The notes beneath the pieces were generated by a model. That model was given only the letters and a program-made list of their open reading frames with translations, had not been told where the DNA came from and made no database searches. Source: an uncultured Eubacteriales bacterium (lineage in GTDB: Bacteria > Bacillota > Clostridia > Christensenellales > CAG-138). From it: a stretch of 64,000 nucleotides of DNA. Each line of letters starts with the position of its first letter. The first letter of the stretch is position 1. Below, piece by piece: positions 1 to 64,000 of this stretch. The position numbers and the translations under genes were made by a program. Where the stretch lies: assembly GCA_900546845.1 (NCBI GenBank), contig UREK01000001.1:182774-246773 (forward strand). The letters run 5' to 3'.

Positions 1-19
1 TCCGTATCATGCAAAAACC

Positions 20-655
20 TCATTTCAGCGCGGTGAGCGCGGAGAGCTTTTCCTGCATCTCCCGCACACGCGCGTTTTTAAACTTGTAGCTCACCTTGTT
101 GGCGATGAACCGGGCGCTGATGGGCACGACCTCCTCGAGCGGCATGAGGCCGTTTTCCCTGAGCGTCGCCCCCGTTTCCACGATGTCCACGATCACGTCC
201 GAAAGGCCGAGCAGCGGCGCGATCTCGATGGAGCCGTTGAGCTTGATGATGTCGATGTCCCGGCTCTGCGCGGCGAAGTACGCGCTTGCGATGTGCGGGA
301 ACTTCGTGGCGACGCGCAGCGCGCGCCCTGCCTCCTCCAGCGCGCCGGGGCATCCGGCCACCATCATGCGGCATCTGCCCATCCCGAGGTCGCAGAGCTC
401 GTAAACCTCGGGCGCGTACTCTAAAAGAATATCCTTGCCCGCAACGCCAACGTCCGCCGCGCCGCGCTCCACGTAGATCGCCACATCGGAGGGCTTCGCC
501 CAGAAATAGCGCACGCGCGCTTCCTCGTTCTCGAAGATCAGCTTGCGGTTGTCCTCCCGGATGGCGGGGCAGCCGAAGCCGATGCGTTCAAACAAATCGT
601 AAGCCTTTTCGCCGAGCCTGCCCTTTGGCAGCGCGACGCTGATCCAATCCTGCAA
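20..655 (-). CDS. hisG: ATP phosphoribosyltransferase, short (HisZ-dependent) form
   Basis: Last 211 codons of track ORF 20..814(-) carry HisG hallmarks: QDWISVALPKGRLGEKAYDLFERIGF...GAADVGVAGKDILLE...IVDIVETGATLRENGL. Proposed TTG start at 655 follows a GGAAAGGA SD-like run just after the hisZ stop (672). The upstream part of the track ORF is Arg-rich and overlaps hisZ. Start choice is inference. Confidence 0.85.
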   Translation of the reverse strand: MQDWISVALPKGRLGEKAYDLFERIGFGCPAIREDNRKLIFENEEARVRYFWAKPSDVAIYVERGAADVGVAGKDILLEYAPEVYELCDLGMGRCRMMVAGCPGALEEAGRALRVATKFPHIASAYFAAQSRDIDIIKLNGSIEIAPLLGLSDVIVDIVETGATLRENGLMPLEEVVPISARFIANKVSYKFKNARVREMQEKLSALTALK

Positions 656-671
656 AGCGGTATCCTTTCCG

Positions 672-1775
672 TTACTTGCTTTCCTCCGCTCCGATGCGGA
701 GCGTTTCCCTGGCGCGCACCGCGCCGTCCTCCGCCGCGCGCACCGTGACGCGCTTGCCCGCCGCCGCAAGCTCCCTTGCCCGCCGGAGCGCTTCCGGCGC
801 GTCTGCGTCCGCACCGCAAAGCAGCAGCACGTCCGCGTCGTAAGCGGCGTTTGGTGCGCCTAGGCTGTCGAGCAGCCCAACGTTCACCGCAAAGCCGATC
901 GCCCCGCCGGGCTTGTGCATCCGGCGCAGGAGGCTGTCATACCGCCCGCCGGAAAGCACGCACGCATGCAGCTCCGGCAAAAAGCCCTGGAAGATCACGC
1001 CGTTGTAATAAGAAAGATCGTTCAAAAGCGAAAAATCCAAATTTACGCCGCCGCAGCCCGCATGCGCGAGCGCGCCGCAAAGCGCGGAAAGCTCCGCGAT
1101 GGCCGCATGCGTAGTTTGATTCACATCAAGCGTGCGTACTTCCTTGAGGACTTCCTCCGAAGGGCCGTACAGGCCGGAAAGCCGCTTGAGCTTTTCCGCA
1201 AGCGCCGCGTCCACGCCGTTTGCCGCGCAAAGTGCCGTAAGCTCGTGCGCGTTCTTTGCGCGGATGCGGGAGGAAAGCTCTGCCTGTGTGTGCGCGGGGA
1301 GGCCCGTCTCCGCCAGAAGACCCCCCGCAAGGCCCACATGCGAAACGTCCATGATAAAGCTCGGGGAGAGTGCGGAGAGGCTGTCGAGCGCGAGGGAAAG
1401 CACCTCACACATGGCGTAAAGCCCGATCTCCCCGATGTACTCGAGGCCCACTTGCGGGATCTCCCGGAAGGAGCGCATGCCGCCCGCCGCGCGGTACACC
1501 GTCTCGCTGTAGCAAAGGCGCTGCGGCAGCGGAGAACCCTCCTTCACGCTGCGCACGATGGAAAGCGTGATGTCCGGCTTGAGCGCAAGGAGCTTGCCGC
1601 TTGGGTCATGAAAGGTCAGGATGTTCTCGGCCTGCAAAAAGCCGCGGTATTCCGCGTAAAAATCGTATTCTTCGAACTTGCTCATGCGGAACTCGCGGTA
1701 GCCATATTGCGCATACAGGGCCGTGAGCTCCAAAATGGCGCGTTCGCTGCGCTTGCGCGCGGCAGGTGCGTTCAT
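672..1775 (-). CDS. hisZ: ATP phosphoribosyltransferase regulatory subunit (HisRS-like)
   Basis: ORF 672..1814(-) contains ELTALYAQYGYREFRMSKFEEYDFY...LKPDITLSIVR (class II aaRS-like HisZ). It sits directly upstream of short hisG. Start taken at MNAPAARK (1775), preceded by GGAGGG. Confidence 0.85.
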   Translation of the reverse strand: MNAPAARKRSERAILELTALYAQYGYREFRMSKFEEYDFYAEYRGFLQAENILTFHDPSGKLLALKPDITLSIVRSVKEGSPLPQRLCYSETVYRAAGGMRSFREIPQVGLEYIGEIGLYAMCEVLSLALDSLSALSPSFIMDVSHVGLAGGLLAETGLPAHTQAELSSRIRAKNAHELTALCAANGVDAALAEKLKRLSGLYGPSEEVLKEVRTLDVNQTTHAAIAELSALCGALAHAGCGGVNLDFSLLNDLSYYNGVIFQGFLPELHACVLSGGRYDSLLRRMHKPGGAIGFAVNVGLLDSLGAPNAAYDADVLLLCGADADAPEALRRARELAAAGKRVTVRAAEDGAVRARETLRIGAEESK

Positions 1776-1968
1776 GTTGCCCTCCGTGTTTGACGATTGC
1801 ATGCAGTATAGCACGTTTGAGTGCTTTAGTCAAGCAAAGTGATAAATCAATAAAGCGAACGGAGCATTTTATTTGCTGCTATATAACCGGAAGCGCGGCA
1901 GCGTCAAGATGAAACCGGCGTGCGGATGTGCTAAAATAAAGGAAATTGGGAAAGCGGGGGGATTGCGC

Positions 1969-2727
1969 ATGGACGAAAAGCCGGAGCAGGTGCAAAAACG
2001 CTTTTTGGAGCTTGCGGAACGGGCATACCAAAACGGGACATATACGTTCACGCCGTTCCTTGGCTTGCAGGAGCAGAGCGTGTTCCACGGCATGGCGCGG
2101 GCGCTTGCCCATGTGCCATGGGAAGCCTCCGGCGGCATGGAGGGCTGTGAGCGCAAGCTCGTGCGCTTCGGTTCGGAAGCGCTTTGCGGGTATGTGCAGC
2201 CGTTCCCGATCGCCTGCGTGGCCATCCGGCCAGGGAACGCAAAGTTCGCGGAGCAGCTTACGCACCGGGATTTCCTCGGCGCGTTGATGGGGCTTGGCGT
2301 GGAGCGGGATACGCTTGGGGACATCGTGGTACGGGAAAAGGAAGCGTATGTGTTCTGCCTCGCGCGCATCGCGCCGTTTTTGGTGGAAAATCTTTCTGAG
2401 GTGCGCCGCACGCGCGTGCGCTGCTCCATCGCGGAAGCCCTGCCGGAGGGCGCGCTCTTCCGGGTGGAGGAAAAGACGGTACAGGTCGCTTCCGTGCGTG
2501 CGGATGCGCTCTGCGCCCATGTTTGGAACCTCTCCCGGGGCGACAGCCTCGCGTTGTTCCAAGCGGGGCGCGTGTTCCTCAACGGGCGGCTCTGCGAAAA
2601 CGGCGCGGCAGCGCTGCGCGAGGGGGATGTGCTCTCCGTGCGCGGCCATGGGCGCTTCATTTTCCGCGGCGTGCGCGGCATGACGAAAAAAGGCCGGTGC
2701 AACGCGCTGGTGGAGGTTTACGTTTGA
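1969..2727 (+). CDS. S4-domain RNA-binding protein, YlmH-like
   Basis: ORF 1873..2727(+). From MDEKPEQVQKRFLELAERAYQNGTYTFTPFL (typical YlmH N-terminus) to the C-terminal S4-like RADALCAHVWNLSRGDSLALFQAGRVFLNG. Internal ATG at 1969 follows a G-rich SD. Confidence 0.7.
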   Translation: MDEKPEQVQKRFLELAERAYQNGTYTFTPFLGLQEQSVFHGMARALAHVPWEASGGMEGCERKLVRFGSEALCGYVQPFPIACVAIRPGNAKFAEQLTHRDFLGALMGLGVERDTLGDIVVREKEAYVFCLARIAPFLVENLSEVRRTRVRCSIAEALPEGALFRVEEKTVQVASVRADALCAHVWNLSRGDSLALFQAGRVFLNGRLCENGAAALREGDVLSVRGHGRFIFRGVRGMTKKGRCNALVEVYV

Positions 2728-2749
2728 TTGAGTGAGGGTGGGGAGGCGC

Positions 2750-3325
2750 TTACCGCAGCGGCCGCATCGGCTTCAGGGATTCTTCCTCGACGAAGTTTTC
2801 CCCAAGCGCTTCCTTGACGCGGCGTTCCAGCGTTTCCACGCCATAGAGCGTGCGGTCCACGAACACGATGGTATCGTCCCGCATGATGATGCGCGTGCCG
2901 TCCATCCTCCGCTTGCTTTTGCCGATGGGGACGATGCGGCGCACGTCCGCGAAGCGGTATGTCGTTTCCTTGCCGGCCATGGTGCGGCAGGTGAAGCTCT
3001 CTTCATCCACCGTGATGCGCCAAAACAGGCTGTGCACCAGGTAATACAGCGCGGCGAATGCAAACAGGATGAAGAGCGCAAGCGGCAGCGCTCTTGTGAT
3101 TGAACCAGTAACGAGCGGGGCAAGCACGCCGAGCAGCAGCAGCAATGTGCTGAGGGAGGAGCGCCAGTCCGATTTGATGACGATGCGGCCGGAACCCGTC
3201 CCAGCTTTCGCACGCTCGGCCTTTACCGCATGGCGCACGCGGAAATAATCCCAGATCTTGAACGCGGTGCCTACGAGGCACAGGATGAACAGAAGCAGGA
3301 AGCTGATGTATTCTTTCTCGGTCAT
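2750..3325 (-). CDS. hypothetical membrane protein (about 3 TM segments plus a soluble C-terminal domain)
   Basis: ORF 2750..3364(-). Hydrophobic segments ISFLLLFILCLVGTAF, LLLLLGVLAPLV and LALFILFAFAALYYLV. Start taken at MTEKEY (3325). No family recognised. Confidence 0.55.
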   Translation of the reverse strand: MTEKEYISFLLLFILCLVGTAFKIWDYFRVRHAVKAERAKAGTGSGRIVIKSDWRSSLSTLLLLLGVLAPLVTGSITRALPLALFILFAFAALYYLVHSLFWRITVDEESFTCRTMAGKETTYRFADVRRIVPIGKSKRRMDGTRIIMRDDTIVFVDRTLYGVETLERRVKEALGENFVEEESLKPMRPLR

Positions 3326-3470
3326 TTGTTTCAAGTCTCCTTCGCACGCGCTTTCACATGGCACGGCTATCGTAATTAGTTAAAAAAGAAGGACATGCCG
3401 TTATCATACCAAGCTGCGGCGCGGTTGTAAAGCCCGCATGTGCGGCTGGGCCGCGCGGCATACTAAGCGC

Positions 3471-3848
3471 ATGAAGAAAGAACGTTCCGTTTGGAATAAA
3501 AATTGGAAGAAGTGGGCCGCCGGCCTCGTGACGGGCGGCTGCAACGGCCTGTTCGGCGGCGGAGGGGGCATGGTCGCCGTGCCGCTGCTCCAGAAGGTGT
3601 GCGGCATGGATACGCCGAGCGCCCATGCGAGCGCGATCAGCATCATCCTTCCGCTTTCCGCGGTAACGGGCGCGGTTTACGCGCTGCAGGGCGCGGTGGA
3701 CTGGCATGCGTTCGCTTTTGTCGCCCCGGCGCTGACGGTGGGCAGTGTGGGCGGCGCTTTTCTGACGGGGAAGCTCAAGTCCGCCTGGCTGGACAACATC
3801 TTTACCGCGATGATGTTCCTTGCGGGCGCTTGGATGGCGTTCGCATGA
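3471..3848 (+). CDS. TauE/SafE (TSUP) family half-size membrane protein, N-half
   Basis: ORF 3438..3848(+) contains GLVTGGCNGLFGGGGGMVAVPLL, a TSUP glycine-rich motif. About 125 aa. Its stop overlaps the next start (ATGA at 3845). Confidence 0.7.
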   Translation: MKKERSVWNKNWKKWAAGLVTGGCNGLFGGGGGMVAVPLLQKVCGMDTPSAHASAISIILPLSAVTGAVYALQGAVDWHAFAFVAPALTVGSVGGAFLTGKLKSAWLDNIFTAMMFLAGAWMAFA

Positions 3849-4210
3849 GCTGGCTCTGGTACATTTTAGCAGGGCTCGGGGCGGGCGTGGCGGCCGGCAT
3901 GGGCATGGGCGGCGGCACGCTCCTTATCCCCGTGCTGACGCTGGCGCTTGGGTTGCAGCAGCATGCGGCGCAGGGCGTGAACGTGCTTTCCTTCCTGCCG
4001 GCAGCCGTGGCGGCGCTCATTATCCACGCGAAGGCGGGGCGGCTCCAGCTTCGCGCCTGCCTGCCGGTGATCCTTGCCGGTGCGGTGGGCGCGCTCGGCG
4101 CTTCCTTCCTGGCCGGGGCGCTTTCAGCCCCCTGGCTCCGGCGCATGTTCGGCGGTTTTTTAATCCTTTTGGCATGCATGCGTATTTTTGGAAAAAGGTT
4201 AAAAAAATAA
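3845..4210 (+). CDS. TauE/SafE (TSUP) family half-size membrane protein, C-half
   Basis: In-frame part of ORF 3503..4210(+) starting MSWLWYILAGLGAGVAAGMGMGGGTLLIPVL. This is a second TSUP repeat unit, translationally coupled to the previous gene. Confidence 0.7.
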   Translation: MSWLWYILAGLGAGVAAGMGMGGGTLLIPVLTLALGLQQHAAQGVNVLSFLPAAVAALIIHAKAGRLQLRACLPVILAGAVGALGASFLAGALSAPWLRRMFGGFLILLACMRIFGKRLKK

Positions 4211-4378
4211 CAGGAACGTCATTCAAAACACAGGTCTAAAACAACAAAAAAATCTGGAATTAAGGCAAAAAATCGCGCAAATTTGATGCAAGCCGAAAAT
4301 ATATGTGCTATAATAACCTTTGGAAATTATGTTCATACAATTACTATATGAGCAATTTTATTCAACTCCGAAAGGCTG

Positions 4379-5719
4379 GTGCTTTATTTGCCGAAGTATT
4401 CTTTCAAGGGCGGCGTACACCCCATGCATGGTGAGCATGAGGGGAAGATGCCCACCCGAAACGTCCCCATTCGAGACTTCGTGTCCGATACGGTTTGCAT
4501 TCCCATGGGCATGCATTTGGGCGCTCCGTCCAAGCCCTGTGTGAAGAAGGGCGACCTTGTCAAGATCGGCCAGGTGATCGGCGAGCCGGTCGGCGGCCTT
4601 GGGCTGCCCGTGCATGCGAGCGTCTCCGGCGAGGTTGTGGCGGTGGAAGAACGCCAGCACCTCGGCGCGGCTCCCGCCATGTGCGTTGTGATCCGCAACG
4701 ATTTTGCGGACGAGTGGGTGGAAGGCATCAAGGGCTATGGCAACGTGGAAACCGTTGACCCCGCCCTGGTTATCCCGGCCATCAAAGCCGCGGGCATCTG
4801 CGGCATGGGCGGCGCGTCCTTCCCAACGCATGTGAAGCTTTCCATCCCCGAGGGGAAGACCTGCGACACCATCATCCTCAACGGCGCCGAGTGCGAGACG
4901 TTCCTGACGGCGGATTTCCGGCTGATGATCGAGCATCCCGGCAAGATCGTGGACGGCCTGCGCGCCGTCATGCGCGCACTCAGCGTCAAGCGCGGCGTGA
5001 TCGCCATCGAGGACAATAAGCCCGAGGCCATTGAGGCCATGCGCAAAGCGGCTTCCGGCCGCGAGGGCGTGGAGATCGCCGTGATGCGCACCAAATACCC
5101 GCAGGGCGGAGAGAAGCAGATCATCAAGGCCGTGACGGGCCGCGAGGTCCCGAGCGGCAAGCTGCCCATCGAGGTGCACACGATCGTGATGAACGTGGGA
5201 ACCGCCGCGGCTGTGGCGGATGCGGTGATCGACGGACGCCCCTTGATCGACCGCATCACCACAGTTACGGGCTGCGTCGAGAAGCCGGCGAACCTGCGCC
5301 TCAGGATCGGCACGATCATCGGCGACGTGATCGGCGAATGCGGCGGGTTCTCCGAGGAACCCGGAAAGATCGTTTTTGGCGGCGGCATGACCGGGCTTTG
5401 CGTTCCGGATACGGACGTACCGATGACCAAGGCAAATAACGGCATTGTCGTATATAACGTAAAAGACGCGCGCAGCGTGGAGGAATCCCCTTGCATCCGC
5501 TGCGGGCGCTGCGTGGAAGCGTGCCCGATCGGCCTTGACCCTTACCGCATCAAGCATTACTGCGACAAGGGCGACCTTGCCGCCGCAAAGGAGCACCACG
5601 TGCTCGACTGCATCCTCTGCGGCTGCTGCTCGTACAACTGCCCGGCAAGGCGCTGGCTGACGGCGTCCTTCAAGAACACCAAGGACGCGATCGCGCTTGA
5701 AGCAAGGAGGAAAAAGTAA
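4379..5719 (+). CDS. rnfC: Rnf electron-transport complex subunit C
   Basis: 446 aa. N-terminal FKGGVHP, then GMGGASFPTHVK and two ferredoxin motifs (CIRCGRCVEACP, CILCGCCSYNCP). First gene of the rnf operon. GTG start as in the track. Confidence 0.9.
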   Translation: MLYLPKYSFKGGVHPMHGEHEGKMPTRNVPIRDFVSDTVCIPMGMHLGAPSKPCVKKGDLVKIGQVIGEPVGGLGLPVHASVSGEVVAVEERQHLGAAPAMCVVIRNDFADEWVEGIKGYGNVETVDPALVIPAIKAAGICGMGGASFPTHVKLSIPEGKTCDTIILNGAECETFLTADFRLMIEHPGKIVDGLRAVMRALSVKRGVIAIEDNKPEAIEAMRKAASGREGVEIAVMRTKYPQGGEKQIIKAVTGREVPSGKLPIEVHTIVMNVGTAAAVADAVIDGRPLIDRITTVTGCVEKPANLRLRIGTIIGDVIGECGGFSEEPGKIVFGGGMTGLCVPDTDVPMTKANNGIVVYNVKDARSVEESPCIRCGRCVEACPIGLDPYRIKHYCDKGDLAAAKEHHVLDCILCGCCSYNCPARRWLTASFKNTKDAIALEARRKK

Positions 5720-5721
5720 CC

Positions 5722-6669
5722 ATGAAGCTTTACCTTTCCACGGCGCCGCACATCCGCAGCGGAGCCAATACGCAGGTGCTCATGCGCGATGTGCTCATCG
5801 CGCTGCTCCCCACGACGGCTGCGGGCATCTACTATTTCGGCCTTTCCGCCGCAATGGTGATCGCCGTTTCCATCCTCTCCTGCGTGCTGTTTGAGTATCT
5901 CTGGCAGCGCGTTACGAAGCAGCCTGTCCGCATCTACGACCTTTCCGCGGCGGTGACCGGCCTGATCCTTGGCCTGAACCTGCCTTCGACCGCACCCTGG
6001 TGGATGCCGGTGATCGGCGCGCTGTTTGCGATCGTCGTCACTAAGCAGCTCTTCGGCGGCATCGGCGACAACTTCCTGAATCCGGCGCTGGTCGCGCGTG
6101 CGGTTCTGCTCGCAAGCTGGCCCGCCCGCATGACGGGCGCGACCGCCTATGCGCTCCCGACCTGCTGGAGCGGCGCGGACGCAGTAACCTCCGCGACCCC
6201 GCTCGCCGGTTACGAGGCGAGCACGATGGATCTTTTCCTCGGCAACATCCCGGGCAGCATCGGCGAGGTCTGCAAGGCGGCGATCCTCCTTGGCCTCATC
6301 TACCTGCTCGTGCGCAGGGTGATCTCCTGGCGCATCCCCGTGACGTTCCTCGCGGTGTTCGCAGCGCTCTCGGCTCTCGTCGGCCAGAACGCGCTCAACG
6401 AGCTGCTCATGGGCGGCGTGCTCTTCGGCGCGGTGTTCATGGCGACGGATTACACCACGAGCCCCATGACGGCGCGCGGCCAGATCATCTACGCGGCGCT
6501 TTGCGGCGTCCTCGTATGCGTGATCCGCAACTTCGGCGCATATCCGGAGGGCGTAACCTACGCAATCCTCATCGGCAACATTGCAACGCCGCTGATCGAC
6601 AAGTACGACAAGCCCCGGCTTTATGGCCGCCTGAAAAAGGAAAAGAAGGAGGGTACAGCCAATGCCTAA
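5722..6669 (+). CDS. rnfD: Rnf complex subunit D
   Basis: 315 aa polytopic protein with SGADAVTSATPLA (the RnfD/NqrB flavinylation-type SxATPL motif) and FMATDYTTSP. Confidence 0.9.
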   Translation: MKLYLSTAPHIRSGANTQVLMRDVLIALLPTTAAGIYYFGLSAAMVIAVSILSCVLFEYLWQRVTKQPVRIYDLSAAVTGLILGLNLPSTAPWWMPVIGALFAIVVTKQLFGGIGDNFLNPALVARAVLLASWPARMTGATAYALPTCWSGADAVTSATPLAGYEASTMDLFLGNIPGSIGEVCKAAILLGLIYLLVRRVISWRIPVTFLAVFAALSALVGQNALNELLMGGVLFGAVFMATDYTTSPMTARGQIIYAALCGVLVCVIRNFGAYPEGVTYAILIGNIATPLIDKYDKPRLYGRLKKEKKEGTANA

Positions 6670-7306
6670 AAAGGAAAAGAGCCTTTCGAGCGTGTTCATG
6701 AACGGCATCATCGCCGAAAACCCCACGCTCCGGCTGGTGCTCGGCACCTGCCCCACGCTTGCCACCACCACGAGCGCGACCAACGCCATCGGCATGGGCG
6801 CCGCGGCAACGTTCGTGCTCGTCGGCTCCAACGTGGTCATCTCGCTCCTGCGGAACATCATTCCGGATAAGGTGCGCATCCCGGCGTTTATCGCCGTCAT
6901 CTGCACGTTCGTGACCATGGTGCAGATGTTCATGCAGGCGTTTGCGCATGAACTGTATGAAAGCTTGGGCATGTTCATCCCGCTCATCGTGGTGAACTGC
7001 ATCATCCTTGCGCGTGCCGAAGCGTTCGCAAGCAAGAACGGCGTCGCCGCTTCCGCGGCGGACGGCCTTGGCATGGGGCTCGGCTTTACGCTTGCCATCA
7101 CGGTTATCGGCATCATCCGCGAGATCATCGGCAACGGCACCGTGTTCGGGTTCAACGTGCTCGGCGCGGGCTACGAGCCCATGCTCCTCATGGTTCTTGC
7201 GCCGGGCGGCTTCCTCGTGTTCGGCGGCGTGCTTGCGGTGAGCAACCTCATCACGCAGCGTGCGGAAGCAAAGAAAAAGGATGAGAAAGGGGTCATCCAC
7301 GCATGA
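6662..7306 (+). CDS. rnfE: Rnf complex subunit E
   Basis: 214 aa. NGIIAENPTLRLVLGTCPTLATT and IPLIVVNCIILARAE are typical of RnfE/NqrD. Overlaps the rnfD stop by 8 nt. Confidence 0.9.
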   Translation: MPKKEKSLSSVFMNGIIAENPTLRLVLGTCPTLATTTSATNAIGMGAAATFVLVGSNVVISLLRNIIPDKVRIPAFIAVICTFVTMVQMFMQAFAHELYESLGMFIPLIVVNCIILARAEAFASKNGVAASAADGLGMGLGFTLAITVIGIIREIIGNGTVFGFNVLGAGYEPMLLMVLAPGGFLVFGGVLAVSNLITQRAEAKKKDEKGVIHA

Positions 7307-7890
7307 ATGAGATTGCAAAAATCCTGCTGTTCATGGTGAGCTGCGTGCTCTCCAACAACTATATCTTCTCCCGCTTCCTGGGCATCTGCCCGTTCCTCGG
7401 CGTGTCCAGCAAGGTGGAGACGGCCGCGGGCATGGGCGTTGCGGTTACGTTCGTAATGGCGATCGCCTCGCTGTTCACGAAGCTGCTCTATGACCTCGTG
7501 CTCGTGCCGCTCTCGCTTGAGTACCTCAACACCATCTGCTTCATCATTGTTATCGCAAGCCTGGTGCAGCTGGTCGAGATGTTCATCAAAAAATCGAGCC
7601 CTTCGCTGTATCGTGCGCTGGGCATTTACCTGCCCCTCATCACCACCAACTGTGCGGTGCTGGGCGTGACCATCCTGAACATCAACAGCGGCTATAACCT
7701 GTTCTATTCCATCCTCAATGGTACGTTCGGCGCGCTTGGATTCCTGCTGGCGATCGTCCTCATGGCGGGCGTGCGTGAGCGGCTGGAAACCTCGAAAGTC
7801 CCCCAATGCCTCAAGGGCTTTTCCGGTTCGCTCATCACTGCGGGCCTGATGGCGGTGGCGTTCATGGGCTTTTCGGGCCTTGGAAATTAA
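7303..7890 (+). CDS. rnfA: Rnf complex subunit A
   Basis: 195 aa. NNYIFSRFLGICPFLGVS and YLPLITTNCAVLG are typical of RnfA/NqrE. ATGA overlap with rnfE. Confidence 0.9.
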   Translation: MNEIAKILLFMVSCVLSNNYIFSRFLGICPFLGVSSKVETAAGMGVAVTFVMAIASLFTKLLYDLVLVPLSLEYLNTICFIIVIASLVQLVEMFIKKSSPSLYRALGIYLPLITTNCAVLGVTILNINSGYNLFYSILNGTFGALGFLLAIVLMAGVRERLETSKVPQCLKGFSGSLITAGLMAVAFMGFSGLGN

Positions 7891-7901
7891 GGAGGTAAGA
7901 T

Positions 7902-8711
7902 ATGGACTGGATTCCCGTTATCCTGGCATTGGCCGTGCTCGGCGTGATTGGCCTGATTTTCGGCCTTGTGCTCTCGTTTGCGGATAAGAAACTGAAGGTG
8001 GAGACCGACCCGCGCATCGCGCAGGTGCGCGAGCTTGTGGGCGGCGCGAACTGCGGCGCGTGCGGCTTTGCCGGGTGCGACGCGTTTGCCGAAGCCGTTG
8101 TGGAGGGCAAGGCGAAGCCGGGCGCATGCCCTGCCGCGAATGCGGAGGCCCTCGGCGCGGTGCTGGGCCTTTCCGTTGAGCAGGGCGAAAAGATGGTTGC
8201 CCGCGTGATCTGCCAAGGGCACAACGGCATTGCGACGGAGCGTTACACATACGATGGCTACAAGAGCTGCGCAACCGCGGCAGGCGTGGCAGGCGGCCCC
8301 AAACTTTGCCGCTTTGCCTGCATCGGCCTGGGCGACTGCGCGCAGGTCTGCGCGTTCGGCGCGATCAGCATGGAAAACGGCATTGCAAAGATCGACGAAA
8401 ACAAATGCGTGGCCTGCGGCAACTGCGTTGACAAGTGCCCGCGCAACGTGATCCGCATCACCCCTGCGGACACCAAGGTCATCGTGCTCTGCCGCAACAG
8501 CGATTCTGGCCGTGTGGCGCGTGCCGCGTGCATGAAGGCATGCATTGCCTGCCAGCGCTGCGTGAAAACCTGCAAGTACGGCGCGATCACAGTCGAAAAC
8601 GGCTTTGCGAAGATCGACCCCGAAAAGTGTACGCGCTGCGGCGAGTGCGCAAAGGTCTGCCCGTGCAACTGCATCGTGGATTATTCTGTGGTGACGCCTG
8701 CCGAGGCATAA
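7902..8711 (+). CDS. rnfB: Rnf complex subunit B (polyferredoxin)
   Basis: 269 aa. N-terminal TM helix, the GGANCGACGFAGC motif, and several CxxCxxCxxxCP clusters. Confidence 0.9.
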   Translation: MDWIPVILALAVLGVIGLIFGLVLSFADKKLKVETDPRIAQVRELVGGANCGACGFAGCDAFAEAVVEGKAKPGACPAANAEALGAVLGLSVEQGEKMVARVICQGHNGIATERYTYDGYKSCATAAGVAGGPKLCRFACIGLGDCAQVCAFGAISMENGIAKIDENKCVACGNCVDKCPRNVIRITPADTKVIVLCRNSDSGRVARAACMKACIACQRCVKTCKYGAITVENGFAKIDPEKCTRCGECAKVCPCNCIVDYSVVTPAEA

Positions 8712-8732
8712 CCGGCATAGAAACGAAAACCC

Positions 8733-8766
8733 ATGGGCGGCCCGGCTGGGCCGCCCATACGTTTGC
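8733..8766 (+). terminator. putative intrinsic terminator after rnfB
   Basis: Hairpin atgggcggccc/gggccgcccat (8733-8758) followed by a weak T tract. Confidence 0.4.
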
Positions 8767-8811
8767 ATAAAAAAGGCCTCTGCGGCAAACGGTAGAGCCA
8801 TCATAAAGCGG

Positions 8812-8855
8812 GAAGAAAACGCCGCCTATCCGGGCAAATCAGGATAGGCGGCGTT
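8812..8855 (-). terminator. intrinsic terminator of the lipid-kinase/PAP2 unit
   Basis: 14-bp stem aacgccgcctatcc/ggataggcggcgtt. On the minus strand it is followed by TTTTCTTC. Confidence 0.55.
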
Positions 8856-8928
8856 TCAGTACGGCATCAAAAACAGCAGCCGGCAAACTGCCTGCTACGA
8901 AAGAACACCTGCCTGAGCCGCGGCGTTG

Positions 8929-9612
8929 CTATGCCGCGGCGGCCTTTCCAAAGGTTTTGTCCGTCCAGGCACGCACCTTTTTGTTGTAAATCAGGAAGTA
9001 GATAGGTACGCAGGCGGCGAAGCCCGCATAAATGTCCAGCACGGAATGCTGTTTTACGAAAACCGTCGCAAGCGTGATGAGGATGGCGAGCAGGATGGAA
9101 CCTGCCTTGAGCCAAACGAAGCGCCTCTCTTTGAGTGGCTTTGCGTCAAACAGCGCAAACACAGCGAGCACGGAGCCGATCACATGGATGCTGGGCAGGA
9201 CGTTCGTGTTGGTATCCGCCGCATAGATGAGGCCCATGAGCCGCGTGAGGATGTTGTCCCGCTCAAAGGAGGCAGGGCGCAGGTTCTGCCCGTTGGGGAA
9301 GAGGACGAAGAATACGATGCTCGCCGTAAAACTTACGGCAATCGCGAGCATATAGCGGCTGAAAGCCGGGGCGTCCCGGAAGAGCAGGAAAAGCCCGGTG
9401 GCCACTAAAAACGGATACCAGAGGTAGTATGGGATCACAAAATATTCTACAAAAGGGATGAGGTCGTCCAACGGGGAATAGGATACCCAGTAATTGGAAT
9501 CTGCCGGAACATAACTTTCTACCCAGAAGAAAGCGATGAGGTAAATGGGCAGATACAGTGCGAGCCAGGCGTGTTTGTTTTCTTTGAGCCAGTCCCAAAA
9601 GCGTTTCATCAT
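8929..9612 (-). CDS. PAP2-superfamily integral membrane protein (PAP2_C / sphingomyelin-IPC-synthase-like branch)
   Basis: 227 aa polytopic protein with LPSIHVIGSVLAV and KQHSVLDIYAG (SxH and HxxxD phosphatase-type motifs). 4-nt overlap with the upstream kinase gene. Confidence 0.65.
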   Translation of the reverse strand: MMKRFWDWLKENKHAWLALYLPIYLIAFFWVESYVPADSNYWVSYSPLDDLIPFVEYFVIPYYLWYPFLVATGLFLLFRDAPAFSRYMLAIAVSFTASIVFFVLFPNGQNLRPASFERDNILTRLMGLIYAADTNTNVLPSIHVIGSVLAVFALFDAKPLKERRFVWLKAGSILLAILITLATVFVKQHSVLDIYAGFAACVPIYFLIYNKKVRAWTDKTFGKAAAA

Positions 9613-10505
9613 GCTTCTCTCGTTACCAACCTTAATGCGTTATGCAAATTTTCTACGATGATGTCCGTTTCTCCCGGCGCGTATTCGCCGTCAAGCGTCC
9701 AGGGGACAGCGGCGGGAGAGTGGATCACCGCCCGGGCCGCCGTGCAGGTGTGGATGAGCTTATCATCGTATTGCTGTGTTTGCAGCGAATAGAGGATACG
9801 GCTTAGGTCCATCGGAGCGGCCGGCATCTTGATGAGTGTAACCTCGAACAGCCCATCGTCGATGATGACGCGCGCTGGGTCCATCGTTAGAAACCCGGCG
9901 ATGGAGGTCGAGTTGCTGATCGCGCCGAAGATGTAATCATCCTCGAATGCGTCCCCGCGGTCCGTCTCAAGCCGCAGATGGATGGGGCGGATGTTTGCAA
10001 GATCCTTCATGCCCTCGAAGATATAGGCCATGTGGCCGAGCATGTTCTTGACTTCCTGCGGCGTGCTGTATGCAGCCTCCGTAAATGCGCCGAAGGAGGC
10101 GACGTATGAGAAGCAGCGCCCGTTGAAGCTGCCGAGGTCGATCGTGCGCAGCCTGCCTTCCATAATGTCGCGCGCAGCCTGCATGATGTTAGAGGAGATC
10201 TTGAGGCTGCTCGCGAAATCGTTGGTGCTGCCGGCGGGAATGTAGCCGATCGGGCAGCCTGCTCCGGATTTCAAGAGGCCGTCGATGACTTCGTTGAGCG
10301 TGCCGTCCCCGCCGATGGAAACGACAAGGTCAGCCCCTCCCGCATGCAGGCGGGTGAATTCCGCACCATCGCCACGCTTCCCCGTCATGTAGGCAGTGGT
10401 GACATAGCCGTAATCGGAAAACAGGCGGAGCAGATCAGGCAGATAACGATTTGCCTTTTTGATTCCGGCGCGGGGATTCATCACGAGCAAAAGCCGTTTT
10501 TCCAA
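9609..10505 (-). CDS. diacylglycerol-kinase-catalytic-domain lipid kinase (YegS/DagK family)
   Basis: 298 aa. LLLVMNPRAGIKKA and VVSIGGDGTLNEV (GGDGT) motifs. TTG start at 10505 preceded by GGAGGTG. Confidence 0.8.
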   Translation of the reverse strand: MEKRLLLVMNPRAGIKKANRYLPDLLRLFSDYGYVTTAYMTGKRGDGAEFTRLHAGGADLVVSIGGDGTLNEVIDGLLKSGAGCPIGYIPAGSTNDFASSLKISSNIMQAARDIMEGRLRTIDLGSFNGRCFSYVASFGAFTEAAYSTPQEVKNMLGHMAYIFEGMKDLANIRPIHLRLETDRGDAFEDDYIFGAISNSTSIAGFLTMDPARVIIDDGLFEVTLIKMPAAPMDLSRILYSLQTQQYDDKLIHTCTAARAVIHSPAAVPWTLDGEYAPGETDIIVENLHNALRLVTREA

Positions 10506-10545
10506 AAGGGCACACCTCCAAATGAACCGGAAAACCGGATGCTAT

Positions 10546-10586
10546 GGAAAACAAAATCCGAACCTCCTGGATCGGGGGTTCGGATT
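10546..10586 (-). terminator. intrinsic terminator after the AOS-SDR pair
   Basis: Stem aatccgaacc/ggttcggatt. On the minus strand it is followed by TTTGTTTTCC. Confidence 0.6.
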
Positions 10587-10636
10587 CTATTTTATCCTAA
10601 GAAGCGGTCCGCGTCAACATGGCGTGCCAGTAGGCG

Positions 10637-11428
10637 CTATTTTGCATAGAGCAGGCCGACGAGGCGGTTGATGAACCGGTAGGGCAAGAGCTTGCGCAGC
10701 ATCACGAAGAATTGGTACTGGAGTCCCGCCGTATACTGCGGTTTGAGCGCGCGCTTCTGCGCGAGTCGGTAGAGCTTGCGCGCGATGTACGCGGGCTCCA
10801 TGCCGTGCTCCTCGTCGTGCTCCATCGTGGCGACGGAGCGGGGAAGCGCGGGATAAACGTCCTGCCCCGCAAAACTCTTTTCCCGCGCGGCGGTGAAGCC
10901 GGTCTTGATGTCCCCTGGCATGAGCGCCGCAACGCGGACGCCATACGGGCGAACCTCGTTGGCGAGCGCCGCGCACAGTGCGTTGATAGACGCCTTGGCG
11001 GCGGAATAGAAGCTCTGGAACGGGATGGAAAGCACCGCCGCGACCGAGCTTACGCAGAGGATGCAGCCGGCCCGCTGGGCGCGCATCTGCGGCAGCACGG
11101 CCTGGATGCAATGGAGCGCGCCGAAGAAGTTCACATCAAACTGGCGCTTTGCGTCCGAAGGCTCTGTGAATTCGATCGCGCCAGAGATGCCAAACCCTGC
11201 GTTGCACACAAGAACATCAATGCGCCCCTCTTCTGCAACTATGGCGGCGACCGCGGCTCGGACGCTTTCCGCATCGGTCACGTCCGTCGGAATATGGCGG
11301 ACGGGGCCGCTGTCGTAGGGCTTGCGGGAAAGCCCGTAAACGGCGTATCCTTTTTCGGCGAACAGCGTTGCCGTGGCAAGGCCGATCCCGCCGGAGGCGC
11401 CGGTGATAATGGCAACTTTATTCGGCAT
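10637..11428 (-). CDS. short-chain dehydrogenase/reductase (SDR)
   Basis: 263 aa. TGASGGIG cofactor motif, NAG, and the catalytic YSAAK. Its start overlaps the AOS stop by 11 nt. Confidence 0.85.
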   Translation of the reverse strand: MPNKVAIITGASGGIGLATATLFAEKGYAVYGLSRKPYDSGPVRHIPTDVTDAESVRAAVAAIVAEEGRIDVLVCNAGFGISGAIEFTEPSDAKRQFDVNFFGALHCIQAVLPQMRAQRAGCILCVSSVAAVLSIPFQSFYSAAKASINALCAALANEVRPYGVRVAALMPGDIKTGFTAAREKSFAGQDVYPALPRSVATMEHDEEHGMEPAYIARKLYRLAQKRALKPQYTAGLQYQFFVMLRKLLPYRFINRLVGLLYAK

Positions 11429-12605
11429 CCTGCTTCAGCACCCTTTCGAAAATGTCCAGAGCCTCGTCGAGAAGCGGCTCGGTGAGCGTGGCCATATAGC
11501 TCGTGCGCAGCAGGCACTCCGTTGCGGGCGTAGCCGGCGGCAGCACGGGGTTCACATAAACGCCCTCGTCGTAAAGCCGCTTGGCCGTGGCGAGCGTATT
11601 CATGGTGTCGTAGGTATAGATGGGGATGATAGGCGTCGCGCTCTCGCGGATGGCGATGCCGCGCGCGCGCATGCCCTTGCGCATGTAGGAAGAGAGCGCG
11701 GCAAGGCGCGCCGGAAGCTCCGGCGTCTCCTCCAGGATGCGCAGCGCCTCAAGCGCTGTGGCGCAGCTTGCGGGCGGGATGGATGCGCAGAAGATGAACG
11801 GACGGGAGGCATGGCGCACGTAGTCGACGATGCGCGCGTCCGCCGCCATGTAGCCGCCAAGGCTTGCAAGGGACTTGCTGAACGTACCCATGATGATGTC
11901 GACCTCGTCCGTCAAGCCGAAGTGCTCCGCGGTGCCGCGCCCGTGCACGCCGAGCACGCCAAGGCCGTGCGCATCGTCCACCATGACGCGCGCGCCATAC
12001 TGCTTGGCCAGCCGGACGATCTCCGGCAGGTTGCAGATGTCGCCGCCCATGCTGAACACGCCGTCGGTCACGATCAGCTTGCCGGCGGTCTCCGGGATGT
12101 TTTGCAGCTTCTTTTCGAGATCCGCCATGTCGTTGTGGCGGTAGCGCACCATGGTGGCGTAGCTGAGCTTGCAGCCATCGTAAATGCTCGCGTGGTTCTC
12201 CCGGTCGCAGAGAATGTAATCGTCCTTGCCCGCGATGGCGCTGATGATGCCGAGGTTGCTCTGGAAGCCCGTGGAGAACGTCATCACGGCCTCTTTGCCG
12301 AGGAAGGAAGCGAGTTCCTCCTCAAGCTCTACATGCAGCTCTAGCGTGCCGTTCAGGAACCGGGAGCCGGAGCAGCCGGAACCGTAGCGCTCAAGCGCTT
12401 TGAGCCCCGCTTCGATTACGCGCGGGTGCGTGGTGAGGCCGAGGTAGTTGTTGGAGCCAAGCATGATGCGGCGCTTGCCTTCCATGATGACCTCCACGTC
12501 CTGCCGGGATTCAAGTTTGTGAAAGTAGGGGTAGATGTTTGCAGTGCGGATCTCGTCCACGTAGGGGTTGGTGCATTTTGCGAATAAGTCCATATGATGT
12601 TCCAT
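11418..12605 (-). CDS. PLP-dependent alpha-oxoamine synthase (serine palmitoyltransferase / KBL / BioF family)
   Basis: Within ORF 11418..12698(-): SNNYLGLTTHPRV, DDAHGLGVLG, and GTFSKSLASLGGY (PLP-lysine context). Start at 12605 or 12593 (MEHHMDLF), after GGAAGGA. Confidence 0.85.
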   Translation of the reverse strand: MEHHMDLFAKCTNPYVDEIRTANIYPYFHKLESRQDVEVIMEGKRRIMLGSNNYLGLTTHPRVIEAGLKALERYGSGCSGSRFLNGTLELHVELEEELASFLGKEAVMTFSTGFQSNLGIISAIAGKDDYILCDRENHASIYDGCKLSYATMVRYRHNDMADLEKKLQNIPETAGKLIVTDGVFSMGGDICNLPEIVRLAKQYGARVMVDDAHGLGVLGVHGRGTAEHFGLTDEVDIIMGTFSKSLASLGGYMAADARIVDYVRHASRPFIFCASIPPASCATALEALRILEETPELPARLAALSSYMRKGMRARGIAIRESATPIIPIYTYDTMNTLATAKRLYDEGVYVNPVLPPATPATECLLRTSYMATLTEPLLDEALDIFERVLKQDAE

Positions 12606-12895
12606 TCCTTCCAAATTGGTTTTCGGGCTGTGCCGCGCCTGCGGCGGAAAATAAAAACGGCGCCCGGCGAGTTTGCCAAGCATGTATAATACGAACAAAT
12701 TTTATATCATTTTTGGGATAATAACAAGTTAAAATAGAACCCAGCGCATATTTTTTCGCAAATCATAAGAAACATGCCCCAAAGTGCAGGCTTTGCACCT
12801 TGCCTGGAAAGTGCGCGCTGTGATATAGTATCACCCGAATGCGGTTTGCGGGGCGGCTGCGCCCCACGAAAAAACATTTGTAGGAAATGAACGGT

Positions 12896-13408
12896 ATGGA
12901 GAAACAGATTCGGATCTTATTCGTGTGCCACGGCAACATCTGCCGTTCCCCGATGGCGGAATTCATCCTGCGCGCGCGGGCAGAAGCCCTCGGCCTCGGC
13001 GCTTTCGTGGCGGCTGATTCCGCCGCGACGAGCGCGGAGGAGCTGGGCTGCCCCGTACATCCCGGCGCGGCGGCAATTTTGCGCGCCCAGGGGATCGACT
13101 GCTCCGAAAAGCGCGCGCGGCAGATGCGCAAGAGCGACTATACGGCGTATGATTACCTTGTCGGCATGGACCGGATGAACGTTGCGGACATGCGCCGCAT
13201 CGCGGGCGGCGACCCGGAGGGCAAGATATGCCGGCTGCTGGATTTTGCGGCCAACCCGCGGGACATTGCGGATCCTTGGTATACCGGCGATTTTGACGCC
13301 ACTTACGCGGACGTTTGCGAGGGCTGCGAGGCATTGCTCAAGCGCCTGAAGGAGCAGCGGCTTGCGATCCCAGCAACTGTGCGTGTATGCCACGTGCAAA
13401 CGCGCTGA
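12896..13408 (+). CDS. low-molecular-weight protein-tyrosine phosphatase
   Basis: ILFVCHGNICRSPMAE (the CX5R(S/T) P-loop) and DPWY near the C-terminus. Start at the second ATG (12896), 8 nt after AGGAAA. Confidence 0.85.
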   Translation: MEKQIRILFVCHGNICRSPMAEFILRARAEALGLGAFVAADSAATSAEELGCPVHPGAAAILRAQGIDCSEKRARQMRKSDYTAYDYLVGMDRMNVADMRRIAGGDPEGKICRLLDFAANPRDIADPWYTGDFDATYADVCEGCEALLKRLKEQRLAIPATVRVCHVQTR

Positions 13409-14426
13409 TGCGTGCGTTCACGCCCAGGGCGCGCATGGCGCTGCCGGGGTCGTTGGCGGTTTCCGCAAGGCAGAAGCGGGGCGGAAGCATGAGCGTCTTG
13501 TTTAAACAGAGCGCGCCGAGCACCTGCTGGGCGACGAGGTCGCTGCCGCTGTAGCCGGAGACGACGATGGAATAAAGATACTTGTCATACAGCGAGTTGT
13601 TCACGAGAAGGGCGGTGAGCCGGTTGATGAAAGCCATAATGTTCGCGCTCACCGAATCGTTGTAATTCGGGCACAGGAGCAAAAGCGCGTTCGCTTCCAT
13701 CAGCGCGGGAAATACATCCTCCACGATGCTGCCGCCGTAAAAGCACTCGTTGGTCTGCGCGAAGTGGGCGCAGGCCTTGTAGGAGCAGCCGCGGCAATCG
13801 TGGATCGCGCCGTTTTGCAGGGAGATCTCGCGGAATTCGCAGCAATCGCGCAGGGAATCGCGGACCGCATCGCCGAGCGCGAGCGTGTTGGAGGTCGCGT
13901 GCATGGAGGCATGCAGCAAAAGGATGCGCGGGTGCGCGAAGCGCGGCGCTTCAAAGGCGAGCAGCCGTTCCACAAGCGCGCGGGCGAGCAGGGGATACGC
14001 CTCCTCCGGCGTTACGCCGAGGCGCATCGCCGTAACATGCAGGTTGGAAAGCGAGCCCGTGCCCTCCACGAGCGGCTTCCCCGGAAAGGTACAGCCCGCG
14101 TTGCTCGCGGCGTGGGCGAGCATGCGCGCAAGCTGCTTGGTATAAAATTCACCCTCGCCGTCGATGAGCATCACGGCGGATGCGCCTTCCATCGCGGATG
14201 TGTCGCGCCGCAGGTGCAGGATGAGCGCGGAGATGTCCGCATCGAGGCCGTATTCGCCCACGGAAAGGGCGAAGAGGACGCGCCGCCCGGCGAGCAGCGG
14301 GATGCGCGCTTGCCCCAGGCGGACTTGCTCGCAGGGGATGTGCGCAAGGATTCGCGCGAGCACGGCGTTGAGGCGCGGGCTGCGCCCCGCGAGCAGGACG
14401 AGAAGCGGTGCGGGCTGCGTTGTCAT
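13338..14426 (-). CDS. two-domain flavoprotein; C-terminal NADPH-dependent FMN reductase/flavodoxin-like domain with a Cys cluster
   Basis: 362 aa. C-terminal half reads ILLLHASMHATSNT...HDCRGCSYKACAH...LLLLCPNYNDSVSANIMAFINR (NAD(P)H-FMN reductase-like). The N-terminal ~160 aa is unassigned. ATGA overlap with the upstream gene. Confidence 0.6.
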   Translation of the reverse strand: MTTQPAPLLVLLAGRSPRLNAVLARILAHIPCEQVRLGQARIPLLAGRRVLFALSVGEYGLDADISALILHLRRDTSAMEGASAVMLIDGEGEFYTKQLARMLAHAASNAGCTFPGKPLVEGTGSLSNLHVTAMRLGVTPEEAYPLLARALVERLLAFEAPRFAHPRILLLHASMHATSNTLALGDAVRDSLRDCCEFREISLQNGAIHDCRGCSYKACAHFAQTNECFYGGSIVEDVFPALMEANALLLLCPNYNDSVSANIMAFINRLTALLVNNSLYDKYLYSIVVSGYSGSDLVAQQVLGALCLNKTLMLPPRFCLAETANDPGSAMRALGVNARISAFARGIHAQLLGSQAAAPSGA

Positions 14427-15676
14427 AGCAGGAACTCCTTTAGCTCGGAATGCGCCGCGTCAAGGCGCGCAGCAAGCGCTGGTGGGATGGGTTCGCGCAA
14501 AAGCGCGGGCCCGTTTTTCGTGAAGCGGGTGCGGCAGCCAAAATAAGCCCCGCCCATGGGGACCGCTCCGTCGTGCCATTCGCCGCGCAGAGTCTTGAGT
14601 ACGCTCACGCACGCGGAGGAAAGCCCGGGCGCGATGTAGGGCTTGAAGCCGAGCGCGCGCACGCGCAGGTTTGCAGCGGCGGCCTGCTCGGTGAGCCGCG
14701 CCGAAAGCGCGCCGTCGTACGCCGCGCCGGGCGCGTTGGCGATGATGAGCCCCTGCCCGTGCGGGCCGTATGCGCGCACGGCCTCCGGGTCTAGCCCGGC
14801 CTTTTTCGCATAATACTGCGCGCGGGCGCGCATCACGCCAAGGCCGTATCCCTGCACCTGCTCCGGCAGAAGGCCGCAGCCGTCAAAATTGCCGCGCTCG
14901 TCCCGGTTGCTGTCGAGGAAAACGGCGCGCGCAAGGTGATCCACGGGGTCGGAAATCTGCGCGAACAGGCCGGAAAACCCGCAGCCGCGGGCTTTTTTTG
15001 CGTAGTGGGAGAGCATGGCGCGGTTGGCTTCAAACTGCACCATGCGTACATCGCCGGTTTTTTCCGTCAGCGGCGGCACCCCGCGGGAGGCTGTGAAGAG
15101 CAGCGCGTCGCAATCGAACAGCGCATCTTCCCCGCAGACGTACACCGGCGGGAGCGGCGCGTCTGAAACTGGAAGCACCTGGTTGAGCTCCATCTCATAG
15201 CGCGCGCACTGGGCTGCGTTCGGGTCAAAGATGCCGATGGAGGAAAGCTCCGTGCCGAGGAGCTTAAGCCCGGTGAGCACCGTGCCGCCCACATCGCCCA
15301 GGCCGACGAGCATCACGCGCGGGCGCTTTTGCGGGGCGAGGAAGCGTGCGAGCACGTCGTAGCAGCGGGCAAATGCCGTGTTGAGCGCGCACGCGCCCTC
15401 GCGCGCGAGGATCGCGCGTACCGGTTCCGGCAAGCGGGAAGGCCCCGGCCCCTGCGCCGCAGGGAGGGGCCGGAGCAGCGCGGAAGGGATCTCCGGCCCG
15501 AACAGCTCGGCCTCCGCTTGCAGGGCAAAGACGCCCCGGCTCCCGCGCCCGCTGCGCATCAGCAAAATCACGAGGGGGGAAAACGGCTCCTCCACGGGGG
15601 ACGCGCTCTCCGGAAGCGTGCATCCCGCCTCGAACGGGAACAGGCACGCACCGCGGTATGCATAATATCGGCTCAT
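14423..15676 (-). CDS. lactate/malate dehydrogenase-like NAD(P) oxidoreductase with an N-terminal extension
   Basis: In ORF 14423..15880(-), start at MSRYYAYRG (15676) after GAAGGAGGG. Rossmann motif VMLVGLGDVGGT, ISDPVDHLA (compare NPVD), and YGPHGQG (compare GEHGDS). Confidence 0.65.
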   Translation of the reverse strand: MSRYYAYRGACLFPFEAGCTLPESASPVEEPFSPLVILLMRSGRGSRGVFALQAEAELFGPEIPSALLRPLPAAQGPGPSRLPEPVRAILAREGACALNTAFARCYDVLARFLAPQKRPRVMLVGLGDVGGTVLTGLKLLGTELSSIGIFDPNAAQCARYEMELNQVLPVSDAPLPPVYVCGEDALFDCDALLFTASRGVPPLTEKTGDVRMVQFEANRAMLSHYAKKARGCGFSGLFAQISDPVDHLARAVFLDSNRDERGNFDGCGLLPEQVQGYGLGVMRARAQYYAKKAGLDPEAVRAYGPHGQGLIIANAPGAAYDGALSARLTEQAAAANLRVRALGFKPYIAPGLSSACVSVLKTLRGEWHDGAVPMGGAYFGCRTRFTKNGPALLREPIPPALAARLDAAHSELKEFLL

Positions 15677-15692
15677 AGGCCCTCCTTCGGTT

Positions 15693-18600
15693 TTAGGTTT
15701 CCTCCATGCGGCCCAGCCGCTGAAACAGGGCCATATCGTCTGCCAGGCAGGCGGAAGCGAACGCACCCGGGTCGTACTGCATGTGCATCCCCTTGTCCGG
15801 CAGGCGCGGGCGGTAGAGCGCCTCAGGCAGGCGTTTGAGCGTGAGGGAGGTGTTGAGAAGCGCCTGGTGCCGCCGTTCAAGCACCGCGAGGATGTCCATC
15901 GCGTTTTGCAGCGAGACGCGGGAAAAGTTGCGCAGCGCCGTTTCCGGAACGCCGTGCAGGTAACGTGGGCAGGCGTAGGGGAAGATCAGGTTCACGGAGG
16001 GCAGGAGGCCGCCCGTGCGTCGGTCCGCCTGCACACTGTCCCCGCCGAGGAACGGGTATTGCAGGCTTTCGGTGAACCAATAGCGCAGGTTCGGGATGAA
16101 GTACTCGCAATCCACCGCGCGGCCCTGGAAGTCCATCAGATCCTTCCCGCGGCCGGAAAGCACGCCCACGATGATGCGGCGGATCTCCACATCCTCCTGC
16201 CGGAAGATGGGGTCGAGCATTTCGAGCCGGTAGCCGTTGTGCAGCAGGTCGTCCACCAGCAGCACCGGGCGGCGGAAGGATTTGAGTGTGCGCACCTGGT
16301 TCGCAAGGGAGGAATACCCCGGATACTCGGTGATGGTGAAGCCTGTGATGCCCGCATCAAACACCTTGTCCGCATGCAGCGTTTTGGTAACGACGTTGGG
16401 GACAACCTCGCCGGAAAGGATCTTGCCATAGGGCACGCACATGTCCGCCCCCAGCCCTTCGCCGGGCGCAAGGCGCTCTACCCCGGCTGCGGCGCGCACG
16501 CGGTGGACGAGCGCCTGGTTTAAAAGCTCTGTGTTGAAGCAGAGCAGGAGGGCCCCCGGGAACATGGCGGCGATGGCGCGGCGCAGCGCCGGGCGCGCGG
16601 CATAGACCACATCCCGCACGGCGTCATCATCATGCAGCGGCGGCTTGATACGCTCGAGTGCGTCCTGCACGAGCACGAGCGGCGCGCGCATATCCACGAT
16701 AAGGATATCTTCCTGCCCGTGGACGGGCAGGAACCCCATCTGCTCAAGCGTAGGACGCAGCGGGTCGTTTTCCCGGGAGACGTAGAGCGCGGAGGTACAA
16801 TCCCCGGAGAGCGCGCGGGCGAGCAGCTCCGTCACGAGCAGCAGAAGCCCTTCGCGGATGGCCGCGTCCTCCAGCCGCACTTCTTCGATGAGCAGCACCC
16901 GGCCGGCGGCTTCCAGGCGCACGGCTTCGGCGGCTGCCCGGCCGTTGAGCGCGGCGTAAAGGCCGGAAACGTGCAGCGTGCGCCCAAGGGCATAGCCGAG
17001 CGGGCGCGCTTGATCCCGGCGGCGCAGGAGGGCGGCAGAGGGCCGTTCCAGCTCCGCGAGGCGCGCATCAAGTTCCGGGCAGCCCGTGGGCGGGCCGCCG
17101 GGGCGCCAGCTTTCGAAATAAAGCTCGCGCAGGGCGATGATGTGCTTGAGCTGCGGAGAGCGCAGGTAAAGCCCGCGGGAATAGATGAACTCCTGCACGA
17201 CGGGGTCGAGCAGCATGGAAATGTCGAGATTTTTGTCGATGTATTCCCGGATGCGGGAGGAGCTCACGCTCTCATAATATGCGGGCAGGGAAAGCAGGAT
17301 GAGCTTCCCGCGGATCACATCCGAAAGCGGGCGCACGGCGACGCTCTCCGCGCTTTCATCCCGCACGAAGACGATGTGGTTGTAGCCCGCCGCGCCGCCG
17401 GGCAGCCCGGCGCGGTACGCGGAGGCGTTGCGGATCACGTCGCTCCCCGCGACGAGGAAAAGCTCCCGCTCCGGGAAGAGCGATGCAAGGCGCGCCAAAT
17501 CGTCCGGCACGGCGAGGTTCACCGGGATGTCATCCGGAAAAAGGAACACATCCGCAAAGTCCGCGACGGACATGCTGACGATCTGCCGCCGGAGCAGGCG
17601 TGGGAGCGTGCGCTTGCTCCAGGAGAATTCATCCACCGCCAGGTAGACCTCGAAGCCGCGCGCGCGGATCTCCCGCACGATGCGCTTATGCCCGGCGGAG
17701 AACGGATCGAATGTGCCGGGGAAGAAGGCGGCGGGGCGCAGCGGCGGGAACTCGAACGGGCCGAAGGCGACCTCGCATTCGGTCACAAAGCGGTAAAGGT
17801 GGTTGAGCATCGCCGCCTGGTTATAGAAGTCAAGCCGCCCTTCCCGCGGTTCCGCAAGGAGGGTGCGCAGCTTCTTGACCACGCCCGGGAAGCAGGCGCG
17901 CCGCGCCGCGAGCGGCACATAGTTGTTGTAGAAGAAATCGCGGCACAGAACGCCGAGCGCGGTGGAGTGGATCGTCGCGTCATAATGGGCGACGCCTGTG
18001 AGCAGCAGGCCGAGGATGCGTTCCGCGTCCTTTGGATCGAACGCGTCCCCCGCGTCGATGGCGACGGTATAAAGGATCACGCTGAAAGTGCGGATGGCGG
18101 CGCAGGAAGCCTGCACGTTCGCGCTGCGCAGGAGCGCCTCGAGCATGTCCATACATTCGTCGAACTCCTTTTGCGGCAGGCGGCAGATGAGCCGCCCCAC
18201 GCAGGGGGAGATGAAGCGCGCGACCTCGCTCTGCCCGGTTTCGAGCTCCCGCAGCAGGTCGATGACGATCTCGTTGCACTGATCTACGGAAAGATACTTT
18301 GCTATGCGCACGAGGCTCTTCCCCGCGTGTTCGCGCACGGGAAGGTGCTCGCTGACGCAGAGCAGGTTGGAAAGATGCATGGCGATGTGGAACGCGTCCG
18401 TGCGGCTTGCGGCCGCATGGGCCGAAAGCGCGTCGATTTGTACGAGCTTGACCGTCCAATGCACGGCGTTTTTGAGGTTGCTCAGATAAAGTTCGGAAAT
18501 GTCTAGCGCGGGCGGCTCAGGCGCGCCGGGGCAAAGGACGGCGCGCACATGCCCGCAGAGGTAGGCGACGGCGGGCTCGGGCGCGCCGGGGAGCGCATCG

Positions 18601-20429
18601 AGCGCCGCAGCGGCCTCCGCGCGCAGCGCGGGGAATGCGGAATACTTGAGCAAGCAGCGCAGCGCGCCGATGCGCTCCCGCGCCTCCAGCGCGGCAAGCG
18701 CGCTTTTGAGCATGCCGAGCAGCGCGGCATGTTCCTCCTGTGTGAACAGCGAAAACGGCACGTGGGAAAGCGTATCCACCAGCACGAAGCGGTCGTTCCC
18801 CTCGGCAGAGAGGATCCGGCGGTAAAGCGGAAGTAGGTAATGCCGCGCCTCGGCCGGGTCGACGCAGAGGAACAGGCTTTCCGCAACGGTCTTGAGCGAA
18901 TTGGAGATGCGCTGCGCGTGCTTGGGGGAGATCTTGTGATCCGGATGAAGGCAAAGGGCGATGTAATGTTCCCAAAGATCCGTGGATTCCTGCAAAAGCG
19001 CCATCATCGCAGGCGCCATGGCGGTGGGCGGCGCGCCCTCGGGCAGCTCCTTGCGATAGCGCGGGCCGCTGTTTGCGAGGATCTGACCGAGGATGCGCCC
19101 GGCGTTGCGGCGCACGTCGCCTTCCCGGTGCATCAGCAGCTCGTAGAGGAACGCGAGCAGATGGAGCTTGTGCTCCCGGGTCATATAGGTGCTGTATTCC
19201 TCAAACAGTTGCAGATACGTGCGGATGCGGTGCAGGTTCTTTTCGCTGCGCGCTTGCTCCAGCAGCTCCGCGAAGGAAGCGCTGCTGCCGAGCATGCGCA
19301 TGAGGAGCACGTTGTTGCGGAACGTGAGGTTCGTGAGGGAAGCCGCGTTTTCCGCGGGCGTGAGCAGCGCCGGGTCCACGGCAGTAGGGAGGAGAAGCGC
19401 GTCCCCGGAAAGCTCCGAAGGCACACCGCAGCTCAGGAGGAAGCGCTCAAAATCGCGCAGCTTGGCGTACACCGTGCGGTAGCGGCGGCCCTTTTCCTCC
19501 GTCATGTCCGCAAGTTTGCCGAAGATCACGCTGTAAGCCTCCGAGAGGGAATAGATCGAGACGCGTTCGCGGCCTTCTGCGTCCCGCACGCCGCGCACGC
19601 GGAAGTCCGCATAGATGAGCAGCAACGATTCGAGCTGGAGGTTTTCAAACTCAAGATCCCACGTGGAATGGTTGGCCGCGATGTGGGCGATGGCGGGCAT
19701 GCCGCCGCGCGTGAGCCAATCCCAGGTGTAATAATAATGCAGATAGGGGACGCGCCGGGCGTCCTTGCCGCGGCAGCCGAACTTGCCGGCGTCGTGGCTG
19801 AGCGCAGCCGCACTCACGAGCGCAACGTCCACCGGAAGCCCGGCCTTTGCGGCCATGCGCGCCGCGTGCACGGCAACGTTGTGCACGCCGATGGTGTGGG
19901 AAGCCGGGTCGAACGGCATGATCTCCCGGCCGATGCGCAGGAGCGCGACGAAGCGGGCGGCGCAGACGGCGGTGCGGAACGCGGCGTATTCCTCCCGGAT
20001 GAGGCTTTCGGCTTCTTCCTCCGGGGTGAGCACGTAAAGGTCAGTCAAGGGATCGAACGGGCAATGCTCCCGCTCGCGCGCGAGCAGCCAGGTGAACACC
20101 GTGAGGAAGAATTCAAGCGCCTGCGCCTGCGGCTGTGCGGGCGGGGTAAAGCGCGCGTCCGGGAACATCCGGTCCGCCAGATAGGCGTAGATATACGGCA
20201 GCCAGCCGCCGTCCGGCGCGGGAGAGAGCGCTTCCATCACGGGCAGGCACAGCGAGAGCACCTCTTGCGCCATGGCGCGCGCGCCGGGCTCCCGGCGATG
20301 CAGCGCGGCGGGAAAGGCAGCGGCGCCGAGCGCTTCCCGGAGTGCGCGCCGGGAAAGGCCTACGTGCGCGGCATAGCGGCCATAGAGCGTATCGAAGAGC
20401 GGCTTATAATATCCCTGCAAATCGTTCAT
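15693..20429 (-). CDS. 1578-aa multidomain protein: HD phosphohydrolase + helical repeats + HxGH/ISSTxxR nucleotidyltransferase + GNAT-like region + PRTase-like region
   Basis: Single uninterrupted ORF. HD region: HNVAVHAARM...AALSHDAGKF...LLIYADFRV (aa ~175-280). Nucleotidyltransferase: FFPGTFDPFSAGHKRIV and SVSSSRIREYI (aa ~900-1065). PRTase-like: RRPVLLVDDLLHNGYRL (aa ~1385-1400). AGGGGA SD precedes the ATG. Confidence 0.8.
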   Translation of the reverse strand: MNDLQGYYKPLFDTLYGRYAAHVGLSRRALREALGAAAFPAALHRREPGARAMAQEVLSLCLPVMEALSPAPDGGWLPYIYAYLADRMFPDARFTPPAQPQAQALEFFLTVFTWLLAREREHCPFDPLTDLYVLTPEEEAESLIREEYAAFRTAVCAARFVALLRIGREIMPFDPASHTIGVHNVAVHAARMAAKAGLPVDVALVSAAALSHDAGKFGCRGKDARRVPYLHYYYTWDWLTRGGMPAIAHIAANHSTWDLEFENLQLESLLLIYADFRVRGVRDAEGRERVSIYSLSEAYSVIFGKLADMTEEKGRRYRTVYAKLRDFERFLLSCGVPSELSGDALLLPTAVDPALLTPAENAASLTNLTFRNNVLLMRMLGSSASFAELLEQARSEKNLHRIRTYLQLFEEYSTYMTREHKLHLLAFLYELLMHREGDVRRNAGRILGQILANSGPRYRKELPEGAPPTAMAPAMMALLQESTDLWEHYIALCLHPDHKISPKHAQRISNSLKTVAESLFLCVDPAEARHYLLPLYRRILSAEGNDRFVLVDTLSHVPFSLFTQEEHAALLGMLKSALAALEARERIGALRCLLKYSAFPALRAEAAAALDALPGAPEPAVAYLCGHVRAVLCPGAPEPPALDISELYLSNLKNAVHWTVKLVQIDALSAHAAASRTDAFHIAMHLSNLLCVSEHLPVREHAGKSLVRIAKYLSVDQCNEIVIDLLRELETGQSEVARFISPCVGRLICRLPQKEFDECMDMLEALLRSANVQASCAAIRTFSVILYTVAIDAGDAFDPKDAERILGLLLTGVAHYDATIHSTALGVLCRDFFYNNYVPLAARRACFPGVVKKLRTLLAEPREGRLDFYNQAAMLNHLYRFVTECEVAFGPFEFPPLRPAAFFPGTFDPFSAGHKRIVREIRARGFEVYLAVDEFSWSKRTLPRLLRRQIVSMSVADFADVFLFPDDIPVNLAVPDDLARLASLFPERELFLVAGSDVIRNASAYRAGLPGGAAGYNHIVFVRDESAESVAVRPLSDVIRGKLILLSLPAYYESVSSSRIREYIDKNLDISMLLDPVVQEFIYSRGLYLRSPQLKHIIALRELYFESWRPGGPPTGCPELDARLAELERPSAALLRRRDQARPLGYALGRTLHVSGLYAALNGRAAAEAVRLEAAGRVLLIEEVRLEDAAIREGLLLLVTELLARALSGDCTSALYVSRENDPLRPTLEQMGFLPVHGQEDILIVDMRAPLVLVQDALERIKPPLHDDDAVRDVVYAARPALRRAIAAMFPGALLLCFNTELLNQALVHRVRAAAGVERLAPGEGLGADMCVPYGKILSGEVVPNVVTKTLHADKVFDAGITGFTITEYPGYSSLANQVRTLKSFRRPVLLVDDLLHNGYRLEMLDPIFRQEDVEIRRIIVGVLSGRGKDLMDFQGRAVDCEYFIPNLRYWFTESLQYPFLGGDSVQADRRTGGLLPSVNLIFPYACPRYLHGVPETALRNFSRVSLQNAMDILAVLERRHQALLNTSLTLKRLPEALYRPRLPDKGMHMQYDPGAFASACLADDMALFQRLGRMEET

Positions 20430-20468
20430 GCGGTTCCCCTAATGTTACGAATTTATCATTCCATACTA

Positions 20469-20477
20469 ATTATATCA
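20469..20477 (-). promoter_or_regulatory. possible extended -10 promoter (TGaTATAAT) for the 1578-aa gene
   Basis: The minus strand reads ttTGaTATAATtag about 40 nt upstream of the ATG at 20429. No good -35. Confidence 0.35.
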
Positions 20478-20519
20478 AAAAACGAGCATGGAAAAAAGGG
20501 GCGGATGCTCCGCCCCTTT

Positions 20520-20715
20520 CAGCTTGTCAAAAAGTCTCTCTGGGATTGTCAAGGGCCGCAGCCCTTGACTTATGATCGTGAGCAGCGACCTGTGCGGTGC
20601 GAGCGAAAAGCCTTGCGGCGCAAGGCTTTCTTTACACGGAGCGCTGACCGCGCCATAGGCGCAAGCGCGATGTGAATACCTTAATAAAGTGGCATCTGCC
20701 ACTTTATTGACAGCC
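20520..20715. repeat. interspersed hairpin-rich repeat, copy A (full length, ~196 bp)
   Basis: Begins cagcttgtcaaaaagtctctc.gggattgtcaagggcc and ends aagtggcatctgccact..ttgacagcc. Aligns along its length with 32788..32974 and with both ends of 26690..26794. Confidence 0.85.
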
Positions 20716-20717
20716 GG

Positions 20718-20746
20718 AAAGGGGCGGATGTTCCGCCCCTTTTCAG
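20718..20746 (-). terminator. terminator hairpin after the MerR-family gene (duplicated at 20495..20522)
   Basis: ggggcgga-tgt-tccgcccc flanked by A and T runs, immediately after the stop at 20751. Confidence 0.5.
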
Positions 20747-20750
20747 GCCA

Positions 20751-21515
20751 TTATAAGCATTCTGTATAACATTTCACCGCGTCCCGCAGGAACTGCGCGC
20801 AGCCCGGCAGTTCCCTGTCGTAATAGGCGGTAAAGCGCGCATCCGCAGCGTAAAGCTCCGCGATGCCCGCATGTTGCCTCGGGTCATAGCGCGGGATGGT
20901 GTAGCCGAGCCATTCCCGGTGCATCGCGGCGATCTTCTGGCCTTGTGGGCCATCCGGCGCAGCCTGCATGCGCACGGCCTCCGCGAGCGCCGCGCGGATA
21001 TTTTCTTCGAGCACCGCCCAGGCCGCATGCCGCTCTGCGCTCATGCCGAGCAGCGCGGCGTTAGCCGCGTCCACCGCGCCGCTGCCATAGGCCGCACGCG
21101 CCTCTGCACCATATTTTTCTTCGTTTTTGCGTACCAGATCGCGCTTGAAGGCTTCAAATTTTTCCGAATCGTTCATCGTATTCTCCCCTTTCCGGTCGTC
21201 CAACGTTTTTTGTACCGTCAGGATCAGCGCGTCGATCCGCGCCCGCTGCCGGGTCAGCTCTGCAAGGTGGCTCTGCAGCGCCGCCGTCTCGCTGAACCCC
21301 GGGCTGTCGAGGATGCGTTTGATCTCTGCGAGAGGGAAGCCCAGCTCCCGGAAAAACAGGATCTGCTGGAGCCGGTCCACCGCGCCCGCGCCATAAAAAC
21401 GATAGCCGGCTTCGTTGAGACGCGTGGGCTTCAAAAGCCCGGTTTCGTCATACCAGCGCAGCGTGCGCGGGCTGACGCCCGCAAGCTCCGCGAGCCCCTT
21501 CACCGTGTATTCCAT
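20751..21515 (-). CDS. MerR-family transcriptional regulator with a TipAS-like C-terminal domain
   Basis: 254 aa. N-terminal YTVKGLAELAGVSPRTLRWYDETGLL (MerR HTH), a coiled-coil, and a C-terminal ~140 aa resembling TipAS/SkgA. Confidence 0.8.
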   Translation of the reverse strand: MEYTVKGLAELAGVSPRTLRWYDETGLLKPTRLNEAGYRFYGAGAVDRLQQILFFRELGFPLAEIKRILDSPGFSETAALQSHLAELTRQRARIDALILTVQKTLDDRKGENTMNDSEKFEAFKRDLVRKNEEKYGAEARAAYGSGAVDAANAALLGMSAERHAAWAVLEENIRAALAEAVRMQAAPDGPQGQKIAAMHREWLGYTIPRYDPRQHAGIAELYAADARFTAYYDRELPGCAQFLRDAVKCYTECL

Positions 21516-21539
21516 GGCATTCTCCTCCTGACATAACCG

Positions 21540-21570
21540 AGTATAAGGGTTGCCGTTACGGCAAGGTCAA
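21540..21570 (-). promoter_or_regulatory. MerR-type promoter: TTGACC - 19-bp spacer containing the palindrome TTGCCGTtACGGCAA - TATACT
   Basis: Read on the minus strand. -35 at 21565..21570, -10 at 21540..21545, perfect 7+1+7 dyad at 21550..21564. A 19-bp spacer is the hallmark of MerR-activated promoters. Confidence 0.6.
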
Positions 21571-21579
21571 GGCCTTTTT

Positions 21580-21610
21580 AAAGAAATCGCCCCGCTTTTT
21601 TGCGGGGCGC
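21580..21610 (-). terminator. intrinsic terminator after nadE
   Basis: Stem cgccccgc/gcggggcg. On the minus strand it is followed by ATTTCTTT. Confidence 0.55.
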
Positions 21611-21616
21611 AAAGCG

Positions 21617-23518
21617 CTAGTTTTGTTCCGCCCAGGCGAGCCAGAGCGCGGCGGAAGCGTCGCTCGGCATGCGCCAATCCCCGCGGGGGGAGAGCGTGAC
21701 CGAGCCGATCTTCGGCCCATCCGGCAGGCAGGAGCGCTTGAACTGCTGCTGGAAGAAGCGGCGGTAGAAATTCTTGAGCCACTTGCGGATGGTTTCCCCG
21801 TCATATTCCTCCGAAAAGGCGGCTTCCGCCAAACGCAGGATCTTTTCCGGCGGGAAGGCCCAGCGCAGCATGTAATACAGGAAAAAGTCGTGCAGCGCAT
21901 AGGGGCCGACAAGGTCCTCCGTGACCTGGCTGATCTCGCCGCCCTTTGCGGGCAGAAGCTCCGGGCTTACGGGCGTGTCGAGCACGTCGAGGAGCGTCGC
22001 GCGCAGGGCGTCTTCCGCCGTGTCCGCAGCATAGCGTACCAGATGGCGCACGAGCGTTTTTGGCACGGAGGCGTTTACGCCGTACATGGACATATGGTCG
22101 CCGTTGTAGGTCGCCCAGCCGAGCGCGAGCTCTGAAAGGTCGCCCGTGCCGATGACGAGGCCGTTCACCTGGTTTGCGATGTCCATGAGCACCTGGGTGC
22201 GCTCCCGCGCCTGGCAGTTTTCAAAGGTGGTATCCTGCCGGGCCGGGTCGTGCCCAATGTCCCGGAAATGCTGCTCCACGGCGGCGGTGATGTCAATCTC
22301 CCGCAGCGTCGCGCCGAGCGCTTCCGCGAGCCGGTGCGCGTTTGTGCGGGTGCGGCGCGTTGTGCCGAAGCAGGGCATGGTGACGGCAACGAGGTTTTCC
22401 CGCGGCAGGGATAGAAGCGCGAGCGCGCGGGCGGCCGCGAGCAGCGCCAGCGTGGAATCCAGCCCGCCGGATACGCCGATGACGCCATGCGCGCAGTGCG
22501 CGGCCCGCATGCGTGCCGCAAGGCCCGCCGCCTGCATGTGGAGGATCAGTTCGCAGCGCTCTGCCCGCTCGCCGCCGCCTTCCGGCACAAAGGGATAGGC
22601 GGGGACGCGGGAAAGCGCAGAGAGGCGCGGCTCCATATCGAACAGGATGGTTTGGCAGATTCCCCGCCGCTGCGGATAGGTCGTCATGCGGCGGCGTTCG
22701 GAAGCGAGACGCTGCACGTCCAGCTCCGCGGCGCAAAGCCCTTGTGCGAACGGGGCGCGCTCGGCGAGCAGCGCCCCGTTTTGCGCGATGAGGCTGTGGC
22801 CGGAAAAGACCATGTCCGTCGTGGATTCGCCCGTGCCTGCATCGGCATAGAGATACCCGCAGACGAGCCTGCCGGACTGGGCGCGCACGAGCGTGCGCCG
22901 GTATTCCGCCTTGCCGATGACCTCGTCGCTCGCCGAAAGGTTTGCGATGACCGCCGCCCCCTCGCGGCAGAGCAGCCCGGAAGGCGCATCCGGCACCCAA
23001 AGATCCTCGCAGATCTCCACGCCGAGCGTGAAGGCCGGGAGCGCCTCACAGGCGAACAGCAGGTGCGGCGAGAGCGGCACGGGATACCCGAAGGGCGCAA
23101 CGGTTTCGGAAAGCTCCGCGCCGGAGGCGAAATGCCGCTGCTCGTAAAACTCGCCGTAATTGGGGATGTGTGTTTTCGGTACGAGGCCGAGGAGCTTTCC
23201 CTTGTGGCACACGGCGGCGCAGTTATAGAGTTTGTTGCCGGAGGGGAAGGGGAGCCCGGGCAGGAGCAGCAGGTCGAGCGCCGCGGTTTCCTCCAGGATA
23301 CGCGCGAGCGCGCGAAGCGCGCCTTCGAGCAGCGTTTGCTGCAAAAACAGGTCGCCGCAGGTATAGCCCGTGACGCAAAGCTCCGGCAGCGCAAGCAGGC
23401 GAATGCCCGCGGCGTCCGCCTCCCGCGCAAGCGCGATGATCCGCGCCGCGTTATAATCGCAATCCGCAACGCGGATTGCGGGCGTGGCGGCAGCAACCTT
23501 CACAAATCCGTCTTTCAT
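21617..23518 (-). CDS. nadE: glutamine-dependent NAD+ synthetase
   Basis: 633 aa. N-terminal CN-hydrolase domain (LLALPELCVTGYTCGDLF) and C-terminal NAD synthetase domain (GVSGGLDSTLAL, the SGGxDS PP-loop). Confidence 0.9.
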   Translation of the reverse strand: MKDGFVKVAAATPAIRVADCDYNAARIIALAREADAAGIRLLALPELCVTGYTCGDLFLQQTLLEGALRALARILEETAALDLLLLPGLPFPSGNKLYNCAAVCHKGKLLGLVPKTHIPNYGEFYEQRHFASGAELSETVAPFGYPVPLSPHLLFACEALPAFTLGVEICEDLWVPDAPSGLLCREGAAVIANLSASDEVIGKAEYRRTLVRAQSGRLVCGYLYADAGTGESTTDMVFSGHSLIAQNGALLAERAPFAQGLCAAELDVQRLASERRRMTTYPQRRGICQTILFDMEPRLSALSRVPAYPFVPEGGGERAERCELILHMQAAGLAARMRAAHCAHGVIGVSGGLDSTLALLAAARALALLSLPRENLVAVTMPCFGTTRRTRTNAHRLAEALGATLREIDITAAVEQHFRDIGHDPARQDTTFENCQARERTQVLMDIANQVNGLVIGTGDLSELALGWATYNGDHMSMYGVNASVPKTLVRHLVRYAADTAEDALRATLLDVLDTPVSPELLPAKGGEISQVTEDLVGPYALHDFFLYYMLRWAFPPEKILRLAEAAFSEEYDGETIRKWLKNFYRRFFQQQFKRSCLPDGPKIGSVTLSPRGDWRMPSDASAALWLAWAEQN

Positions 23519-23545
23519 GAAGAAAAACTCCTTCTCGTAAAATCA

Positions 23546-23807
23546 AAAGGCTGTGCCGGGACTCCCAGTCAGCCTCAGGATGCAAAAACTCCGGGGGTTC
23601 GGGGGCCGCAGCCACCGGGAGTTTGGTTCGGATTTGGCGACCAGCGCGCCAAATCCGCAAAAGCGCTTGCGGAGCAAGGCTTTCTTTGCATTTGGAGCCA
23701 GCCGCGCCGGAGGCGCAGGCGCCGAATGAGAGATTCCCGAGGAAGCGGCGCAGGCCGCTTCCTCGGTGCAGAAAGGCTGTGCCGGGACTCCCGGCAGCCT
23801 CAGGATG
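23546..23807. repeat. mosaic hairpin-rich repeat, copy D (diverged relative of copies A/C) bounded by 36-37-nt direct repeats
   Basis: Direct repeats aaaggctgtgccgggactccc(ag/g)(t)cagcctcaggatg at 23546..23582 and 23772..23807. The core segment 23655..23730 aligns with 20600..20672 of copy A (aaaagc.cttgcgg.gcaaggctttcttt...gcgcc..aggcgca.gcgc). Confidence 0.7.
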
Positions 23808-23824
23808 GCACAGGCGCGGCGGTT

Positions 23825-25240
23825 TTACACCTTTACGCTCTGCAGCTCGGCGGTTTCGCCCGAAAGCAGCGGCGCGCATTCCGCGAGGAAGGCCGTAACC
23901 TGTTCCGGGCAGCGGCCGATGAACGCGCGCGGGTCGAGCGCGACGCGGATCTCTGCCTCGCCGAGCGGGAAGGCCGCATCCGCCGCAAGGCGTTCGAGCA
24001 GGTCGCAGCGCTCGCCATCCTTGATGCGGCGCGTAGCGGCCATGGAGTGCGTGCGGATGATCTCGTGAAGCGCCTGGCGGTCGCCGCCGCGCTTCACGCC
24101 TTCCATGAGGAGGTTTTCCGTCGCAAGGAAGGGCAGGAAGTTCTCCATCGCCTTTTCTATGATCTTTTCGTTTACGTGCAGGCCGGAAGCGACGTTGTGG
24201 TATAGCCGGAGCGCCGCGTCCACCGCGAGGAAGGCTTCCGGCAGGGCGATGCGTCGGTTGGCGGAATCGTCCAGCGTGCGCTCGAACCATTGGGCCGAGG
24301 CCGTCATGGGCGCGTTCTGCGCGTTCGCCATCACGTAGCGCGAAAGGGAGCAGATGCGCTCGCTGCGCATGGGGTTGCGCTTGTAGGCCATGGCCGAGGA
24401 GCCGATCTGATCCTTTTCAAAGGGCTCCTCCACCTGCTGGTCGTGCTGCAAAAGGCGCAGGTCGTTGCCGAACTTATGCGCGCTCTGCGCCACGGAGGAA
24501 AGCGCGGCAAGGATGCGGCTATCGAGCTTGCGCGGATACGTCTGGCCGGAGACGGCGTAGCAGCGCTCGAAGCCGAATGCGTTGGCGATGATGCGGTTCA
24601 TCTCGTCGATCTTTGCCGTATCGCCCTCAAAGAGATCCAGGAAGCTCGCCTCCGTGCCCGTGGTGCCGCGGCAGCCGAGGAAGCGCATCGCGGAGAGCAC
24701 CGCGTCGATCTCTTCAAGATCGAGCACGAGATCCTGCATCCAAAGGCAGGCGCGCTTGCCGACGGTCACCGGCTGCGCGTTTTGATAGTGGGTATAGCCT
24801 GGGGTGGGCAGCGCCTTATAGCGTTCCGCAAAGGCGGCAAGATCCCTGAGCACGGTCACGATCTCCGCGCGCACGAGCCTGAGCGCATCCCGGTAGATCA
24901 CGATGTCCGCGTTGTCGGTCACATAGCAGCTCGTTGCGCCCAGGTGGATGATGCCCTTCGCGTTCGGGCAGCGGAGGCCATAGGCGTAGATATGCGCCAT
25001 CACGTCATGCCGGACGGCGGCTTCCCGTTCGGCAACGGCTTCATAGTCGATGTCTGTCAGATGCGCACGGAGTTCTTCCACCTGCGCCTCGGTGATGGGC
25101 AGGCCGAGCCTGCGCTGCGCGTCCGCGAGCTCCACCCAAAGTCTGCGCCAGGTGGAGAAACGCGTATCCGCGGAGAACAGGCGCTGCATGCGCTCGGAGG
25201 AATAGCGGGAGCAAAGCGGGCTTTCATAGCGGTCCTTCAT
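23825..25240 (-). CDS. purB: adenylosuccinate lyase
   Basis: In ORF 23825..25399(-), start at MKDRYESPLCSRYSS (25240). Contains GSSAMAYKRNPMRSE (fumarate-lyase signature). Confidence 0.9.
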   Translation of the reverse strand: MKDRYESPLCSRYSSERMQRLFSADTRFSTWRRLWVELADAQRRLGLPITEAQVEELRAHLTDIDYEAVAEREAAVRHDVMAHIYAYGLRCPNAKGIIHLGATSCYVTDNADIVIYRDALRLVRAEIVTVLRDLAAFAERYKALPTPGYTHYQNAQPVTVGKRACLWMQDLVLDLEEIDAVLSAMRFLGCRGTTGTEASFLDLFEGDTAKIDEMNRIIANAFGFERCYAVSGQTYPRKLDSRILAALSSVAQSAHKFGNDLRLLQHDQQVEEPFEKDQIGSSAMAYKRNPMRSERICSLSRYVMANAQNAPMTASAQWFERTLDDSANRRIALPEAFLAVDAALRLYHNVASGLHVNEKIIEKAMENFLPFLATENLLMEGVKRGGDRQALHEIIRTHSMAATRRIKDGERCDLLERLAADAAFPLGEAEIRVALDPRAFIGRCPEQVTAFLAECAPLLSGETAELQSVKV

Positions 25241-25251
25241 GGCAGCTCCCC

Positions 25252-26526
25252 TCAGCGCAGGATGATCGCATCCCGGTCCGCGCCCACGGAAACATAAGAA
25301 ATGGGCCTGCCGATTGCGTTTTCCACATAGCGGACGTATTCCTGTGCGGCTGCGGGCAGATCGCCGAAGCAGCGTACGGCGCTGACGTCGCTGCCCCAAC
25401 CGGGCAGATATTCGATTACGGGCTTTGCCTCCGCGAGTGCAGCGGGGAAGGGGAATTCGTCTACACGCTTGCCGCCGATCTCATACTGCGTGCAGACGGG
25501 GATCCTTTCCATATAGGAGAGCACGTCGAGTTTGGTGAGGGCGATCTCCGTCGCGCCCTGCACGCGCGCGCCATAGCGCGTGGCAACCACGTCAAACGGG
25601 CCGACGCGGCGCGGGCGGCCCGTCGCGGCGCCGTATTCGCCGCCTGCTTCGCGCAGACGCTCCGCCTCCTCGCCGAACCATTCCGCCGTGAATGGACCTT
25701 CGCCCACACAGGTGGAGTAAGCCTTCACGATGCCGAGCACGGTATCCACCTTGAGGCTCGGCAGGCCGCAGCCGATGGGCGCGTAGGCCGCAAGCGGCGT
25801 AGAGGAGGAGGTATAAGGATAAATGCCATAATCAATATCCCTGAGCGCGCCGAGCTGGGCCTCGAACAAAATGTTCTTGCCTGCGGCCTGAGCATCGTTC
25901 AGGAAAACGCCCACATCGCACACATAAGGCTTGAGCTTGGCGCCGAATTCCTCTACCCAGGAGAGCAGGTCTGCGAGCGCATAAGGCTTTGCGCCATAGA
26001 CGTTCTCGATCGTGAGGTTCTTCCAGGCAAGCACGCCGGAAAGGTGGTTCTTCAAATATCCCGGGTAGAGCAGCTCGCCCATCATCAGGCTTTTCTTTTG
26101 GTATTTGTCGCTGTAAACGGGTGCGATACCGCGCTTAGTGGAGCCGTATTTGGCGTCCTTGAGGCGTGCTTCCTCAAGCTCGTCCAGCAGCTTATGATAG
26201 GGGAAAACGATGGTTGCCCGGTCGCTGATCTTGAAGTTTTCCGGCGTGACGGCAACGCCCGCCTGGCGCAGGGTCTCCATCTCGCCCCAAAGCGCCTCGA
26301 GGTCGATCACCGTGCCGTTGCCGAGCACGTTTACCACGCCCGGGCGGAAGATGCCCGAGGGGATCAGGTGCAGCGCGAACTTGCCGTATTCGTTGATGAC
26401 GGTGTGGCCCGCGTTGTTGCCGCCCTGGTAGCGGATGACGACGTCGTATTCCTCCGCGATAAGGTCCACCATGCGGCCCTTGCCCTCATCGCCCCAATTC
26501 ACGCCTACGATCGCGCAGTTTGCCAT
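25252..26526 (-). CDS. purA: adenylosuccinate synthetase
   Basis: In ORF 25252..26700(-), start at MANCAIVGVNWGDEGKGRMVD (26526), which includes the P-loop GDEGKG. Also GGNNAGHT. Confidence 0.9.
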   Translation of the reverse strand: MANCAIVGVNWGDEGKGRMVDLIAEEYDVVIRYQGGNNAGHTVINEYGKFALHLIPSGIFRPGVVNVLGNGTVIDLEALWGEMETLRQAGVAVTPENFKISDRATIVFPYHKLLDELEEARLKDAKYGSTKRGIAPVYSDKYQKKSLMMGELLYPGYLKNHLSGVLAWKNLTIENVYGAKPYALADLLSWVEEFGAKLKPYVCDVGVFLNDAQAAGKNILFEAQLGALRDIDYGIYPYTSSSTPLAAYAPIGCGLPSLKVDTVLGIVKAYSTCVGEGPFTAEWFGEEAERLREAGGEYGAATGRPRRVGPFDVVATRYGARVQGATEIALTKLDVLSYMERIPVCTQYEIGGKRVDEFPFPAALAEAKPVIEYLPGWGSDVSAVRCFGDLPAAAQEYVRYVENAIGRPISYVSVGADRDAIILR

Positions 26527-26656
26527 AGCTGATTTCCTCCATTTTTCAATTCGTAGGGGCGGCATTCCAATGGTATGCCATGCCGTTCCATCCTTATCAT
26601 ACCATGCTTTTCCCATAAGTGAACATATGAGATGCTTATAAACATATAAATAATGC

Positions 26657-26689
26657 GAATAAGAAGGGCGGCCTCCAAAGAGGCCGCCC
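26657..26689 (-). terminator. intrinsic terminator downstream of repeat copy B
   Basis: Stem gggcggcctc/gaggccgccc. On the minus strand it is followed by TTCTTATT. Confidence 0.55.
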
Positions 26690-26794
26690 CAGCTTGTCAA
26701 AAAAGTCTCTCCGGGATTGTCAAGAGCCGCGCCATGGGCGCAAGCGCGATGTGCAATCCTCGATCAAGTGGCATCTGCCACTTGATCGGCAGCC
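26690..26794. repeat. interspersed repeat, copy B (internally deleted, ~105 bp)
   Basis: The first ~36 nt and last ~70 nt match copy C almost exactly. The middle ~80 nt is absent. Starts 8 nt after the stop codon at 26803. Confidence 0.85.
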
Positions 26795-26802
26795 TGCGAC
26801 GC

Positions 26803-27363
26803 TTACTCGTTGCCGATGGCCATGTTCGCGCCGATGGGGAGCGTAAGGTAAGTGGTCATATACCAGTGGTTGTTCACCAGCACGAGGATCATCTCGTTGG
26901 TGTAAACGCTTTCGGTTCCGTCGCTGGCGGTGAAGACGATTTCGTATTTGGCGCGTGCGGCCTTATCCGAGTTCGGGAACGTCTGCCGGATCATCGCCAC
27001 TTCCGACACGCCGTATTCGGAAAGCTCCGTCAGCCGCACGGCTGTGGTGAACCCCTCGCCAACCTCAAGGATCGCTTCCTGCGCATAGTTGCGGAAAAAG
27101 GCCGGCGAGACTCCGCCCATGGACATTACGGTCTGGAAATCCTCCCGCGCTTCCTCCGCGAGGCACTGCGTCATGGCATCAAGGTCGCTTTCGATATATA
27201 GGGCGTTGTAAAACGCAGCGAGCGTCTTTTGGATGACGGCCCTGCGCTCGGCGGAGGCGGCGAATGCGAGCCCCGCGATGAGCGCCGCCGCAGCGAGGAC
27301 GCAAACAAAGATGAGCCAGATGTTTTTTCGATTTTTTTTGCTTACTTGCTGTTCTTTGGGCAT
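26803..27363 (-). CDS. hypothetical membrane-anchored protein
   Basis: 186 aa. Basic N-terminus, one TM helix (IWLIFVCVLAAAALIAGLAFAA), then a soluble domain. No family recognised. Confidence 0.55.
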   Translation of the reverse strand: MPKEQQVSKKNRKNIWLIFVCVLAAAALIAGLAFAASAERRAVIQKTLAAFYNALYIESDLDAMTQCLAEEAREDFQTVMSMGGVSPAFFRNYAQEAILEVGEGFTTAVRLTELSEYGVSEVAMIRQTFPNSDKAARAKYEIVFTASDGTESVYTNEMILVLVNNHWYMTTYLTLPIGANMAIGNE

Positions 27364-27640
27364 AACAGATGCTTCCTTTCGTGTTCAAACAAAAACTTTA
27401 ACCAAAACGATACCTAAAAGGATACATGCCACGCAGCGTTTTTGCAAGCAGAAAAACCGTCAGGCGTTTTGGCGCACGCTGAACAGCATGGGCTTCTGCG
27501 TCAGCCGTTCGATGGGCTCACCGCGTTGATCTGGGCAAGCGTATCTCCGCCATCATAAGCGGAGGGAGGGGGACTCGTATTCCGCGGCAGTCAGGCGCGC
27601 GCGGATGCACTTGCTGGCGGCCACTTGATCATTCGATGAC

Positions 27641-27704
27641 AGAAAAATGCGGCCCCTGCCCCGATTCGGTATAATGACCGCATTTGAGGCAAGCAGGGCC
27701 GCAT
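27641..27704 (-). terminator. possible terminator after metH (long-loop hairpin)
   Basis: atgcggccc...gggccgcat pairs across 27647..27704. On the minus strand it is followed by TTTTCT. Confidence 0.35.
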
Positions 27705-27745
27705 CCATCTGCAAACAAACCGTAAGAAGCCGGAAGGATATAGCG

Positions 27746-30127
27746 CTACTCGGGGTATACCTCGCACGCGCGGCGCACGGATTCCATCGCGTCGCGCACG
27801 TAGAAATCCGCGCCGATGTCACGGGCGTATTCCTCCGTGAGCACCGCGCCGCCGCACATTACGAGGCAGCCGGGCGCCGCTTTGCGCAGCGCCTCGATGG
27901 TGCGCTTCATGCTGGGGGCGGTGGTGGTCATGAGCGCGGAAAGGCCCACGAGGCGCGCCTTGTGGGCGACGGCCGCTTCCACAATCGCCTCCGGCGGCAC
28001 GTCCTTGCCGAGATCGACCACGCGGAACTGATAGTTTTCAAGCAGCGCCTTTACGATGTTCTTGCCGATGTCGTGCACATCCCCCTGCACGGTGGCGACG
28101 ACGACCGTCCCCCGGGCTGCGCCCGCCCCATCGCCCATCCGCGCGCGGATGACCGAGAAGGCAGCCTTCGCCGCTTCCGCGCACATGAGAAGCTGCGGCA
28201 GGAACAGCGTCCCGGCCTCAAAGCGATCACCTGCCGCGTTGAGCGCGGGGATCATGGATTCCTCGATGACCGCAAGCGGCTCCTTTTGCTGGAGGTCCCG
28301 CTCCGCCGCCTCCTGCGCAACTTGGCGCAGACCCTTGAGCACCGCGTCATAAAGACTCATCTGCTGCTGCGCGGGGGCGCTTGCGGGCGCGGCGGAAGCG
28401 CCGCCGTAGGCCTTGATGTATGCGGCGCAGTTTTCGTCCGCGCCGAGCAGCGCCGTGCAGGCGCGCCCGGCCTCCAGCATGCCGGGGGCATGGGGGTTCA
28501 GGATCGCAGCGGAAAGCCCTGCGCCCAGGGCGAGCGCGAAAAAGTTCGCGTTGAGGTATGCCCGCGCGGGCAGGCCGAAGGAAACGTTGGAAACGCCCAG
28601 CGAGGTGCAAACGCCGAGCTCCTCATGCAGGCGGCGCACGCATTCGAGCGTGACGCGGCCGTTGCCGCTGCCGGAGCTGACGGTGAGCGTCAGCGGGTCA
28701 AACAGGAAATCGTGCGGCTTAAGACCGTATTCCGCGCCGCGGGCGAGGATGCGCCGGGCGATCGCCAGGCGGCCTTCCACATCCTCCGGGATGCCGCTTT
28801 CATCGAGCGTGAGCGCAACGACTACGCCGCCGTAGTGCGCCGCGAGCGGGAACACCGCCGCCATGCTGCTTTCCTTGCCGCTGACGGAGTTGATGATGGC
28901 CTTCCCATTGTAAACGCGCAGCGCCCGGGCGAGCGCCTCTGGATCCGCGGAATCGAGCTGAAGCGGGAGATCGGTCACGGCCTGGAGCTGCTCCGTGAGC
29001 GCGGTGAGCACGGCGGGCTCATCCAGTTCCGGCAGGCCGGCGTTCACGTCGAGCGCGTCCACGCCCTGTTCCTGCTGCAAAATGCCTTCGCGCAAAATAA
29101 GGTCGTAATCGCCATCCCGCAGCGCCTGCTTCATGCGCGGCTTGCCAGTGGGGTTGATGCGTTCGCCGATGAGCACGGGCTTGCCCTGGCCGAAGCAGAC
29201 GGCCCGCGCATAGGAAGAAGCAACGGTGCGGCGCTTTTCCGTGACGGCCGGGGGCGTGAGCCCCGCGCACCGCGAAACGAGCGCGCGGATGTGCGCCGGG
29301 GTCGTGCCGCAGCAGCCGCCCACGAGGCTTGCGCCGCTGCGGACGCATTCCGCCAGCAACGCGGCGAATTCATCCGGACCCACGTCAAACACGGTCTCGC
29401 CGTCCACCTCCCGCGGGAGGCCCGCATTGGGCTGGAGCAGGATGGGCAGGCTCGACGCGGTGCGCAATTCCTTCAGGAACGGGAGCATTTCGCGGGGACC
29501 GAGGCCGCAGTTGAGGCCAAGCGCGTCCACGTGGAGGCCCTCGAGCAGCGCGACGACGCTTGCGACGTCGCCGCCGGTGAGGAGTTTGCCGCGCCGGTCG
29601 AGCGTCACGGTGGCGCAGACAGGCAGGGTGGAGGCCTCCTTCGCGGCGAGCACGGCTGCCTTGAGCTCATAAGCGTCGGACATGGTTTCGATCAAAACGA
29701 GATTCGCGCCTGCCGCAGCGCCTGCTTCGATGCTTTCGCGGAACATGGCGTAAGCGTCCTCAAAGGCAAGGTCGCCCAAGGGCTTCAGCAGCTTGCCCGT
29801 GGGGCCGACGTCGAGCGCGACGAAGCGGGGCTTCCCGCCCGCGCGCGCGATTGCCGCCTGCGCGTTCCGCACGGCGGCCGTGGCAACCTCCGCAGCGCTG
29901 TAGCCGGTGCGCGCGAGCTTATGCGCCGTGCAGCCAAAGGTGTTGGTGGTGACGACGTCGCACCCGGCCGCAAGGTACGCCATGTGGATGGCGGTCACCT
30001 CGTCCGGATGGATAAGGTTCCAAACGTCCGGCGCTTCGCCCGCCGGGAGGCCCGCGCATTGCAGCATGGTACCCATTGCGCCGTCAAAAAACAGCAGTTG
30101 CTTTTGCAGCAGTTCCTGAAATTTCAT
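27746..30127 (-). CDS. metH: cobalamin-dependent methionine synthase core (Hcy-binding, pterin-binding and B12-binding modules; no activation domain)
   Basis: Start at MKFQELLQKQLLFFDGAMGTML (30127). B12 motif GDVHDIGKNIV...GLSALMTTT. About 793 aa, too short to include the AdoMet activation domain. Confidence 0.88.
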   Translation of the reverse strand: MKFQELLQKQLLFFDGAMGTMLQCAGLPAGEAPDVWNLIHPDEVTAIHMAYLAAGCDVVTTNTFGCTAHKLARTGYSAAEVATAAVRNAQAAIARAGGKPRFVALDVGPTGKLLKPLGDLAFEDAYAMFRESIEAGAAAGANLVLIETMSDAYELKAAVLAAKEASTLPVCATVTLDRRGKLLTGGDVASVVALLEGLHVDALGLNCGLGPREMLPFLKELRTASSLPILLQPNAGLPREVDGETVFDVGPDEFAALLAECVRSGASLVGGCCGTTPAHIRALVSRCAGLTPPAVTEKRRTVASSYARAVCFGQGKPVLIGERINPTGKPRMKQALRDGDYDLILREGILQQEQGVDALDVNAGLPELDEPAVLTALTEQLQAVTDLPLQLDSADPEALARALRVYNGKAIINSVSGKESSMAAVFPLAAHYGGVVVALTLDESGIPEDVEGRLAIARRILARGAEYGLKPHDFLFDPLTLTVSSGSGNGRVTLECVRRLHEELGVCTSLGVSNVSFGLPARAYLNANFFALALGAGLSAAILNPHAPGMLEAGRACTALLGADENCAAYIKAYGGASAAPASAPAQQQMSLYDAVLKGLRQVAQEAAERDLQQKEPLAVIEESMIPALNAAGDRFEAGTLFLPQLLMCAEAAKAAFSVIRARMGDGAGAARGTVVVATVQGDVHDIGKNIVKALLENYQFRVVDLGKDVPPEAIVEAAVAHKARLVGLSALMTTTAPSMKRTIEALRKAAPGCLVMCGGAVLTEEYARDIGADFYVRDAMESVRRACEVYPE

Positions 30128-30771
30128 TCCTTGGGTTCCTTTCGGTATTCGCAGGAAAGATTGTCGCACTGGGCGCACTTATGCTGCGCGCAGGGCTGCT
30201 TTTCCGGGGAAAGGCCGATCACGGCCGTGATGGACTTGAGCGGCGTGAGCATGTGTGAATCCGTTTCGGCAAGGCCGAGCCGCCTGTCCGCCTGCAACGC
30301 GCAGAGAAGCTCCGTCTGATGTTCGATGGAAAAACCGCCATACCCAGGCGAGAAGCGCGGGCGCAGAAAAAGCCCCTTCGGCGCGCATTCTGCCGCAAGG
30401 ACGGCGCATGCGTCATCCGAAAAGCATTCGAGCGCACTCGCGGCGCAGGCCTGCAGTGCGAATGCGCGCGCAACTTCGGTTCGGCTGAGCCGCGCCATCG
30501 CCCGGTCCACCTGCGCGCCGAGCGTCGCCGCAAACAGATACGCTTCCCGGCAGCCGGAAAGGCGCGCGGCAAGGGCGGGGGAATCGGCCGTGAACGCCTG
30601 GAGCGCCACGCGCGCGCCCACGACTTCCACCGGCACACGCAGGGCCGCATAGCGCGGTGCGGCGCATGCGTCGAGCTCATCCGCCGCTGCGCGCAGCAGC
30701 GCGAGCGTCTGCGCGTCCGGCGCGCCCTTCGCGCCGAGGTAGCACAGGGCCTCCTCCTCCCGGAACCTCAT
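30124..30771 (-). CDS. stand-alone methionine synthase activation (AdoMet-binding) domain protein
   Basis: 215 aa. RPRFSPGYGGFSIEHQ and MLTPLKSITAVIGL resemble the MetH reactivation domain. 4-nt overlaps with metF upstream and metH downstream. Confidence 0.7.
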   Translation of the reverse strand: MRFREEEALCYLGAKGAPDAQTLALLRAAADELDACAAPRYAALRVPVEVVGARVALQAFTADSPALAARLSGCREAYLFAATLGAQVDRAMARLSRTEVARAFALQACAASALECFSDDACAVLAAECAPKGLFLRPRFSPGYGGFSIEHQTELLCALQADRRLGLAETDSHMLTPLKSITAVIGLSPEKQPCAQHKCAQCDNLSCEYRKEPKE

Positions 30772-31640
30772 GCTTTTTTCCCCAGGATGTGGGAGAGGTT
30801 TGCCATGATCCGTCCGGCGATGTCCGGCCGGTTCATGGTGTAAAGGTGCACGCCGCGCACGCCGTTTGCAACGAGGTCGATGATCTGCTCCGTTGCATAA
30901 GCGACGCCGGCCTCCTCCATGGAAGCGCTGTTATCCCCGAAACGGTCGAGGATGTTCTGGAAGCGCGGCGGCAGGGAAGTGCCGCTCAAATGGATGATGC
31001 GGGTCATCTGCTTTTTGTTGGTGACGGGCATGATGCCCGCGAGCACGGGGACGTTGATGCCCCTTGCGTAAAGTTTATAAAGAAAGCGGTAAAGCACGTT
31101 GTTGTCGAAGAACATCTGCGTGGTCAGGAAATCGCATCCGGCCTCCACTTTGCGTTTGAGGTTTGCGATGTCCTCCTCCTGGCAGGCGCTTTCCACGTGC
31201 CCCTCCGGGTAGCATGCGCCGCCGACGCAGAAACCGCCGTGCGCGCGGATCTCCGCCACAAGCTCGTTCGCGTGCTGGAAGCAGGCGTCGTCCGGCCTGG
31301 TTTCGCCTTCGGGCAGGTCGCCGCGCAGGGCGAGCACATTTTGCACACCGCTTTCCTGCATGGCGGCAAGCCGCGCGCCGATGTCCGCGCGCAAGGCGGA
31401 GACGCAGGTCAGATGCGCAAGGGCGGTGCAGCCCTGCTTCCCGATGTGGTGGGCCATGCGCAGCGTGTTGCGGGAGGTGCTGCCGCTCGCGCCGTAGGTG
31501 ACGCTGATGAAATCGGGCTGGAGGCGCACGGTCTGTTCCACGACTTCGTCCGCGCGGGCAAGGTCCGTCCCGGCCTTGGGCGGGAAAAGCTCGCAGGAAA
31601 ACGTTACGGGTTTCGTTTGTAAAAGCTCCCGGATGAGCAT
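30768..31640 (-). CDS. metF: 5,10-methylenetetrahydrofolate reductase
   Basis: 290 aa. FSCELFPPK, ISVTYGASGS, LALRGD and FFD are typical MetF motifs. Confidence 0.88.
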   Translation of the reverse strand: MLIRELLQTKPVTFSCELFPPKAGTDLARADEVVEQTVRLQPDFISVTYGASGSTSRNTLRMAHHIGKQGCTALAHLTCVSALRADIGARLAAMQESGVQNVLALRGDLPEGETRPDDACFQHANELVAEIRAHGGFCVGGACYPEGHVESACQEEDIANLKRKVEAGCDFLTTQMFFDNNVLYRFLYKLYARGINVPVLAGIMPVTNKKQMTRIIHLSGTSLPPRFQNILDRFGDNSASMEEAGVAYATEQIIDLVANGVRGVHLYTMNRPDIAGRIMANLSHILGKKA

Positions 31641-31900
31641 AGTGGGGTTCCTTTCTGAAAACGAGGAATTTTTTGTGCCGCCAGGCGGCGCAACTCAACA
31701 AAAATCCTGCCCCGCATCCGCCAAGACAGGTGTGAATTATATATAATATATGCTACTGCATGGCGCGCGGGCATGTCAAGGGATTTTGGCGCGATCCGGC
31801 GTTTGACCGGCGCTCCTGCGTCTGGTATACTCGGCGCAGGGCATCGGGTTTTCCGGAATGATGCGCTATAAAAATAGGAGCGGCGGGGAGGAATTTAAAG

Positions 31901-32719
31901 ATGCGGACACGGATGAAGGGGAAAACGGTGTTGATTACCGGCGCGTCCAGCGGCATTGGCCGCGCGGCGGCGCTGGCCTTTGCGCGGGAGGGGGCTTCGC
32001 TTGCGCTCATTGCGCGCAACGCGGTGCGCTTGCAGGCGGTTGCGGAAGAGGCGCGCGCGTTTGGCGTGGAGGCGGAGGCGTACCTTGCGGATACAGCGGA
32101 CCGGGCGCAGATTGAAGCGGCGGTTGCATCCGCGCTCTCCCGCTTTGGGAAACTTGACGCCGCAATCTGCAACGCGGGGATTTACCTGCGCTGCCCGGCG
32201 AAGGACCTGACCATGGCGCAGATCCGCGCCATAATGGAGACGAACTTTTTCGGCACGCTCAACACTGCATACGCTGTTTTGCCGCATATGCTCGCGCAGG
32301 GCGCGGGCAGCATCGTGGCCACCTGCTCGATGGATGGGAAGAAGGGCGTGCCGCCGGACGCCGCCTACGCCGCCACGAAGTTTGCGCTCAACGGTTTCCT
32401 GCAGGTGCTCCGGCAGGAGCTGCGGGGCAGCGGCATACACGTGGGTACGATCTTCCCAAGCCGGACGGATACGCCGCAGATTGCGCATGTGGATTGCCCG
32501 GGGATCACGCCCAAGGCGGCGCCTTCCCTCGTTGCGAAGGCTATGGTGAAATGCGTGTTGAAACGCAAAAAGGAGATGCTCGTTCCATTTGGCCCCTGCA
32601 AGCTGCTCGTGCTGGCGGACGCGGTTTCGCCGAGCCTTGGGGATTGGATGGTGCGCGCTTTTCGGCTCGACGGGGTTGCGGCGCGGGAACCTGTCGTGCT
32701 GGAGGAAAGTTTGAAATAG
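31901..32719 (+). CDS. short-chain dehydrogenase/reductase (SDR)
   Basis: 272 aa. TGASSGIGRA, NAG and YAATK motifs. Confidence 0.85.
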   Translation: MRTRMKGKTVLITGASSGIGRAAALAFAREGASLALIARNAVRLQAVAEEARAFGVEAEAYLADTADRAQIEAAVASALSRFGKLDAAICNAGIYLRCPAKDLTMAQIRAIMETNFFGTLNTAYAVLPHMLAQGAGSIVATCSMDGKKGVPPDAAYAATKFALNGFLQVLRQELRGSGIHVGTIFPSRTDTPQIAHVDCPGITPKAAPSLVAKAMVKCVLKRKKEMLVPFGPCKLLVLADAVSPSLGDWMVRAFRLDGVAAREPVVLEESLK

Positions 32720-32756
32720 AAGGGGTCTCCCCAATCCCGCCATTGCAATCCTCCAA

Positions 32757-32784
32757 CAGTAAAAAGCACCCGAAGGTGCTTTTT
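32757..32784. terminator. bidirectional terminator hairpin
   Basis: aaaaagcacc-cgaa-ggtgcttttt. It serves the plus-strand SDR gene and, on the minus strand, lies just beyond repeat copy C. Confidence 0.7.
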
Positions 32785-32787
32785 ACT

Positions 32788-32974
32788 CAGCTTGTCAAAA
32801 AAGTCTCTCCGGGATTGTCAAGGGCCACAGCCCTTGACTTTCAATCGCGAGCAGCGGCCTGTGCGGTGCGAGCGAAAAGCCTTGCACCGCAAACACGGAG
32901 CGCTGGCCGCGCCATCGGCGCAAACGCGATGTGCAATCCTCGATCAAGTGGCATCTGCCACTTGATCGACAGCC
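32788..32974. repeat. interspersed hairpin-rich repeat, copy C (~187 bp)
   Basis: Aligns with copy A throughout. Its 3' ~70 nt are near-identical to copy B. Confidence 0.85.
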
Positions 32975-33063
32975 TGAGCAGTGACCTGCTTTGATACGAA
33001 ATGCACACCTCCTCGCCTTCTCGTTAAAAGGTTTGGGAATAATTAAGATGTGCACACAGATAT

Positions 33064-33528
33064 TTATTCTATGGATTCCGGGTCTCCCGCTTCTTCATTG
33101 CCGAGATACACTTCATATGGTTTTCTCTCACAAAAATTCATAATCTGCCGTCTTAGCTTTGAGGGATATAATTGCTGCAAATTTAGCGTAGAAATATCTA
33201 GCCATTCGACGCCGACTTGATTTGTATCATTTTGGAGCACAGCGTGAGGGATCTCATTTATGAATTCACAGTGAAAAATCAGGTCGACTCGATGAAAACG
33301 CTCACCATGAACGCCTTCTACAACGAAAAGAAGTTCTTTACACTTTACATTGATACCTAATTCTTCCGATACTTCACGGCAAACTGCTTCCTGCAATGTT
33401 TCTTCAGGCTCTTGCCCACCACCGGGCATAATGTACCATTCTTCGCCGGCATCTCTAATTTTGATCGCAGCCATTTTTCCATCTCTGATGATCAGTGCTT
33501 TGGCAGAGTTTCTGATTTTTCTTTCCAT
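33064..33528 (-). CDS. NUDIX hydrolase
   Basis: 154 aa with the Nudix box GGGQEPEETLQEAVCREVSEELGI. The gene and its flanks are visibly lower in G+C than their surroundings. Confidence 0.85.
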   Translation of the reverse strand: MERKIRNSAKALIIRDGKMAAIKIRDAGEEWYIMPGGGQEPEETLQEAVCREVSEELGINVKCKELLFVVEGVHGERFHRVDLIFHCEFINEIPHAVLQNDTNQVGVEWLDISTLNLQQLYPSKLRRQIMNFCERKPYEVYLGNEEAGDPESIE

Positions 33529-33616
33529 GCGTTGCGTCCCCCACTATTTGTTCCCCAAAAACGAAAAACTGGACACCAATCATAATACCCATTGTATCAT
33601 AATTGCTGTCCAGTTA

Positions 33617-33690
33617 TGGAGCGGGTAAAGGGACTCGAACCCTCTATCTCAGCTTGGAAGGCTAATGTGTTACCATTACACTATACCCGC
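33617..33690 (-). tRNA. tRNA-Gly (anticodon UCC)
   Basis: The reverse complement folds as a cloverleaf: GCGGGTA acceptor, anticodon loop CTTCCAA, GGTTCGAGTCC T-arm, encoded CCA. Confidence 0.9.
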
Positions 33691-33710
33691 GCGCCAAGGA
33701 GGTTGGAAAC

Positions 33711-33795
33711 TGGTGCGGGCGAAGAGACTCGAACTCATACGCCTTGCGGCACCGGAACCTAAATCCGGCGCGTCTGCCAATTCCGCCACGCCCGC
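33711..33795 (-). tRNA. tRNA-Leu (anticodon UAG)
   Basis: 85 nt with a long variable arm. Anticodon stem-loop ccgga-TTTAGGT-tccgg. Encoded CCA. Confidence 0.9.
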
Positions 33796-33815
33796 ATTCG
33801 CGCCGAATAAAAAAT

Positions 33816-33891
33816 TGGTGACCCGTCGGAGATTCGAACTCCGGACACCTTGATTAAAAGTCAAGTGCTCTACCGGCTGAGCTAACGGGTC
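33816..33891 (-). tRNA. tRNA-Lys (anticodon UUU)
   Basis: GACCCGTTAGCTCAGCCGGTAGAGC..., anticodon loop CTTTTAA, encoded CCA. Confidence 0.9.
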
Positions 33892-33896
33892 AAATC

Positions 33897-33971
33897 TGGC
33901 TGGGGTGGCAGGATTTGAACCTACGAATGCGGGAGTCAAAGTCCCGTGCCTTACCGCTTGGCGACACCCCA
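33897..33971 (-). tRNA. tRNA-Gln (anticodon UUG)
   Basis: TGGGGTGTCGCCAAGCGGTAAGGC..., anticodon loop CTTTGAC, encoded CCA. Confidence 0.9.
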
Positions 33972-33999
33972 ACGACTCCGGCGCACCGCTGAACAAAAA

Positions 34000-34077
34000 T
34001 GGGGTGAGTGGTGGGAGTCGAACCCACGACCTCCAGAGCCACAATCTGGCGTTCTAACCAACTGAACTACACCCACC
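34000..34077 (-). tRNA. tRNA-His (anticodon GUG)
   Basis: An extra 5' G(-1) opposite the C discriminator, anticodon loop ATTGTGG, encoded CCA. Confidence 0.9.
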
Positions 34078-34082
34078 ATAAC

Positions 34083-34159
34083 TGGCGCGCCCGCAGGGAT
34101 TCGAACCCGGGACCTACGGCTTAGAAGGCCGTTGCTCTATCCTGCTGAGCTACAGGCGC
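34083..34159 (-). tRNA. tRNA-Arg (anticodon UCU)
   Basis: GCGCCTGTAGCTCAGCAGGATAGAGC..., anticodon loop CTTCTAA, encoded CCA. Confidence 0.9.
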
Positions 34160-34227
34160 ACATCCCTTTTCCAAAGCGCTTGCCGTATTCGGCGGGTCGG
34201 CAGCGGTGCTTCTGCCGACAATAATGT

Positions 34228-34256
34228 ATTTTAACAGAAAGGCGGGGGCCTGTCAA
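34228..34256 (-). promoter_or_regulatory. sigma-70-type promoter of the tRNA array (TTGACA-17-TAAAAT)
   Basis: The minus strand reads cATTGACAggcccccgcctttctgtTAAAATaca, about 70 nt upstream of tRNA-Arg(UCU). Confidence 0.55.
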
Positions 34257-34306
34257 TGCGAAGATCGCAAATAATCCTCAGAAATTGGCCCCCGTTTTTT
34301 GGAGCT

Positions 34307-35806
34307 TCAAGTCCTGCTTTTCCAGGTCGTCGGCGAGAAGAGGAGGATGAGCGGGAAGATCTCCAGCCTGCCGATCAGCATGTCCGCGGTGAGTACGAGC
34401 TTGCTCAGCAGGGAAAAGTGGCTGAAGTTCCCCATCGGGCCGACGATGCTGAGGCCGGGCCCCACGTTCCCGATGCAGGTCAGCACCGAGGTGACGGTAG
34501 TTTCCATATCGTAATTTTCAATCGAAATGCAGAGGATGGAAAGCAGGCACACGGCGATGAACGCAGTCATGTAAGCGAATACGCCGCGGATCACATGGTC
34601 GTCCAGCTGCTTGCCGTCCATGCAGACGACCCTCACGGTACGGGGCCGGAGCATGCGCCGCATCTCGCCGGTGAGCGCCTTGGCGAGGATGATGACGCGC
34701 GCGACCTTGATGCCGCCGCCCGTCGACCCCGCGCATGCGCCGATGATGATGAGCGCGATAAGGATCATGCGGGAGAATTCCGGCCAAAGGTTGAAATCCA
34801 CCGTGGAGAAGCCCGTGGTCGTCATGATGGAAGCGACCTGGAAGAAGCTGTGGTGGAAGGCATCGCCGAGGGATTGGCTCTGCGGCAGGATGTTGAACGC
34901 GATGAGCACCGTCGCGCCAAAAAGGATGCCGAGATAGGCGCGCAACTCCTCGCTGCGCAGCGCCTGCGAGGCGCGCTTGCAGAGGATCAGGTAAAACACG
35001 TTGAAGTTCACGCCGAAAAGCACCATGAACACCGCGATCGTGGTTTGCAGATAATGGCTGCCGTAGGCTGCGATGCTCGCGTTTTTGATGGAAAAGCCGC
35101 CTGTGCCCGCCGTGCCGAACGCATGCACGATGCTGTCGAACAGCGGCATGCCGCCCGCAAGCAGGAAGCCGATCATGATGACGGTGAGCGCGACGTAGAT
35201 CGCGTAAAGCAGGCGCGCCGTGTGGCGCATGGTCGGCGTGAGCTTGCCGACGGAAGGCCCCGGGCTTTCCGCGCGCAGCAGGTGGAACGTCTCCCCGTTG
35301 CCCTTGGACATCGGGATGATCGCAAGCAGGAACACGAGCACGCCCATGCCGCCGATCCAGTGTGTGAAGGAACGCCAGTACAGCAGGCTCATGGGCAGCC
35401 CTTCGATCTCGGAGAGGATCGTTGCGCCGGTCGTAGTGAAGCCAGACACGGTCTCAAACCAGCAGTCGATGAAATGCGGGATCGCGCCGCTGAGGTAAAA
35501 CGGCAGCGCGCCGAAAAGCGAGAGTGCGATCCAGCCAAGCGCGGTGATCACAAACCCTTCGCGGGCGTGGATGCCTTCGCCGGAGCGGGAGTTCTCCGCC
35601 TCGCGCCGGCGCTTCCAGAACGGGCCGCGGCGGCCAAGCGAAAGCAGCGCCATGCTGAGCACCGCAAGGATGAGGATGGTAATCCCGAGCGCCCTGAGCG
35701 ATGCATGCTCGTGGCGGAACAGGGCAATGAGCAGCGCGGGCACGAGCAGCACACCCTCGATCCGCAGCAGATGGCCGATGTAAAATCCGATGGCTCTGAT
35801 GTTCAT
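34307..35806 (-). CDS. trkH: TrkH/KtrB-family potassium transporter membrane subunit
   Basis: 499 aa polytopic protein with repeated selectivity-filter-like segments (SGFTTTGATIL, TAGTGGFS, TTTGFSTV, GSTGGGIKV). Confidence 0.88.
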   Translation of the reverse strand: MNIRAIGFYIGHLLRIEGVLLVPALLIALFRHEHASLRALGITILILAVLSMALLSLGRRGPFWKRRREAENSRSGEGIHAREGFVITALGWIALSLFGALPFYLSGAIPHFIDCWFETVSGFTTTGATILSEIEGLPMSLLYWRSFTHWIGGMGVLVFLLAIIPMSKGNGETFHLLRAESPGPSVGKLTPTMRHTARLLYAIYVALTVIMIGFLLAGGMPLFDSIVHAFGTAGTGGFSIKNASIAAYGSHYLQTTIAVFMVLFGVNFNVFYLILCKRASQALRSEELRAYLGILFGATVLIAFNILPQSQSLGDAFHHSFFQVASIMTTTGFSTVDFNLWPEFSRMILIALIIIGACAGSTGGGIKVARVIILAKALTGEMRRMLRPRTVRVVCMDGKQLDDHVIRGVFAYMTAFIAVCLLSILCISIENYDMETTVTSVLTCIGNVGPGLSIVGPMGNFSHFSLLSKLVLTADMLIGRLEIFPLILLFSPTTWKSRT

Positions 35807-37173
35807 GTGTCGTCCCTGATGAAAATATCGCGCAGTTCTGCGACTGCGTGGTCTGCTGTGGTTATGACGATGACGGAGTCCCCCTTACGGATCTCGTCGC
35901 CGCCGGAGGGGATGATGACCTTCCGCGCGCGGATGATGCTTGCGATGAGAATGTTGGGCTTGAGCCTGAGCTTATGCAGCGGGACGCCCATCCAGGGCGC
36001 GTCGCTTTTCACGGAGAATTCCAGCGCCTCGGCCTTGCCGTCCACGATGCGGTAAAGCGTCACGACGGAGCCGCCGGTGGTGTCGTCCATCGCGCGCACA
36101 TAGCGGATGATCTCGTTGGTGGTCAAAAGTTTGGGGCTAACGATGCTGTCGATCCCCTTGTTTTCGTAAACGTTGTTGTATTCCGTGCGGTTGATCTTCG
36201 TGACGGATTTCGGCACGCCGATGAAGTCCGCGAACATGGAAACGATGAGGTTCTCCTCATCCATGCCCGTGAGCGTGACGACCGCGTCCATCTTACGGAT
36301 ACCCTCCTCGATGAGCAGCTCCTGCTCCGTGCCGTTGCCGTGGACGATGGTTGCCTCCGGCAGATTCTCAGAAAGCTCGAGGCAGCGCTTTTCATCCTTT
36401 TCGATGATGGTGAGCTTCACCTTGCTGCGGATGAGGCGCTGCGCCAGATATTTCGCCGTGCGGCTGCCACCGACAATCATTACGTGCTGGGCCTTGGGCG
36501 TGTAAATGCCAAGGTTTTTGATGAGGCGGACGAGGTCGCCCGCATCGGTCGCAATGGTGAGCTTGTCGCCTACCTGCAGGGAAAAGCTGCCTTTCGGGAT
36601 CGTGACCGTGCCGCCCCGGTCCACGGCGCAGACGAGCGCATTCACGTTGGCGAGCGCACGGAACTGGTCAAGACGCGTGCCCGCAAGCACGTTGCTCTCC
36701 TTGATCTTGAGCTCCACCAGCTCCACGCTGCCCTTTGCGAAAGAATCCCGCTTGAGGAAGGAAGGATATTGCAGCAGGCGGTAGATCTCAAGCGCGGCAG
36801 CCTTTTCCGGGTTCACGACCATGGAGAGGCCAAGCTCTTCCTTTAAAAAACGTGTCTGCTGATCGTATTCCGGGTTGCGCACGCGCGCGATGGTGTGGCG
36901 GCAGCCAAGCTTGCGCGCCACCATGCAGCAGAGGAGGTTGGTTTCATCGCCCGAGGTGGCGGCGATGAGCAGGTCGCTCGTCCCAACGCCAGCCTCGCGC
37001 TGTACCTCTACGCTTGCGCCGTTGCCGTCCACGACGGCGACGTCAAGCGATTCCTGGGATTGCAGCAGCACGCTGCGCTTGTTGTCGATGACGACGATGT
37101 CATGCCCTTCTTCCGAGAGGCGCTTGGTGAGCGTATAGCCAACCTTCCCATCGCCTACGATTACGATTTTCAT
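35803..37173 (-). CDS. trkA: Trk system NAD-binding subunit (two RCK/TrkA-N + TrkA-C repeats)
   Basis: 456 aa. MKIVIVGDGKVGYTL and a second VMIVGGSRTAKYLA Rossmann repeat. ATGA overlap with trkH. Confidence 0.88.
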   Translation of the reverse strand: MKIVIVGDGKVGYTLTKRLSEEGHDIVVIDNKRSVLLQSQESLDVAVVDGNGASVEVQREAGVGTSDLLIAATSGDETNLLCCMVARKLGCRHTIARVRNPEYDQQTRFLKEELGLSMVVNPEKAAALEIYRLLQYPSFLKRDSFAKGSVELVELKIKESNVLAGTRLDQFRALANVNALVCAVDRGGTVTIPKGSFSLQVGDKLTIATDAGDLVRLIKNLGIYTPKAQHVMIVGGSRTAKYLAQRLIRSKVKLTIIEKDEKRCLELSENLPEATIVHGNGTEQELLIEEGIRKMDAVVTLTGMDEENLIVSMFADFIGVPKSVTKINRTEYNNVYENKGIDSIVSPKLLTTNEIIRYVRAMDDTTGGSVVTLYRIVDGKAEALEFSVKSDAPWMGVPLHKLRLKPNILIASIIRARKVIIPSGGDEIRKGDSVIVITTADHAVAELRDIFIRDDT

Positions 37174-37209
37174 ACGAATCTCCTGTTGTGTTTGCCTGTG
37201 TAGGCCAGA

Positions 37210-37455
37210 TCAAAGTTCGCGGAGCACAAGTTCCGTGATGCCCGGGTTCGCGCCGGGAAGGATGCGCTTCACGCGTGCGTCCCCGCCGTATTCCGCATGG
37301 AGCATGTCCCGAAGCCCGGTGCCGCGGTTGAACCCGTGGATTACGCGCAGGCGGTAGACGGAAGGGCCGCAGCGGCGCAGCGCCGCCTCCACGGCAACCT
37401 TGGCCTGCGCCCTCGTCCTCCCGTGTACGTCGACCGTAACAAACCCTGCCTGCAT
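37210..37455 (-). CDS. small Smr-domain protein
   Basis: 81 aa. VDVHGRTRAQA...LRVIHGFNRGTGLRDML matches the Smr (small MutS-related) pattern. Confidence 0.6.
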   Translation of the reverse strand: MQAGFVTVDVHGRTRAQAKVAVEAALRRCGPSVYRLRVIHGFNRGTGLRDMLHAEYGGDARVKRILPGANPGITELVLREL

Positions 37456-37528
37456 CGCATCCCACTCCCTCGCGCTGTATGCAGCATACCGCAGCGCTGC
37501 ACTGAATTGTAAAGAAAAACGCGGCGCG

Positions 37529-38911
37529 TCAGACGCTGGCCGGTTTTAAAACGCCTTCCTCCCGCGCGCGCTGGAGCATGCTGCGCTTTGTGAAAAGGTA
37601 ACACACCGCATGTACCGCGCCCGTCACGCCCCAAGAGATGGGGTAGGAAAGGAACAGCGTAAAGAACGTGCGGTCCAGTGGGAACACCGTATATATCCAG
37701 AGTATGCGGAGGCCGCAGGCGCCCAGGATCGTCACGATCATCGGCAGGAGGGATTTCCCCATCGCGCGCAGCGTGCAGGCGAACGTATCCATAAGCCCGC
37801 AGAGAAAATAGGCGGTGCCGATGATGGAAAGGCGTACTGTGCCCGCCGCAATCACGGCTGGATCTGGCGAATAGAAGCCGAGGAGCACATCGTGCAGCAG
37901 ATAGACCCCGTTGCCGAGCAGGAGGCCGAAGAACGTCGCAAGCAGCAGGCAGGTGCGGCAGATTTTGCCGACGCGCTCATATTGCCGTGCACCGATGTTC
38001 TGGCTTGCAAAGGAGAGCGAGGCCTGCGCGACGGAGTTCATGGAGACGTAAACGAACCCTTCAATGTTTGCCGCGGCAGCGCTGCCAGCCATTGCGATGG
38101 AGCCAAAGCTGTTCACGGAGGATTGGATTACCACGTTGGAGACCGAGAAGATGGAGCTTTGCAGGCCCGCCGGCAGGCCGATGCGGATGATCGGCAGCGC
38201 CTTATCTTTGTGCAGGGCAAGCTCGTTCCAATGCAGCCGGTAGCAGCTCTCCGAACGCGTGAGGCAGACGGCGATGAGCGTTGCGGAAACATACTGAGAA
38301 AGGATCGTCGCAAGCGCAACGCCAGCAACGCCCATGGAGAAACGGATGACGAAAAGCAGGTTCAGCAGCACGTTGAGCATACCCGATACGCTCAGGTAAT
38401 ACAGCGGCCGCTTTGTGTCGCCCACGGCGCGCAGGATCGCGCTGCCGAAATTATAGAACATGGACGCAGGCATGCCCAGAAAGTAGATGCGCACATACAG
38501 CGCGGCCTGGTCGATGACGTCCGCAGGGGAGCCCATGAGCTCGAGCAGCGGCTTTGCGAGCAGGAAGCCAAACACGCTGGACACGACGCCGCCAATGAGG
38601 CTCATGAGGATCGCGGTATGCACAGCCGTGCTTACGTCGCCATATTCCTGCGCTCCGTAGTGGCGCGCCACGGTGACGCTCACGCCAACGGAGAGGCCCA
38701 TGAAAAGATTGACGATGAGGTTGATGAGCGCGCCCGTGGAACCGACTGCCGCAAGCGCCGTGTTCCCGGCGTAGCGGCCCACGACCACGACGTCCGCCGC
38801 GTTAAACAGCAGCTGCAGCACGCTCGAAAGGAGCAGGGGGAGGGTAAAGGCCAGGACCTTGCTCAGCAGCGGCCCCGAACACATATCCATTTCATATCGT
38901 TTCACTGACAT
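37529..38911 (-). CDS. MATE-family efflux transporter
   Basis: Start at MSVKRYEMDMCSGPLLSKVLAFTLPLLLSSVLQLLFNAADVVVVGRY (38911). 12-TM-like profile, about 460 aa. Confidence 0.85.
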   Translation of the reverse strand: MSVKRYEMDMCSGPLLSKVLAFTLPLLLSSVLQLLFNAADVVVVGRYAGNTALAAVGSTGALINLIVNLFMGLSVGVSVTVARHYGAQEYGDVSTAVHTAILMSLIGGVVSSVFGFLLAKPLLELMGSPADVIDQAALYVRIYFLGMPASMFYNFGSAILRAVGDTKRPLYYLSVSGMLNVLLNLLFVIRFSMGVAGVALATILSQYVSATLIAVCLTRSESCYRLHWNELALHKDKALPIIRIGLPAGLQSSIFSVSNVVIQSSVNSFGSIAMAGSAAAANIEGFVYVSMNSVAQASLSFASQNIGARQYERVGKICRTCLLLATFFGLLLGNGVYLLHDVLLGFYSPDPAVIAAGTVRLSIIGTAYFLCGLMDTFACTLRAMGKSLLPMIVTILGACGLRILWIYTVFPLDRTFFTLFLSYPISWGVTGAVHAVCYLFTKRSMLQRAREEGVLKPASV

Positions 38912-39072
38912 CGCATTCGTTCTCCAAACATAAACAAGCGGCTGCTCAGAAAAACGCGGGCCGCTTTTCCGAATAGCCATCCATACTAATAATATAGCAC
39001 TATAAGGATATGACAAGCGCCTAGCACTTGTCAAGCGCCTGGCAGATCCGGTTTGAAGAAGAGGATCCGGCG

Positions 39073-39771
39073 TCAGCGCAAAAGGCGCCGCATGGCGTCC
39101 TCCGGGTCAAAACGCGTTCGGTATGGGCTGACTTCGGAAAAATGACGGCGCGCCTGCGGCTGTTCCCGCAGGCCGGAAAGCGGCGCGAGCGGGAAGCGCG
39201 CAAGGCCGCTCTCCCCTTCGACGTTGCAGATGAGCCAGAACGCCCCCTGCGCAAGCACGACAGCGTATGGATTCACCCGGAGCCGGGCGGCACCGCCCGG
39301 CTCCGGCAGCGGGGCCAAAAACGTGAGCTGTGCGCCCGCGGCGGTGGCGCGGCCTGCCGACTGCATGGCGACAAACTGAGCGTCGTCCGCTGCGGAAGGC
39401 GCGGCAATGGCCGCCCCGCTGGCGCATGCAGCGGAGGCTGCATGCGCGCCGTAAAAGCTGCTGAGCGTGCGCAGCAGCGCTTCCTTGCGCGCGTCCGTGA
39501 GGAACCCTGCCGCCTGGACAGCCGCCACGAGCGCGTAAAGCGCGTCCGCTTCCTCCACGTGGGCGTAATAGTATCCTGTGGAAGTTTTTTCGATGGGCGC
39601 ACCGTGCGCGCGCAGCGCATCGACGGCCCGGTATACGCTCCTGCGCTCGGTTTTAATGCCGCGTTCCGCGAGGCGTAAAAGCAATTTTGGCGCGCTGAGC
39701 CGGTGCTCCGTGTCGGTCTCCGCGCGCAGAATGCCGAGCAGGAAGAGCGCGGCTTGGCTATGGCGTGGCAT
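39073..39771 (-). CDS. HTH + WYL-domain transcriptional regulator
   Basis: Start at MPRHSQAALFLLGIL (39771). C-terminal LRVNPYAVVLAQGAFWLICNVEGESGLARFPL resembles a WYL domain. The rest of track ORF 39073..40227 overlaps the next gene. Confidence 0.6.
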   Translation of the reverse strand: MPRHSQAALFLLGILRAETDTEHRLSAPKLLLRLAERGIKTERRSVYRAVDALRAHGAPIEKTSTGYYYAHVEEADALYALVAAVQAAGFLTDARKEALLRTLSSFYGAHAASAACASGAAIAAPSAADDAQFVAMQSAGRATAAGAQLTFLAPLPEPGGAARLRVNPYAVVLAQGAFWLICNVEGESGLARFPLAPLSGLREQPQARRHFSEVSPYRTRFDPEDAMRRLLR

Positions 39772-39788
39772 GCAAACGCCCCCCTTCT

Positions 39789-40472
39789 TTAAAAATAGAG
39801 TATGAACCCGGCGGTCAGCAGCGCCTGCGCGCTGATGTATGTGAGCATCACCCAGAAGTTTGCGCGCGATGGTTTGCGCATGAACATGGCGCAGGCGAGC
39901 ACGCTGTCCGAAACGAGGAACAGCAGCGCCCCGAGCACGAGCAGCGACGCGGCGAACGCCTGCGCCATCGCGCCCGCGCGGATGGCCGCAATGAGCGTCA
40001 GCCATGCGCCGACGTTCACCACGCCGACGAGGCCGAGATAAGCCGGCATCAGCGCGCGCAGATGCCGCTCCCGCACATAGGGGAACAGCCCGCGTGCCAC
40101 GAACGCGACAGCCACGGCATAGGGAAGCGCAAGCGCGAGCGGCAACCAAGGAGCCGGGCTTGCAGCAAACGCGCCCGTCAGGTAATATAAGGTATATGCG
40201 TACAGCACATGGCCGATGGAAAAGCAAACCGCGCCGATGAGGAAGCGCAGCTCCTTGCCGCCCGTGATGAGGAAAAAATCACCCGCCATGCCGAGCAGCA
40301 GCGCGAAAAAAACGGAGGGCTTATACGCGGGCGCATAGGCGGCGTAGAACACGGCGAGCAGCAGGAGCAAGCCGGGCTTCGTGACCGCGCGCAGCCGGTT
40401 GTGCTTAAAATAGCAGGCGTACAGGTGCACGAGGGAAAGCGCCGCGAACAGGGCGATCAAGGCTACGCGCAT
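39789..40472 (-). CDS. YhhN-family (lysoplasmalogenase-like) membrane protein
   Basis: Start at MRVALIALFAALSLVHLYA (40472). GMAGDFFL and FLVSDSVLA motifs. About 227 aa, polytopic. Confidence 0.7.
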   Translation of the reverse strand: MRVALIALFAALSLVHLYACYFKHNRLRAVTKPGLLLLLAVFYAAYAPAYKPSVFFALLLGMAGDFFLITGGKELRFLIGAVCFSIGHVLYAYTLYYLTGAFAASPAPWLPLALALPYAVAVAFVARGLFPYVRERHLRALMPAYLGLVGVVNVGAWLTLIAAIRAGAMAQAFAASLLVLGALLFLVSDSVLACAMFMRKPSRANFWVMLTYISAQALLTAGFILYF

Positions 40473-40617
40473 AAGAAAAACGCTCCTAATACCGCATTTT
40501 TGGGGGATATGGTATGGCTTTTTTTCTATTTTACCACGATCCGCACGCGCTGCATAGCGCTTGTGCATGCCCGCCGCGGCGGGATACAGGAAAACGCTGG
40601 GAACAAAGGAAAAACCT

Positions 40618-42510
40618 ATGACAGAAACGGAATTTTTGGAACGGTTTCATCTCGCGCTCGACGAGGAGCAGCGCGCAGCCATGCGCGTCACGGGGCGGCA
40701 CGCGCTCCTGCTTGCCGTGCCGGGCAGCGGGAAAACCACTGTGATCACGGCGCGTACAGGGTATCTGCTCTTTTGCCGGGGCGTCCCCGCGCAGGAGATC
40801 CTGACCATCACCTTCTCCCGTGCGGCCGCCGCGGAGATGCGCCGCCGCTTCGCGGAAACGTTTGCCCTCGCCCCGGCCGAAACGCCAGCCTTCCGCACGA
40901 TCCACAGCCTTTGCCGGAACATCCTCGCCGCGCATTGCGCACGTGTGGGTGCGGCGCTGCCGGAACTCCTTGCCGAGCGGCGGGGCGCGCTGCGGGCGCT
41001 GCATCTCGCTTTGTTCCCGGACGCCGAATACCCGGACGATGCGTTGCTCAAAGCCATAGACGGGCGTATCACCTATGTGAAAAACATGCTGTTCACAAAA
41101 GAGCAGATCGAGCAGACCGAGCTGGAGGGCGTGGACTTCCCGGCGCTTTACCGGGCCTATGAGGCGGAGAACCGCAGGCGGGGGCGCATGGATTTTGACG
41201 ACCAGCTCTGCATGGCGTACCGCCTGCTGCGGCGGGAGCCGGAGCTGCTCGCGGCGCTCCGGGCGCGCTACCGCTATGTGAATGTGGACGAGGCGCAGGA
41301 CACCTCCTATGTGCAGCACAGGATCATCTATCTGCTTGCGCAGACGGGCGAGCTTTTCATGGTCGGGGATGAGGATCAGAGCATCTATGGCTTCCGCGCC
41401 GCTTACCCGGACATCTTCCTGCGCTTTGCGGAGATCTACCCCGGCGCGGCCATCCTCCGGCTGGAGACGAATTACCGCTCGAGCGGCGTGATTGCCTCTG
41501 CGGCGGAGCGGTTCATCCGCTGCAACAAGCACCGCAACGAAAAACGCATGCGCGCCGCGAAGCCAGCGGGCGCAGCGATCCGCGTGACGGAATTCCTGCA
41601 CAGGAAGGCGCAGTACGCCTATCTTGTAAAGGAGCTTGCGGCGCTGCCGCCGGGGGAGACGGCGGCCCTCCTTTACCGCAACAACGAATCTGCGCTGCCG
41701 CTCATCGGGCCGCTGATGGAGGCGGGCATTCCCTTTGAAGCGCGGGGCGACCGGGCGGCGGAATACTTTAATTGCGCCCGGGTGCGGCATGCGCTCGGCG
41801 TGCTCGGCCTTGCGCTGCATCCAGAGAGCGAGAGCGCCTTTGCGCAGGTGTATCACCGGCTCGGCGTATATGCCTCCCGCGCGGAATGCGAGGCGGTGCG
41901 CGCTGCCCGGGCCAAGGGAGACGGCCGCCCGCCGCTCGAGGTGCTGGCGGCGCTTTGCGCCGGGACGCGGCGGGAACAGCGCGTGCGGGAACGCATCGCA
42001 GAACTGCGGGCGATTGTGCGGCTTTCACCGCCGCTCGCCGCCCGGGAGGCATGGTATGTGGCAAACGGCGCGCCGGACACGGCGGACGACCGGCAGAAGC
42101 TGGACATCCTCTGCGCGCTGGCGGAGCGCTGCAAAACGCCCGCCGCGCTGCCCGATTGCGCGGAGCGCTTGAGCGCATGGGAGAACGAGGCGCAGCCCGG
42201 CGCGCGCGTGACCCTTTCCACCATCCACGCCGCGAAAGGCCGGGAGTTCGGCCGGGTGTACCTTATCGACCTGTTTGACGGCATTCTGCCCGCCGAGCGG
42301 GACGCGGACGCGCCCGGCATGGATATGCCCGGCATGGAAGCGGCGGAGGAAGAGGAGGCCCGTCTGTTTTACGTGGGCGTGACGCGCGCGCAGGATACGC
42401 TTGAACTCGTCACAGCGGCGCGCGGGTATTGCGGGGCGCTCGTGCCTTCGCCGTTCATCCGGGCGCTGACGGCGCGCATGCGCGGGAGCCGTGTCCCGCC
42501 GGACAAATAG
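40618..42510 (+). CDS. UvrD/Rep/PcrA-family (SF1) DNA helicase
   Basis: Start at MTETEFLERF (40618) after AAAGGA. Walker A AVPGSGKTTV, VNVDEAQD, VGDEDQSIYGFR, TIHAAKGREF, and YVGVTRAQ. Confidence 0.85.
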   Translation: MTETEFLERFHLALDEEQRAAMRVTGRHALLLAVPGSGKTTVITARTGYLLFCRGVPAQEILTITFSRAAAAEMRRRFAETFALAPAETPAFRTIHSLCRNILAAHCARVGAALPELLAERRGALRALHLALFPDAEYPDDALLKAIDGRITYVKNMLFTKEQIEQTELEGVDFPALYRAYEAENRRRGRMDFDDQLCMAYRLLRREPELLAALRARYRYVNVDEAQDTSYVQHRIIYLLAQTGELFMVGDEDQSIYGFRAAYPDIFLRFAEIYPGAAILRLETNYRSSGVIASAAERFIRCNKHRNEKRMRAAKPAGAAIRVTEFLHRKAQYAYLVKELAALPPGETAALLYRNNESALPLIGPLMEAGIPFEARGDRAAEYFNCARVRHALGVLGLALHPESESAFAQVYHRLGVYASRAECEAVRAARAKGDGRPPLEVLAALCAGTRREQRVRERIAELRAIVRLSPPLAAREAWYVANGAPDTADDRQKLDILCALAERCKTPAALPDCAERLSAWENEAQPGARVTLSTIHAAKGREFGRVYLIDLFDGILPAERDADAPGMDMPGMEAAEEEEARLFYVGVTRAQDTLELVTAARGYCGALVPSPFIRALTARMRGSRVPPDK

Positions 42511-42674
42511 TGTGCGGCCGCATTGTGAAACTTATACCGAACCCGGACCTTCCGAAAAAAACTTATGCGGTGATTTCCGAGGGATTGTGGTATACTAATA
42601 TTGGCATAGATTGGGTTTCTGTGCGCTGGAAGAGACAAATGAAATTTTGAATATCCGAAGGAGGAAGGCATCAC

Positions 42675-43367
42675 ATGCAATATTCGCGCGAAGTTGAAGA
42701 GATGTTCTGCGTCGCAAAGGGCGCAAAGCATGACCCGGCTCCGATCCCGGAGGAGGGCAAGTGGGTCAAAGCAAAGCAGATCACCGACATCAGCGGGTTT
42801 ACGCACGGCGTAGGCTGGTGCGCGCCGCAGCAGGGCGCATGCAAGCTGACGCTCAACGTCAAAAACGGCGTCATCGAGGAGGCGCTCATCGAGACGCTTG
42901 GCTGCTCCGGCATGACGCACTCCGCCGCCATGGCGAGCGAGATCCTGCCCGGGAAGACCATCCTTGAGGCGCTCAACTCCGACCTCGTCTGCGACGCGAT
43001 CAACACCGCTATGCGCGAGCTGTTCCTGCAGATCGTTTACGGCCGCACGCAGAGCGCGTTTTCCGAGGACGGCCTTGCCATCGGCGCGGGGCTCGAGGAC
43101 CTTGGCAAGGGCCTGCGCTCCCAGATCGGCACGATGTTCGGCACGCGCGCGAAGGGCCCGCGCTACCTCGAGATGGCGGAGGGCTACGTCCTCGCCCTTG
43201 GCCTCGACAAGAACAACGAGATCATCGGCTATAAGTTCGTGAACCTGGGCAAGATGATGGACGCGATCAAGAAGGGCGTTGACCCCAAGGACGCTTACGA
43301 GAAGAACATCAGCACCTATGGCCGCTTTGCCGAAGCCGCGACGGTCATCGATCCCCGCCAACAGTAA
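42675..43367 (+). CDS. divergent IscU/NifU-N-like protein with a ~100-aa C-terminal extension
   Basis: 230 aa. GVGWCAPQQGACKLTLNVKNGVIEEALIETLGCSGMTHSAAMASEILPGKTILEAL aligns by eye with the canonical IscU of this window (59157..59561), including three Cys positions. Confidence 0.65.
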   Translation: MQYSREVEEMFCVAKGAKHDPAPIPEEGKWVKAKQITDISGFTHGVGWCAPQQGACKLTLNVKNGVIEEALIETLGCSGMTHSAAMASEILPGKTILEALNSDLVCDAINTAMRELFLQIVYGRTQSAFSEDGLAIGAGLEDLGKGLRSQIGTMFGTRAKGPRYLEMAEGYVLALGLDKNNEIIGYKFVNLGKMMDAIKKGVDPKDAYEKNISTYGRFAEAATVIDPRQQ

Positions 43368-43379
43368 GGAGGTAGAGCC

Positions 43380-44375
43380 ATGGTTACGTTTGAAGGATAC
43401 GAAAGAAGAATCGATAAGATCAAGGGCGTGATGGCGCAATACGGCATCGAGAGCTTTGAGGCTGCGGAGGCGCTTCTGAAGGGAAAGGGCGTCGACGTGC
43501 GCGGGATCGTCCTCGGCATCCAGCCCATCGCGTTTGAAAACGCCGTTTGGGCCTATACGCTCGGCGCGGCCATCGCCGTGCAAAAGGGCGTGAAGAGCGC
43601 GGCGGAAGCCGCGGAGGCCATCGGCGAAGGCCTGCAGGCGTTCTGCATCCCCGGCTCCGTGGCGGATCAGCGCCAGGTCGGCCTCGGGCATGGCAACCTG
43701 GGCGCGATGCTCCTCCGGGAGGAAACGCGCTGCTTTGCGTTCCTCGCGGGGCATGAGAGCTTTGCCGCCGCGGAGGGCGCGATCGGCATTGCCCGCACGG
43801 CGAACAAGGTGCGCCGTGAGCCGCTTCAGGTCATCCTGAACGGCCTTGGCAAGGATGCGGCTTACATCATCAGCCGCGTCAACGGCTTCACGCACGTGGA
43901 GACGGAATATAATGAGTTCACCGGCGAGCTAACCGTTACTAAGGAGACGGCCTTCAGCGACGGCGAACGCGCGAAGGTGCGCTGCTACGGCGCGGACGAT
44001 GTGAGCGAAGGCGTCGCTATCATGCGCCGCGAGAACGTGGACGTTTCCATCACCGGAAATTCCACGAACCCGACGCGCTTCCAGCATCCCGTTGCGGGTA
44101 CGTACAAGAAATGGTGCGTGGAAAACGGCAAAAAGTATTTCTCCGTCGCTTCCGGCGGCGGTACGGGCCGCACGCTGCACCCGGACAACATGGCCGCCGG
44201 CCCTGCTTCCTACGGCATGACGGACACCATGGGCCGCATGCACAGCGATGCGCAGTTCGCGGGCAGCTCCTCCGTGCCGGCGCACGTGGAGATGATGGGC
44301 CTCATCGGCATGGGTAACAACCCGATGGTGGGCGCGACGGTCGCCTGCGCAGTGGCAGTGAGCCAGGCAAAGTAA
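43380..44375 (+). CDS. GGGtGRT-family protein (uncharacterised)
   Basis: 331 aa containing the eponymous SVASGGGTGRTLHPDN motif. 12 nt downstream of the IscU-like gene, with a GGAGG SD. Confidence 0.7.
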   Translation: MVTFEGYERRIDKIKGVMAQYGIESFEAAEALLKGKGVDVRGIVLGIQPIAFENAVWAYTLGAAIAVQKGVKSAAEAAEAIGEGLQAFCIPGSVADQRQVGLGHGNLGAMLLREETRCFAFLAGHESFAAAEGAIGIARTANKVRREPLQVILNGLGKDAAYIISRVNGFTHVETEYNEFTGELTVTKETAFSDGERAKVRCYGADDVSEGVAIMRRENVDVSITGNSTNPTRFQHPVAGTYKKWCVENGKKYFSVASGGGTGRTLHPDNMAAGPASYGMTDTMGRMHSDAQFAGSSSVPAHVEMMGLIGMGNNPMVGATVACAVAVSQAK

Positions 44376-44475
44376 CCGGACACGCTTTGAAGCATGGGCC
44401 GCGCCGCGCGGAAAGCACTGCGGCGCGGCCTTTTCGATTTTAAAGCAAACCCATTAAAACAAGGAGGGAACCTGC

Positions 44476-44889
44476 ATGGAAGGAATCCGCATCGCGGAAT
44501 ACGGGCCGTTCCGCTTGGATGAGCTGCTGCGGCTTTATGGCAGCGTGGGCTGGACGAATTATACCGGGCATGCAGAAATGCTGGAGCAGGCATATGCCAA
44601 TTCGCTCAAAACCCTCGCGGCATACGACGGCGAAACGCTTGTGGGCGTTATCCGCGCGGTCGGGGACGGGTGCTCGATCCTCTATATTCAGGACCTCCTC
44701 GTCCTGCCTGAATACCAGCGCCGGGGGATTGGCTCCGCGCTCACGCGCCGTTTGCTGGCGCTCTATCCGGACGTTTACCAAAAGGTGCTCCTGACGGACG
44801 ACACGGAAAAAACCGTGCGCTTTTACCGCTCGCTCGGCTTCCAGCCTGCGGCGGAGCAGGGCTGCGCGGCGTTCTTCCGGGCGTGGTGA
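44476..44889 (+). CDS. GNAT-family N-acetyltransferase
   Basis: 137 aa. LLVLPEYQRRGIGSALTRRLL (acetyl-CoA-binding Q/RxxGxG/A). Confidence 0.8.
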   Translation: MEGIRIAEYGPFRLDELLRLYGSVGWTNYTGHAEMLEQAYANSLKTLAAYDGETLVGVIRAVGDGCSILYIQDLLVLPEYQRRGIGSALTRRLLALYPDVYQKVLLTDDTEKTVRFYRSLGFQPAAEQGCAAFFRAW

Positions 44890-44918
44890 AGCGCCAGGGG
44901 ACAAAAAAGGATTTTGTG

Positions 44919-44959
44919 AAGCCCATGCCGCGCATGGAACCGTTGCATGGGCTTTTTTT
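44919..44959 (+). terminator. intrinsic terminator
   Basis: Stem aagcccatg/catgggctt followed by T7. Confidence 0.6.
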
Positions 44960-45179
44960 CAGGAGCTAAAGCATGGATATGCGGATACTTTGAATGATTC
45001 AGGTTCAGCAGCCACAGAGAAAATGCTTGTTCACAAAATATATTCTATATATTTGGCAGACAGATTGATGTGTTATATTAATATCCTTTATTATATACTA
45101 ATAACAACCCGCGAATGCGGACGATGCAGCTTTACAGACGCAGATCATATGATAAAGTGATAAAGGAGCGTAAATCATA

Positions 45180-46115
45180 GTGCAGAATAAAAATCTGAAA
45201 TCCACGGCCTTGTTCGTTCTCTGCATCCTTTTGCTGGAGGTGGCGGGCAGCGCGTGTTCCGTCTATGGCGAAGTTCCAGACACAAGCCCACAACAGCCGG
45301 CCCCGACTTTGTGTGCTGTGCCAACGCCGAATGTGCCGCAGGAAACCGAAGCGCCGCCAGTGGAATCCACGCCGCTGCTGGAAGCCGGGCGCAACCCATG
45401 GGAAATAAAGTTCGAGGATCATGAAGATCCATTGTATACGCACTGGGCAACGGATGTGGGAGGCCGGTATGATACGGAAGAAACCGCTCCGGAAAGCGTG
45501 AAAATGATGATCCCACTTATAGAACAGATCCTCAATTACAGGACACAGTACGACTGGTGTTACAGCGACCTGCAATTCTTCGAGAATTTCCGGGATACCA
45601 ATCAGCATACGATGGAAAACGATGTATATCTTTGGGGGCTGATGAGCAATGTGCTCTGCATTTATGGCGATCTTCACCCAAACGCGATCGTAAACGGGGA
45701 TGAAATCCGTCTCTCCCTGGCAGATGTGCAGGATTTCCTTTCCATTTGCTTTGCGGATTTCCCTGCGGAGACAACGTTCCCGGATACGCCGCCGGAGGAA
45801 TGGCTGAAGCAGCCGATTGAATTGGGGGAAGATCCGCAGGAAGCGATAAAAAAAGATGGGGATAGCTACATATTTAAGAAAAAGGATTACCCGATCCTCA
45901 TAAACCTGCCGTCGCGGCATATCATTAAGAGCGCTAACCTTTGGGACGAATCCCGATATAAATTAGACTTTATTCTGCTCTTTGGCCCCGATGGATACGA
46001 CATGGCGGTTTACAGTGTGACGCTGCAAGCGAGCGAAACCCCGAATGCGCTGGGGTTGGAATGGCGCGTTGCGCAGATCGTCCGCGCCGACACCGCGGAA
46101 ATCGATGACTGCTAG
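45180..46115 (+). CDS. hypothetical secreted/lipoprotein
   Basis: 311 aa, GTG start. Signal-like ALFVLCILLLEVAGSAC, then a Pro/Thr/Glu-rich linker. Lower G+C than the flanks. No family recognised. Confidence 0.55.
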   Translation: MQNKNLKSTALFVLCILLLEVAGSACSVYGEVPDTSPQQPAPTLCAVPTPNVPQETEAPPVESTPLLEAGRNPWEIKFEDHEDPLYTHWATDVGGRYDTEETAPESVKMMIPLIEQILNYRTQYDWCYSDLQFFENFRDTNQHTMENDVYLWGLMSNVLCIYGDLHPNAIVNGDEIRLSLADVQDFLSICFADFPAETTFPDTPPEEWLKQPIELGEDPQEAIKKDGDSYIFKKKDYPILINLPSRHIIKSANLWDESRYKLDFILLFGPDGYDMAVYSVTLQASETPNALGLEWRVAQIVRADTAEIDDC

Positions 46116-46154
46116 AACAACGGCCAATGAACATAAGAAACAGGAGGAAGAAAA

Positions 46155-46508
46155 ATGCTGAAAGCAAAATGTGCTGCCTTAGCGCTATGCGCTGCGCTTA
46201 TCTTCTTGTATTCGTTCCAAACTTCCGCACTTGGCGCTATGCGGCACGGCAGTGACCTGGAAGGGGGCGGTCCGTTCCGGGCGGAACTGTGTGAAGTGTG
46301 CCACAATGGAACGCTGCGGCCGCATACCCGCCGGGGAGAGCTGCTTGACAGGCAGGTATGCACGCATATGCCATGGAATACGCACGAACTATATCAAATG
46401 TATGACCATTATATCTGCGACAACTGCAGCGTGGAAGAATATGCTTTGCAGGCGGGAAAATGGTGGTGGTGCACGTATAACAAAGCCTATTATGAGTTCC
46501 TGCCATAA
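46155..46508 (+). CDS. small secreted Cys-rich protein (CxxC ... CDNC)
   Basis: 117 aa. Signal peptide AALALCAALIFLYSFQTSALG. CEVC and YICDNC pairs. AGGAGGAAG SD. Confidence 0.55.
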   Translation: MLKAKCAALALCAALIFLYSFQTSALGAMRHGSDLEGGGPFRAELCEVCHNGTLRPHTRRGELLDRQVCTHMPWNTHELYQMYDHYICDNCSVEEYALQAGKWWWCTYNKAYYEFLP

Positions 46509-46535
46509 AATGTAAAACCGAATATAGTAAATATG

Positions 46536-46585
46536 AAAAGCTGATGCGAAGCGGGCTGGCTCGCCCCCGCATCAGCCTTTTGCTT
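46536..46585. terminator. bidirectional terminator between convergent genes
   Basis: Stem gctgatgcg...cgcatcagc, flanked by AAAAG and CTTTTGCTTT. Confidence 0.6.
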
Positions 46586-46602
46586 TGTTGTGTAGAAAAG
46601 GC

Positions 46603-47298
46603 TCAGTGGATCACCTGCGCGAGCGCGATGGCGATGAAGATCGCGGGTACCATGTTCATCACACGGAGCTTGGCGACGCCCGTGAGGTTCAGGCCGAGGC
46701 CGGCGAGCACGATGGAGCCGACTGCGGAAAGCTCCGCGATGGCGGCCTCCGTCATGACCGGGGCAAGAAGGCTGGAAAGCAGCGTGAGCGCGCCCTGGTA
46801 CAAAAGGACGCCCACGGCGGAAAGCGCTACGCCGATGCCGTAGGTCGAGGCGAGGAGGATCGCGGAGATGAAGTCCATGAGCGATTTGGTGTAAAGCGTG
46901 GTATGGTCGCCCGCAAGGCCGCTTTGCAGCGAGCCGAGCACGGCCATCGCGCCGACGCAGAACAGCAGCGTCGCCGTCACGAGCCCTTCCCCGACCCGGG
47001 AACCTCCGTTCCGGGAACCTCCGTCCCGGGAAACCCGCGCACCGATGCGCTCCCCAAGGCGGTTGAGCCGGTCCTCCAGGCGAAGCAGCTCGCCAAGGCC
47101 CGTGCCGAGCGCGAGTGAAAGCACTGCGACGATCGAGCTTTGCCCGTCAAGATACCCCTTCACGCCGGAGCAGATCAGCATGAGGCCGATGACCGCCATA
47201 ATCCCCTTGGAGATGCGCTCCGGCAGGCCCTTCTTCGCCAAAAGCCCGATCAGCCCGCCTGCGACGACTGCGGCGGCGTTCACAAACGTTGCGATCAT
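46603..47298 (-). CDS. DUF554-family membrane protein
   Basis: Start at MIATFVNAAAVVAGGLIGLL (47298). Has the YTKSLMDFISAI and VLLYQG features of DUF554 (YdfK/YqgA-like). Confidence 0.7.
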   Translation of the reverse strand: MIATFVNAAAVVAGGLIGLLAKKGLPERISKGIMAVIGLMLICSGVKGYLDGQSSIVAVLSLALGTGLGELLRLEDRLNRLGERIGARVSRDGGSRNGGSRVGEGLVTATLLFCVGAMAVLGSLQSGLAGDHTTLYTKSLMDFISAILLASTYGIGVALSAVGVLLYQGALTLLSSLLAPVMTEAAIAELSAVGSIVLAGLGLNLTGVAKLRVMNMVPAIFIAIALAQVIH

Positions 47299-47424
47299 AT
47301 CAGAAACACCTTCCAACTCAGCGAAACAAAGTATGGGCCGCCGGGCGGGATGCGCGGCGGCTCCATCAAAACGCTATCATCATACCACAGCCTGCGGCCG
47401 GGATTCAACCGGTTTCGGCCGTTT

Positions 47425-48375
47425 TTACCATGCGTGCTCCACGGCTTCGATCGCGCCCGTGCCGTCAAGGACGAGTTCCACCGCGAGCAGCTCCGTATCG
47501 TTACTGTATACCGCTGCGCCGAGCGCGGCAAAGCGCGCAAGCACAACCTCCGAAGGGGAGGAATCGCCGTCGCTGTGGCTCCCCGTGAGGAGCGCGGCGC
47601 GCGGGGAAACCGCTGCGAGGAATGCGGCGCTCGAAGCGTCATCCTTGCCGTGGCGGCCCGCCTTGAGCACGTCCGCGGCGAGCGGCGCGCCTTCGTCGAG
47701 CAGGAGCTGCTCGATGTTCGCCGTCGCGTCGCCCATCAAAAGCAGCGTGCAGCCCGCAGCCGTGACGCGCAGCACAAGGGAATTGTCGTTGTCGTCCTCG
47801 CCAAGCTCCTCCATATACTTGCGCCCGGGCGAGAGCACCTCAAAGGAAACGCCACAGAGCGTAAAGGAATCGCCCTTTTTGAGCAATACGCGCGCTGCAC
47901 CCGAGCCCACAATGGTTTTTACTTCGGAATCGGAATACGTTTCGTCATCGAGCGCGGCGGTGTAGATCGCGCCGACCGCGCAGCGCTTGAGGAGCTTCTT
48001 CAACCCGCCGATGTGGTCTTTATGCCCATGCGTCAGGATGACCGCGTCGAGCGCGTCCACACCCGCGCGCGTCAGGGTTTCGTCCACCGCGTCAAAGCGC
48101 CCCTTCAGGCCGGTATCCACCAGGAACGCGCCGGAATCCGTCTGGAACAGCAGCGCGTCGCTCTCGCCGGTGTTGATGAGCCAGCAATGCAGCGTTGCGG
48201 CTGCATCGGTGGCTGCGGGCACAGGTCCTGGGGCTGCATCGTTTTTCGGCGGGGCGGGGGAGGGCGTAACGTCGAGCGCCTGCGGCGATTCGCTTTTTGC
48301 GCAGCCGGAAAACGGCATGGGCGAGAGCGCCATGCACATTGCAAGCAAATAAGGAAGGAAAACCGGCTTTTTCAT
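47425..48375 (-). CDS. secreted metallo-beta-lactamase-fold protein (ComEC C-terminal-domain-like)
   Basis: Start at MKKPVFLPYLLAMCMALSPMPFSGC (lipobox-like). ILTHGHKDHIGG is the HxHxDH motif. Confidence 0.75.
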   Translation of the reverse strand: MKKPVFLPYLLAMCMALSPMPFSGCAKSESPQALDVTPSPAPPKNDAAPGPVPAATDAAATLHCWLINTGESDALLFQTDSGAFLVDTGLKGRFDAVDETLTRAGVDALDAVILTHGHKDHIGGLKKLLKRCAVGAIYTAALDDETYSDSEVKTIVGSGAARVLLKKGDSFTLCGVSFEVLSPGRKYMEELGEDDNDNSLVLRVTAAGCTLLLMGDATANIEQLLLDEGAPLAADVLKAGRHGKDDASSAAFLAAVSPRAALLTGSHSDGDSSPSEVVLARFAALGAAVYSNDTELLAVELVLDGTGAIEAVEHAW

Positions 48376-48503
48376 GAGGGAATTATACCATGCGGCGCGG
48401 CTGCCCGCCACATGGGCAAAAGATTATTCACATTTACCCGCATTGAATGTTACGCGCATGCTATGCTATAATGAATTCAATTCTTATTTCGGGGAATTTT
48501 TAC

Positions 48504-49703
48504 ATGAAGCGATACAGCCGGCGCAACCGACGCAGAATCAAACGCCGCCGCACAAGCCTGAGCGCAAGCAACTGGGGGCCTGTCCTCGCGCTTACAGGGA
48601 CGGTGCTCGGCGTGCTCGCCGCGATCGCGCTCATCGTGTTCGTGGCGCTGCCGCGGCTCCTGCCGCTCATCGGCGTGGATTACCGTGCGCCGTTTACGCC
48701 CACGCCCACGCCTTCCCCGACGCCCGCACCCACGCCTACGCCGCACCCGATGACCTCCTTTGTGCCGGAGGAGGCGCAAAACGAGGTCGTGTTCGAAAAT
48801 TCCAGCGATTACAAGTGGTTTGGAGATCCGTATTTCTACGACGGCGTGATGGTGCTTTCCGCGGGCAAGCTCGTGGATTCCCATGCCGTGATGCAGGATC
48901 TGTACTATTATTACCCGGAAACGCGCACGGCGGAGCAGGTGCGGGTCGCGCTGCAAAATGCGCATTTCATGTTCCCAAAGTTCAACGGGAATTGGCTGGT
49001 CTACCTCGACGCGCGGCTCGACGGCGGCGGGTATCTGACGGCGTACGACCGAACGGATCCCAATGCGAAACCCGTGGTTATCAAGGAGGTCTATACCGGG
49101 CAGCCGGAGCCGATGCTTGACGGCGACTATGTCGCCTGGATCGAGCGCACCGGCACACGGATGGATAAACTTTTCGTCTGCGATCTCACCACCATGGAGA
49201 CAACGACCCTCAACATGTTCAGCAATTCCGTGTATGGCCAAAGCCTGCCCTCGCTTCGGGATGGCCTGCTCTGCTGGGCGGACGCGGACAGCGCGGCAGG
49301 CACGGAGGTGGACACGAGCGTGATCTACTCCATCCGCCTTTCCTCTTCCACGATGCGCACGTACTCTCCTGGGGTCTACGTGCATGATCCGGAATGCGAC
49401 GGGACGCATTCCGTGTGGCTGGACGGCCACCACGGGCCGGATTGCGCGCTGTATTATTCCAAAAACGAAGGGGAACCCGTCAAAATCGCGGAGGGCGTGG
49501 CGGAATTTGGCCTCGGCAGCCATTTTGCGGCTTATTCCAAGGATGAGACAATCTGGGCGTATATGTTTGATAACGGCCGCACGTACCGCATTTCATCGGA
49601 TCAGGAGCGGGCGCAGCTCCTTGGCGTTTCGGACGACAAGGTCATCTGGATGGATGTGACGACGCGCGTGCGCGACATCGTGAAATTTGCAGCCATCCCG
49701 TAA
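48504..49703 (+). CDS. hypothetical membrane-anchored protein with a Pro/Thr linker and probable beta-propeller-like ectodomain
   Basis: Start at MKRYSRRNRRRIKRRR (48504). One TM helix, a PTPTPSPTPAPTPTP linker, and repeated W/Y-rich segments. No family recognised. Confidence 0.5.
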   Translation: MKRYSRRNRRRIKRRRTSLSASNWGPVLALTGTVLGVLAAIALIVFVALPRLLPLIGVDYRAPFTPTPTPSPTPAPTPTPHPMTSFVPEEAQNEVVFENSSDYKWFGDPYFYDGVMVLSAGKLVDSHAVMQDLYYYYPETRTAEQVRVALQNAHFMFPKFNGNWLVYLDARLDGGGYLTAYDRTDPNAKPVVIKEVYTGQPEPMLDGDYVAWIERTGTRMDKLFVCDLTTMETTTLNMFSNSVYGQSLPSLRDGLLCWADADSAAGTEVDTSVIYSIRLSSSTMRTYSPGVYVHDPECDGTHSVWLDGHHGPDCALYYSKNEGEPVKIAEGVAEFGLGSHFAAYSKDETIWAYMFDNGRTYRISSDQERAQLLGVSDDKVIWMDVTTRVRDIVKFAAIP

Positions 49704-49768
49704 AGTAAGAGAGCGCTTGCGAGCCGGTGAACTTCGCCGGCTCCTTCGCATGAAAAGGAGGAAGCCCC

Positions 49769-51109
49769 GTGGCAAAAGCGCCGAAAACGATCTATATTTG
49801 TGGGGAATGCGGCTATGAAAGCGGGAAGTGGCTGGGCCGCTGCCCGAATTGCGACAGCTGGAACACGCTTGTGGAGTCGGTGCCCGTGCCAGCCGTGCGC
49901 ACGGCTGTGCCCGCGCGCGCCTTACCGCTTTCCCAGGTGGAGACTACGGGTGCGCGGCGCATCTCCACCGGCATGGCGGAGCTGGACCGGGTGCTTGGCG
50001 GCGGCGTTGTCGCAGGGTCGACAGTGCTCCTCGGCGGCGACCCTGGCATCGGAAAATCTACGCTCCTGATGCAGACCGCTGCGCGCCTTGCGCAGATCGG
50101 CACCGTGCTTTATGTGACGGGCGAAGAATCCGCTGCACAGCTCAAGCTGCGCGCGGAGCGCCTTGGCGTAACGGGGGAGATGCTCCTCCTCGCGGAGACC
50201 GACCTTGCGGCCATTGAGGCGGAGATCGGCCGCGTGCATCCGGCGTTTCTCATCATCGACTCCATCCAGACCATGGCCTCGCCGGATATTGCGAGCGCGC
50301 CCGGCTCTGTGGCGCAGGTGCGGGAGGCGACCGCGCTTTTGACGCGCGTTGCGAAGGGGACGGCCTGCGCGGTGTTTATCGTCGGCCATGTGACGAAGGA
50401 AGGGGCGCTCGCCGGCCCGCGTGTGCTGGAGCACATGGTGGATACGGTGCTCTACTTCGAGGGGGACCGGCACGACGCGTTCCGTTTGCTGCGCGCCGTA
50501 AAAAACCGCTTTGGCTCCACGGATGAGATCGGCGTGTTCGAGATGCGGGATACGGGCATGGTGGAGATCGCGGATCCCTCCGGCCTTTTCCTTTCCGGGA
50601 CACGGGCGCCCGGCTGCGCCGTAACCTGCGCAATGGAGGGCACGCGGCCCATGCTCGTGGAGCTCCAGGCGCTCATCTCGCCTTCCGCGTTCAACAACCC
50701 GCGCCGCATGGCCGCCGGGCTCGACGGGAACCGCCTCATCCTGCTGCTTGCCGTGCTGGAGAAGAAGGCGTTCCTTTCCCTTTCCAATCAGGATGTCTAT
50801 GCGAACGTGGTGGGCGGTATTCGGCTGGAGGAACGCGCGAGCGACCTTGCGGCCGCGCTGTGCGTCGCTTCCGCGCTGCTCGAGACAGCGCTTCCTGCGG
50901 CGACAGCCTGCATCGGCGAAGTATCGCTTACGGGCGAGGTGCGTCCGGTGAGCAGGCTTGACAAGCGCATCAGCGAATGCGCGCGCCTCGGCTACACGCA
51001 CCTCATCGTGCCGAAAGCGGAGAAACTTCCCCGGGCGGAGGGCGTGACCTTTCACCCTGTTGCAACGCTTGCGGACGCTGTCCGCCTGCTGACCGGCGCG
51101 GGAAAATGA
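49769..51109 (+). CDS. radA: DNA repair protein RadA/Sms
   Basis: 446 aa, GTG start. Zinc ribbon CGECGYESGKWLGRCPNC, Walker A GGDPGIGKST, KNRFG, and a Lon-like C-terminus. Confidence 0.92.
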   Translation: MAKAPKTIYICGECGYESGKWLGRCPNCDSWNTLVESVPVPAVRTAVPARALPLSQVETTGARRISTGMAELDRVLGGGVVAGSTVLLGGDPGIGKSTLLMQTAARLAQIGTVLYVTGEESAAQLKLRAERLGVTGEMLLLAETDLAAIEAEIGRVHPAFLIIDSIQTMASPDIASAPGSVAQVREATALLTRVAKGTACAVFIVGHVTKEGALAGPRVLEHMVDTVLYFEGDRHDAFRLLRAVKNRFGSTDEIGVFEMRDTGMVEIADPSGLFLSGTRAPGCAVTCAMEGTRPMLVELQALISPSAFNNPRRMAAGLDGNRLILLLAVLEKKAFLSLSNQDVYANVVGGIRLEERASDLAAALCVASALLETALPAATACIGEVSLTGEVRPVSRLDKRISECARLGYTHLIVPKAEKLPRAEGVTFHPVATLADAVRLLTGAGK

Positions 51110-51120
51110 GCGAAAGCCAC

Positions 51121-51148
51121 TTGCATCTTCTCCGGAATGTGCTATAAT
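51121..51148 (+). promoter_or_regulatory. promoter for tRNA-Arg(CCG): TTGCAT-16-TGcTATAAT
   Basis: TTGCAT at 51121 and an extended -10 TGcTATAAT ending at 51148, 12 nt before the tRNA 5' end. Confidence 0.5.
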
Positions 51149-51159
51149 AATTTAAGCGT

Positions 51160-51236
51160 GTGCCCGTAGCCCAGCTGGATAGAGCGACAGACTCCGACTC
51201 TGTAGGCCGCACGTTCGAATCGTGTCGGGCACGCCA
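51160..51236 (+). tRNA. tRNA-Arg (anticodon CCG)
   Basis: GTGCCCGTAGCCCAGCTGGATAGAGC..., anticodon stem-loop acaga-CTCCGAC-tctgt, GTTCGAATC T-loop, encoded CCA. Confidence 0.9.
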
Positions 51237-51239
51237 CGT

Positions 51240-51273
51240 CACCGCAAGCTGCAATCGCTTGCGGTGCTTTTTT
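51240..51273 (+). terminator. intrinsic terminator after tRNA-Arg
   Basis: Stem caccgcaagc/gcttgcggtg followed by T6. Confidence 0.65.
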
Positions 51274-51701
51274 CGGAGCAGAGAAAACGCCCTGCGCTCA
51301 ATCACGGTCAACCGCCATATTGAGCGATCTTGTCGCATGTTGCGGGCGGGCTGATCTATCAACGCCAGAAATCCCTGCCGCTTTTTAACGCGGCCCTTTG
51401 CCGACGGAAAAGCCGCCGAAACAGCCGCAGCAAGGCAAAACTTCCTGCGGAACCTTATCCGTAGTGGAACAGCATAACAATGACCTTGCGGGGTGGGGGG
51501 CGGTGGGCGAAAGAAAAGAGTAAACCAGAAAGACCGCCTGAAAGGGGCGTAACGGAAATGGGTTCGGGCAGCTGCGGAAGCGGGGGAGACAGCAGAAGCC
51601 ACGAAAGAAATCCTTTGACTGCCGATAGGCAAGGAAAACCACCGCTATGGTGCTGCCCATATATGGCGGCGCACATAGGCGGAGAACTGCTCATAAGGGA
51701 C

Positions 51702-52274
51702 TTATCCCTCGTGAAGTGCCGCATAAAACGAATAATCGACAAAGCCTTTTATGTTATCCAGCGCCCCCTTTTCCAATTCCTTAACCATTAAACAATCGGG
51801 ATGCGGCAGTTTTATATCCGCACCTGCTTCTATTCCATATCTATAACTTGGCTGAAACCCACGTGGATTATAATTCCGAGGGTTTCCCTCTACAAGTATT
51901 GCCTTGAATCCCATTCCCTTCGCTTTAACAAAACCGAATTCCAATAGCTCCTTTGATATGTGCGTTCTCTGCAATTCTGTTTTTACGGCAACGGGCGTGA
52001 GCATCAGCAATTCGTCTTCATATTTCCCCTCAATATGAAATCTTGAAAACATTGCATACCCAATAATTTCGTCGAGCTCATTTACCATGATTAGTTCAAG
52101 GTCAGGAATATAGTATCGTTTCCTCCTTATTTCTTCAACGAGCCCGCGGACGGCCTTCCCCTCTTCGGGACTATGCCGTTTTGCAAAAACATCTTCAACG
52201 AGTTCAAGCGAAGGAAGAAGATACTTGTTTTCCATAGACTTTATAATTCTTTCCATGTTCTTTGTCTCCATCAA
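51702..52274 (-). CDS. GNAT-family N-acetyltransferase
   Basis: 190 aa. LTPVAVKTELQRTHISKELL...GFKAILVEGNPRNYNPRGF resembles the YhbS-type GNAT family. Low-G+C gene. Confidence 0.7.
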   Translation of the reverse strand: MMETKNMERIIKSMENKYLLPSLELVEDVFAKRHSPEEGKAVRGLVEEIRRKRYYIPDLELIMVNELDEIIGYAMFSRFHIEGKYEDELLMLTPVAVKTELQRTHISKELLEFGFVKAKGMGFKAILVEGNPRNYNPRGFQPSYRYGIEAGADIKLPHPDCLMVKELEKGALDNIKGFVDYSFYAALHEG

Positions 52275-52332
52275 GCAAAGCTCTTATTCTTAGTGAATGC
52301 CCGGTAAGGGGACATTGATAAAATCGTAGCGT

Positions 52333-52800
52333 TTAAGTAAGCCTTAGCAAATATATGTTGCAGCCTTCCCGAATGCCGCAAAAGGAAAAGCCGGCTTTTT
52401 CCGCTATGGCGATGGATGCCCTCTGCTTTGGGGAGCATTCAATCACAATAGATGAAATCCCCTGTTGGCGCGCGTATTCGATCACAGCTCCTGTAAGCTC
52501 GCTTGCTACCCCGCGCCGCCAATATCGCCGGTTCAGAATCCAGCCGAGCTCATAACTGCCGCCTTCGTACGGATGAAAGATCAGGTGGCCGATCACCTTG
52601 CCGTCCGCTTTGCTGCAAACCGCATAGACCAACGGCGGTTCGGACATGCCCGCTTCCCGCAGAAAGGCGCACGTTCGCTCCATGGAAAACGGCGGCTCGA
52701 CGCATGCCATCGCCTGCGGGTCGGACAACACTTCATATAGGCTTTCCGCATCCCCTATGGCCATGTTGCGGATAATACAGCGCTCCGTTTCAATCAACAT
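52333..52800 (-). CDS. GNAT-family (RimJ/RimL-like) N-acetyltransferase
   Basis: Start at MLIETERCIIRNMAIGDAESLYEVLSDP (52800). Contains WRRGVASELTGAVIEYA. Confidence 0.8.
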   Translation of the reverse strand: MLIETERCIIRNMAIGDAESLYEVLSDPQAMACVEPPFSMERTCAFLREAGMSEPPLVYAVCSKADGKVIGHLIFHPYEGGSYELGWILNRRYWRRGVASELTGAVIEYARQQGISSIVIECSPKQRASIAIAEKAGFSFCGIREGCNIYLLRLT

Positions 52801-53034
52801 TTGGCGCCCTCGTACACTTTTTTCTCCCCAAAGTATAGCATAGGTTGGTGGGAGAATCCACCACCGCATCCAGCGCTTTTGAGATGCGCTTGCTGGCTGC
52901 GGAAGATGAATGCTCCTTGCTGGCCACAGCGGTGCGATCCTCCTGAAAAGTGCGCGCGGCCCTTGCAAGCGCGTACGGCGGAGCATATAATAAGGAAAAA
53001 CGCGGTGCAAGGCCGCTTGAACGAGGTGGATAGA

Positions 53035-53610
53035 ATGGAACCGTATGCAGAGATCAACGCGCAGGCCAACGCGGCGCTGGATGAGCTGTTCGCGGCGGCG
53101 GATACGCTGCGCGCGGGGGATATTTTTGTTGTGGGCTGCTCCACGAGCGAGGTCATGGGCAAGATGATCGGCACGGGCTCAAACGAAGATGCGGCGAAGG
53201 CCATCATGGACGCTGTGCTGCCGCGCGTGCGGGAGCGGGGTCTGTTCCTCGCTGTGCAATGCTGCGAGCACCTGAACCGCTGCCTGGTAGTGGAACGCAT
53301 GTGCATGGAGAAGTTTGGCCTCCAACAGGTCTGGGTGAAGCCGCAGCTCCACGCGGGCGGCGCATTTTCCATGCAGGCCGTAGCGCGCTTTGACGAGCCT
53401 GTGATGGTGGAGGATCTGCGCGGCCGCGCATCCGCGGGCATGGACATTGGCGGCACCTTCATCGGCATGCACCTGCATCCGGTAGTTGTCCCCGTGCATG
53501 CAAAAACGCGCAAAATCGGTGAGGCAAACCTGACGATGGCCCGTACGCGGCCCAAATATGTCGGCGGCCCGCGCGCACAATACGACGAAATGCCGCATCC
53601 AAAAGCGTAG
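53035..53610 (+). CDS. TIGR01440/UPF0340 (YwlG-like) family protein
   Basis: Start at MEPYAEINAQANAALDELF (53035). GDIFVVGCSTSEVMG and LAVQCCEHLNR are characteristic. Confidence 0.7.
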   Translation: MEPYAEINAQANAALDELFAAADTLRAGDIFVVGCSTSEVMGKMIGTGSNEDAAKAIMDAVLPRVRERGLFLAVQCCEHLNRCLVVERMCMEKFGLQQVWVKPQLHAGGAFSMQAVARFDEPVMVEDLRGRASAGMDIGGTFIGMHLHPVVVPVHAKTRKIGEANLTMARTRPKYVGGPRAQYDEMPHPKA

Positions 53611-53679
53611 CGCTGGAGGCGGGCGCAGGAACTGTATAAAACGAAAAATAATATACAATAAATAATTTAAGCGAAAAAA

Positions 53680-53711
53680 GGGCTGACCATGAAAATGGCC
53701 GCTCTTTTTTT
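53680..53711 (+). terminator. possible terminator (imperfect hairpin + T7)
   Basis: gggctgaccat-gaaa-atggccgctc followed by ttttttt. Confidence 0.4.
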
Positions 53712-53722
53712 CCAAAAAACCA

Positions 53723-53751
53723 TTGCGCTTTCGGATTCCATCCATTATAAT
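53723..53751 (+). promoter_or_regulatory. promoter TTGCGC-17-TATAAT
   Basis: -35 at 53723..53728 and -10 at 53746..53751. The predicted start (~53758) coincides with the 5' end of the structured element. Confidence 0.45.
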
Positions 53752-53758
53752 AATAAAA

Positions 53759-53990
53759 GTTATCCAAAGGTTCGGGTCTGTGGTTGCAAGTCGATGCCAG
53801 TCGCAGGCGAAACGATCCACATAAGCGGGGCAAGGCCCCCGTGAGCATGGTGCGGCTTAGATGTAAGCCCGGCCGGGGCGCAGGCCCCGAGAGAAGCAGT
53901 AGTGGGGGGCGCGCATGCCTAGTAGCGAACCTTCCAGCCGGCGGGTGTGGGGGCAAAGACCAGGTCAGCCGAAATCTGGATAACAAAAAA
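53759..53990 (+). ncRNA. candidate structured RNA / long 5' leader of the zinc-ribbon gene (class unknown)
   Basis: A GC-rich, ORF-poor ~230 nt between an AT-rich promoter and an AT-rich tract. The ends pair (tatcca 53761-66 with tggata 53977-82; ttcgg 53771-75 with ccgaa 53969-73). Internal hairpins at 53854-69 (ggctta/taagcc) and 53874-89 (cggggc/gccccg), plus a gcatg/catgc closing pair (53845-49 with 53914-18). Confidence 0.35.
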
Positions 53991-54017
53991 TAATTTTTAC
54001 AAGGGGATATCAGACAC

Positions 54018-54290
54018 ATGTTCCAGGACAAGACATTGGTATGCAAGGATTGCGGCGCGGAATTCGTTTTCACCGCAGGCGAACAGGAATTCTACGCTGA
54101 AAAAGGCTTCCAGAACGAGCCGATCCGTTGCAAAGCGTGCCGGAACGCCCGCAAGAGCCAGCGCTCAAATGACCGCGAAATGTACGATGCGGTCTGCGCA
54201 CAGTGCGGCGCGCCCACCAAGATCCCGTTCGTTCCCAAGAACGACCGGCCCATCTACTGCAGCGCCTGCTTCCAGAGCCGCAGAGGCTAA
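54018..54290 (+). CDS. double zinc-ribbon protein (CxxC-x17-CxxC type)
   Basis: 90 aa. CKDCGAEF...CKAC and CAQCGAPT...CSAC. AAGGGGA SD. Confidence 0.75.
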   Translation: MFQDKTLVCKDCGAEFVFTAGEQEFYAEKGFQNEPIRCKACRNARKSQRSNDREMYDAVCAQCGAPTKIPFVPKNDRPIYCSACFQSRRG

Positions 54291-54391
54291 AGAGGCAAAC
54301 GCGCTTGTAGACGAGCGCAAGGACCCCCGTGCTTGGGGCTAATCCCCTTTGTTCCGCGAGACGCGGCAAAACGGTGAATTAGAAAAGGCAG

Positions 54392-54419
54392 AAAGCTCCG
54401 AGTTTTCGGAGCTTTTTTT
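54392..54419 (+). terminator. intrinsic terminator after the zinc-ribbon gene
   Basis: Stem aaagctccga/tcggagcttt with loop gttt, followed by T-run. Confidence 0.7.
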
Positions 54420-54501
54420 GCGCCTGCAACGGCGGCGAAAAGCATTGCAATTACGCAAAAGGCTTGCTAATATAAAAGAAAACGGGAAAGGAGCGTTTAG
54501 G

Positions 54502-55146
54502 ATGAACCAGAGCACGAAAGGCATTCCGAAAAAGGGGGTGCCCGAAGGCTTTCTATATGTCGATGAAGTGATCGAGGATTGCATTGTAGACGCAAAATAT
54601 GCGGGCACGGATAATTTCATGGGCCGCCCGGCGGATGGCTACACCGTGCCGCTTGTGGTCGTAACCAGGGAGGCGGCGGAGCGGCTTGTAAAGGCAGCGG
54701 CGGTTTTCCGCGAAAAGGGCTGCCTGATGAAGTTTTACGATTCCTACCGCCCGCAGCGCGCGGTGGACGATTTCATGCGCTGGGGCGCGGACGTGGAGGA
54801 TGATCGCCGCAAGCCCGTGCATTACCCAAATGTGGCGAAGGCGGAGATGTTCGAGCTTGGCTATATCGCCAGGCGTTCCGGCCATACGCGCGGCTGCGCG
54901 GTCGACTTGACGCTTGTGGACGCTTCCACCATGCAGGAACTCGATATGGGCACCATCTTTGACTTTATGGATGAGCGCTCCCACCACGGGGCCGAGGGCC
55001 TTACTCCGTTGCAGGAGGCGAACCGCAAGCTGCTGTGCGACGTGATGTGCGCAAACGGCTTCCGTTCGTTCGAGAGCGAATGGTGGCATTACGCTGTTAC
55101 GCCGGAACCGTATCCGGACACGTATTTCGACTTCCCGATTGAATGA
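54502..55146 (+). CDS. D-alanyl-D-alanine dipeptidase (M15D, VanX/DdpX family)
   Basis: Start at MNQSTKGIPKKG (54502). YRPQRAV, SGHTRGCAVDLT (SxHxxGxAxD) and ESEWWHY (EWWH) motifs. Confidence 0.85.
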   Translation: MNQSTKGIPKKGVPEGFLYVDEVIEDCIVDAKYAGTDNFMGRPADGYTVPLVVVTREAAERLVKAAAVFREKGCLMKFYDSYRPQRAVDDFMRWGADVEDDRRKPVHYPNVAKAEMFELGYIARRSGHTRGCAVDLTLVDASTMQELDMGTIFDFMDERSHHGAEGLTPLQEANRKLLCDVMCANGFRSFESEWWHYAVTPEPYPDTYFDFPIE

Positions 55147-55201
55147 GGCGGAAAAACGGTTCGGCTGCGGCGCACGGAAAAACGGAAGCGCGTAGTCTCC
55201 G

Positions 55202-55229
55202 GCCCGGGCATAGCCCGGGCTGTTCTTTA
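55202..55229 (+). terminator. intrinsic terminator
   Basis: gcccgggc-ata-gcccgggc followed by TGTTCTTT. Confidence 0.5.
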
Positions 55230-55380
55230 TGGAGCCTGCAAAGGGAAAAAGCATGGGGATTTCTTTAACAATGGTTGTAAGCGGGGGAAGGCTCCTTTAT
55301 AATAGACCTGACTGGTTTTGAAAATCAGCCGGGCGCGTGCGCGGCTGAAATATATTTATTCAAAAGTACGGGAGGGTATT

Positions 55381-56616
55381 ATGATCCAATTTGACCTGAT
55401 CCGCGCGGTGGATCCGCAGGTCGCTGAGGCGATGGAACTTGAGCTCGCGCGCCAGCGCGACCATCTGGAGCTGATTGCATCCGAAAACTTTGTTTCCGAG
55501 GCCGTTATGGCGGCGATGGGCAGCCACCTGACGAACAAATACGCGGAAGGCTACCCCGGCAAGCGCTATTACGGCGGATGCCAGTGCGTGGACATCGTAG
55601 AAAACCTGGCCCGGGAGCGCGCCTGCAAACTCTTCGGCGCAGAGCATGCCAACGTGCAGCCGCACTCCGGCGCGCAGGCGAACCTCGCTGTTTATTTTGC
55701 GCTCCTGAACTATGGAGACACCGTGCTTGGCATGGATCTTTCCCACGGTGGGCACCTGACCCACGGCAGCCCCGTAAACATGTCCGGAAAATACTACAAC
55801 TTTGTCTCCTATGGCTTAAATCCGGAGACGGAGATGATCGACTATGACGAGGTGCGCCGCCTTGCGCTTGCGAACAAACCAAAGCTCCTCGTCGCGGGCG
55901 CTTCCGCCTATCCGCGTGCGATCGACTTTGCGAAGCTGCGCGAGATCGCGGACGAAGCGGGCGCGCTCTTCATGGTGGATATGGCGCACATAGCGGGGCT
56001 TGTTGCGGCGGGGCTGCACATGAACCCCGTGCCCTATGCAGACGTCGTCACCACTACCACGCATAAGACGCTGCGCGGCCCCCGCGGCGGCATGATCCTC
56101 TGCAAGGAAACGCTTGCCAAGCAGATTGACAAGGCGATCTTCCCAGGCACGCAGGGCGGCCCACTGATGCATACCATCGCGGCGAAGGCTGTCTGCTTTG
56201 AGGAGGCTTTGCAGCCGGCGTTCAGGGCGTATCAGCAGCAGGTCGTCAACAACGCGCAGACGCTTGCGGCCGGCCTTTCCGAAAAGGGCGTGAAGCTCGT
56301 CTCCGGCGGCACGGACAACCATCTACTGCTCGTTGATCTCGGTGCGGAAGGCCGCACCGGCAAGGAAGTCGAAGCGCTGCTCGACGCGGCGAACATCACC
56401 GCCAACAAGAACACTGTCCCCGGCGAGACGCGCAGCCCCTTCGTCACGAGCGGCATCCGCCTCGGCACCCCGGCCGTTACGAGCCGCGGCCTGAAGGAAG
56501 CGGACATGGCGCTTGTCGCAGGCTACATCGTCCGGATCATCAACGAGGGCGAGGCTGCTGTGCCGGAAGTGAAGGAAGGCGTGCTGGCGCTCACAAAGAA
56601 GTATCCGTTGTATTAA
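55381..56616 (+). CDS. glyA: serine hydroxymethyltransferase
   Basis: Start at [18 protein letters not shown] (55381). LIASENFVS and [14 protein letters not shown] (PLP-Lys) motifs. Confidence 0.92.
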
Positions 56617-56642
56617 GTAAAAAGCATAGCAAAATAGCAAAA

Positions 56643-56679
56643 AATGAGCAGGGTGTAGGCCCTGCTCATTGTCTGTTTT
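56643..56679. terminator. bidirectional terminator
   Basis: 11-bp stem aatgagcaggg/ccctgctcatt, flanked by an A-run and GTCTGTTTT. Confidence 0.65.
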
Positions 56680-56688
56680 GATTGTTGT

Positions 56689-57108
56689 TCATGGGTGCTC
56701 GTGGTGCCGGTAAAGCACCTCGCGCGTTTCAACGCGCGGCGTGCCTCCGGGTTCATCTGCCGGGAAATGATCTTCCACGATGTAGGTCACCAGACGATCC
56801 TGATAGCGCCCATCCAGAGGGCATTGGCTGTATTCCCAGGTATCCTCCTTGGGGGTGATGATGGTCTCCGATGCATCGGGAAGGATCAGATTCGGCACGG
56901 TGCCGGAAGGCTCTGCAATGTCCTGCCCCGCATCCGGTGTGGGCTGAGTTTCTGCCGACGCAATAGGCTCTGCGGGATCGGCCACAGCATCCTGCGATCC
57001 CGGGAGCACACCGCAGGAGCACAGGACAAGGCACAGCGCGAGCAGAAAAGGAAGGAAAGAGATGCGCTTAAAAATTAGATTTACCTGCTTAATTGTCTTC
57101 ATGATCAT
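56689..57108 (-). CDS. hypothetical lipoprotein with a CPLDGRYQDR motif
   Basis: 139 aa. Signal/lipobox FLLALCLVLCSCG. C-terminal YSQCPLDGRYQDRLVTY is shared with the adjacent ORF. Confidence 0.55.
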   Translation of the reverse strand: MIMKTIKQVNLIFKRISFLPFLLALCLVLCSCGVLPGSQDAVADPAEPIASAETQPTPDAGQDIAEPSGTVPNLILPDASETIITPKEDTWEYSQCPLDGRYQDRLVTYIVEDHFPADEPGGTPRVETREVLYRHHEHP

Positions 57109-57447
57109 TTACAGTACAGGAGGATGGTCATAATTTCGCGAGGTGGTTGTATATTCTTCTGTCCAACCTAATGCCCCGCAATTATCGCAATTATAGTATT
57201 CAGTGTAGTAGCGCGTAACCATACGATCCTGATAACGGCCATCCAATGGGCACGCACTAAAGGAACTACTGAAGGAACTATTACTATTTTCAATATAATG
57301 TAAAAGTATAATATTGTCAATAGAAAATGAAGCACTTTGCAAGCTGAGCGCGGAAGAAATTTGGGATTGATCGGATAAATCCAAACCAACCTGCTTGGGA
57401 TTCTTGACAGAGCGCCTTCCTGGTGGTATAGTATACCCGAAATCCAA
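57109..57447 (-). CDS. possible small paralogue (CPLDGRYQDR ... CDNC); start uncertain, may be a shorter CDS (TTG at 57342) or a pseudogene
   Basis: Its stop TAA abuts the next ATG. The C-terminal part (ACPLDGRYQDRMVTRYYTEYYNCDNCG) is paralogous to neighbours. The N-terminal third overlaps the Rrf2-regulator promoter/operator region, and there is no signal peptide. Confidence 0.3.
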   Translation of the reverse strand: MDFGYTIPPGRRSVKNPKQVGLDLSDQSQISSALSLQSASFSIDNIILLHYIENSNSSFSSSFSACPLDGRYQDRMVTRYYTEYYNCDNCGALGWTEEYTTTSRNYDHPPVL

Positions 57448-57464
57448 CCAAGCTACTTGGGATT
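57361..57464 (+). promoter_or_regulatory. promoter TTGACA-17-TGgTATAGT (57404..57432) embedded in an array of TTGGGATT / AAATCCAA half-sites (candidate Rrf2-regulator operators)
   Basis: Half-sites: TTGGGATT at 57361, AAATCCAA at 57377, TTGGGATT at 57395, AAATCCAA at 57440, TTGGGATT at 57457. Two AAATCCAA-N9/10-TTGGGATT dyads bracket the -35/-10. Confidence 0.5.
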
Positions 57465-57476
57465 GAGGTGAGGAAC

Positions 57477-57914
57477 GTGAAGCTTTCCACGCGCGGGCGC
57501 TATGGCCTGAAGGCTATGGTAGACCTTGCGATCGCCTATGGGGGCGGCCCGGTGAGCACTTCTGCGCTTGCGGCGCAGCAGGGCGTGAGCGACGCGTATC
57601 TCGAGCAACTCATCAGCAGCCTGCGCAAGGCGGGGCTTGTGACCTCCAGCCGCGGCGCGCAGGGCGGTTACGCGCTTTCCCGCCCGCCGGAGGAGATCAA
57701 CGTCGGCGAGATCCTCCGCGTGCTCGAAGGCTCCACCACGGTGATCGACTGCGTGAGCTCCGAACACGTCAGCTGCGACAACGCATGCTCCTGCTCCGCA
57801 CGGCCGCTCTGGCTGAAGCTGCAGGCCAGCATCAACGAGGTACTCGCGGCCACGAGCCTCAAAGACATGGCGGATGATTACAAGATCCAGACGGAGCGGA
57901 TGAGCCAAAAATAA
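57477..57914 (+). CDS. Rrf2-family transcriptional regulator (IscR/CymR-like)
   Basis: GTG at 57477 gives MKLSTRGRYGLKAMVDLA (canonical Rrf2 N-terminus), 8 nt after GAGG. C-terminal Cys cluster CVSSEHVSCDNACSC. Confidence 0.85.
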   Translation: MKLSTRGRYGLKAMVDLAIAYGGGPVSTSALAAQQGVSDAYLEQLISSLRKAGLVTSSRGAQGGYALSRPPEEINVGEILRVLEGSTTVIDCVSSEHVSCDNACSCSARPLWLKLQASINEVLAATSLKDMADDYKIQTERMSQK

Positions 57915-57966
57915 GCCGCCGCGCCTTTTACGACAGTGAAAAATGAAAGGATGGTCCCAATAGAGA

Positions 57967-59127
57967 ATGAGAAAGGTTTATCTTGACAATGCGGCCACAA
58001 CCGCGCTTTCCCCGAAGGTGCTCGAACAGATGATGCCGTATCTTACAGCCATATACGGCAACCCCTCCAGCCCGCATTCCTTTGGGCAGGAAGCACGCAA
58101 GGGTGTGGAGCACGCGCGCGACCAGGTGGCTAAGGCGCTCAACGCGCTGCCGGAGGAGATCATCTTCACCGGCTGCGGCACGGAAAGCGACAATACCGTC
58201 CTCTTTGGCGTGGCCGAGCGCTATGCAAAGAAGGGCAATCACATCATCACCACCAACGTGGAGCACCATGCGATCCTGCATACCTGCGAAGCGCTCGAAA
58301 AGCGCGGGATCGAGGTCACCTACCTCCCCGTAGACGAAAACGGTATGGTCACGGCGGAGCAGGTTGCAAATGCGATCACGGATAAAACCATCCTCGTCTC
58401 CATCATGTTCGCAAACAACGAGGTCGGCACTATAATGCCCATCGCAGAGATCGGCAAGGTCTGCCGGGAACGCGGCGTGCTGTTCCATACGGACGCGGTG
58501 CAGGCCGTCGGCCATATGCCGATTGACGTGAAGGCGATGAACATCGACATGCTTTCCCTTTCCGCGCACAAGTTCCATGGCCCCAAAGGGGTGGGCGCGC
58601 TTTATATGAAGAAGGGTGTCCGCCTGCCTGCCTATGTGATGGGAGGTGCGCAGGAGCGCAACCGCCGCGCGGGCACGGAAAACGTTGCGGGCATCGTGGG
58701 CCTTGGCGCTGCGATCGAACTTGCGACGGAGAACCTTGCGGAGAGCGCCGCGCGCATGACAAAGCTGCGGGATAAGCTCATCGCGGGCATTGCGGCGCGC
58801 ATCCCGGAGGTGAAGCTCAACGGCCATCCAACGCTGCGCCTCCCCAATAACGTGAATTACAGCATCAAGTACATCGAAGGTGAATCCATCCTGCTGATGC
58901 TGGACATGAACGGCATCGCCGCATCGAGCGGCTCCGCCTGTACGTCCGGTTCGCTCGACCCTTCGCATGTGCTGCTCGCGCTCGGCCTTACGCATGAGGT
59001 CGCGCACGGCTCCGTGCGCCTCACGTTGAGCGACGAAACGACGGAGGAGGACATCGACTATGTGCTCGAGGTTCTGCCCAAGGTGGCGGAGCGCCTGCGC
59101 GCAATGTCCCCGCTTTACCACGGATAA
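57967..59127 (+). CDS. iscS: cysteine desulfurase (NifS/IscS type)
   Basis: 386 aa. LSAHKFHGPKGVGALY (PLP-Lys) and SSGSACTSG (active-site Cys loop). Confidence 0.9.
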   Translation: MRKVYLDNAATTALSPKVLEQMMPYLTAIYGNPSSPHSFGQEARKGVEHARDQVAKALNALPEEIIFTGCGTESDNTVLFGVAERYAKKGNHIITTNVEHHAILHTCEALEKRGIEVTYLPVDENGMVTAEQVANAITDKTILVSIMFANNEVGTIMPIAEIGKVCRERGVLFHTDAVQAVGHMPIDVKAMNIDMLSLSAHKFHGPKGVGALYMKKGVRLPAYVMGGAQERNRRAGTENVAGIVGLGAAIELATENLAESAARMTKLRDKLIAGIAARIPEVKLNGHPTLRLPNNVNYSIKYIEGESILLMLDMNGIAASSGSACTSGSLDPSHVLLALGLTHEVAHGSVRLTLSDETTEEDIDYVLEVLPKVAERLRAMSPLYHG

Positions 59128-59156
59128 CGGATTTTTCGAAAGGAGAAAGGCGATAT

Positions 59157-59561
59157 ATGTATACCGAAAAGGTTCTGGATCACTTCAGCAATCCCCGCAA
59201 CATGGGCGAGGTGGAGGACGCCAACGGCGTCGGCATGGTGGGCAACGCCAAGTGCGGCGACATCATGCAGATGTTCATCAAGGTAAATGACGACGGCATC
59301 ATCGAGGACTGCGGCTTCAAGACGTTCGGCTGCGGCGCTGCGATTGCGACGTCCTCTATGGCGACGGAGATGATCAAGGGAAAGTCCATCGACGAAGCGC
59401 TCAAACTCTCCAACGCTGCTGTTGTAGAGGCGCTTGAGGGCCTGCCGCCGCAGAAGATCCACTGCTCTGTACTTGCGGAGGAAGCTGTCAAGAGCGCAAT
59501 CGAGGATTATTACAAACGCAAGAACGGCGAAGTGCCGGAAACGGAAAAGAAAGCGGAATAA
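59157..59561 (+). CDS. iscU: Fe-S cluster assembly scaffold IscU/NifU-N
   Basis: 134 aa. NAKCGD, FGCGAAIATSS and IHCSVLAEEA (three ligand Cys). Confidence 0.9.
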   Translation: MYTEKVLDHFSNPRNMGEVEDANGVGMVGNAKCGDIMQMFIKVNDDGIIEDCGFKTFGCGAAIATSSMATEMIKGKSIDEALKLSNAAVVEALEGLPPQKIHCSVLAEEAVKSAIEDYYKRKNGEVPETEKKAE

Positions 59562-59570
59562 AAGGATACA

Positions 59571-59613
59571 AAAGGGCCGGAGCGGCGTGCTGAACGCCGT
59601 TCCGGCCCTTTTT
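59571..59613 (+). terminator. strong intrinsic terminator after iscU
   Basis: Long hairpin aaagggccggagcggcgt...acgccgttccggcccttt followed by TTT. Confidence 0.7.
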
Positions 59614-59848
59614 GCAGTTTTATATGTGCCACTGCGGGGCGGGGAGGGCAGCCAGCCCCGCGCGAAGGTGAGTACCGCAAGGAAAGCGCCGGGCGCGGCA
59701 AACGGAAGGTGCCAAGCGCTTTCAAACCGGAAGAAAACGCGGCGCTTTGCTGCCAAAAAATTTGAATAAAGGAGATGATTTTTCTATGGAAATGCGCTAT
59801 AATAAAATAGTTTGAATTAAAAAGTATAGTACAAAGGAGCATGAAGAC

Positions 59849-61960
59849 ATGCAGGCAAAAACATTCTCAATGCAGCTGGCGGGCAGAACCCTGACCGTTG
59901 AAACAGGCAAATACGCTGAACAGGCTGGCGGTTCCGCGCTGGTGCGCTGCGGGGATACCGCGGTGCTCGTGTGCGCGACGGTCGCCAAAGCGCCGCGCGA
60001 CGGCGTGGATTTCCTCCCGCTGAGCGTGGAATTTGAAGAAAAGATGTATTCCGTGGGCAAGATCCCCGGCGGGTTCATCAAGCGCGAAGGCCGCCCATCC
60101 GAGCGGGCCATCCTCGCAAGCCGCCTGATCGACCGGCCGCTTCGCCCGCTCTTCCCGAAGGGCTTCTATAACGACATCCAGGTCATTGCGACCGTCCTCT
60201 CCGTGGAGCAGGACGTCCAGCCGGACATCCTTGCCATGATCGGTTCCTCCATCGCCCTTTCCATCAGCGACGCGCCCTTCATGGGGCCGACGGGCGCCGT
60301 GAGCGTGGGCTATGTGGACGGCGAATACATCATCAACCCCAGCAGTGCTGAACGCGAAAAGAGCCGCCTGAACCTGACTGTTGCCGGTACGCGCGACGCG
60401 GTGATGATGGTCGAAGCCGGCGCGAACGAGCTGACCGAGGCCGAGATGCTCAAGGCCATCCTGCTCGCGCATGAAACCATCAAGGAGATCGTCGCTTTCA
60501 TCGACGGCATCGCCGCGGAGATCGGCAAGCCGAAGATGGAAGTGAACATCTATCAGCCCGATCCTGAGTTCGTCGCGCTCGTGCGCGAATACGCGATGGA
60601 TAAGGTCGAATGGTCCCTCGACACGTTCGACCGCAAGGAGCGCGAGGCACGTTCCGCTGAGATCAAGGCCGAGGTCACGGAGCATTTTGCCGAGAACTTC
60701 CCGGATTCCGCGAAGGACGTGGACGCGATCCTTTACAACATCACCAAGGAGATCGTGCGCGACAAGATCATCAACCGCGGCATCCGCCCGGACGGCCGCA
60801 AGCAGGAGGAGATCCGCCCCATCTGGAGCGAGGTAGGCATCCTCCCGCGCACGCACGGCAGCGCTGTGTTCACCCGCGGGCAGACGCAGGTGATGACCAT
60901 CGCCACCCTTGGCGCGCTGGGCGACGGGCAGACGCTCGACGGCATCGGCGAGGATACCTTCAAACGCTACATGCACCAATACAACATGCCGCCGTACAGC
61001 GTGGGCGAAACCCGCCCGGTGCGCAGCCCGGGCCGCCGCGAGATCGGCCATGGCGCGCTCGCGGAACGCGCGCTCCTGCCGATGCTGCCTTCCGAAGAGG
61101 AGTTCCCGTATGCGATCCGCCTCGTCTCCGAGGTCATCAGCTCCAACGGCTCTACCTCCCAGGCCTCCATCTGCGCGAGCACAATGGCGCTCATGGATGC
61201 AGGCGTGCCGATCAAAAAGCCTGTTGCGGGCGTTGCGATGGGCCTCATCAAGGATGTGGACAACGGCAACATCGCGGTGCTGACCGACATCCAGGGCCTT
61301 GAGGACTTCCTGGGCGATATGGACTTCAAAGTGGCCGGCACCCGCGAGGGCATTACCGCCATCCAGATGGACATCAAGATCAAGGGCATTGATGAGGAGA
61401 TCCTCACCCGCGCGCTGGAGCAGGCGCGCCGCGGCCGCCTCTTCATCCTCGACAAGATGATGGAAACCATCTCTGTGCCACGGGAGGAGATCAGCCCCTT
61501 CGCGCCGCGCGTGCTGCAGTTCACCATCCATCCGGACAAGATCCGCGAGGTCATCGGCTCCGGCGGAAAGACCATCAACAAGATCATTGCAGATACCGGC
61601 GTGAAAATCGACATTGAGGACGATGGCCGCGTGTTTATCCTCTCGCCCGATGCGGAAGCCTCCGCTGCGGCGAAGAAGATGATCGACACCATTGTCAAGG
61701 ATATAGAGGTCGGTGAAGTATTCCTCGGCAAAGTCGTGAACATCCTGCCCATCGGGGCACAGGTTGAGCTCAAGCCCGGCAAAAAGGGCCTTGTGCATAT
61801 CAAGAACCTCGACAACAAATTCGTGGAGCGCGTGGAAGACGTCGTCTCCATCGGCGATGAAATCCTCGTGCGCGTCATTGACATCAAGCCGGACGGCAAG
61901 ATCGACCTGACCCGCAAGGGCCTGCTCCCGAACGACAGCAGGAAGAACGACAGGCAGTAA
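59849..61960 (+). CDS. pnp: polyribonucleotide nucleotidyltransferase (PNPase)
   Basis: 703 aa. Two RNase PH domains ([22 protein letters not shown]), then KH ([10 protein letters not shown]) and S1 ([20 protein letters not shown]) domains. Confidence 0.93.
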
Positions 61961-62225
61961 TTACAAAAACAGAAATGCGTTTCGGGAGGGGTATTTCCCC
62001 TCCCGCGCATCGTATCAAAACCGGCAAACGCCAGTTTTGCGGATTTGACGCATATGCCGCCGAATCCGAAGCCGGCCACCGTAGATTCGGCCTCCGGCTC
62101 CCTAGAATTTTATGGCTGCCGCGTAGAAGGAGGGGGACGCCTTCTTCCGCGCAGCATCCCGCCTCATAATTCCGCCCCACAGTGAATACCATAAACCGAG
62201 GATACGGACATGCGGGGAGGATGCT

Positions 62226-62921
62226 ATGAAAACGCGGAGACGGAACGGGGCGCTTGTAAACCTGCTGCTGCTGCTTTTGATCGCAGCGCTGTATTTCATT
62301 ACCAGCCGGCCGGATGCCGCAACAGCTATGGCGCAGCTTGCGTATGCGCCCAATTACCGGGGCCATGCGGAGAGCGCGATCGCTCTGCAATTCGCCGTTT
62401 CGTGGAACGCCGCGTCGCTCGATTCCATCCTGGACGCGCTTGCCGCCCACGGCGCGAAGGCGACATTTGCGGTGAGCGGCCTTTGGGCGGAGGAGAACGC
62501 GGCGTTGCTTTTGCGCATGGCGGCCGACGGCCATGAGATCGCCACCATGGGGGACGATCCTGCGTTTGACGGGAAGCTTTCCGCAGTGCAGGCGGACGTT
62601 TCTGCCTCTCTGGATAAGATCGAGGCCGCGTGCGGTGTGCGCCCGGCGCTGTATTATTCCGGCACGCGCAACGTGACCGTTTCCGGGCGCGCGGCAAAGC
62701 GCCTCTCGCTCATGCATGTGCTTTCCACGCTGGATCTGCGATGCGCGGCGGGCAGCGCGGCGGAAATTACGCAGCGCGGATTAAATGACCCGATTGAAGG
62801 AAGCATAATACTGATGCAGCCGACGGCTGCCGCCGCAGAGGCGCTGCCGGGGCTGCTGAACGGATTCAAAGGGAAAGGATTGGAAGCCGTGCGCGTCGGG
62901 GACGTGCTCGGCTCGGGATGA
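62226..62921 (+). CDS. polysaccharide deacetylase family protein (YlxY-like position)
   Basis: 231 aa. N-terminal TM helix. ATFAVSGLWAEEN and GHEIATMG segments. The pnp-deacetylase-M16 order mirrors the Bacillus pnpA-ylxY-mlpA arrangement. Confidence 0.7.
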   Translation: MKTRRRNGALVNLLLLLLIAALYFITSRPDAATAMAQLAYAPNYRGHAESAIALQFAVSWNAASLDSILDALAAHGAKATFAVSGLWAEENAALLLRMAADGHEIATMGDDPAFDGKLSAVQADVSASLDKIEAACGVRPALYYSGTRNVTVSGRAAKRLSLMHVLSTLDLRCAAGSAAEITQRGLNDPIEGSIILMQPTAAAAEALPGLLNGFKGKGLEAVRVGDVLGSG

Positions 62922-64000
62922 ACATGGTTTTTCGTGATAAATTGGAAAACGGCATCCGCGTGATCGGCGAACCGATGCCGCATTACCGTTCCATTTCGAT
63001 GGGCGTTTGGATCGACGCAGGTTCCGTCTGCGAAAGCGGTTCGGAGGCAGGCGCTTCTCACTTCATCGAGCATATGCTGTTCAAGGGGACGGAGCGCCGC
63101 ACGGCGGCGGAGATCGCCGCGGAAATGGACGCAATCGGAGGCAACCTCAACGCGTTCACAGCGAAGGAATGCACCTGCTTTTATGCAAAGGTGCTGGACG
63201 AGCACCTGCCCCGCGCGGCGGACATGCTCGCGGACCTTGTGCGCAACTCCAGGTTTGACGAGGCGGATCTCGAACGTGAAAAGGGCGTCGTATGCGAGGA
63301 GATCCTCATGACGGAGGATTCCCCGGAAGATGTGGCGCACGAGACGCTCTGCGCCCTGCTGTATGAAAACACGCCGCTTGCAAACCCGATCCTGGGTACG
63401 CAGGAAAGCGTGCGCGCCTTCACGCGCGATGCGCTCATGGACTATATGGGGCGGCATTATATGCCGAACAACATCGTGATTTCCTGCGCCGGGCACTTCG
63501 AGCGCGCGGCGCTGCTGGACGCGCTTAACCGCTGCTTCTCGGGCGGCGGCGTGGGCGAACGCGGGGTGCGCAAAGTCAGCGCGCTCACGGGCGGGCGCCG
63601 GTTCCGCGCGGTGGAAAAGGACATCGAGCAGGTGCACCTCTGCCTTGGCTTCCCGGGTTTTGCGCTTGACGAGGATGGGCAGTACGCGCTCTTCGTGCTC
63701 AACAACGCCCTGGGCGGCAGCATGAGCTCCCGCCTGTTCCAGGGCATCCGCGAGGCGCGGGGCCTTGCCTATTCGGTATATTCCTTCCCCTCCTCTTATA
63801 CGGAGACGGGCTATTTCGCGCTGTATGCCGGCACGGGGGAAAGCACGGCTGAGCAGGTAGCTGCGCTGATCCTGGAGGAACTCGAAAAGCTCCGGCGCAA
63901 CGGCCTGACCAAGGAGGAGTTTATCCGCAGCAAGGAGCAGCTCAAGGGCAGCTACATGCTCGGGCAGGAGAGCACCTCCGCGCGCAACAACGCCATCGGC
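62918..64000 (+). CDS. M16-family zinc peptidase (pitrilysin/insulinase-like), 3'-truncated by the window edge
   Basis: Not in the ORF track because it is open-ended. Own translation from the ATG at 62918: MNMVFRDKLENGIRVIGEPMP...GASHFIEHMLFKGT (inverted HxxEH zinc motif). ATGA overlap with the previous gene. Confidence 0.85.
   Translation, partial: MNMVFRDKLENGIRVIGEPMPHYRSISMGVWIDAGSVCESGSEAGASHFIEHMLFKGTERRTAAEIAAEMDAIGGNLNAFTAKECTCFYAKVLDEHLPRAADMLADLVRNSRFDEADLEREKGVVCEEILMTEDSPEDVAHETLCALLYENTPLANPILGTQESVRAFTRDALMDYMGRHYMPNNIVISCAGHFERAALLDALNRCFSGGGVGERGVRKVSALTGGRRFRAVEKDIEQVHLCLGFPGFALDEDGQYALFVLNNALGGSMSSRLFQGIREARGLAYSVYSFPSSYTETGYFALYAGTGESTAEQVAALILEELEKLRRNGLTKEEFIRSKEQLKGSYMLGQESTSARNNAIG

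Follow-up and report, generated by a model that had tools for sequence, protein, structure and literature searches.

A probable long-chain-base pathway encoded by a conserved two-gene module, rather than a four-gene cluster, in uncultured gut Clostridia

Gene content and organisation of the locus

Four open reading frames on the minus strand of a 64,000-nucleotide stretch of DNA (the window) from an uncultured Christensenella-like gut bacterium code for a PAP2 protein, a DAGK-type kinase, an SDR and an alpha-oxoamine synthase (AOS) (Table 1). Their coordinates agree with the original prediction of four consecutive genes, and Pfam places the products in the four domain families that it named. 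The motifs that it listed are likewise all present: GTFSKS, which holds the PLP-binding Lys244 of the AOS, TGASGGIG (residues 9-16) and YSAAK (141-145) in the SDR, GGDGT in the kinase, and PSIHV (140-144) and HSVLD (189-193) in the PAP2 protein. The two coupled pairs that it described can be read directly in the sequence. The AOS and SDR genes overlap by 11 nt (AOS stop codon TAA at 11418-11420, SDR start codon ATG at 11426-11428), while the kinase stop and PAP2 start share an ATGA in a 4-nt overlap at 9609-9612. The kinase gene starts with TTG, with a ribosome-binding site (GGAGGTG) 8 nt upstream, and an alternative ATG at 12593 would yield the 391-aa form of the AOS found in public records.

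A terminator between the two pairs, also part of the original prediction, was recovered by a terminator scan as an intrinsic-terminator-like hairpin, flanked on the minus strand by an A-tract at its 5' side and a U-tract at its 3' side, with UUUUGUUUU following it. The folding energy of the SDR-kinase intergenic region is -54.7 kcal/mol (z = -4.5 against shuffled sequences). A putative sigma-70-like promoter is located upstream of both this hairpin and the kinase gene. The hairpin 3' of PAP2, formed by GCCGCCTATCC and GGATAGGCGGC and then GTTTTCTT, was picked up in part by the terminator scan (8837-8822). A search of the AOS leader for Rfam elements found none.

Table 1. Genes and putative regulatory features of the locus (positions are those of the window)
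Feature	Position	Strand	Size or basis
Terminator-like hairpin 3' of PAP2	8811-8852	-	Sequence reading
PAP2	8929-9612	-	227 aa
DAGK-type kinase	9609-10505	-	298 aa
Intrinsic-terminator-like hairpin, SDR-kinase gap	10555-10586	-	Terminator scan
Sigma-70-like promoter match, TTGACG-17-TAAAAT	10589-10617	-	Promoter scan, 10/12 matches, consensus match only
SDR	10637-11428	-	263 aa
AOS	11418-12605	-	395 aa
Sigma-70-like promoter match 5' of AOS	12699-12727	-	Promoter scan, 9/12 matches

A serine palmitoyltransferase-like AOS and a KdsR-like SDR

In both NCBIfam and the PDB, the AOS (Aminotran_1_2, 2.7e-59) scores far higher for serine palmitoyltransferases (Spt) of the Bacteroidota type than for KBL, BioF, CqsA, ALAS or cysteate acyltransferase. 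Its top NCBIfam match is NF047600 SerpalmtaseCFB (540.5 bits, short of the curated equivalog cut-off of 640 bits), as compared to 397 bits for KBL and 385 bits for BioF. The top PDB match is the Spt of Sphingobacterium multivorum (SmSpt; 3a2b/8guh) with 438 bits, as compared to 268 bits for KBL, 220-232 bits for cysteate acyltransferase and ~200 bits for BioF. The AOS aligns without gaps to the crystallised SmSpt at 51.6% identity and, like SmSpt and BT_0870 of Bacteroides thetaiotaomicron, appears to be a soluble protein of about 395 aa. Eighteen of the twenty published active-site and pocket residues of SmSpt, with roles as described in PMC10196870, are identical in the AOS. These comprise PLP, catalytic, serine-site and acyl-pocket residues, including His138, Asp210, His213, Thr241, Ser243, Lys244, Asn52, Gly80 and Ser81 as well as Tyr27 and Phe83 of the acyl pocket, and those named here are invariant across 80 AOS relatives with the exception of Phe83, which is kept in 77.

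AOS genes are frequently annotated as Kbl or BioF, with '8-amino-7-oxononanoate synthase' the JGI name for relatives of this one, and kbl-tdh is the classic adjacent gene pair in E. coli. A role of the AOS and SDR in ordinary amino-acid or cofactor metabolism, as Kbl with threonine dehydrogenase or as BioF, is, however, highly improbable. Identity is 37% to E. coli Kbl and 34% to E. coli BioF, as opposed to 52% to SmSpt. In a tree of the 80 relatives with three anchors only (SmSpt and the two E. coli proteins), all relatives are nearest to SmSpt and their clade excludes both E. coli proteins in 100/100 bootstraps. The AOS is thus not located in the KBL/BioF clade, a placement that would have counted against the original prediction, and the Clostridial proteins instead form a separate, monophyletic clade sister to SmSpt. 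No bio genes occur nearby, and the partner is a classical SDR of 263 aa with KdsR as its best match, whereas E. coli Tdh has 341 aa and is of the zinc-dependent MDR type. On these comparisons the AOS is a predicted, Spt-like serine palmitoyltransferase.

The SDR (adh_short, 2.7e-46) has motifs of the NADPH type and conserves TGxxxGxG, NAG, YxxxK and Arg35. Its top NCBIfam match is NF049977 KdsR, over the full length, at 229.9 bits, below the curated equivalog cut-off of 400 bits and with a small lead over generic SDR subfamilies, the next of which scores 212 bits. The B. thetaiotaomicron protein BT_0972 is KdsR, a 3-ketosphinganine reductase (PMC9278070), and similarly belongs to the classical SDRs and has both a Gly-rich and a YxxxK motif, although the Clostridial protein is a relative rather than a curated equivalog. 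The SDR is thus a predicted NADPH-dependent, KdsR-like 3-ketodihydrosphingosine reductase (KDSR), and this likeness implies that KDSR acts after Spt and yields sphinganine.

Conservation and predicted product of the AOS-SDR module

The SDR gene is found directly 3' of the AOS gene in 72-73 of the 80 related loci, and this linkage spans about 38 unrelated neighbourhood groups. The hosts, labelled Christensenellales, Oscillospiraceae and Lachnospiraceae, are nearly all uncultured gut or rumen Clostridia with generic annotation only. The conserved module is the two-gene AOS-SDR unit, which behaves as a cassette held together across many such taxa. A long-chain fatty-acid-CoA ligase-like gene adjoins it in 7/80 loci (L045, L059, L061, L063, L065, L070 and L073) and again in L088, a ligase resembling MbcS is found nearby instead in L038, and an E2-like acyltransferase joins the pair in some relatives. 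The Spt-type scores and active site, the clustering with SmSpt, the KdsR-best SDR and the linkage across relatives uphold the proposal that the AOS and SDR begin the synthesis of a long-chain base.

The AOS-SDR unit would condense L-serine with a long-chain acyl-CoA by means of the soluble PLP enzyme, yielding 3-ketodihydrosphingosine, which the coupled NADPH-type SDR would reduce to sphinganine, both steps being assigned by homology. The order would be of the Bacteroides type, with KDSR acting before N-acylation. BT_0870 and BT_0972 are, however, about 100 genes apart, judged by their locus tags, while the AOS and SDR genes share an operon and are translationally coupled. The AOS also differs from Bacteroidota Spt in its hosts, which are Gram-positive-type anaerobes.

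The pair may alternatively produce a different 2-amino-3-hydroxy lipid, such as a 1-deoxy base derived from alanine or glycine, a cysteate-derived capnoid or a shorter-chain signalling amino alcohol, in place of a serine-derived base. Both proteins fall under their curated equivalog cut-offs, and Ala, Gly and homoserine are also substrates of SmSpt, where water molecules mediate most of the recognition of the serine hydroxyl (PMC10196870), so that the amino-acid substrate cannot be fixed from sequence. Synthesis of capnine, a sulfonolipid base, follows the same logic with a cysteate acyltransferase and a 3-ketocapnine reductase (PMC11211663), while the MbcS-like ligase of L038 is of a short or branched-chain type. 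This alternative is nonetheless unlikely, as the serine-site residues and Tyr27 are invariant and Phe83 nearly so, the ligases adjoining the pair are mostly of the long-chain type, cysteate acyltransferase structures score about half as high as Spt and no cysteate synthase recurs in the neighbourhoods of the related loci. Of the sphingoid or capnoid base originally envisaged, the capnine type is disfavoured by cysteate acyltransferase scores well below that of Spt.

In Caulobacter crescentus, the Spt gene is clustered with bCerS, CerR and CpgABC, of which CpgB is a kinase of the DAGK/LCB5 family. Acylation there precedes reduction by the ceramide reductase CerR, as opposed to the reduction-first order proposed here, and no equivalents of bCerS, CerR, ACP or CpgA/C were seen at the Clostridial locus. 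The scanned ORFs of the window include no ceramide-synthase-like gene, as had been noted before, and the sole acyltransferase among them is a 137-aa GNAT (44476-44889).

In gut-microbiome work, sphingolipid synthesis is attributed to Bacteroidota. The literature searched contains no report of an AOS-SDR sphingoid-base pathway in Clostridia, in line with the earlier statement that the pathway is not established in this lineage. The AOS-SDR module of gut Clostridia resembles the two opening enzymes of that synthesis, and a long-chain-base pathway in a new lineage, as opposed to a four-gene cluster, is probable.

The kinase and PAP2 genes

The kinase (DAGK_cat, 8.7e-30) has a DAGK_cat plus YegS_C architecture, as do the soluble Gram-positive diacylglycerol kinases (DgkB) of S. 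aureus and B. subtilis. It scores 160 bits against TIGR00147 (cut-off 118.65), its top equivalog is the diacylglycerol kinase PRK13337 (183 bits, below the cut-off of 385) and among PDB entries it matches S. aureus DgkB best (2qv7, 141 bits). By sequence, it is a DgkB-like member of the YegS/Rv2252/BmrU family of soluble lipid kinases, with a resemblance to housekeeping DgkB, and is 52-60% identical to the DAGKs paired elsewhere with the same PAP2 family. The polytopic PAP2 protein matches Pfam PAP2 (31.1 bits, cut-off 27.2) and PAP2_3 (27.2 bits, cut-off 27.0) and carries a His143/His189/Asp193 triad. Invariant in its family are FPNGQxLRP, with a C1-like Arg-Pro, DTNTNVxPSxH and KQHSxxD, while the C1 Lys and C3 Ser-Arg of canonical phosphatases are absent. 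Foldseek searches with its AF2 model (pLDDT 91.4) rank SMSr, IPC synthase and Aur1 (8ijq, 9vj4 and 9ivc), all ceramide head-group transferases, ahead of PgpB, LpxE and LPP1, and the SMSr and IPC synthase entries contain ceramide. The model thus weakly suggests a fold nearest to these PAP2_3-type lipid phosphotransferases, the statistics being weak (E = 3e-3; TM 0.58 for SMSr versus 0.43-0.49 for the other matches). SMSr and IPC synthases share the His/His/Asp triad and likewise lack the canonical C1 Lys and C3 Arg, but identity is 11-20% and the PAP2 protein, at 227 aa, is smaller and has the invariant Arg-Pro of its family.

Two transcription units or one pathway

The locus probably comprises two independent transcription units, an AOS-SDR sphingoid-base operon and a general kinase-PAP2 module, whose proximity is restricted to this genus-level lineage. 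This separation is suggested by the terminator between the pairs, by the adjacency confined to L001-L003, by DAGK-PAP2 pairs that occur apart from AOS and SDR genes and by the DgkB-like kinase. Among the 80 loci, both kinase and PAP2 genes adjoin the AOS-SDR pair in L001 and L002 only, and the kinase gene alone does so in L003, where PAP2 was lost or never present. The original prediction of one conserved four-gene cluster thus fails, as the arrangement is not conserved beyond the closest relatives. The PAP2 family is widespread in Clostridia, where the kinase family is often translationally coupled to it. No AOS or SDR gene was found within the 6-10 kb searched around family members in any of seven sampled contexts, three of which (L085/86, L087 and L092) contain the orthologous kinase-PAP2 pair. 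On its most likely reading, the PAP2 enzyme of the second unit would produce or consume diacylglycerol or lipid phosphate and the kinase would re-phosphorylate diacylglycerol, in a widespread Clostridial membrane-lipid module not dedicated to sphingolipids.

The four genes could instead serve one pathway, in which the Spt and KDSR produce a sphingoid base and the kinase phosphorylates this base or a ceramide, or else the SMS-like PAP2 protein moves a phospho-head group off a glycerophospholipid, leaving diacylglycerol for the kinase to recycle, a role that the kinase-PAP2 coupling would suit. The adjacency on one strand, the three best folds of the PAP2 model, the absent phosphatase residues and CpgB as a precedent are consistent with such a pathway. 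It is rather doubtful, however, given the terminator, the restriction to one genus-level clade, the absence of PAP2 from L003 and of AOS and SDR genes from the sampled contexts, the Foldseek statistics, the missing ceramide-synthase gene among the scanned ORFs and a kinase that is nearest to DgkB and, unlike CpgB, not conserved with the AOS-SDR pair. In the distant L080, a DAGK gene is found directly upstream of the AOS-SDR pair as an independent occurrence. This gene, the PAP2 fold and the Caulobacter kinase count against a second unit unrelated to the first, and of the head-group role first ascribed to the kinase and PAP2 genes they leave a weak residual indication.

Organisation of the locus

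The four minus-strand open reading frames described in the original prediction were recovered where it had placed them, each with a domain assignment backed by Pfam. They encode an alpha-oxoamine synthase (AOS), a short-chain reductase partner (SDR), a DAGK-type kinase and a PAP2 protein. The 11-nt overlap of the AOS and SDR genes and the ATGA overlap of the kinase and PAP2 genes can be read straight from the sequence, as can the motifs GTFSKS, TGASGGIG, YSAAK, GGDGT, PSIHV and HSVLD. A terminator had also been proposed between the two pairs, and a terminator scan returned a hairpin there, with a stem flanked by an A-tract and a U-tract on the coding strand, like an intrinsic terminator. The SDR-kinase intergenic region has a folding energy of -54.7 kcal/mol (z = -4.5), far better than shuffled sequence. 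A good match to a sigma-70-like promoter occurs just upstream, not downstream, of this hairpin, and the kinase and PAP2 genes may thus be transcribed either by read-through or from an unrecognised promoter. No riboswitch or other known RNA was detected in the AOS leader. The window has a G+C content of ~60%, the rnfCDGEAB operon is the next-door neighbour of the four genes and the closest relatives are found in MAGs labelled Clostridia or "Christensenella sp.".

Coordinates of the features discussed, in the window and in the loci of relatives (L numbers)
Feature	Sequence	Position	Strand	Remarks
PAP2 gene	window	8929-9612	-	
DAGK-type kinase gene	window	9609-10505	-	
Terminator hairpin	window	10555-10586		
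Sigma-70-like promoter match	window	10589-10617	-	
SDR gene	window	10637-11428	-	
AOS gene	window	11418-12605	-	
Large ORF	window	15693-20429	-	1578 aa
Six-tRNA cluster	window	33617-34159	-	Gly, Leu, Lys, Gln, His, Arg
YhhN-family membrane protein gene	window	39789-40568	-	
tRNA-Arg	window	51160-51236	+	
raiA RNA motif	window	53767-53977	+	Rfam RF03072, 190.6 bits
c70 gene	L045	2368-3255		~290 aa
c70 gene	L059	1376-2317		~290 aa
c70 gene	L065	4037-4909		~290 aa
c70 gene	L088	6001-6882		~290 aa
DAGK-family gene followed by AOS-SDR	L080	1663-4736		same strand
PAP2 gene followed by DUF2238 membrane-protein gene	L081	6001-7498		
PAP2 gene followed by DUF2238 membrane-protein gene	L090	659-2111		
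PAP2 gene followed by DUF2238 membrane-protein gene	L091	10001-11445		

A predicted serine palmitoyltransferase

Among the NCBIfam models, the AOS matches the Bacteroidota-type serine palmitoyltransferase (Spt) NF047600 best; its 540.5 bits lie below the curated equivalog cut-off of 640, yet this is still the highest score of all families, followed by beta-proteobacterial Spt (418 bits), KBL (397), BioF (385), ALAS (263) and CqsA (210). Against PDB sequences, the Spt of Sphingobacterium multivorum (SmSpt; 438 bits) exceeds the Sphingomonas Spts (~309-315), KBL (~250-270), cysteate acyltransferases (220-232) and BioF (~200). The AOS shares 51.6% amino acid identity with SmSpt, as against 36.6% with E. 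coli Kbl and 33.6% with E. coli BioF. When a neighbour-joining tree was built with only three anchors (SmSpt and E. coli Kbl and BioF), the clostridial AOS proteins formed a monophyletic group whose sister is SmSpt, with Kbl and BioF excluded in 100/100 bootstraps, and SmSpt is the best anchor for all 80 of the AOS relatives analysed. The AOS thus does not fall inside the KBL or BioF clade, a placement named in advance as one that would refute the proposal, and the HMM scores, PDB scores and tree led to the rejection of a KBL, BioF, ALAS or CqsA identity. A capnine-type cysteate acyltransferase, the capnoid variant of the original prediction, is disfavoured by its PDB scores relative to that of SmSpt and by the lack of a cysteate synthase nearby.

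The AOS and SmSpt align without gaps and share the same numbering, so that residues of the published SmSpt structures can be mapped directly, their roles being known from structures at 1.4-1.55 Å (PMC10196870). Eighteen of the 20 described residues are identical in the window AOS, and at 16 of these positions no variation occurs among the 80 relatives. The catalytic and cofactor residues His138, Asp210, His213, Thr241, Ser243 and Lys244, including the PLP-binding lysine, are both identical and invariant. Of the eight residues counted to the serine site or the acyl pocket (Asn52, Gly80, Ser81, Tyr27, Phe83, Leu84, Met271 and Phe272, the first three belonging to the serine site and Tyr27 and Phe83 to the acyl pocket), seven are retained, the sole change being Met271 to Ile; the one contact described for Met271 in SmSpt is made through its main-chain carbonyl (PMC10196870). 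From these sequence comparisons, the AOS is predicted to be a putative Spt converting L-serine and a long-chain acyl-CoA or acyl-ACP to 3-ketodihydrosphingosine.

The reductase partner and conservation of the gene pair

The SDR is of the classical type according to Pfam, and its top NCBIfam family is the 3-ketodihydrosphingosine reductase KdsR (NF049977), matched over the full length with 229.9 bits. This is below the cut-off of 400, and the margin over a generic SDR subfamily is small (230 versus 212, or 18 bits). The KdsR family was defined from BT_0972 of Bacteroides thetaiotaomicron (PMC9278070). In keeping with a classical SDR fold that has a TGxxxGxG NADPH site and Ser-Tyr-Lys catalytic residues, the protein contains TGASGGIG, CNAG, YSAAK and Arg35; the glycine-rich motif, NAG, YxxxK and the arginine after beta-2 have been kept by 70-72 of 72 relatives. 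An arginine after beta-2 is typical of enzymes using NADPH. Genomic linkage provides a stronger argument for a KdsR role than the family score: the SDR gene lies directly downstream of the Spt-like AOS gene in 72-73 of the 80 loci, which represent ~38 neighbourhood groups.

These loci, onto which the window proteins were mapped, are the best 80 of 527 candidates from a scan that covered a single genome for each GTDB species; they share 65-95% identity and nearly all derive from uncultured gut or rumen Clostridia. The protein database contains thousands of close relatives with only generic names, and single sequences recur on 160-210 contigs. The kinase and PAP2 genes both follow AOS-SDR only in L001 and L002, while L003 has three of the four genes, with a kinase and no PAP2, and the four-gene adjacency is absent from the other 77 loci. 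The flanking genes fall into ~38 unrelated groups. When the ORFs were clustered, every recurrent cluster beyond AOS and SDR consisted either of antisense shadow ORFs or of housekeeping genes, among them those for MetK, CdaA, alanine racemase, GH65 and DAP dehydrogenase. Given the frequent SDR linkage, the rarity of the kinase and PAP2 genes and the varied flanks, the conserved unit is the two-gene AOS-SDR cassette. The proposal of a single four-gene cluster is therefore not upheld, the adjacency being lineage-specific, an outcome listed beforehand as refuting it.

Three loci (L051, L052 and L058) contain a Spt-like AOS without an SDR partner. In L051 and L058 it is followed by genes for an EamA-type transporter and a diaminopimelate dehydrogenase-like protein, while in L052 two short ORFs separate the AOS from the latter gene further downstream; the AOS may have a different role in these loci. 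Close AOS-SDR relatives with 67% identity also occur in MAGs labelled Kiritimatiellaeota and Sutterella (L066, L069 and L071), because the contigs were mis-binned or because the genes left Clostridia by horizontal transfer.

The kinase and PAP2 genes

The kinase consists of DAGK_cat (E = 8.7e-30) and YegS_C domains with a GGDGT motif. It exceeds the threshold for the YegS/Rv2252/BmrU family (TIGR00147; 160 bits against 118.65) and does not reach that of the DgkB equivalog (183 bits, cut-off 385). Its closest structural match is DgkB, and no SphK or CerK structure was matched at E ≤ 1e-5. A precedent for such a kinase in a bacterial sphingolipid locus is CpgB of Caulobacter, a member of the DAGK/LCB5 family.

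The PAP2 protein scores 31.1 against PF01569 (gathering threshold 27.2) and carries the C2 PSxH and C3 HxxxD motifs, with His143, His189 and Asp193 forming the catalytic His/His/Asp triad, which is invariant in the family. The family, of which 973 relatives were detected, conserves FPNGQxLRP, DTNTNVxPSxH and KQHSxxD. Arg112-Pro113 is kept, while the family as a whole has neither the C1 lysine nor the C3 Ser-Arg and thus lacks the complete C1 KxxxxxxRP and C3 SRxxxxxHxxxD of the PgpB/LPP-type lipid phosphate phosphatases. The best fold match of the AF2 model (pLDDT 91.4) is human SMSr with ceramide (TM 0.58, E = 3e-3), followed by an IPC synthase-ceramide complex and Aur1, with PgpB, LpxE and LPP1 behind. 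The model lends weak but real support to the suggestion of an SMS-like fold.

In seven independent contexts of this PAP2 family, a DAGK gene precedes PAP2 in three (L085/86, L087 and L092), PAP2 is followed by a DUF2238 gene in two and stands alone in two; no AOS or SDR gene was found within 6-10 kb in any of the seven. The occurrence of PAP2/DAGK pairs without these genes further counters the unity of the four genes. Identity of the window kinase to PAP2-coupled kinases elsewhere is 52-60%, and that of the PAP2 proteins among themselves 54-60%, which fits an orthologous kinase-PAP2 pair that would have existed before it came to adjoin the Spt-like genes. The locus is thus probably composed of an operon for Spt and 3-ketodihydrosphingosine reductase (KDSR), producing a sphinganine-type long-chain base, and an unrelated, widespread DgkB-like kinase/PAP2 module adjoining it by chance, a reading in which we place moderate confidence. 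The original observation stands, and its interpretation is partly supported, for the start of long-chain-base synthesis by AOS-SDR but not for the four-gene cluster.

The DUF2238 genes, which encode a membrane protein and overlap the PAP2 genes by 4-37 nt, are partners of PAP2 in place of the DAGK gene. In L080, from a Butyricicoccaceae-labelled MAG, a DAGK-family gene lies directly upstream of AOS-SDR, so that a lipid kinase and this pair have come together independently a second time, in a gene order unlike that of the window.

Candidates for N-acylation

No ceramide synthase (bCerS or equivalent) was found among the window ORFs scanned, nor does a conserved one recur beside AOS-SDR in the ORF clusters of the 80 loci. 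A gene for a long-chain fatty-acid-CoA ligase-like protein lies beside the pair in seven of the 80 loci and also in L088, and an MbcS-like ligase takes its place in an eighth, L038. This adjacency is consistent with an acyl-CoA-dependent Spt. In L045, L059, L065 and L088 the ligase gene is joined by c70, coding for a stand-alone E2-catalytic-domain protein, with tight AOS-SDR-c70-ligase strings in L065 and L088. The fold of c70 was confirmed as an E2 catalytic domain, in which an invariant DERxADG replaces the canonical DHRxxDG, placing Glu at the position of the canonical catalytic His, and a YHH motif is also invariant. It can be regarded only as a candidate N-acyltransferase. Neither c70 nor the ligase is encoded in the window. 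A role as a dedicated partner of AOS-SDR is only partly supported, as c70 lies beside the pair in four loci but belongs to a family that is very large in Clostridia, occurs also alone and has no annotation beyond "2-oxo acid dehydrogenase subunit E2". A long-chain acyl-CoA ligase gene often comes next after c70, which is sometimes fused into AOS-SDR operons.

A far more ambitious reading is that abundant Gram-positive-type gut Clostridia make complete phosphosphingolipids from three parts not previously seen together. A Bacteroidota-like Spt-KDSR operon would supply the base; c70 would be a ceramide synthase of a third type, arisen by convergence and supplied by the adjacent long-chain acyl-CoA ligase; and the SMS-like PAP2 would take its phospho-head group from a glycerophospholipid and transfer it, leaving diacylglycerol for the coupled DgkB-like kinase to recycle. 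We consider the scheme highly improbable.

A probable sphingoid-base pathway in gut Clostridia

The predicted Spt-KDSR operon is well conserved and occurs in many uncultured genomes labelled Christensenellales, Oscillospiraceae and Lachnospiraceae. The locus would extend a known pathway to a lineage that is abundant and in which it was unexpected, here an uncultured Christensenella-like Clostridium. No description of Spt or sphingolipid synthesis in Clostridia or Firmicutes was found in an incomplete search of the literature, so that an earlier mention elsewhere is possible; reviews and primary papers name Bacteroidota as the sphingolipid producers of the gut. Metagenomic counts of "spt" rest on Bacteroides queries or the generic COG0156, and a survey of the capnine pathway that mentions Firmicutes (PMC11211663) used permissive thresholds that catch any AOS or SDR and is not specific to the AOS-SDR operon. 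If the assignment is correct, the Spt-KDSR genes would have been missed so far because they score just below the curated annotation thresholds. Sphingolipids of gut bacteria have modulating effects on the immunity, the ceramide pools and the barrier function of the host. With these Clostridia, sphingoid bases in the guts of humans and ruminants would have a second source that has gone unrecognised, raising the question of sphingolipid function in bacteria assumed to have no outer membrane. The co-expression assay in E. coli published for the B. thetaiotaomicron Spt and KdsR, BT_0870 and BT_0972 (PMC9278070), is directly applicable to the AOS-SDR pair.

Other genes in the window

The large ORF listed in the table codes for a very large multidomain protein, with a weak cytidylyltransferase-like domain (residues 902-1062) as its sole Pfam match; a long ORF (1426 aa) occupies the corresponding upstream position in L001. 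A raiA RNA motif, distant from AOS-SDR, a cluster of six tRNA genes and an additional tRNA-Arg gene are also present. The YhhN family includes lysoplasmalogenases, and the YhhN-family protein is another membrane-lipid-related gene product of the window.
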